IMG/VR virus record: IMGVR_UViG_3300013132_000200
Coordinates: 1 to 28,045 of that record
Source of the DNA: a virus
Taxonomy: Duplodnaviria > Caudoviricetes
Direction: 5' to 3' (one strand)
Length of the DNA stretch: 28,045 nt
This document shows, piece by piece, positions 1-28,045 of this stretch (positions are counted from its first letter, which is position 1; each line of letters begins with the position of its first letter). Below the pieces are notes generated by a model. It was not told the DNA's origin. It saw only the letters and a list, made by a program, of their open reading frames with translations, and did not search any database. A program made the position numbers and the translations under genes.

Positions 1-288
1 AACCATCCAGAAGTTGCCGGAGTGCATCGGAACCAAATATTGAAACTCTGGCCTGTCATCATCGTAAGTCCAGGCTTCAATCTCGTACATTACATGCTTG
101 CTGACGAACGGTGGTTCATCATCTTGCAGAATGTCAAGTAGTTTCACGCCCTTGTCAACCGCAAGCTGGCTGCGTTCAGCATGTGTCGTGCCAACAACAA
201 GACCGGAATTTACAAGATAAGCAGTATCAATGTCGCATGAACTACCATCAGTGCTGACAACTGTAAAGTTTTCAAAATCAAGTGTCAT
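1..288 (-). CDS. hypothetical phage protein (partial, runs off left edge)
   Basis: ATG at 288; open frame MTLDFENFTVVSTDG... to the window edge; hand-translated, not in ORF track. Confidence 0.6.
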   Translation of the reverse strand, partial: MTLDFENFTVVSTDGSSCDIDTAYLVNSGLVVGTTHAERSQLAVDKGVKLLDILQDDEPPFVSKHVMYEIEAWTYDDDRPEFQYLVPMHSGNFWMV

Positions 289-297
289 GATTAAAGA

Positions 298-360
298 TGC
301 AGGATCGAAGCAGGGAATGAATCCTGCAGAAAGCCATCCTGGAGGATGGCAAAGTGCAAG
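298..360 (-). promoter_or_regulatory. intergenic RNA stem-loop with symmetric internal loop (processing or regulatory site candidate)
   Basis: minus strand CUUGCA-CUUU-GCCAUCC-UCCA-GGAUGGC-UUUC-UGCAGG; overlapping alternative stem UGCAGGAU/AUCCUGCA (298-305 with 321-328). Confidence 0.5.
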
Positions 361-362
361 AA

Positions 363-644
363 TCAGTCTTTGATTGGTCTGAGAAACTTTAAGCAGGTAT
401 GATAGTATGTGTTCAAGAACCTGGGAACTTCAGCCTGTGTAGTCACACCTGAATCCAGCAAGTGCTGAAGTAGCAATCTGCCACCTTCAGCATCAGCGTC
501 CCTAAGTGCAAGACTTAAGGTTCCGCCGATCCTGCAAGATTCATCAGCCCAGAAGATTCCATCAATGACCCACTTAGTTGTAAAGTCATCGGTGGAACGT
601 GCAAGATTACGCAGATAATCCCTGGCAGTTGCAGCCTCCATCAT
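363..644 (-). CDS. hypothetical protein
   Basis: ORF; ATGATG start overlaps stop of upstream gene (641-643). Confidence 0.65.
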   Translation of the reverse strand: MMEAATARDYLRNLARSTDDFTTKWVIDGIFWADESCRIGGTLSLALRDADAEGGRLLLQHLLDSGVTTQAEVPRFLNTYYHTCLKFLRPIKD

Positions 645-1267
645 TGAACCTTCATGCAAGCTTCAATCAGCCTGGAAGCCGGGATGTCGTAGTCTTCGTT
701 GATGGTGAAGTATTCCTCACCAATCCGAACTCCAAACGTGTAAAGTGTGCTGGTGATACATTCAGGCATCATGAACACTTCATGGTCCTTGTTGCCTCCA
801 ACCTGTTGCTCCCAGCGTGCAGGGAACAACACCTCAAGTAGCTCCCACCAACGTTGCTCTGTGATCCTCTGAGGGCCTTTGCACAACCTTTCGCGTGCAA
901 GGTCTCGGCTGTGAGCTGAAGCCTCCTCCCAGGGGCACAGGAACGCCTCTGGTGAAACTTTGCCCTGTGCCTTCAGCTCCCCCAACGTCTCGCCTCCGAA
1001 CTGGCAGACCAGAACGTCTGGGGTTGGGCCTGGAACCATGAAACTGTAAATACCAGTGCTGTAAGCTGAAGGCTTGGGGTCGAAAATACAGGTTGTAAGC
1101 TGTGTCATTGTGAGTGCCGTGTCAGTTGCAGTGGGGATAATGTCAGCGATTGCGTGTGGAAACTGGTCGGTGTAAACATCTAGCTTGTAGTCCGCATCTT
1201 CGTAGGTTAGGGCAGACTCGATAACCTTCCAGTTACCTTCGTCATCTAAAATTATAAGGTCGTACAT
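641..1267 (-). CDS. hypothetical protein; C-terminal part resembles DUF1419-like phage proteins
   Basis: start moved to ATG 1267 just after upstream stop; motif ITEQRWWELLEVLFPARW...FMMPECIT recalled as DUF1419-like (unverified). Confidence 0.6.
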   Translation of the reverse strand: MYDLIILDDEGNWKVIESALTYEDADYKLDVYTDQFPHAIADIIPTATDTALTMTQLTTCIFDPKPSAYSTGIYSFMVPGPTPDVLVCQFGGETLGELKAQGKVSPEAFLCPWEEASAHSRDLARERLCKGPQRITEQRWWELLEVLFPARWEQQVGGNKDHEVFMMPECITSTLYTFGVRIGEEYFTINEDYDIPASRLIEACMKVQ

Positions 1268-1268
1268 C

Positions 1269-1445
1269 TCAGTAAATAACTTTTGGTCTGCTGGTCTTAA
1301 AGTGTGGCTTGCTGCAATCAACAATCATGTAGCAAGCCCCACGGCCTGGAAACCAGGTTGTAACAACCTTCTTGTCAGCAGGAAGTCGATCCTCCAAACT
1401 GACAAGATCAACCTTGGTGGCAGGCTTCCAAGTTTGGTGCTTCAT
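1269..1445 (-). CDS. hypothetical protein (58 aa, MKHQTWKPATK...)
   Basis: hand-translated; ATG overlaps upstream TGA; fills the gap in the gene array. Confidence 0.55.
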   Translation of the reverse strand: MKHQTWKPATKVDLVSLEDRLPADKKVVTTWFPGRGACYMIVDCSKPHFKTSRPKVIY

Positions 1446-1639
1446 TCTTCATCCTCCCACAAATCAAAGATTGAGCTGCGAGGTGTTGTCTCGTAAATTG
1501 GATCATCTTGGCCAGCAGGAATAACCTGTGTCTTGCACCTGTAAGTATCAGCAAGATCTTGTGCTTCTTTGATAGCATCTGGATAGTTGGTGGCAAAAAC
1601 CTCTAAGGTTCCTGGGTAGCAGCATTTGGCGTAGTACAT
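1442..1639 (-). CDS. hypothetical protein
   Basis: ORF collinear with array, acidic C-terminus. Confidence 0.6.
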   Translation of the reverse strand: MYYAKCCYPGTLEVFATNYPDAIKEAQDLADTYRCKTQVIPAGQDDPIYETTPRSSIFDLWEDEE

Positions 1640-1675
1640 AGCAAGTAAGCAAGCAAAGTGTAAGGTGGATGGTTG

Positions 1676-1701
1676 ACAGTTTCCGGTACTCTGTCAAACT
1701 T
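1676..1701 (-). repeat. 26-bp direct repeat copy 1 (hairpin-forming)
   Basis: acagtttccggtactctgtcaaactt, identical to 2369-2394; TTGACAG/CTGTCAA inverted arms. Confidence 0.85.
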
Positions 1702-1711
1702 CCCTACTGGA

Positions 1712-2344
1712 TCACACAGTCTCCAGCATTTCTTCTAGTGGCTTGTCGCTGTCATAAACTGGACCGTCAAGGTGTGGCGGCAGATCATCGAAGCTGTGGC
1801 TTCCATACATTGCCTGCTGCCACCTTGCAGCTCCAAAGTTGCCGCTGCCAAAGTAAGTCTTGGCAATCAACCTTGCAAGCTCATCAAGTACATCCCTGTA
1901 GGGATCGCCTGCAATGTCCATCTCTGCACCCATAGGCAAGCAAACATCCTTGCCACCGTGGAACCTTGCAAGTCGCCACACATAGTAGGAACGTGTGTCG
2001 TCTGGCCTCTTGGAACGCAAGGTGCGGGGCTTGCGTCCTGTAACCGCCTTCACCAATGGTGCAAGGTCTGGAGCATGGAACCATCCAGCTCCATCGCAAA
2101 AGCTGCAAGTTTTCCACTTTGTTGGCACATGCCTGCGAGTTCCATCCTCCAACGTGTAACTAAAGCCATCGCTCAGTGTATGCCCTGCACCTTTGCATTT
2201 AGTACAGGCCATCAAAGGTTCAACTGGAACTGGCGCAGTTGCAAGTCCTTGGCACAATGGTTTAGCCTGTGGCTTTACTGCCCTAGCGGGTTCAGGTGGC
2301 TCAAAGTAATTTGGAAGCTCTTTGTAGTAAACCAAGTCGCTCAT
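1712..2344 (-). CDS. Zn-finger protein with two DnaJ-like CxxCxGxG motifs
   Basis: CTKCKGAG and CSFCDGAG motifs; 210-aa ORF. Confidence 0.7.
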   Translation of the reverse strand: MSDLVYYKELPNYFEPPEPARAVKPQAKPLCQGLATAPVPVEPLMACTKCKGAGHTLSDGFSYTLEDGTRRHVPTKWKTCSFCDGAGWFHAPDLAPLVKAVTGRKPRTLRSKRPDDTRSYYVWRLARFHGGKDVCLPMGAEMDIAGDPYRDVLDELARLIAKTYFGSGNFGAARWQQAMYGSHSFDDLPPHLDGPVYDSDKPLEEMLETV

Positions 2345-2368
2345 GGCAGAAAGTGTAGGATTTGCGCA

Positions 2369-2394
2369 ACAGTTTCCGGTACTCTGTCAAACTT
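2369..2394 (-). repeat. 26-bp direct repeat copy 2
   Basis: identical to 1676-1701, intergenic. Confidence 0.85.
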
Positions 2395-2405
2395 GCAAGG
2401 TGTGA

Positions 2406-2597
2406 TCAAGTCCAGCCAGTTTCCGGTGTCCAGACTGTATAGCCAGACCTATCAGAAACCCACTTCCAGTAATCAGTCTCTAAAGTTCGACCATTAAGCA
2501 AGCAAGCCCTGTGGACTAAACGTGTAAAGATTGGGTGGCCATCTTCACGGCTGCCCCACTTGGCTTCAAGCTCGTCAGGGGTTAAGGTGTAAGCCAT
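2406..2597 (-). CDS. hypothetical protein
   Basis: ATG 2597 in TGATG overlap with upstream stop. Confidence 0.6.
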   Translation of the reverse strand: MAYTLTPDELEAKWGSREDGHPIFTRLVHRACLLNGRTLETDYWKWVSDRSGYTVWTPETGWT

Positions 2598-2794
2598 CAC
2601 TCCTCCGTGTAACCAATAAACCACGGATTGCTGTTGTCGCGTCCGTACCTGTCAAGTCTCGCCCTATTGGTGCAAGTACTTGAACTGGAATCAGAATGTT
2701 TGCAAATTGTCTGCGCTTCTTCCAAGGTTAAACCGCGCTTAAGTGTACGGTTGTTGCCATTGAAGCGGAAAAGAACTGTCTTGTAAGTAGTCAC
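2597..2794 (-). CDS. hypothetical protein
   Basis: GTG-start ORF with GLTLEEAQ..C...WFIGY pattern, collinear with array. Confidence 0.6.
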   Translation of the reverse strand: MTTYKTVLFRFNGNNRTLKRGLTLEEAQTICKHSDSSSSTCTNRARLDRYGRDNSNPWFIGYTEE

Positions 2795-2829
2795 AGCGAA
2801 GTAGCGAGTGGATGGTTGAAAGTTGAAAC

Positions 2830-3132
2830 TCAGTAATACTGGGCTCCGATGAACCGAAGTCCGATATAGCCATTGCCCGTGTAACCTGCAACTTGTCCTT
2901 GTCGGATCCAGTAAGCCTCAAAGCCACCGGCCGAAGTATTGGTGTCCAGCCTGTGAGCTTCAAGGATCAGGCTCATGGCGTTTGCTTCCATAGCATCAAT
3001 CGTTGGAAGTCCAAACTCTCCATTCATGTAGGGTCCACCCCACTTCCAATCAACTGCTGCCATCATCTTCTGAACTTTAACAAAGTCAAAGTTGCTGACC
3101 AACCTGCAAGCATGAGAGTAGATGCTGTTCAT
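2830..3132 (-). CDS. conserved phage hypothetical protein
   Basis: FDFxKV..M..VDWKW...PTI...GGF pattern; first gene after promoter cassette A. Confidence 0.7.
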   Translation of the reverse strand: MNSIYSHACRLVSNFDFVKVQKMMAAVDWKWGGPYMNGEFGLPTIDAMEANAMSLILEAHRLDTNTSAGGFEAYWIRQGQVAGYTGNGYIGLRFIGAQYY

Positions 3133-3163
3133 GTGTAAGGCGTGAGGTGTAAGGTGTGAACTT

Positions 3164-3267
3164 GGCCGGGGCTCAGCCTATAACTTCCCCGACCTGATCC
3201 ATAATACCACAGAATCTTGCAGAAGTCAAGCCCAAGGTCCTGCAAGGTTAGCACGCTGTAACAGTAA
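3164..3267 (-). promoter_or_regulatory. promoter cassette A: upstream box, sigma70 promoter, 5' leader hairpin
   Basis: TTGACT(3229-3224)-17 nt-TG-extended TATTAT(3206-3201); box 3247-3267; hairpin arms 3164-3171 and 3187-3194. Confidence 0.8.
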
Positions 3268-3353
3268 GGTTGCCCCCGGTTTTGCCTGCAAGGTTGCCGA
3301 AGGCACCCGCAAGCTGGCAGACTAATCAAAATGCGATAGTGAACTTACAACCT

Positions 3354-3617
3354 TTAACCTGTAACTTTTCTGCTAATTTTTTCTTCAACTTTGATTTCTC
3401 CCTCCCAAGAGTTAACAATTACAATTGCAAGTGCAAAGTTTATCTTGCGATCAAAAATCAATCTACGATTACTGTCTGCGCAGCGGTAGGTAAACTTATC
3501 CTCGATTGAACTGGAATCTACATTGTGGATAATAGAAAATGTAAGCTGAGTCCTCTTGTCATAAGCTGTAGCCTTGTGGATAGAACGTAGCCACTGAAAG
3601 CTCTTAGGTTCATTCAT
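3354..3617 (-). CDS. hypothetical protein
   Basis: ATG 3617 (MNEPKSF...) overlaps the end of the upstream gene. Confidence 0.55.
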   Translation of the reverse strand: MNEPKSFQWLRSIHKATAYDKRTQLTFSIIHNVDSSSIEDKFTYRCADSNRRLIFDRKINFALAIVIVNSWEGEIKVEEKISRKVTG

Positions 3618-4128
3618 TGTAGTTGATTCCATACCATTGATGCCAAGCTTTTGATTTTTTGATTTGAGCAAGCATTGTATCACACAGAGTCTTTGCCTTT
3701 TTGTGTGTAAGCTCCCTAGGCTCACTATTGAAATTCTCGGCTCCAAAATACCTTACAGCATCCATGTATGCAAGTGCACGCTCTACGGGGCAACCTGAAA
3801 GAAAGCTGTCCAGCAGGGCATAGTATGGCCTGCCCGAATAGTCGGCAATAGCCTGTAAGTTCTTGACATCACCGAACCACGCTGGCAGCTCTGGATGAAA
3901 CTTGTTATCTGACAGGCCGTGGAAGCCATCTTCAGCCTTGATTCTGATAAGTGGCTCCAGCTCGATAGAAGTTAGCTCGTACTTGTAGTTGTCATCAACG
4001 TCCAAGATCAGAAGCTCAGGATCGTAAACTCCAGTCCTGTCAACTAGGACGAAGCCGCCTCCGTCCTCCATTGGATCAACGTCTCCAATGTTTTCAATGC
4101 ACCAGTAGCTTGGCTGTTTTGTTTTCAT
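3610..4128 (-). CDS. hypothetical phage protein
   Basis: 172-aa ORF collinear with array. Confidence 0.7.
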   Translation of the reverse strand: MKTKQPSYWCIENIGDVDPMEDGGGFVLVDRTGVYDPELLILDVDDNYKYELTSIELEPLIRIKAEDGFHGLSDNKFHPELPAWFGDVKNLQAIADYSGRPYYALLDSFLSGCPVERALAYMDAVRYFGAENFNSEPRELTHKKAKTLCDTMLAQIKKSKAWHQWYGINYNE

Positions 4129-4131
4129 GGT

Positions 4132-4416
4132 TCAGTCTGCAAAAAGTTCAGCCTGGGTGGTTACTGGGTAATGAAAGATGCAATCTACAACGTTACAAGG
4201 AAGCACGCCGTAGCCTCTCGCATCGTGGAAAGAATCAAAGTAAGGCTCTTCACTGACAACCTCCACGGTTGCATCTTTAACCTCGTATTCACAGAAACCT
4301 TTGTAGGCTCTGTAATCTTTCGGATCATCGTAGTAATCAAACGATGTTTCATCACCGTTGATGATTGCCGATAGCCAGTGAGCTGGCACAGTGTATTCAA
4401 TAGAGTTGAAGTTCAT
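4132..4416 (-). CDS. conserved phage hypothetical protein
   Basis: PAHW.SAIINGD motif recalled from small phage early proteins; ATGA overlap. Confidence 0.7.
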   Translation of the reverse strand: MNFNSIEYTVPAHWLSAIINGDETSFDYYDDPKDYRAYKGFCEYEVKDATVEVVSEEPYFDSFHDARGYGVLPCNVVDCIFHYPVTTQAELFAD

Positions 4417-4619
4417 GGCTGATGATCGTCAGTCTGGCTGTAAATGATGCCTTTCATCAGAGAAGTTGTAGACTCGTCTGTATGCAAAAGCTCCCTCCTT
4501 TTAGCGTCAATGTCCTCAAAGCCATCAATAAACTCATCAAAAGCATCGTCAAAGTCTTCAATGTCACTCTCAAAAGAGTTTGAGATGCAAACGTTAAAGT
4601 AATGGGTGTAGCGTGCCAT
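4413..4619 (-). CDS. small acidic hypothetical protein
   Basis: ATG 4619; very Asp/Glu-rich (ESDIEDFDDAFDEFIDGFEDID). Confidence 0.6.
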   Translation of the reverse strand: MARYTHYFNVCISNSFESDIEDFDDAFDEFIDGFEDIDAKRRELLHTDESTTSLMKGIIYSQTDDHQP

Positions 4620-4660
4620 GTTTGTGTTGAGCGAAGTGTTAGAAATTAAACTTTGCAAGC

Positions 4661-5248
4661 CTAAGTGCAAAGTGCAAGCTGTTTGGGATAGCCAGAAACA
4701 ATGTGCTCTGCCTCTGACTTGCAGTTGTTAAACCCATAAAATCCCCAGCAAGAATCAATGATTTCACCATCTGGAGCTTCAATGATGTAGCCCCAAACAT
4801 CACCACGCAAGTATTGATCGTAGACTTCAACCTCTCCTTTCAGTCCAGCCTCAAGATCGCCATACTCCTTGCTTTCGCTTTCAACGTAAATAAATCCAAC
4901 TTGGCCACTGTCCCATGGGCAACCAAAAGGTCCAGTGCTTATTGACAAGCCACTATGGTCATACAGGTAAAGTGGCAGAACAACAAAGTGCTTGTCAATG
5001 TAAGCCTGTAAGTCCTTTTCTTTGATGTCGTCAGGAACCCACTTACGATGCAACTTGTATTCTCGTTCCCACATCATTTTATGTAGATACTCGCTGAGGG
5101 AGCATGTGGGCTGCTCATCTCCAAGGTCGTAACGTCTGTGCCAGCAAACCATCTTGCCAACATTGTCGTAATCAGTTCTTGGATTAAAATAGCTGTCGTC
5201 TTGCTCAATCTTGATGGTGTAATCATCAATCTCAAATGTTTCAGACAT
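4661..5248 (-). CDS. conserved phage/plasmid/ICE hypothetical protein (YDHSG-WDSGQVG-DSCWGFYG family)
   Basis: motifs LYLYDHSGLSIST, WDSGQVGFIY, YDQYLRGDVWGY, DSCWGFYG. Confidence 0.8.
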   Translation of the reverse strand: MSETFEIDDYTIKIEQDDSYFNPRTDYDNVGKMVCWHRRYDLGDEQPTCSLSEYLHKMMWEREYKLHRKWVPDDIKEKDLQAYIDKHFVVLPLYLYDHSGLSISTGPFGCPWDSGQVGFIYVESESKEYGDLEAGLKGEVEVYDQYLRGDVWGYIIEAPDGEIIDSCWGFYGFNNCKSEAEHIVSGYPKQLALCT

Positions 5249-5253
5249 GTGTT

Positions 5254-5421
5254 TCAGGAGTAAAATGGATTGTCCCAAGACTGAACTTGTTGATCTGTAA
5301 TCTTGCCTTCACAGTGCAAGATATCAATGAAGATGCACCATGCTTCAGCGGCTTCGGGCCTGTCTTTAAGATCAAACCTGAAGCGTTCGGCAAACAAAGT
5401 CTTGGCTTTCTGGAATGTCAT
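5254..5421 (-). CDS. small hypothetical protein (55 aa)
   Basis: hand-translated MTFQKAK...WCIFIDILHCEGKITDQQVQSWDNPFYS; ATGA overlap. Confidence 0.65.
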   Translation of the reverse strand: MTFQKAKTLFAERFRFDLKDRPEAAEAWCIFIDILHCEGKITDQQVQSWDNPFYS

Positions 5422-5681
5422 TGCGAGTCCTCGCTAAACCACTTGTAAAGTATTCGTGTAAGCTCAGAGATTCTTCCAGTATGCTCTTCCCTTTCAATCA
5501 ACGTATAAGCTTTACCAGGAAACACCGCAATCCAAGCATGTTCAGCAAGAACAAGGAAAGAAGAAGGACTAAACTCTGGCCACCAGCTTGAATCAATTCC
5601 ATTATCAACTGCAATCTTGCTGGCATAAAACTCAGAAGGTGTCAGTTTTTTGGCTGAATCAATAAACTCTAGGAAAGTCAT
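5418..5681 (-). CDS. hypothetical protein
   Basis: ORF, TGATG coupling. Confidence 0.6.
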   Translation of the reverse strand: MTFLEFIDSAKKLTPSEFYASKIAVDNGIDSSWWPEFSPSSFLVLAEHAWIAVFPGKAYTLIEREEHTGRISELTRILYKWFSEDSQ

Positions 5682-6004
5682 CAGTTGTAATCAGTAACGA
5701 CAAGAACGTAGTAGTAGCCTTCATGGTCTGCCCCACGGGCTGCAACCTTGAAGTCAGCAATAAAGCCACCGGATGCTTTGCCGGTAAATCTCTCAATCCA
5801 AGCCGTAAGTGCCTCCATTGGATCTTTGGTTTGGAGTCGCAATCTCCAAGCTGTCTGGCTGTCACGTTTGTGAACTGCGGTGCAAACTCGATTGCCATTG
5901 CCATCAAGCTTCTGAGTGACCTTGACGCAGATTCCGGTTTCCATAGCCTGTAATGCGTGCTCCATCTCAAAGTCAAGCTCGATGTCGTCAACCTGAAACT
6001 TCAT
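5681..6004 (-). CDS. hypothetical protein
   Basis: ORF, first gene after promoter cassette B. Confidence 0.65.
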   Translation of the reverse strand: MKFQVDDIELDFEMEHALQAMETGICVKVTQKLDGNGNRVCTAVHKRDSQTAWRLRLQTKDPMEALTAWIERFTGKASGGFIADFKVAARGADHEGYYYVLVVTDYN

Positions 6005-6031
6005 AGTCTGTAACCTGTAAAGTTAGGACAA

Positions 6032-6127
6032 GCTGAGGCTGTAACTTCCCCAGCGCACCTATTATACCATGGCAGCCTGCTTTTAGCAAGTCGAAAGTTC
6101 TGCAAAGTTAGCAGACTGTAACGGTAA
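6032..6127 (-). promoter_or_regulatory. promoter cassette B
   Basis: TTGCTA(6089-6084)-17 nt-TG-extended TATAAT(6066-6061); box 6107-6127; hairpin arms 6032-6038 and 6048-6054. Confidence 0.85.
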
Positions 6128-6171
6128 TTTTTGGGGGCTTTTGTAAGGTTTGGCGGGGGCTGGGTGCAAAC

Positions 6172-6708
6172 TCACTCCACAACAGGAGCTTGCAACCTTT
6201 TGACTTCCAGCTTCTCTTCCATGATCTTAACAAGCTCACAGGTGGAAAGTCCATTCAATAACTTAGAGCTAAGGCTGCTAGCAGCAACACGCTTCAAGGC
6301 GTCAGCTTTACTTCCAGGTGCAATCCCCCAATCAAGAATCTCTCCTTTGCTGCCTAACGTCATTAAGGTAGTCTTACATCTTTGTGTAATCTCATAAGCT
6401 ACAAAGTGTAACTGAATCCATTCATGCAAAGCTGTTTCAGTAATCTCATATCTTGCATCGTCCATCTTGTAATCTGGAATCTTTGATTCCCACCCTTGCT
6501 TCAGCTCAACTGGCTGAATCTCTTTAATTTTTGTCTTGTTCCTGCTAGCGAACCAAGTAAGAACATCTACCTTCTTTGAATAATTTGTCCACTCAAAGAT
6601 CCCAGGTGCAATAAACGCAACCTTGCGGCCATTGGCACTAAGATTGCAAGTATGCCCGCCTTCGCAACGGCGAACACTTTTAACTTCAAGTAGTAAATTT
6701 TGCATCAA
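6172..6708 (-). CDS. hypothetical protein
   Basis: 178-aa ORF overlapping upstream stop. Confidence 0.65.
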   Translation of the reverse strand: MMQNLLLEVKSVRRCEGGHTCNLSANGRKVAFIAPGIFEWTNYSKKVDVLTWFASRNKTKIKEIQPVELKQGWESKIPDYKMDDARYEITETALHEWIQLHFVAYEITQRCKTTLMTLGSKGEILDWGIAPGSKADALKRVAASSLSSKLLNGLSTCELVKIMEEKLEVKRLQAPVVE

Positions 6709-7187
6709 TGAACAAGGTCGATGTACTCGGGAAGAAATTCAGTCCTAATATTGGAACCATCACTCCAAGCAACAAGCGGAGTATGGTGCCAAGTACCAAG
6801 CCACAAAGTAGCAACTTTTGAAACCTTGTCTTCATCCTTCCATGGATAAAAGACAATAACTACAGACTCTCCAATGGAAGCTCCCTTGCGGAACTTCAGT
6901 TCTGTAAACTCAATCGCATTAAGTGCATTGAATTTGCGATCTGTTCTCCAGTTGTAGTTGCAATAAGCTTCGGTACTGTCTACTAAACATTGAACGTCAA
7001 ACTGTGTAAGTCTTGGTGCTGCATAAAAGCTTTCATCATCATTCGGCTTGTAACCTGCTGGAACATAGATACTCTCAGCCTGCATAAACGCAAGGCGCTC
7101 CTTGTTTCCAAGGTAGCTCTTTGTAGACTGCAATCTTTCGATTGTCTCTTTTCTTGTAAACCGATATGGATTCCTTGGTTTTCCCAT
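6705..7187 (-). CDS. hypothetical protein
   Basis: 160-aa ORF. Confidence 0.65.
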   Translation of the reverse strand: MGKPRNPYRFTRKETIERLQSTKSYLGNKERLAFMQAESIYVPAGYKPNDDESFYAAPRLTQFDVQCLVDSTEAYCNYNWRTDRKFNALNAIEFTELKFRKGASIGESVVIVFYPWKDEDKVSKVATLWLGTWHHTPLVAWSDGSNIRTEFLPEYIDLVH

Positions 7188-7242
7188 GTCTCAAGCTATA
7201 AGGCAGAAATCGCCAGCAAGGCGGCTTTGATGTCGAAAGTTG

Positions 7243-7509
7243 TTAGTCCCTCGCCAGCAGGGTAGGATGTGTCTCCTTAGAGCTGCTGGCAGGGTCTGGC
7301 AACGTCCCTGGTTCAACGTAGGAGACCATCAGCACCGATCTGCCACGAGCATCGGCCATTCCGCAATCTGTGATGTGCAGCAAGCCGCGCTTCTCAAGAG
7401 AGCGAGCAACCTTTACCGTTTCAGCGTCAGAAGCAATATAGTGTAGTCCAGGATAACGCTTGCAAAAATCAAGCATGTGCTGTTGCAGGTAGCCAATAGG
7501 ACGGTTCAT
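7243..7509 (-). CDS. hypothetical protein, possibly winged-helix-like
   Basis: VARSLEKRGLL-type helix; ATGA overlap. Confidence 0.55.
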   Translation of the reverse strand: MNRPIGYLQQHMLDFCKRYPGLHYIASDAETVKVARSLEKRGLLHITDCGMADARGRSVLMVSYVEPGTLPDPASSSKETHPTLLARD

Positions 7510-7667
7510 TTTCTAGCTAGAGATGCAAGGATGTTTAAGCAGCCTTCAGATTTTAGCCTCATGGCTTGCTCATGTAGCCAGCTATAGTCATCGGCTTCAA
7601 GCTTTCCATGCTGGATGTTGTTTTTGTCATCTCGATACAACCAGGTAAGCTGCCAACGTTTAGTCAT
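7506..7667 (-). CDS. small hypothetical protein (53 aa)
   Basis: hand-translated MTKRWQLTWLYRDDKNNIQHG...; stop overlaps next ATG. Confidence 0.55.
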   Translation of the reverse strand: MTKRWQLTWLYRDDKNNIQHGKLEADDYSWLHEQAMRLKSEGCLNILASLARK

Positions 7668-7691
7668 TGTTGTTATTTAAGCAAAGGTCAG

Positions 7692-7856
7692 TCATTTAGA
7701 TTGGGTGGGAAAGAGTTTGCAGATAGCATCACACAATACCTTGACAAGTTCAGGGTCGTGTGTGATGCCATACTCTTGGAAGTATTCATCAACAATACAG
7801 TCGATGTCTTCCATGAGTTGCTCACGAGCAGACAACATTTCGAGTTGATCCATCAT
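7692..7856 (-). CDS. conserved cyanophage hypothetical protein
   Basis: REQLMEDIDCIV...LCDA pattern recalled from cyanophages; alternative start 7892. Confidence 0.65.
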   Translation of the reverse strand: MMDQLEMLSAREQLMEDIDCIVDEYFQEYGITHDPELVKVLCDAICKLFPTQSK

Positions 7857-7908
7857 CTGCGGAGTGGTGAATTGAAGTAACGAGTGAAACATAGCACGTT
7901 GTTGTTAT

Positions 7909-8127
7909 TTAATAGTAAAATTGATACATCATAATGGCTGCAACTTGTTCTGCGTCGCCTTTATTAAGTGCAGCAATAAGATCTAAGCATCGCTGTGGCG
8001 TTGTCCAAGGTTTAGGCTTGCCCGATGTCGGATTTAATGGTTTTGGATTAGCCCGTCTGTACTCAGCCCAGCAATCTTCGTCTAAAAGCTTTTTGGCTTT
8101 GGCATACATTGTATCGGAAATCATCAT
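7909..8127 (-). CDS. hypothetical protein
   Basis: ORF, ATGA overlap. Confidence 0.6.
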   Translation of the reverse strand: MMISDTMYAKAKKLLDEDCWAEYRRANPKPLNPTSGKPKPWTTPQRCLDLIAALNKGDAEQVAAIMMYQFYY

Positions 8128-8588
8128 TCAGCCTCAATAAAGTTTATGCGCTCAAAGTGAGTAGTAAGTATGACATCAATGTCAATGATGTCACCTTTTC
8201 TGTCAAGATACTGGGTGCCACCGCTGGAGCCAGTACGACTATCTAGGCAGTTCCAGTTAACTGTCATAAAGTATGACGATTGCAGCATTGCAAGATGCGA
8301 TGTCAGAAAGTCGAAAACATCACTTGCATAGTTGTCGCTATTCTCTGTGTCATAGCTAATAGTAAGCTTTGACCCCAAGTAGCTGTAGCCGAAAATGCAA
8401 TTGATCTTAAGGTAGCTACTGATAGCATTTACCACATCATCTGAATCCATGTTATCATCATCCAAGCTTTCTGGTGTCTCATCGGGATGATTCACTAGGT
8501 AGTCGTAAATAGATAATGCAAGCTCCTCAGCAGACTTAAAGCCTTCAATTTTGCAAGTAGCTGTAGCCGAAAATGCAGTGTAAGACAT
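8124..8588 (-). CDS. acidic hypothetical protein
   Basis: 154-aa ORF with GAGG ribosome-binding site upstream. Confidence 0.65.
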   Translation of the reverse strand: MSYTAFSATATCKIEGFKSAEELALSIYDYLVNHPDETPESLDDDNMDSDDVVNAISSYLKINCIFGYSYLGSKLTISYDTENSDNYASDVFDFLTSHLAMLQSSYFMTVNWNCLDSRTGSSGGTQYLDRKGDIIDIDVILTTHFERINFIEAE

Positions 8589-8607
8589 AATACCTCAGCG
8601 TGTAAAA

Positions 8608-9039
8608 TTAGCCAAACTCAAGGTAAACTTTGCCATTTCGACCATGATCTACATGGTTGGTGAAGCAATGAATCTCCTTCTCTTGATGTGCAAGTTCAGT
8701 GAGGATTCTGCCAACTTCAGGCTCCCAGTCAAACTCTTCCCAGAAGCCGCAACCATGACCATTCACAGTCAGGATGTAGTCATGCTCAAGGTAAAAGCCA
8801 CCAGAAGCAGAGCCTGTATAGAAGTCATCAATGAAAACCCAATCAGAGCCTTTGACCTTGGTGATCTCAGCCTCGGCTTTATCGACAAAAGCCTGGAAGT
8901 TCTGGTGCAGTTTGCTCAATGATTCAGTGTCAATGTCGTGAACTGAATACTCATCAAGCGAAGTGTCATCATCTGGTGCATCAATATCAGATGAGGACCA
9001 GAGCAAAGTTTCTGCAAGCTGTTGAAGTGATGGATTCAT
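8608..9039 (-). CDS. conserved phage hypothetical protein (LWSS...HDxxLTxNGHGxGFW family)
   Basis: motifs TLLWSS and EHDYILTVNGHGCGFWE. Confidence 0.75.
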   Translation of the reverse strand: MNPSLQQLAETLLWSSSDIDAPDDDTSLDEYSVHDIDTESLSKLHQNFQAFVDKAEAEITKVKGSDWVFIDDFYTGSASGGFYLEHDYILTVNGHGCGFWEEFDWEPEVGRILTELAHQEKEIHCFTNHVDHGRNGKVYLEFG

Positions 9040-9042
9040 AGT

Positions 9043-9432
9043 TCAGACTGCTTGGTAGGATTGAAGCTCATAGATACGACCTTCAATCTCGTTTATGAGA
9101 TCTTTGGCAATATCCTTGCAGTTGCTGCGGCTAAACAGCGAAGTCGTAAACCATTCGGGATGCCCGTAAGCTCCACCAGTGAAGCTGTTGTCTCCAGTTT
9201 GGAAGCTCCAGGTAATGCAGCTTTCGTCAAAGTCGAAGGTGCAGCCAATAGTCACGTAAACGTAAGGAACAGGATCGCTCGGATCAAAGTCATAGAAGTC
9301 TTGACGCAAGGCAGGCCAGTCTTCATTCTTTTTAATAGCAACAAGTAACCCATAAAGCTCTTGGCGCAAGCTCGGAAGTTGCTTGAGCAACTTTTGCACT
9401 GCTGGCGAAGTGTCGCAAACTGTAGCTGGCAT
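9043..9432 (-). CDS. conserved phage hypothetical protein (QTGDNSFTGGAY motif)
   Basis: ATG 9432 downstream of promoter cassette C; WSFQTGDNSFTGGAYGHPEW. Confidence 0.7.
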   Translation of the reverse strand: MPATVCDTSPAVQKLLKQLPSLRQELYGLLVAIKKNEDWPALRQDFYDFDPSDPVPYVYVTIGCTFDFDESCITWSFQTGDNSFTGGAYGHPEWFTTSLFSRSNCKDIAKDLINEIEGRIYELQSYQAV

Positions 9433-9456
9433 AGCCTGTAAAGTGTAGGGTTGACA

Positions 9457-9555
9457 GCCGGTTTGCCTGTAAGCTCCCCGACAGATCCACAATACCATGC
9501 CAGCCCCAGATATGCAAGCGAACAGCTCTGATAAGTTAGCTGACTGTAACAGTAA
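9457..9555 (-). promoter_or_regulatory. promoter cassette C
   Basis: TTGCAT(9517-9512)-17 nt-TG-extended TATTGT(9494-9489); box 9535-9555; leader GUCGGGGAGCUUACAGGCAAACCGGC. Confidence 0.8.
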
Positions 9556-9654
9556 AGTAGGCGAGCCGCTTGCCAGCAAAGTTCCCGCCCAATCCCACAA
9601 CTTTTAATCGTACCTCGCAATGTTGCGCGATAGTGAATATGCAATCTTTAAGCT

Positions 9655-9885
9655 TTATCTTGGCACAATGGAATCACCACAGTGGTCACACTTTAATGTG
9701 TAAGGTGTTTTGTTTACATTGTCAGCTTTAATAAACCAAAGCGAATCAAGTGCAAATCTTTTTCGCTCTGTTCCGCAACATTTACTGCAAATCTTAAAAC
9801 CTCCAACAGTGTAAACGTATCTAAACTTTTGATTGCTTGCGAACGTGATCTCGGCAAGCCTTAGGCTTTGGGATGCAACCGTCAT
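9655..9885 (-). CDS. small Cys-rich (Zn-binding?) hypothetical protein
   Basis: CSKC and CDHCG motifs; ATG 9885. Confidence 0.55.
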   Translation of the reverse strand: MTVASQSLRLAEITFASNQKFRYVYTVGGFKICSKCCGTERKRFALDSLWFIKADNVNKTPYTLKCDHCGDSIVPR

Positions 9886-10063
9886 CAATGTTTTCTTTAA
9901 TTTGTTTGTAGAGCTTTTTAATCCGCGTTTGACATTCTTCCCAATCGCTTCTTCTAGGTGGAGAGCCTCCATCCCACAACATTGAAATAAAGTGTGGACC
10001 AGCTTTGTAAAAAAATTTTAGTGCTACAAGTAAAAGTCGCTTCTCAAAGTTAGTAAATTCCAT
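9821..10063 (-). CDS. hypothetical protein
   Basis: ATG 10063 right after kinase stop. Confidence 0.55.
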   Translation of the reverse strand: MEFTNFEKRLLLVALKFFYKAGPHFISMLWDGGSPPRRSDWEECQTRIKKLYKQIKENIDDGCIPKPKACRDHVRKQSKV

Positions 10064-10064
10064 C

Positions 10065-10601
10065 TTACGATGCAATGACTTGAATAGTCGTGCACAGCTC
10101 CTCTAAAGTGCCATTGTTTTCAACTACAAAATCCCATTCGTGAAAATCTCGCAAAAGAACGTCCGATGAATGGCTATCTTCCCTAAAAGTATTGCGCACA
10201 ATTTTAACTAACTTAAAATCGTAATAGCGAAGCAATCTTAGTTCATTCGGAAACCTAACATCATCAATGCAAATTAAAGTTTGTGCATGAATGATCTTTT
10301 GTTCAGCAATTCTTACCCATATATCAGGATCAATGAGATTCCGTCCCCACTCAGTTCCAAGTGTTCTGGCAAGGTGCCTGTAGCTAGCGCCAAGAACTTC
10401 AATGTTTTGTTCTTTGCCTTCATTCAAAAACCAATGAATTTCATTGTAAGAATATCCACTAGAGTGAAGCAATCTCTCAATCATAAATCTGAGAGGATCT
10501 GCAAATGAGATCTTCATGTAATCAAAGTTGTCTACCAAGAATTTTGCAGCAGTGCTCTTGCCTTGCTGGGGTGTAGACGACCAAAAAGCAATGTTTCTCA
10601 T
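10065..10601 (-). CDS. deoxynucleoside monophosphate kinase (phage dNMP kinase family)
   Basis: P-loop QQGKST, FADPL, LGTEWGR, DDVRFPNE, HSSD, NNGTLEEL. Confidence 0.88.
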   Translation of the reverse strand: MRNIAFWSSTPQQGKSTAAKFLVDNFDYMKISFADPLRFMIERLLHSSGYSYNEIHWFLNEGKEQNIEVLGASYRHLARTLGTEWGRNLIDPDIWVRIAEQKIIHAQTLICIDDVRFPNELRLLRYYDFKLVKIVRNTFREDSHSSDVLLRDFHEWDFVVENNGTLEELCTTIQVIAS

Positions 10602-10603
10602 TG

Positions 10604-11023
10604 TTAAGTCGCTTCGTATATGTAGAAGTTAATTGCAAAGTCTGACTCTTGCACTGGTCTAGTGCTCGAATAGAAAAACGGATCAAACCAAGTGTTTTCT
10701 ATCTCAGTGCAAGCATCAAGATAGTCTTGGTCGATGTTATCTACGCATTTCAAGCTGGCAGCTTGAATGGGCAAATCTAAGTTCTTGAGTTTAGCTTCAG
10801 CTAACCTAAGCCAAAACAGCAACTTGCTACCAAGCGTGGTGAATGGCCCTTTCTTGCAGGTCTCCCAGGCCCAGCCAGAAACCATGTTCTGTCTTTGAGT
10901 TTGGCAAAAAACCTGCCAAGCAAAAATACCGTGCTCCATGCCAACAGCTTCCTGGACGGGTTCAAGCTCCCAATCCAGTTCTCTGGGGCAATCAAGCTTC
11001 CAGTTGTCGTATCCTTGTATCAT
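10604..11023 (-). CDS. hypothetical protein
   Basis: 139-aa ORF starting GYDNWKL. Confidence 0.6.
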   Translation of the reverse strand: MIQGYDNWKLDCPRELDWELEPVQEAVGMEHGIFAWQVFCQTQRQNMVSGWAWETCKKGPFTTLGSKLLFWLRLAEAKLKNLDLPIQAASLKCVDNIDQDYLDACTEIENTWFDPFFYSSTRPVQESDFAINFYIYEAT

Positions 11024-11059
11024 GGCGTGAATGTGGCCTTGTAGTTGAGCAGACCCATC

Positions 11060-11200
11060 CTACCACTCACCCTGTTGGATGCAAGACAAGAAAACCGCTC
11101 CAGGGCCAGCCAACTCTTTTGCACACTTAATAGCCGCAGAAAGACTGGAGGCAACAACGTTAAAAGTTGCATGGCCAAAGGTCACTGAATAGCTTTTCAT
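11060..11200 (-). CDS. small hypothetical protein (46 aa)
   Basis: hand-translated MKSYSVTFGH...SCIQQGEW; TAATG coupling. Confidence 0.55.
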   Translation of the reverse strand: MKSYSVTFGHATFNVVASSLSAAIKCAKELAGPGAVFLSCIQQGEW

Positions 11201-11475
11201 TAAAGAGACTGCGCTTTTCTGATACATTCAGCAATTAAACGAGATTTTTGCTTTCGACAAACTTCAACAGACAGGTTGTCAAGCTTGCCGATAGCGATTA
11301 CCTCAAGCAAGTGATTTACCTTGACGCACCTCAGGTTAAGGCACCTGTCCATAGAAGAGAAGAAGCCGTAGTACCAACGAAATTTGCCAAGATTGTTTAC
11401 AGGCCCCAGCAAAGTTGTATGCGGTCCCTGCTTTGCTGGCCAATTCAATCCTTTGACTTGAATTACAGTGTCCAT
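11200..11475 (-). CDS. hypothetical protein
   Basis: ORF collinear with array. Confidence 0.55.
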   Translation of the reverse strand: MDTVIQVKGLNWPAKQGPHTTLLGPVNNLGKFRWYYGFFSSMDRCLNLRCVKVNHLLEVIAIGKLDNLSVEVCRKQKSRLIAECIRKAQSL

Positions 11476-11651
11476 TGACGATTCCTCAATTCATTCCTGC
11501 AGGCTTTGACGAGCTGAGCATTGTGGCCATGGCCAGCAGCATGGTACTTCAAATCACAAGTTGAAAGTAACTTTGCTTTCTGACGATGAAATTTCCATTG
11601 CTGGCTGCGCAGTTGAAGCCGATTGCATTGCTCAATAATCCAGTCAATCAT
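11463..11651 (-). CDS. hypothetical protein
   Basis: ATG 11651 (MIDWIIEQ...) preferred over the longer ORF-track start. Confidence 0.5.
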   Translation of the reverse strand: MIDWIIEQCNRLQLRSQQWKFHRQKAKLLSTCDLKYHAAGHGHNAQLVKACRNELRNRQWTL

Positions 11652-11746
11652 GGGGAAAATTTTTTGTCGAATTGAGTTTTTGATGGCTAATTTTGCCAGA
11701 ATTGACGAGTGATGCCCGGATGCGCTCCGGGCGGGCGGTGGTGGGG

Positions 11747-12094
11747 TCAGGCAGCGGCCAGGGCCTCCTCCTCTGGCATGAGACGGCCTAGCTCGCGCCA
11801 AGCGTCCTCATGGGTGCCACAGGGCGCGTGCCAGCCCTCCAGGCCCACAGGAGAGTCTTCCTCCTGCAGCTCTTCCCAGCCAGCCTGGTGGCGAATCTTT
11901 TCGATCTCCAGCAGACGCCAGTAGGCATTGGCCCAGCCCAGGAACTGGGCATCGCTCCAGTAACAGAGGCCTCGGTCAAAGCCGGGAAGATGCACCCAGT
12001 AGGTCTGCTCGCCTAGGCCAGTAACATGCGAACGAGGTTGATAGCCCGCAGCTTCGCAAGCTGCAAGCGCTTGATCAACAGTGTTGAAAGTCAT
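11747..12094 (-). CDS. hypothetical protein (GC-rich gene)
   Basis: ATG 12094 (MTFNTVDQAL...) just after upstream stop. Confidence 0.65.
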   Translation of the reverse strand: MTFNTVDQALAACEAAGYQPRSHVTGLGEQTYWVHLPGFDRGLCYWSDAQFLGWANAYWRLLEIEKIRHQAGWEELQEEDSPVGLEGWHAPCGTHEDAWRELGRLMPEEEALAAA

Positions 12095-12098
12095 TGGT

Positions 12099-12263
12099 TC
12101 AGCCTTTAGGAAATTCGGTGTACTCTTTAACGTAGTGAGGGAAAGCGTCAAGAAGTATCTTGTAATTTTTTGGATCTGCGGCGACCATGGCATCAGCAAG
12201 TTTCGATATGAAATTGCCGCCATACCGACGCATATTGTCCACAAGGGGGAATTTAGGTGTCAT
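12099..12263 (-). CDS. small conserved phage hypothetical protein
   Basis: M.RYGGNF...LADA...AD..N...L..AFP pattern; ATG 12263. Confidence 0.7.
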   Translation of the reverse strand: MTPKFPLVDNMRRYGGNFISKLADAMVAADPKNYKILLDAFPHYVKEYTEFPKG

Positions 12264-12301
12264 AGCAGTGAATGGATGTAGCGCTGTCTTGCAGCTTATC
12301 A

Positions 12302-12331
12302 ATCTTATAGAGCGGACTGGGCATCTGTCAA
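12302..12331 (-). promoter_or_regulatory. sigma70 promoter
   Basis: TTGACA-18 nt-TAAGAT in intergenic gap. Confidence 0.6.
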
Positions 12332-12360
12332 GCTTTGCCGTCCAGCAGAGATACGAGTCA

Positions 12361-12900
12361 TCAGTTTTCAGTTCCAACCCATTGGGTTTCCCATTGGGGA
12401 TAGGCCTTCCCAGTTGGCTGTATGCCACAATCCGTCCACTTAAGCTGCTTAACAAATGCAAGGTCCAGCATTTCATCGAAACTGGAAGGAATCATCTTTC
12501 CACCATAGGGTGCGTCTTTGTTAATCATTACATAATACTTGTATTTTGTTGGGTTGTACTTGTTTCTGAATTTTACGAAATAATCTTGGCACCGAATAAA
12601 AAAAGCTTCAAATGCGCTAAGCTTTTTTTCTTGTGCTGCTTGAATGTAGTATTCACGAGCGCCTAGTCTGCAGAAAGTTTCAATAAAATGAGAACCCTCT
12701 GGCTTGAGAATCCAGATGAAAACATGGTCTTCAGGAACACATGAAAGCGCATACTTGTCGTCAAGCGCAACTGATGTCCAATTTTGTTGAACTTCAGTTT
12801 CAGCTTCAATCATCATCTTGTCATGAAAATTGAACAAGTAGTGATCAAAGCGTTCGCGTTCGGCTTGGCTCGGGAGGGGGTCGCTGGTTTGCTGAGGCAT
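12361..12900 (-). CDS. hypothetical protein
   Basis: ATG 12900 downstream of a promoter. Confidence 0.65.
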   Translation of the reverse strand: MPQQTSDPLPSQAERERFDHYLFNFHDKMMIEAETEVQQNWTSVALDDKYALSCVPEDHVFIWILKPEGSHFIETFCRLGAREYYIQAAQEKKLSAFEAFFIRCQDYFVKFRNKYNPTKYKYYVMINKDAPYGGKMIPSSFDEMLDLAFVKQLKWTDCGIQPTGKAYPQWETQWVGTEN

Positions 12901-12923
12901 GACTGGTTTAAGTGGACCTAGGC

Positions 12924-12952
12924 ATCCTATCAAAACGCTGGGCCTATAGCAA
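12924..12952 (-). promoter_or_regulatory. sigma70 promoter
   Basis: TTGCTA-17 nt-TG-extended TAGGAT. Confidence 0.65.
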
Positions 12953-12983
12953 GCCGAATTGGCGATTCATAACAAAACTTATT

Positions 12984-13523
12984 TTACAGGTCTGGAACAG
13001 GCGGTAGCATAAGGCACGGATAGAGACAGCGATCTGCCAGCCGCGACCAGTTATCCAACACACGATACAGCGGCTCGAATGGCTCTGTCATAACATAACC
13101 TCCTTTCGAGTAAGGACAAAGCCAATTAGCTACAAGGTTGTCAACGTAAATTCTTGGATACTCGTATCGAGTTCCAATCCAAATTACACCACTATCGACT
13201 GGCCTTGTTTTTTCCATGCACCTTACAAAGGGATAGAATGCACCTTCAAGAGCAAACTTGTGAATCGTGTACATTCCACCCCAAGCAAGCTGGGAAAAAT
13301 TTTTTGCATTTTCAGAAAAATACTCCTCTGACAGGAATTTTAGCTTGCAATATTTTTGAATCTCAAACTCAGAAGCATAGCAATCTTTTATTCTGACAAG
13401 CAATGTTCGATCAGGGCACAACGCTTTCTTGCACAATGCAAAACGATTATCGGTTTGGCTTGCGGTAAACATCGGCCAACCATGCTTATTGATTTTTTCG
13501 TGATACCTTACAGCTCTTGCCAT
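12984..13523 (-). CDS. hypothetical protein
   Basis: 179-aa ORF. Confidence 0.6.
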   Translation of the reverse strand: MARAVRYHEKINKHGWPMFTASQTDNRFALCKKALCPDRTLLVRIKDCYASEFEIQKYCKLKFLSEEYFSENAKNFSQLAWGGMYTIHKFALEGAFYPFVRCMEKTRPVDSGVIWIGTRYEYPRIYVDNLVANWLCPYSKGGYVMTEPFEPLYRVLDNWSRLADRCLYPCLMLPPVPDL

Positions 13524-13870
13524 GGTTTTGCTTCTTTGAAAGGGTATCGCTCTTGATATTCTTTTATTTCCTTAATGTTGTAAGTAGCTACAATAGTTCT
13601 CAAAAGATAACTATTGAGTCCCGTTGAATATTTTGCAGGGTCCAGCAGGTTAAGCCAGTCCAACATTTCTTTTGATTTCTTGGCACATAAAGACCAGTAT
13701 CTCCGAAGAGAAGCCGCTTCCTGAGGCGCAACAGTTTTTGCAACCATGCCGGAGTAAGGACATATAAACTCAGAGACACCTGGAGCGCCATACCCTCTTA
13801 CGCAGTAAAGTTTATACCATTTGTATTTAGCCCTGCTGGAAGCTTTTTTGATTTGAATAGATAACTTCAT
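13508..13870 (-). CDS. basic hypothetical protein
   Basis: ATG 13870 lies 6 nt after TATAAT (possible leaderless mRNA). Confidence 0.55.
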   Translation of the reverse strand: MKLSIQIKKASSRAKYKWYKLYCVRGYGAPGVSEFICPYSGMVAKTVAPQEAASLRRYWSLCAKKSKEMLDWLNLLDPAKYSTGLNSYLLRTIVATYNIKEIKEYQERYPFKEAKPWQEL

Positions 13871-14003
13871 TTTTATATTATAGATTGCTCTGTGTTTCCA
13901 GTGATGAGTGCCAATCCAGGGTGATTTCGGTGCTGGCTGGTCAGGCGGGACAATAGTGATTTTGAACGGAAATCGCTTCTTTCCCTTTACTGTCCTCGCC
14001 ACC

Positions 14004-14032
14004 TTGCAGAAAACATCGACGAGCAATAGGAT
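14004..14032 (+). promoter_or_regulatory. sigma70 promoter (possible leaderless transcript)
   Basis: TTGCAG-17 nt-TAGGAT, ATG at 14040. Confidence 0.5.
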
Positions 14033-14039
14033 ACCGCTT

Positions 14040-14309
14040 ATGAGGTCGTCTTCTTACCAATTCACGATCCTTCGAGGCGGGGATACCCCTGTCCTAGGAG
14101 TTTTGCGCGATTGGCGGGGAGGCAACGAAACTGCTCTTCAGCACCTAGAGAAAGCCTACCCAGATTGGACTCAAATCACAATCCAAAGAATCAATGGGCC
14201 TGCCACTAAGTCAGCCAGACGAAGAAGAAATTTTAGGCGCTTACAAAAAAACAGAACTAGCCATCAATCAGTGTGTAGCATCATTCGAGGCTCTTGTAGC
14301 CGTACTTGA
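14040..14309 (+). CDS. hypothetical protein
   Basis: ORF directly after promoter. Confidence 0.45.
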   Translation: MRSSSYQFTILRGGDTPVLGVLRDWRGGNETALQHLEKAYPDWTQITIQRINGPATKSARRRRNFRRLQKNRTSHQSVCSIIRGSCSRT

Positions 14310-14478
14310 GCAAAAAATTGCCTGCCTAGACGAAAGCTCAAAAAAAGAGCTAGGGAACTCTTTTGCTATGATCGGCTCTAGTATGTTTCGGCTTGGCGTT
14401 CTTCGCTATAAAGTAGAAAAAGCCGGCCTGCATGAAAGAAAGTTTCGAGCTAGGAGTTCCACTCCTCTACCGCCTTAG
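14194..14478 (+). CDS. hypothetical helical protein
   Basis: 94-aa ORF with amphipathic helical composition. Confidence 0.5.
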   Translation: MGLPLSQPDEEEILGAYKKTELAINQCVASFEALVAVLEQKIACLDESSKKELGNSFAMIGSSMFRLGVLRYKVEKAGLHERKFRARSSTPLPP

Positions 14479-14489
14479 AAATTGCTTTT

Positions 14490-14864
14490 TTATACGAAAC
14501 TCTTTTGATAACAAGCGCAGTCATCCGCAAAGAAACCACCAGCTTCAGGGAAGCCCATACCACACTTGCCATGTTCCCAATGATTACAGCTAATGCAATT
14601 AAGCCGTGGCTCTTTCGCAATCGCTGAATCATCGCCCAGCAGAATAGTGCAAATTTTATCGACGGCCTGTAATTGTTTATATCGCAACTGAGAGATTTCG
14701 TATGTGGTCTCACGGTTTCCGCAGCTCAAGCAATGCTTGCGCCTGCGTATCGCGTTGTTGTTAAATCGTGTTTCAATGACTCGCAATTCTTTAGCGCCGC
14801 AGTTCAAGCAGGTGAACGGGAGGTGATCTCGGGCGATGTCGATGGGCCTCCGTTCACAGGACAT
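14490..14864 (-). CDS. NrdR-like N-terminal Zn-ribbon protein (no ATP cone)
   Basis: CLNCG..LRVIETR....IRRRKHCLSCGNRETTYE matches the NrdR N-terminus; extra C-terminal Cys cluster. Confidence 0.7.
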   Translation of the reverse strand: MSCERRPIDIARDHLPFTCLNCGAKELRVIETRFNNNAIRRRKHCLSCGNRETTYEISQLRYKQLQAVDKICTILLGDDSAIAKEPRLNCISCNHWEHGKCGMGFPEAGGFFADDCACYQKSFV

Positions 14865-14919
14865 TTTGAGGCACTCCATTTGCGAGTCAACGGCAAATCT
14901 AGCGTCAAAGTCTATTTCG

Positions 14920-15153
14920 CTATTGATGGCAGTTATTGTCAACAACATACTTGGCTGCTGCCGATGTATCTGCATCACGGCCAGACGCTGGACGGCTCGC
15001 ATCAAAGCTGTAGTCAACTGCCGCCTTTCTGGCTGGAGCAGCATCAACATTCATTTTGCGCAACTCGCAAAATCGCTGACCATACATGACTGGATCAATA
15101 GATTGAGCCATAGATGGCGCTGAAAGCATTAGCAGAATTACAATAAGTTTCAT
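14920..15153 (-). CDS. small secreted hypothetical protein
   Basis: signal-peptide-like N-terminus MKLIVILLMLSAPSMA. Confidence 0.65.
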   Translation of the reverse strand: MKLIVILLMLSAPSMAQSIDPVMYGQRFCELRKMNVDAAPARKAAVDYSFDASRPASGRDADTSAAAKYVVDNNCHQ

Positions 15154-15371
15154 TTGATTTCAGGTAATTTAAGATTAGTTTGTGTGTGCTGGGTTTTTCT
15201 TAAGGCGCTGGAGATTTGATCCAAACGATCTTCCAGTTCGCCCAGATAGTTAAACAATCGTTCATAAACTAAGCCTTCGTTTTTCATTAGTCGCTTAGCT
15301 ACGCGCTTGCCTGGATCAGTCAAATTTACTGAATCGAGTACGCGCTGTTTTGCTGATTTGAATAGTCTCAT
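15150..15371 (-). CDS. hypothetical protein
   Basis: ORF, ATGA overlap. Confidence 0.6.
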   Translation of the reverse strand: MRLFKSAKQRVLDSVNLTDPGKRVAKRLMKNEGLVYERLFNYLGELEDRLDQISSALRKTQHTQTNLKLPEIK

Positions 15372-15377
15372 GGTTGA

Positions 15378-15776
15378 CTAAAATAAGTCAGTTAAATCAG
15401 GCTTTTTGTAGTTCGGTCCTTTCATGACTTTGCCAGAAGCATTGTAAATGGGCTTGCCATTGTCATCTAGTTTGCTCATGTTAGAAGCATGAACCCTGTC
15501 AAGAGCTGCTTCAAGGTCAACGTTCAAAAAAGCCGCCATTTGATAGCAAACATAAACTAAGTCCGCAAGCTCCTTGAGAGCATGGGCCTTTGCTGCCCTG
15601 CTGGGCACAGCCGTCCACTCTTCAATGGCTTCTTTGAACTCATCAGCTTCTTCTTGAATTAAGCCAAGCTGCATACTAAGCCTGGAAATATCTTCAAACT
15701 TAATCGCAGCCTCTGGATGAAGACTGGGTTGTGCAAATTTACGGCGAAATTCCAGCGCTTGAGAAAGATGTGTCAT
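15378..15776 (-). CDS. MazG-like / PRA-PH nucleotide pyrophosphohydrolase
   Basis: IQEEADE, KELADLVYV, VHASNMSKL...GKVMKGPNY..PDL. Confidence 0.88.
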   Translation of the reverse strand: MTHLSQALEFRRKFAQPSLHPEAAIKFEDISRLSMQLGLIQEEADEFKEAIEEWTAVPSRAAKAHALKELADLVYVCYQMAAFLNVDLEAALDRVHASNMSKLDDNGKPIYNASGKVMKGPNYKKPDLTDLF

Positions 15777-15778
15777 AG

Positions 15779-15814
15779 CAAAAGGAAAAGAAAAGCCCCG
15801 TGTAATCCGGGGCT
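15779..15814 (-). terminator. rho-independent terminator
   Basis: AGCCCCG-7 nt-CGGGGCT followed on minus strand by TTTTCTTTTCCTTTT. Confidence 0.75.
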
Positions 15815-15836
15815 AATTAACAAAAGCCAGCAAAAA

Positions 15837-16400
15837 TCAAAGATCTAGTTCGCTGTCCTCATCCGTTTCGTCAAAGTCAAGGTCAAGCTCTTCAGAGGAG
15901 ACGTACTCGTCAGGATCAGCCGCAAAGATAGTGATTTTGCCTTTTTCGGCTTCAATGCGGACGCGGGAATCAAGCTCGGCGCCAAATGGGAAGCCGGCGA
16001 TCGTGGTGTAGCGGCCACCAACAACAATGTTACCAGTCTTGCCAATCTTGATGATCGGTTGACGATTGCTGCGACGATTGCTGCGAATCGGAGGAGCAAG
16101 GTTGGTGCCTTGAGCTGCCAGCAACGCTTGCATGTAAGCAAACGTATCAGAGGTAGCCACTCGAACTTCCACTTCACCAGTGGCAGTTGTGGTGAACTCT
16201 GAATAGTAGCCACAGGCATGGGCAACCTTGTCGATAGGCGCTCCCTCCATTTCGGAAGTGATTTTCAGCAGCATCTCGGGAGAGACGGGCGTTCCCTTCT
16301 TACTGGTTGTAGCAGGCGCTTTTTTCTCGGTAACTTCAGGCATTGGATCGGGGGTGACAGTGGGTTCAGCCGCTTCAGCGGTGTTCTTTCGGCGGGGCAA
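15837..16400 (-). CDS. cyanobacterial AbrB-like (cyAbrB) transcription regulator
   Basis: VAHACGYYS, YMQALLAAQG, IKIGKTGNIVVGGRYT parallel cyAbrB motifs (ACGY, FYEALLEAKG, VQGNGNLLIGKAYT); TTG start inferred. Confidence 0.75.
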   Translation of the reverse strand: MPRRKNTAEAAEPTVTPDPMPEVTEKKAPATTSKKGTPVSPEMLLKITSEMEGAPIDKVAHACGYYSEFTTTATGEVEVRVATSDTFAYMQALLAAQGTNLAPPIRSNRRSNRQPIIKIGKTGNIVVGGRYTTIAGFPFGAELDSRVRIEAEKGKITIFAADPDEYVSSEELDLDFDETDEDSELDL

Positions 16401-16426
16401 CGTGAAAACTCGTTGACGACTGGCCC

Positions 16427-16455
16427 ATCGTAGCTTGAAATCTCCAAATGCGCAA
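16427..16455 (-). promoter_or_regulatory. sigma70 promoter for cyAbrB gene
   Basis: TTGCGC-17 nt-TACGAT. Confidence 0.55.
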
Positions 16456-16474
16456 GCCAACCGGCTCACTTTTC

Positions 16475-16918
16475 TTAAAGAGGCCACCAGGGGCGTAAAT
16501 ACAGGAATGAAACCTGCTGGTCGGTTGGAGCTGACTGCCACCATTGGACCCCACCAGGAACACGAGAGCACTTGTCGTCTACTAGAACATTCGCTTTTAC
16601 AGCGGCGTCAAGCACGGCACCTTGCAAGTTGTCAACATCTGATCTGCCATGACCATGAAATTCAAAGCCAGCAAGAGCGTACTCAAGGGGCGGCGACCCA
16701 GCCCATTGCAGCGTCAGCGATGCCTGGGCGGCCTTGAGCCAGGCCCTGTACTTCGCTGAGGTAAACGACCTGCCCATACCCTGTCTGGGGCGTTCCTTGG
16801 GCTGTAGAGGGCCATCGAGACGAAGCGTGATCCAGTCATTCGTCCCATCCGGCCCCGGCTGCAGAAGAATCATCATCATGTTCTGGATTCCCTGACCCTG
16901 ATAGATTCTCACTTTCAC
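16475..16918 (-). CDS. rusA: RusA-like Holliday junction resolvase
   Basis: PKERPR, SDVDNLQGAVLDA, VLVDD motifs. Confidence 0.82.
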   Translation of the reverse strand: MKVRIYQGQGIQNMMMILLQPGPDGTNDWITLRLDGPLQPKERPRQGMGRSFTSAKYRAWLKAAQASLTLQWAGSPPLEYALAGFEFHGHGRSDVDNLQGAVLDAAVKANVLVDDKCSRVPGGVQWWQSAPTDQQVSFLYLRPWWPL

Positions 16919-17597
16919 AGCGACGAACGAGTTTTAATGCTAACAGCTTGGCCTTGCCATAGCCAAGCCTCGCGTACAAGCTATCTGAAAGCTGATCAAG
17001 CTGGAAATCCGTAGGGTTCTGATAGGTCTTGATAGGCTTCAGAATTGCCTGTTTTTCTTCAAAACCCTCTCCGTAGTAACAAGCTTGGACTGTCTTATAC
17101 TTTCTGTCCCAGCCAATATCGTTGAGAAGGCTGGGCTCTGTCTTGTAAATAAATCGCGCCCATCTGTAGGATAAAATTTTTGTTTTCTTGGGTAGCTTTT
17201 TATTATAGTAGATCATATACATTATGCGACGAAACTCGAAGTAATCCTGAGGAAACTGAAATTCAGGATCTTGCTCTCTGAGCCATTTAATAAATTGATG
17301 TGCGTATTTACTCTTTGACTTTTCCTTGAGAGAAGACTTTACAACATTTGCCGTGAATCCATTTAGATCTTTAATTCCTAACCCATAGTAAACGCTTTGG
17401 AGAAAGTCTTTAATACCCTTTAACTCAATTTCTTTGTTCTTTAGAGTTGTATATTTAAGATACACTTTTGCTTCGGCAATCTGAAGCATTGCCATAAAAA
17501 AAGGCTCCGAATCTTGGCCCGCCATGACGGTGCCAAGATGAAGCCTTGCCTGTTCAATTAGCATCGCCCCGTAATGGGGATCGCTTTTATTTAACAT
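16836..17597 (-). CDS. hypothetical protein (253 aa, basic, AT-rich)
   Basis: long ORF in replication operon. Confidence 0.7.
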   Translation of the reverse strand: MLNKSDPHYGAMLIEQARLHLGTVMAGQDSEPFFMAMLQIAEAKVYLKYTTLKNKEIELKGIKDFLQSVYYGLGIKDLNGFTANVVKSSLKEKSKSKYAHQFIKWLREQDPEFQFPQDYFEFRRIMYMIYYNKKLPKKTKILSYRWARFIYKTEPSLLNDIGWDRKYKTVQACYYGEGFEEKQAILKPIKTYQNPTDFQLDQLSDSLYARLGYGKAKLLALKLVRRCESENLSGSGNPEHDDDSSAAGAGWDE

Positions 17598-17608
17598 TGC
17601 TAGGGGAC

Positions 17609-17797
17609 TTACTGGCGATCACCCTTGATGATGCCACAGCGAGCATGGATACTCAGGAACCACATCATCTCAATCAAGACTCCAGACTCTAAGCGCTTCT
17701 GGCCAGAACGAAGCTGGAAATTACCGCACGGCCCGAGCAGTAATCCTGTCAGCGCTAAGGAGAGGGTGACATTGGCTGCTATGTAAGCCGATGCCAT
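17609..17797 (-). CDS. hypothetical protein (doubtful)
   Basis: 62-aa ORF filling the gap between ssb and next gene. Confidence 0.3.
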   Translation of the reverse strand: MASAYIAANVTLSLALTGLLLGPCGNFQLRSGQKRLESGVLIEMMWFLSIHARCGIIKGDRQ

Positions 17798-17808
17798 GCC
17801 CCTGTTTG

Positions 17809-18231
17809 CTAGAAGGGCAGCTCTTCCTCTTCTACTGGGGCTGCTGGGCGGGACTTGGCGGCTGGTTTGCGAGCCCCACTATTAGGGCTGCCACCGCCGG
17901 AAGCGTTCCCAAAGGCAGCTCCTTCTTTTTTGGAGCCCAAAAAAGTGAAACTTTGGCACCTCAAAACCATTTTGCTTTTCTGTTCGCCATCCTTTTCCCA
18001 TGTTTCCTGCTGAAGCTCTCCACTAACAATTAGCTGAGAACCTTTGCGAACATAGTCAGCAATGGTCTGTGCTGGCTTGCCCCACACCTTGACGGACACC
18101 CACATGGTTTCACCTTTGTAGTCTTCAACAGCAATGCTGAAATTAGCAACAGTTTTGCCATCGTCAAAATAACGAAGCTCAGGATCTCTCCCAACATTGC
18201 CGCTGAAGGTGCAGTTATTAAAAGATGCCAT
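17809..18231 (-). CDS. ssb: single-stranded DNA-binding protein
   Basis: GNVGRDPELRY, NFSIAV, WGK.A..IADYVRKGSQ..VSGEL, acidic tail EEEELPF. Confidence 0.95.
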   Translation of the reverse strand: MASFNNCTFSGNVGRDPELRYFDDGKTVANFSIAVEDYKGETMWVSVKVWGKPAQTIADYVRKGSQLIVSGELQQETWEKDGEQKSKMVLRCQSFTFLGSKKEGAAFGNASGGGSPNSGARKPAAKSRPAAPVEEEELPF

Positions 18232-18257
18232 TTGTTGTAAAGAAGTTGTGGTTGAGA

Positions 18258-18656
18258 TTAGAACTCTGGTCCATCATCGTCTGCAAAGTCAAGAATGTCA
18301 AGCCTTTCCTCAAGATTGGCAGTCGGAAGGCTGGGGCGGAATCGCGCTTCACCAGCCATTTTTGGCGGAAGGGTGTAACAAGCATCCTTCAGGTAAATTT
18401 GACAGTATTTGCCGCCACCAGCTTCCTTCCGCCTTTCACTAATTGAAGTCACACAGCCAAACATTGTTATATAATCGCCATTGTTAATGTATTCTTCAAT
18501 TGGCCTAATTTTTCTGCCATAAAATCTTGAAGATACATAATGAACCTCCTTGCCAGCAGTAGCAACGCGGAGGGTTATTTCGGTGTACCTCCCATAATTA
18601 CCTTCCTTGATGGACGGCTGTTCCGTAACGTAACCGTCAAAACTCGCTGAAATCAT
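18258..18656 (-). CDS. divergent SSB-like OB-fold protein
   Basis: DGYVTEQP, ITLRV, RFYGR...IEEYINNGDYITMFG align to SSB strands; acidic tail DDDGPEF. Confidence 0.65.
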   Translation of the reverse strand: MISASFDGYVTEQPSIKEGNYGRYTEITLRVATAGKEVHYVSSRFYGRKIRPIEEYINNGDYITMFGCVTSISERRKEAGGGKYCQIYLKDACYTLPPKMAGEARFRPSLPTANLEERLDILDFADDDGPEF

Positions 18657-19437
18657 TGAGTGACTCGCTTTGATTTAATTTTGCCAATGGCCTGGGGAAG
18701 ACGGAGTTTTCAAGTTCTTTGTAAACACCAAACCTTTCGATAAACTCGTTAACGCCTTCTCTGATCTCCTCGATTGACATTAAGTGCAAAAATGGTTCGC
18801 ACCAGTCATAGCAGATACAAATCGCAGCCTGCTCAATAGGCGGAAAATCATCACCAGCAAGTTCAATGTTGTGGCCAAGGACGTAAGAAGCAAGCTGCAC
18901 CTTTGCCTCTGAATAGCGACTGATCGGACGAGGTTTTTTCTGAACGCCTTTCTCAAGGCAGGACCTTGCGCTTTTCCAATCAAAAACCGTGTATTTTCCC
19001 TCAAACCAACATCGATTATCTGGAGTGCCAGCAAATCCATGGCGACAATAAATAGGCTGTTCAACTATGAAACTGCTTTGCTCAAGGCCAGGCCATAAAG
19101 AGTCTGGTCCATTTTGCGTTTTGATTTCTTCAAGAAGAGGCATGAGATAATTGAGATAGCCAGGAATGTTATGCGACATCAATTCTTCAACTGAAGGCGC
19201 TTCAGCTGAATGAACATACTGATCTCCAAGCAAGCACATCTCAATTTCAGCGTGAATTAGAGTTCCACGCTTTTGCCCTCTTGCAAGGATTTCTGGCGCA
19301 TCTGGCTCATTATTCTGCCACCAAGTCAGACTCTTGTGTTTGTCTGGATGAAAAAGTGGCATTGTCTCGCCAAGGATTGTCGAAATCCTGGCGTATTCAA
19401 GTCCATCTTTTTCGTAAAAATAATGTTCGCCTGGCAT
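18637..19437 (-). CDS. PD-(D/E)XK nuclease (phage recombination exonuclease)
   Basis: RISTIL, RGTLIH, E.P....GFAGTPD, FDWKS, QLASY. Confidence 0.85.
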   Translation of the reverse strand: MPGEHYFYEKDGLEYARISTILGETMPLFHPDKHKSLTWWQNNEPDAPEILARGQKRGTLIHAEIEMCLLGDQYVHSAEAPSVEELMSHNIPGYLNYLMPLLEEIKTQNGPDSLWPGLEQSSFIVEQPIYCRHGFAGTPDNRCWFEGKYTVFDWKSARSCLEKGVQKKPRPISRYSEAKVQLASYVLGHNIELAGDDFPPIEQAAICICYDWCEPFLHLMSIEEIREGVNEFIERFGVYKELENSVFPRPLAKLNQSESLNDFSEF

Positions 19438-20207
19438 TAGCCTATTGCCTCGCTAGCCGCTTTTTGCAAGTCTGCGGTTGATTGCGCTATCTCCTTTGTG
19501 ACAATTTGAATTACTTGATGGCCTTTGGTATTTTGCCCAAGATTAAGCTTTTCTGCATATTCGGGAGTCAGCTTTTCAAGAAGCTTTGGCCGCAGGGAAT
19601 CCTTTACATCTTCAAATTCAGTGATCTGAAGAATTGCTTTAAGCGTTTTGATGCCATCGGAGTTGATTCCGACTTGTTCCATTTTAGCTAACAAAGTATC
19701 GGCGAACTTTTGAGCCACCTTCTCAGATTGAGAAACTTGCTCAAGATTGAGAGGCTTGTCTTCTACGTTACGTTGTTCTTTGTCATACAAAGCAAGGCCG
19801 AACTGGTTGCCGAAGGTCATCAGAGCCCGCTTCATTGCATCAGTTGCGGCCTCCTTGACTGCAGATTCATGCGCTTGGCCAAGATCAACGTCAATGCCAT
19901 GGCCGGCGCCAACACCTTCCCTTTTGATTCCGTTTACATTTACTCGGATGCTGGCGACATAAGAGACCCCCCAGCCAGCCTTTTGATCCCGACCAATCTT
20001 GCGTTCCCGCTCAGAGACACACTTTAGTTCAATGATTTCTTGATCCCAAGAACCAAAGCCAAAGATACGATTAGCCTCGCTAATTGCGTACCAGCCTTCG
20101 ATATAGGAAAGATTTCTGCCGCTCTGGCTTCTGGTTCTTACGGCTTGGCTAGAAAGAGGTTCTTGCAGCTCCTGGAGCTGCTTGTCGCTAAAAGCTGTTG
20201 GGTTCAT
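19437..20207 (-). CDS. sak: Rad52/Sak-family single-strand annealing protein
   Basis: LSYIEGW..ISEANRIFGFGSW, REGVGAG, AVKEAATDAMKRALMTFGNQFGLALYDK. Confidence 0.92.
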   Translation of the reverse strand: MNPTAFSDKQLQELQEPLSSQAVRTRSQSGRNLSYIEGWYAISEANRIFGFGSWDQEIIELKCVSERERKIGRDQKAGWGVSYVASIRVNVNGIKREGVGAGHGIDVDLGQAHESAVKEAATDAMKRALMTFGNQFGLALYDKEQRNVEDKPLNLEQVSQSEKVAQKFADTLLAKMEQVGINSDGIKTLKAILQITEFEDVKDSLRPKLLEKLTPEYAEKLNLGQNTKGHQVIQIVTKEIAQSTADLQKAASEAIG

Positions 20208-20245
20208 AGTTGCGGAGCGCTGCTCCGAATTGGTTGACGACCGCC

Positions 20246-20274
20246 AGTCTATCATGCTGTTGACCTTGCAGCAA
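20246..20274 (-). promoter_or_regulatory. sigma70 promoter for recombination operon
   Basis: TTGCTG-17 nt-TG-extended TAGACT. Confidence 0.6.
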
Positions 20275-20279
20275 GCCTT

Positions 20280-20594
20280 GTGAGCACGAAAGGGGCCACC
20301 AACTTAAACAGAATCTTACGGATTACCGCAAAGCTTCTGTTTGAAAAGGGGGAAGACGCTCCATCAGTGGCGAACCTTCTCCAAGGCTTCGTCAACCCTG
20401 GCATGGTCCGGGACTGGTACGAACGGTATTGCGAAGTCAATGGCCTTCCTGGCTCAGTCAACAGCAAAAAAACGCACCGCCGAATGCCGATGCCGCCAAT
20501 TGATTTCCAAGCGATCGAGATACAAAAATTAGAAGAATTGCTTGAAGTTCCACCAGGGATGGACTTTGGCGACACGCCAGAGCCGGAGTGGTGA
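20280..20594 (+). CDS. hypothetical protein
   Basis: GTG-start ORF divergent from sak. Confidence 0.6.
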   Translation: MSTKGATNLNRILRITAKLLFEKGEDAPSVANLLQGFVNPGMVRDWYERYCEVNGLPGSVNSKKTHRRMPMPPIDFQAIEIQKLEELLEVPPGMDFGDTPEPEW

Positions 20595-20672
20595 GGAAGC
20601 GCTAGGCTTTCAAAGCTGGACCGAAGGCAAGAGCCCGGGCCCAGCAGCAAAACCCCTTCAGAAGATTGGATT

Positions 20673-20834
20673 ATGGACGGCGTGCCAAAAATGCCAGCGG
20701 ATGTTGTTGCGTTGCTCAAGGATATGGCGAAGATTCGTCATACAATTCTCGAAAATGCACCGCAATGCCTACCGCTTCTTGCCCCGGCCTTTGTTGATGC
20801 CGAACAACGGATCTACGCTATCTTGAGCCACTGA
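20673..20834 (+). CDS. small hypothetical protein (53 aa)
   Basis: hand-translated MDGVPKMPADVVALLKDM...; overlaps convergent gene by 66 bp. Confidence 0.4.
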   Translation: MDGVPKMPADVVALLKDMAKIRHTILENAPQCLPLLAPAFVDAEQRIYAILSH

Positions 20835-21032
20835 TTCTTTGGCAGCAGTTTTGGCTCGATTCCTGACTCTGACGCTCTGCTTCTCTTTGTTGATCTGCTG
20901 CATTTTTTCTTTGAGTCGATCGGCTTCGTAATCAGGCTGCCGATTCCTCATTTTTTGAAGAGTTTCTTGGTAGCCAGGACTTTCAAGTTCTGGAAACTTT
21001 TCAAAAATACTGGTCCAGTTAGGCTGCGGCAT
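20769..21032 (-). CDS. hypothetical protein
   Basis: TAATG-coupled to dnaB; IFE..PELESPGY pattern. Confidence 0.65.
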   Translation of the reverse strand: MPQPNWTSIFEKFPELESPGYQETLQKMRNRQPDYEADRLKEKMQQINKEKQSVRVRNRAKTAAKESVAQDSVDPLFGINKGRGKKR

Positions 21033-22465
21033 TACAAGGGATACTTTTCAAAAATAACAGAACTTTTAAGGTCAATGCAACATTGGAGTGTGCCGCACAT
21101 TCCATGTCTATTTTTGGCAACAGAAATGGCTATCTCATATTCATCTTTTTCCTGGTCATAGTAATTAGGCCTAAGCAGGAACATTACAATATCAGCGTCC
21201 TCTTCGATCCTACCAGAAGCGCGAAGGTCTGCCATGTTGGGCATCTTATCGCTTCTGTTTTCCACTCCTCTATTGACTTGGCTTAGCAGAAAAATATCTA
21301 TGCCGATGTTTGTGGCAAGTTTTTTCAAAGCTCTCGTAACATTACCTATATTAGAAGCCTCCGTATTCTGAGCATCGCCAGAACAGCCTTCTACAAGTTG
21401 CAAGTAATCAATGAAAACAGCGGAAAGATTTTTCCTGGTTTTTGCAAGAAGCCTGATCTTAGCGGAAATTGTGTCGATAGCTTCAGATGTATCAAAAATA
21501 TGCAATCTTTTTACTAACTGAGAATCAGAATAGCTTTCAAGCCTTGCCCTCTGAGCAGATGTATAAGTTCTGAGCCTAAGGTTGTTAGAGCGAATGGGAT
21601 CGACAAGTTGTTTCTGATAGCTCAAATTCATATAATCAAGACATGCAATGGATTTATATTGCACTTGCTTTTTCGACATCTCTAAACTAAAAAAAGCAGC
21701 ATCGCAGTAAGTGTCGGCCAGCACGGTTGCAAGGTGAATTGCAAATGTACTTTTTCCCATCCCAGGCCTTGCAGCTATCACCACCAACCGACCTGAATAT
21801 GGTGAATTCCTTTTTGCAACACCACCTTGTATCGCTCCATCAAGTACATTGATACCAGTGGGAATTGCAATATCTCCGGGCAGTGGCGAAAGTGCCTCAT
21901 TGAGAGATGACTGCCAATCGTCGTCCCTTTTATCAAAAGTTGAAGCGTTAAACCATATCTCTTGCTGACTTTCTATTAAAGAAGGAATATCTTCTTCAAA
22001 GACTTTTTGATCTGGAACGCCAGCAAGGATGGTAATTATTTTCTCTGCATTGATCTTAAGGCTTGCTCTTGCAAGCTTAACCCTCCAGAGAGGTATAACA
22101 GAATAGAAAGATTCAATGCTAAAAAACATCGAAGGAGACTTTGCGACTTCTTCAACATGTTCACTTTCATCTTGATAGCCCATTGACAGAAGCAATTTTT
22201 CTGCCATCACAGAAATGCTTCCAGGTACTATTAAAGATGACTTGACCGAATCAAGTGCAATTTTCTTTATTATATGAAAAAGCGCTTTCTTGTGTGTTTC
22301 GGCAAACCATTCTTGATCTACTTGAGTTACAAGTTCACATAGCCCTGCTGGAGATCCTTGTTCATTTTCAAGATAAAAAATACAAGACGAAAGAAATGAG
22401 TCTTCTATCTCATTAGTATCCCAAGTATTCATCTGGGATACGATTGCAGAAATCTCTTCGCTCAT
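21032..22465 (-). CDS. dnaB: replicative DNA helicase DnaB-like
   Basis: AARPGMGKS, FFSLEMS, VFIDYLQL, LSQVNR, DLRASGRIEEDAD, KNRHG. Confidence 0.95.
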   Translation of the reverse strand: MSEEISAIVSQMNTWDTNEIEDSFLSSCIFYLENEQGSPAGLCELVTQVDQEWFAETHKKALFHIIKKIALDSVKSSLIVPGSISVMAEKLLLSMGYQDESEHVEEVAKSPSMFFSIESFYSVIPLWRVKLARASLKINAEKIITILAGVPDQKVFEEDIPSLIESQQEIWFNASTFDKRDDDWQSSLNEALSPLPGDIAIPTGINVLDGAIQGGVAKRNSPYSGRLVVIAARPGMGKSTFAIHLATVLADTYCDAAFFSLEMSKKQVQYKSIACLDYMNLSYQKQLVDPIRSNNLRLRTYTSAQRARLESYSDSQLVKRLHIFDTSEAIDTISAKIRLLAKTRKNLSAVFIDYLQLVEGCSGDAQNTEASNIGNVTRALKKLATNIGIDIFLLSQVNRGVENRSDKMPNMADLRASGRIEEDADIVMFLLRPNYYDQEKDEYEIAISVAKNRHGMCGTLQCCIDLKSSVIFEKYPL

Positions 22466-23293
22466 TTAATTCAAAGTGTAGATGATAGGCGACATTACTG
22501 GTCTGCCTTGATTTAATGTTTTAGTTGCTATGCCGTTTTCTTTTGCAAGTTTCTCAATAGTATCCTTGTGTCCAGCAAACCCAAGTGATTGCCAATTTCT
22601 TTCGGAAACATATTCGCAATAAAATTCAAGAACTCCAGCATCCCTTGCATACTCAAGAGCACGCATGGTTGAACTTGTAAGCTCTGGCTTGAGTTTGTAT
22701 TTTTTTTGTCTTCTATCAAGCCATTGCAACAGATGCTCACGATAAGGATTCAGCCACTCAGGCAGTTCTACCCCTGCTGGAGGCTGTTTTGGCTGCTGGG
22801 GGGATATAGGGGGGTTTTTATTGTTCATTGGTTCTTGTTCAATGGTTCTTGTTCGTGTGTCACCCTGACAGGGGGCCCCTTCCTGTGTGACATGGGGGGC
22901 TTGTCCGATTGACAGGGGGTAGTGTCCCCCTGACACGGGGGGTGGAGTGGGGCGAGCCTCGTTGCCAACCGGAAGACCGTCCCAAATCATTAAGCGATAT
23001 AAATTTGTTTTTTGGCCAAGTTCATCATATCTCGGAATTTTTTCTATGAGATTTTTCTCGACAAGCCCTGCAATCGACCTGATGACAGAACTTTTACTGA
23101 TTCCGGCGCAAGCCGCAATAGTGCTTTGACTAGGGAAAACGTCATCGCCCTGTCCAGCTCCACTAGCAAAATGCTGGAGAATGAGCAAAACACAAAGTTC
23201 GTGACAAGACAACCAACCAAGCCGTCGCTTTTGTTTTTCAATAATCCAATTTGGTAAAGCAGTAAAAGTCTGCTGAGCCTTAATACGCGCCAT
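22466..23293 (-). CDS. phage replication initiator (N-terminal winged HTH)
   Basis: FTALPNW, FPSQSTIAACAGISKSSVIRSI..L.EK.LI, N.Y; immediately upstream of dnaB; contains iterons. Confidence 0.85.
   Translation of the reverse strand: MARIKAQQTFTALPNWIIEKQKRRLGWLSCHELCVLLILQHFASGAGQGDDVFPSQSTIAACAGISKSSVIRSIAGLVEKNLIEKIPRYDELGQKTNLYRLMIWDGLPVGNEARPTPPPVSGGHYPLSIGQAPHVTQEGAPCQGDTRTRTIEQEPMNNKNPPISPQQPKQPPAGVELPEWLNPYREHLLQWLDRRQKKYKLKPELTSSTMRALEYARDAGVLEFYCEYVSERNWQSLGFAGHKDTIEKLAKENGIATKTLNQGRPVMSPIIYTLN
22815..22942. repeat. iteron array plus AT-rich repeats (putative replication origin)
   Basis: TGACA-(N)-GGGGG at 22866, 22888, 22910, 22931 (spacing 22/22/21); adjacent TTGTTCAWTGGTTC tandem repeats 22821-22854. 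Confidence 0.75.
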
Positions 23294-23312
23294 TTGCTTT
23301 ACTGCTGGCAAA

Positions 23313-23483
23313 TCAGTTTTCTTGCGTATTTGAAATTTCAGCCAAATGCTTTTCAAGCCAAGCTTCAAGCGCAATTGTCACTTCACCGGAAATGCTCCGA
23401 TGGTGAGCAGCGGCCAATATACGCAGCTTTTGTCGCGTTTTTTCTTCAATTCCAACTACAAGACGGGGAAGCGGGGTTGGCAT
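23313..23483 (-). CDS. Arc-like ribbon-helix-helix repressor
   Basis: RLVVGIEEKTRQKLRILAAAHHRSISGEVTIALE matches the Arc/Mnt pattern. Confidence 0.75.
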   Translation of the reverse strand: MPTPLPRLVVGIEEKTRQKLRILAAAHHRSISGEVTIALEAWLEKHLAEISNTQEN

Positions 23484-23734
23484 AAAATCTGTGGTGAACG
23501 CACCAATGGTAGCATGGGGGAGCCAGGGGGGAGGCACTCGGGTGCAATTAAGGGCAAAGCGTTGAGATGCCTCGTCAACCCGCCTGCTGGAGCCTCCGCC
23601 TTGCTGGCCAAGGAATGAGTGCCTAATGCTGCCTCAGGCCTCTTCCTGGCCCTGCTGGAGGGGTCTGGTGAAGCGCCAGTAGTGGGGATTCTTCGCCTGT
23701 GGCAGGTGCCAGGCAGAAGGTCTCTTGCATTTTA

Positions 23735-23763
23735 TTGACAGCTCGGCATATAAACTGTAGAAT
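23735..23763 (+). promoter_or_regulatory. strong sigma70 promoter
   Basis: TTGACA-17 nt-TAGAAT. Confidence 0.75.
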
Positions 23764-23789
23764 CTTGAAGCTTTCTATTCACCAAGCGA

Positions 23790-24023
23790 ATGTCAGCATT
23801 CAACAAAAGCACTGAACTGAGAATTGGAGACAGCGTTTACGCTAGATTTTTTGGCGAAGATCTGCTTATAATCGAAGACATTGCTCAGGTTGCGTCAAGG
23901 TTTCCCCATTACTTGTGCTATCTCAGGGGAGAGAAATATTTGATTCCTAAAATTCACCTTTCTACTAGATCTCTGCTTGTTGACACTGGAGCCGGGAATC
24001 GTCGCCAGCTAGAGCTTCTGTAG
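23790..24023 (+). CDS. hypothetical protein (small beta-rich, SH3/KOW-like?)
   Basis: ORF after promoter; LRIGDSVY start pattern. Confidence 0.65.
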   Translation: MSAFNKSTELRIGDSVYARFFGEDLLIIEDIAQVASRFPHYLCYLRGEKYLIPKIHLSTRSLLVDTGAGNRRQLELL

Positions 24024-24050
24024 AGCTTCGCTGCTCAGCTGCGTCACACC

Positions 24051-24079
24051 TTGACCGGGAGTCGCTGCCGCTGTAGGGT
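24051..24079 (+). promoter_or_regulatory. possible promoter for sigma gene
   Basis: TTGACC-17 nt-TAGGGT. Confidence 0.45.
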
Positions 24080-24181
24080 TTTTGCGTGCCTAGCGCAAAT
24101 CCGCAGATCCTGAAGCTGCGTCTTTAGACTAAGCAAACTTAAGCTAAAGCCAGCAAAACAGGATGCAAGCACTGCGCGACC

Positions 24182-25102
24182 ATGAGCCTTGAAGAGTATT
24201 CAGCAGATATAGTTCGTGTTCCATTGCTGACATCCGACGAAGAGATAATACTTGGGGGATATATCCAGAAAATGATAAAAATTCTCAGGGACAACGGGCT
24301 AAATGAACAAATATCGCAAAAAAATCTTCTTGATTCCACTAAAAATTTAAGTCCAGAAGCGAGGTTAGTAATAAAAAGAGGGCTGAGAGCAAGAAGTCGA
24401 ATGATTTCAGCAAACATGAGGCTCGTGGTCGCTGTTGCAAAAAAAATTAAAACAACGCAAACTCATCTTACGATTCAAGACTTAATTCAAGAAGGTGCAA
24501 TTGGTTTGACCAGAGCATCTGAAAAATTTGAGCCAGGTCGTGGATATAAATTCAGCACTTACGCCTACTGGTGGATAAGGCAAGGAATAGTAAGGGCCAC
24601 TGAGTCTCAAGAGAAGGCAATTCGAATGCCATCGAATATGCAGAAAACAGCAAGGCAAATCAGAGAAACCAGAGATAAATTGACGTTAATTCTCAAAAAA
24701 GAGCCGACAGTCGCTGAGATAGCTATTGACATGGAAGAGGACATAGAAAAAGTAAAAAAAACCTTGCTTGCTGATTCGGTAGTTGTTTCTTTGGACTCGA
24801 ATGTAAGCCAAAGTGGCGATCAGATTTCGTTGCTGGAGCTAATTCCAGCAAGCGCGTCAGACGAAGATAACGACGACAGCCTCGAAAAAATAAACTTTAT
24901 CTTAACCATTATCAGCGCTTTGCCAGAAGAAGAGCAAGAGCTTGTCAAGCAAAAGTATGGAATTGGCTGCCAACCTGTTTCAGCAAAAGAAATCGCAGAA
25001 ACTAGCGGAATCAGTAAACATGCCGTCCGCCAAAAACAACAAAATATCATCAAAAAAATTCAATATGTCGTAAATACTTTTTTTTCTAGTCAAGTCCCTT
25101 AG
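24182..25102 (+). CDS. RNA polymerase sigma70 factor (cyanobacterial group 1/2-like)
   Basis: region 1.2 VPLLTSDEEI; region 2 ANMRLVVAVAKK, DLIQEG..GL.RA.EKF.P.RGYKFSTYAYWWIRQGI; region 3 IRMP...EPTVAEIA; region 4 HTH. Confidence 0.93.
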   Translation: MSLEEYSADIVRVPLLTSDEEIILGGYIQKMIKILRDNGLNEQISQKNLLDSTKNLSPEARLVIKRGLRARSRMISANMRLVVAVAKKIKTTQTHLTIQDLIQEGAIGLTRASEKFEPGRGYKFSTYAYWWIRQGIVRATESQEKAIRMPSNMQKTARQIRETRDKLTLILKKEPTVAEIAIDMEEDIEKVKKTLLADSVVVSLDSNVSQSGDQISLLELIPASASDEDNDDSLEKINFILTIISALPEEEQELVKQKYGIGCQPVSAKEIAETSGISKHAVRQKQQNIIKKIQYVVNTFFSSQVP

Positions 25103-25191
25103 ATCGGATTTATTTTTATTTTAATCCCGCTGCCGCCAGTCGTCGCGTTGCTCACGTCGAAACCAGCTGAGGCGGTAGTTCGCTGACAGCA

Positions 25192-25350
25192 TCAATATAT
25201 CGCGGGTGCGTTAACCATAGCCAGCAGCCAAATAGCGTGCCATGTGCCAAAAAGTAAAATTGCCCCTAGCAAGCCCGACCAGAGTGCAACGCGCAATTCA
25301 TGTCGTCTGATCGCTTGCTCTATTAGAGCTTGGATGTCCTCTCTGCTCAC
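25192..25350 (-). CDS. small membrane protein
   Basis: GTG start; SREDIQALIEQAIRRH plus one TM helix, pattern recalled from picocyanobacteria and their phages. Confidence 0.55.
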   Translation of the reverse strand: MSREDIQALIEQAIRRHELRVALWSGLLGAILLFGTWHAIWLLAMVNAPAIY

Positions 25351-25446
25351 TGCTGCCTTCCTTTGGGCAAACTGTAGGTGCACACTACGGTTGAGAACAC
25401 CATGGCCAGCAAGCAAAGATTGCCACAGCTTAGGCAACGCGACTTG

Positions 25447-25584
25447 ATGCCTTATGTAACGGTTGGCACCGATGTGCGTGGTTCAGCATGTTGGTTGGTA
25501 ATTGATCGTGATGTTGTAATCGAATGTATTAGCGGTGAGCGTGCGTTAGCGGTGATGAAAAATTTAATTATCGCCAAAGGTTGA
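25447..25584 (+). CDS. small hypothetical protein
   Basis: ATG 25447 (MPYVTVGTD...), 45 aa. Confidence 0.45.
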   Translation: MPYVTVGTDVRGSACWLVIDRDVVIECISGERALAVMKNLIIAKG

Positions 25585-25604
25585 TCAATAACTTGGTGAT
25601 GTTT

Positions 25605-26984
25605 TTAGCGTTCAGCAATAATTGCCCAGCCTTTGCCAGGGGCGTAGCGATAGGCACCACCGCCGATGGGCTCCACCATCCAGCGCTTGCCGAAATTGAG
25701 GCGGTTGTAGCGCATAAATCGCGCCACTCCGCCCAGAGACTCACCACTGAGCAAGTTCGCTTCTCCGAACGGGTCGTGAACAATCAAATGCGTGGGATCT
25801 TGACCCACCACGATCAGCCAGTGACCACCGCCGGTGGGTTGCTCCACTGGACCGCGATGGATGAAGCCACAAGGCACTGGCACTCCGACGGCAATCTGGC
25901 GTTCGATCAGCGCAAAAGATGCGTTCTGCACGAATTTGGCCTTGATACCGTAGCTGCTCAAAGCCTTGAGCTGAGCAGCGGCATCAGTGGTGTCGCCGTA
26001 CTGCTGGACACGCTTGAGATACTGATCGTCACCGTTGGAACCGATGAATGTGCCAGGTTTGAGGTACTGCAGGAGCATCGCGCAGGAACTGCTGAAGCAC
26101 ATACGAGCCGCTTGGCTGCGATCAACGCTGTCCATCTGCGCATACCAGGGCACCTGCAGCGGATTGCCATAGCCAAGAGAAGTGCTTGGCTGCGATGGCG
26201 TATTGGGGAATGCAGCCGCAGCCCGAGCATAGTAGGCCTCTCGATCTGCCAATCCGTTTGCTGGGTCTCTTCCATTAACCCGAGCTGATATTTGACGGCA
26301 AGTTGCACCCGAGTCGCAATAAGCATTCATGCCATTGAGATGCCACCAAAAACCAGCAGAAGTAAAGGGATATTTGTTGGCTACATAGGCCGCCCCATCC
26401 ATAACATTTTGATCTTTGATAAAATCAGCAAATTGTTGATAGTTGTAGCGTCCCGTAAGCTGAATTGCGCCAGCGCCTTTGTAGCGCGGGCCATCGCCAG
26501 GCCTTGCGTTCCCCAAATCTTTGCGGTCTTCGTAAGCGTCGCCGCTGGCCAGCTCCATCATCCAACGCAATCCACCGGATTCATGCCCAACTTGAGCCAA
26601 GAAATGGCGAATTCGAGCTGGGGTGTTAATTAAAAAACGCTGCAGGCAGGAGTTGAGATCTGCAAGCTGGCTGTCCCTGGGGGCTCTGGTGAACACCGCA
26701 GTCGCCTGGGTCATGCTGATCATCTGAGAAGTCGCCGGAGTAGTCACTGGAGACGCCAGCAGGGGGGCCTTCGTCTCCACTGCCGCCTTCCAGATGTCTC
26801 GAAGCTCGCCGCCTTCCTGGAGGGCTTCTGGGTCAAGCTCCGCCAAGCGATCAAGTACGGCCTGAAGCCAAGCTCGGTGATGAGCTTTGCTCGGGTTGTA
26901 GTGATTGACGTAGTTACCGTTTGGAATTTTGCCCACAGGTGTTTCAATCACGTTTCCACGGAGCTTTGATTTCCATTGCACCAC
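25605..26984 (-). CDS. endolysin: GH19 (chitinase/lysozyme-like) plus C39-like cysteine peptidase
   Basis: [31 protein letters not shown] (GH19); [23 protein letters not shown] (C39-like triad); true start may be GTG 26951. Confidence 0.88.
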
Positions 26985-27174
26985 CTAGCAAGCGGCTATC
27001 ACCAGTCTGCAGGGTGTCATCAATTGGGTGCTCAATGATGTTTGGCGGTGGCGGCTCAGGTTGTGCCGCGTGCCAGGCGTCCACCTGCTGGTCGATGGAC
27101 GCTAAGGTCTTGTGCTCATTGATGAGCATTCGAGCTTCAGCATCCTGCGGCTTGGTGGTGAACAGGGTCACCAT
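26944..27174 (-). CDS. hypothetical protein; candidate -1 frameshift extension of the upstream small ORF
   Basis: ORF open upstream to the GGGAAAG heptamer at 27207-27201. Confidence 0.65.
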
Positions 27175-27177
27175 TGG

Positions 27178-27207
27178 AAGGCCGAGGTTCGGCCTCAGCG
27201 CTTTCCC
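27178..27207 (-). other. candidate programmed -1 ribosomal frameshift signal
   Basis: in-frame G_GGA_AAG, 4-nt spacer, hairpin GAGGCCGA-ACC-UCGGCCUU. Confidence 0.7.
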
Positions 27208-27335
27208 GGCTTAATGGCGTAGAGCGCCTGCAGGATGAGCTGGATGATGCTATTGGACTTCAGCGGGCTGAGTGCGATCAGCTCACTGAGGGCAGCAAGA
27301 ACGATCCAGAAGGCAGGATGGTTGATGACTTCCAC
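27195..27335 (-). CDS. small holin-like membrane protein (46 aa)
   Basis: hand-translated VEVINHPAFWIVLAALSELIALSPLKSNSIIQLILQALYAIKPGKR; hydrophobic, basic C-terminus, upstream of lysin. Confidence 0.7.
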   Translation of the reverse strand: MEVINHPAFWIVLAALSELIALSPLKSNSIIQLILQALYAIKPGKR

Positions 27336-27337
27336 GG

Positions 27338-27586
27338 TTAGGAGCGCGGGTGCGCTTCTAGTTTAGTCACCCGCTGCTCGACTACGCCAAGGCGCTGGAA
27401 GGTCTCCTTACGGTCATCTTTGATGTCAGTGTGCAGCACTTCCAGCTGGGCAGCAATGTGCTCGACTGCGCTGGTGAGGCGAATAACTGCATCGCGTGCT
27501 TCATCATTGCGGCGGCTAAATCCCATAGCACCCATCGCCGCCACTGAGATGGATGCACCAGCAACAGCAGCAAGCACTTCAATCAT
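27338..27586 (-). CDS. membrane-anchored coiled-coil protein (holin-like)
   Basis: N-terminal TM plus heptad coiled coil, in lysis cassette. Confidence 0.7.
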   Translation of the reverse strand: MIEVLAAVAGASISVAAMGAMGFSRRNDEARDAVIRLTSAVEHIAAQLEVLHTDIKDDRKETFQRLGVVEQRVTKLEAHPRS

Positions 27587-27595
27587 GGCTTCAGT

Positions 27596-27736
27596 TTAGC
27601 CCCTGCCCTGGCCACGCAACTTCTTGCGGCCGCGCCGCCTTGGCCTTGAATGCTGGCCCTGCCCGATTGAGGTGACTTTTGGTGGGCCGGGTTTGTACTC
27701 AATGTGAGCGGCACCTTGCTTATTGCGTACAGCCGT
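27596..27736 (-). CDS. small basic RGQG-ending protein; lacks canonical start (ACG)
   Basis: (T/M)AVRNKQG...PGPPKVTSIGQGQHSRPRRRGRKKLRGQGRG; resembles a small basic cyanophage family. Confidence 0.45.
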   Translation of the reverse strand, partial: TAVRNKQGAAHIEYKPGPPKVTSIGQGQHSRPRRRGRKKLRGQGRG

Positions 27737-27971
27737 CGCGGATTTGCTGGTTGAGGTATTCTCGCAGTGCTTTGTCTGCGGCTGTTGGGTTTGTTTTTAG
27801 GCTTAGCTCGAAAATGCGATCCCGGAGTTGCTGCTTACGGGCAGCGCAAAACTGTTGTTGTACCTCCTGGGACTTTGCGTAGCGATTGTCGATTGTCAGT
27901 GTCGTGCCAACAATGGCCGCAAGTACAGCACCAGCAGCGGCGAGCAGTTGCAGCGGTTGTTGCATGGTCAT
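27720..27971 (-). CDS. membrane-anchored hypothetical protein
   Basis: N-terminal TM, IDNRYAK, helical C-terminus; ATGA overlap. Confidence 0.65.
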   Translation of the reverse strand: MTMQQPLQLLAAAGAVLAAIVGTTLTIDNRYAKSQEVQQQFCAARKQQLRDRIFELSLKTNPTAADKALREYLNQQIRDGCTQ

Positions 27972-28045
27972 TCAAGCTCTAGCGACAATGCTTCGACATC
28001 CTTGCGGCTACCGTATAAAGTTTCAAATTCAGTGGCGCTGAGCAT
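27968..28045 (-). CDS. 3' end of an upstream gene (partial)
   Basis: open frame ...MLSATEFETLYGSRKDVEALSLELE* whose stop overlaps next ATG. Confidence 0.45.
   Translation of the reverse strand: MLSATEFETLYGSRKDVEALSLELE

Follow-up and report, generated by a model that had tools for sequence, protein, structure and literature searches.

Comparative evidence for a programmed -1 frameshift in a holin-like gene beside the endolysin of a probable picocyanobacterial phage

The stretch of DNA analyzed here (the window) is a contig of 28,045 bases that constitutes a whole assembly by itself and encodes a DnaB-like helicase, a replication initiator, an SSB, a sigma factor, and an endolysin. The runs matching the window best were lake and freshwater metagenomes. 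Homologues of its 46-aa ORF1 are present in six cultured Synechococcus phages (S-EIV1, S-CBS1, S-CBS3, KBS-S-2A, WH11-B, and S-B28), suggesting that the window most likely belongs to a freshwater picocyanobacterial phage. The minus strand carries, in order, a hydrophobic ORF of 81-83 aa, an 82-aa ORF, ORF1, ORF2 in the -1 frame, and the endolysin gene, with the following features:

27720..27971, minus strand: 81-83-aa protein with an N-terminal hydrophobic stretch (no match below E 0.02)
27338..27586, minus strand: 82-aa protein, a second holin-like candidate, with an N-terminal hydrophobic stretch and a coiled-coil-like tail (phrog_26178, E 5.1e-41)
27195..27335, minus strand: ORF1, a 46-aa small membrane protein (putative short form) with a GTG start (phrog_22542, E 3.3e-20)
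27201..27207, minus strand: in-phase (X_XXY_YYZ) slippery heptamer G_GGA_AAG, followed by one codon and then the ORF1 stop
27178..27196, minus strand: 8-bp hairpin, 4 nt 3' of the heptamer, a possible local stimulator
26944..27207, minus strand: -1 frame extension (ORF2) adding 85 aa; soluble, predicted to form one long helix, with a linker rich in Pro and a C-terminal motif that is conserved
27172..27174, minus strand: ATG of an apparent ORF of 76 aa; relatives L003 and L010 have ACG here, and the codon probably encodes an internal Met
25605..26951, minus strand: endolysin with a chitinase-like domain and a C39-like peptidase (PF13529, E 8.4e-09; phrog_10051, phrog_181, phrog_14712)

The likely start of the endolysin gene is the GTG at 26951, which overlaps the stop codon of ORF2; in the ORF list this frame starts at 26984. 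The 82-aa neighbor also matched the hemolysin family phrog_937 weakly (E 0.006), and proteins resembling it stand upstream of ORF1 in many loci. A phage-encoded sigma-70-type factor (24182-25102, plus strand) faces the lysis cassette, as is also seen in S-CBS1, S-CBS3, and KBS-S-2A. No Rfam matches were obtained within 25000-28045.

The initial annotation had proposed a -1 frameshift at the end of ORF1, and all of its coordinates proved correct on re-examination. ORF1 ends in CCG GGA AAG CGC TGA, which sets the heptamer GGGAAAG (27207-27201), the slippery site of lambda G/GT, in the X_XXY_YYZ phase. From 27207 the -1 frame runs through 87 codons before reaching the TGA at 26946-26944, includes the ATG at 27174, and joins 45 residues of ORF1 to 85 of the extension in a predicted product of 130 aa. 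In each of two runs (X1 and X2), one 90-nt contig covered 27154-27243 with zero differences or gaps relative to the window, and none of the four runs compared had an indel listed there. Because the identical contig spans the junction in two runs, the junction is not an assembly indel. For background, the fetched loci contain 1537 other ORFs with a length of 120 aa or more. A canonical in-phase heptamer falls within the last five codon positions of 16 of them, 3 of which had an open -1 frame of at least 50 codons; among 237 other ORFs of at least 40 aa in the window, one had a heptamer and none had an open -1 frame. The slip-site arrangement thus exceeds chance.

To follow the arrangement across relatives, loci were gathered through ORF2 (48 loci), four ORF1 alignments, and six annotated phage regions, giving 277 loci after de-duplication; since from each viral scan the best 80 were kept out of 157-573 confirmed stretches, this set is not a random sample. 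A heptamer in the last five codon positions, followed by an ORF2 profile match, occurred in 206 of the 277 distinct loci, bearing out the expectation that an in-phase heptamer and an open -1 frame are conserved among homologues. The in-phase heptamer itself was present in 216 of the 277 loci and in 206 of the 207 having the domain, and in all of those 207 loci the domain was in the -1 frame and continuous. The only locus among the 277 carrying the domain without a canonical site was L172; the domain in L424 is likewise without one. Ten of the 277 loci had a heptamer and no ORF2 profile match, and six of these carried podovirus-type extensions that looked related by eye; in L142 the heptamer is followed directly by the endolysin. 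Neither heptamer nor domain was found in 60 of the 277 loci, including two spurious ORF1 matches (L144 and L145) that were removed from the codon, start, and tree analyses. As about one fifth of the homologous loci (about 58 real ones) are without both site and domain, the long form appears to be optional. Three loci, L069 (2626-2860), L072 (2629-2680), and L325, kept the heptamer with a -1 frame that stops after 31, 13, and 22 codons, respectively; L069 looks decayed, because the ORF2 C-terminal motif persists beyond the early stop.

The heptamer occurred mainly as AAAAAAG (161 loci), CCCAAAG (34), and GGGAAAG (15), variants that encode different peptides. The sites nearly always end in A_AAG, the most shift-prone heptamer ending in bacteria. 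Where ORF1 ends in F-P-K, proline was encoded by CCA in 31 of the 32 loci that have the domain and in 1 of the 33 that lack it. Before Lys-Lys in the first locus set, alanine was always GCA (31/31) and glycine always GGA (35/35), against background frequencies of 0.26 and 0.14, and in the same set proline before GGA AAG was CCG in 13 of 13 cases. These codon choices indicate that the site is probably under selection beyond the encoded peptide. Locus counts overstate independence because the loci are related: the tree of the short protein required 13 state changes for ORF2 and 12 for the heptamer, and only 3 independent pairs lay on well-supported branches (p 0.25). For this tree, L314 and L317 were also left out, and the six podovirus-type HMM-negative extensions were relabelled by eye, for the tree only. 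Given that the slip site tracks the presence or absence of the downstream frame, the ORF1 gene very likely makes both a short and a long protein. Taken together, comparative genomics strongly supports a programmed -1 frameshift.

Across 77 pairs, pN/pS was 0.18 both for codons 5-29 past the heptamer and for the final 25 codons, and 0.22 for the middle part, suggesting that the -1 frame is protein-coding and under purifying selection from just past the stop. Extensions vary in length between 44 and 105 codons, always preserving the frame. The extension is predicted to be soluble and mildly acidic, with a hydropathy of at most 0.5 and no second membrane segment or lipoprotein cysteine, and its structural model showed one long helix at 20-48 (pLDDT 68.7, pTM 0.37). 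No match was found for it in PDB sequences, Pfam, PHROGs, or NCBIfam, nor in a Foldseek viral fold search (best E 2.5); an Atlas serpin match (0.88, 67-106 of 256 features) was treated as noise.

Initiation within the extension was also considered. Before the conserved core, 83 of 97 extensions had no ATG and 47 of 97 had no ATG, GTG, or TTG, and because start codons are so often absent there, independent initiation cannot explain the family. The initial annotation had pointed to the lack of a Shine-Dalgarno sequence at the ATG at 27174; the observation is true, and carries little weight, since no inspected start in the cassette has one. For the same reason, some initiation at 27174 may occur in this phage.

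Relatives of the ORF2 domain were also seen in other settings. L048 (2357-2686) encodes, in a non-lysis context, a protein of 109 aa that stands alone, begins with a Met of its own, and carries the C-terminal motif of ORF2 (phrog_22672, phrog_6464). The domain also lies in the -1 frame after membrane proteins not detectably ORF1-like (approximate coordinates): in L015 (2193-2707) behind G_GGA_AAG, in L040 (2295-2776, phrog_9685) behind an imperfect C_UCA_AAG, and in L047 (2080-2596) behind U_UUU_UUC; homology of the L040 upstream protein to ORF1 was not detected (E 0.22). The ORF2 module may be portable between membrane-protein families.

Several database proteins (P0005, P0010, P0189, P0196, and others), some of them found on 12-23 contigs, read as natural in-frame fusions of the two ORFs. 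This reading failed on the DNA: the closest locus, L467, 98% identical to P0189, is split at A_AAA_AAG, and no fused locus was found among 77 and 82 loci with a detectable ORF1, two sets that overlap each other and the earlier loci. The fused proteins are probably joins made by indel-correcting gene callers, and they do not enter the case made here. Many other database proteins (P0012-P0037) continue ORF1 in the wrong frame at the A run, again probably through indel-correcting gene calls, and such entries are a caution against protein-level evidence for fusions.

The hairpin that the initial annotation had placed 4 nt after the heptamer, with 8 bp at 27196-27178, is present in the window. It folds at -12.3 kcal/mol with a z-score of -3.65, a value inflated because the 26-nt piece was picked around the hairpin, and of -1.96 over 71 nt. 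The close relatives L003, L010, and L062 keep its core, L003 with a single A-U pair in place of a G-C pair. Beyond these closest relatives, a role as a conserved stimulator was unsupported: the mean z over 84 sequences was only -0.26 to -1.06 in 40-nt windows at 0-20 nt, and hairpins at a spacer of 3-10 nt occurred in 22% of 104 representative loci versus 8-39% elsewhere by a rough local-fold measure. An upstream SD-like stimulator was also absent in 184 of 206 loci. As neither stimulator is conserved, shifting efficiency may be low.

ORF1 shows a 17-residue hydropathy of up to 1.9 and a net charge of +2. Its N-terminal helix is hydrophobic and bears an invariant Ser-Glu; a K-x-N-S turn and a second helix, which is amphipathic, follow, and the protein ends in basic residues. 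The two-helix model is of low confidence (pLDDT 59.8) and was built on the doubtful fused database proteins. The family comprises 223 representatives at E up to 0.001. In its small size, membrane segment, charged C-terminus, and adjacency to an endolysin (64 of 72 classified next ORFs), ORF1 resembles a holin, and no match named holin was obtained for it or 38 relatives in Pfam, PHROG, NCBIfam, or PDB. From its size, hydrophobicity, basic tail, and position, we infer that ORF1 is a candidate holin. The six cultured phage records have no holin annotation around ORF1, save for an HNH-like 'endonuclease holin' in S-B28. ORF1 is unannotated in the GenBank records of S-EIV1 (L049:4001-4138) and S-B28 (L052:3001-3135); ORF2 appears as a separate truncated gene in those of S-EIV1, S-CBS1, and S-CBS3, and is missing from those of KBS-S-2A, WH11-B, and S-B28.

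Gene order agreed with the earlier placement of the pair in a lysis cassette. A long same-strand ORF came next in 72 of 103 representative loci (31 had none to classify), and the 64 that matched PHROG endolysins belong to several unrelated catalytic types. This gene order suggests that the module probably acts in lysis. In L067, L069, L070, L071, and L338 the module lies between an upstream C39-like peptidase and a downstream lysozyme. In the myovirus locus L012 (854-1841) it lies just before tail terminator and baseplate genes, the position of the P2 lysis genes. In the podoviruses WH11-B and S-B28, ORF1 has tail genes on one side and packaging genes on the other, the position held in T7 by gp17.5. 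The latter is a holin, as stated in the accessible part of PMC8365609. Other neighbors of the module include HNH genes in L134 and L140 and an opposite-strand gene in S-EIV1.

These observations are consistent with the following scheme. Some ribosomes would slip back one base at the in-phase heptamer, very probably by re-pairing of tRNA-Gly and tRNA-Lys, to yield a minor long form. The cassette would then produce a 46-aa membrane protein and a rarer 130-aa form, which have a reasonable likelihood of serving as a holin-like protein and its fixed-ratio regulator in lysis. Under the positive-inside rule, the basic end of a membrane protein stays cytoplasmic, and since the ORF1 C-terminus is basic, the soluble tail would lie on the cytoplasmic side of the membrane. 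At somewhat under even chances, the long form would modulate the short one, assembling with it by way of the membrane part common to both and shifting lysis timing. Only shifted ribosomes would terminate on the endolysin start, and endolysin synthesis might be coupled to the shift rate as a side effect.

The broadest version of this scheme, which we regard as rather doubtful, is a recoding-set lysis clock in picocyanobacterial sipho-, podo-, and myoviruses, in which a portable soluble module on a new holin family of 45-50 aa supplies an antiholin at a fixed ratio and endolysin translation is metered, with the module perhaps sitting on more than one membrane-protein family. If true, lysis timing would be tied to the translation state of the host.

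The position of the endolysin start bears on whether the frameshift chiefly meters endolysin, with shifted ribosomes stopping on its start and re-initiating there and the tail being secondary. By rough motif-based start calling, an endolysin-like start lay 1-29 nt before the extension stop in 144 of 206 loci, and, among the 58 loci that lack the extension, 35 had one at -5 to +6 nt from the ORF1 stop; the window shows the common -5 overlap between extension stop and endolysin start. Because of these overlaps, the shift may couple endolysin translation too, and a frameshift in the MS2 coat/lysis genes is given as a precedent in the accessible part of PMC10885494. Against metering as the chief function, purifying selection acts at the protein level along the whole extension, and site and extension persist where no endolysin comes next (S-EIV1, the podoviruses, L012, L134, and L140), a retention which argues that the long protein itself matters. 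In addition, the MS2 model was later revised to termination-reinitiation without a frameshift, and we consider metering as the main role improbable. Slightly more improbable still would be a real frameshift whose two products serve assembly or another non-lysis membrane function. The absence of a holin family match and the adjacency of some modules to tail terminator, terminase, or HNH genes would suit such a role, as would the predominance of structural and chaperone genes among known phage frameshifts in the accessible parts of PMC10885494 and PMC6316719; however, the unrelated catalytic types among the 64 endolysins of 72 next long genes argue for lysis, as do the podovirus and P2-like positions, which match those of the T7 and P2 lysis genes. 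A spanin-like or outer-membrane-disrupting long form with a periplasmic tail would fit a membrane anchor joined to a long helix and a Pro-rich linker, and no spanin was identified in the examined part of the window. Nevertheless, the short form ends in basic residues, which points to a cytoplasmic tail, the extension has neither a second membrane segment nor a lipoprotein cysteine, and it is missing from many loci, making this proposal very improbable.

Two further alternatives concern how the downstream frame is reached. That ORF2 is an independent gene read from its own ATG (27174 here), the heptamer being incidental, draws on the presence of that ATG, on the uninformative absence of a Shine-Dalgarno sequence in a cassette devoid of them, and on the stand-alone relative with its own Met in L048. 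It is nonetheless hardly credible, since the ATG is ACG in close relatives, 47 of 97 loci offer none of the three start codons before the core, every one of the 207 domain-bearing loci reads it without a break in the -1 frame, and synonymous slippery codons track its presence. RNA polymerase slippage on an A run, suggested by the six A in 161 of 216 heptamer loci, would leave unexplained why G_GGA_AAG and C_CCA_AAG, with three A only, show the same arrangement; strict codon phase and a terminal G fit tRNA re-pairing instead, and six A is a short run for polymerase slippage; this origin of the long form is extremely improbable. We favor ribosomal slippage giving a holin-like short form and its rarer extended version. 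The frameshift appears to be a real and widespread instance of an established kind of recoding, in a type of gene for which the literature searched gave no earlier description.

Phage lysis of Synechococcus-type cyanobacteria is ecologically large and its mechanism little known. A candidate holin family and its recoding signal can now be named in cultured phages, and natural slip-less variants exist. If the proposal is true, lysis genes would join the structural and chaperone genes in which tailed phages use programmed frameshifting, and records in which the ORF1 and ORF2 frames are split, truncated, or missing would be corrected.

The frameshifts dealt with in the accessible parts of PMC12846349, PMC4299906, PMC6316719, PMC10885494, and PMC13704836 concern tail, capsid, and MS2 coat genes; dual-start holins are covered there as well. 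A full-text literature search of partial coverage, which does not prove absence from print, returned no report of a frameshifted holin-like gene, and the accessible part of the S-LBS1 paper (PMC6157547) mentions neither a holin nor a frameshift. The signal itself is of the same class as in the lambda-like tail chaperones G/GT, whose -1 frameshift is described in the available parts of PMC6316719 and PMC12846349: a heptamer at the 3' end of the short gene, an open -1 frame, and two products. In contrast to G/GT, a soluble pair between the major tail and tape-measure genes, the short product here is a 46-aa membrane protein by the endolysin, the long form appears dispensable in some lineages, and no tail chaperone family or fold match was found for the module. 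A frameshift that brings ribosomes to a lysis gene start was proposed for MS2 coat/lysis (PMC10885494, as far as accessible), although MS2 is an RNA phage and no heptamer-defined fusion protein is involved there. Two small membrane-protein genes beside an endolysin are likewise found in XhlA/XhlB of PBSX and in gp24.1/gp26 of SPP1, for which the accessible parts of the sources mention no frameshift. The membrane helix of XhlA is C-terminal according to the excerpts of PMC6316719, whereas the hydrophobic stretch of the 82-aa neighbor is N-terminal; no significant homology was found. A further parallel is given by the dual-start holin/antiholin genes, lambda S105/S107 and SPP1 24.1/24.1* and 26/26* (PMC6316719, in the part available), in which, as predicted here, one lysis-cassette gene gives two membrane proteins at a set ratio. 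Those pairs arise from alternative starts and differ in a few residues at the N-terminus, whereas the pair described here would differ by an 85-aa C-terminal domain added by recoding.
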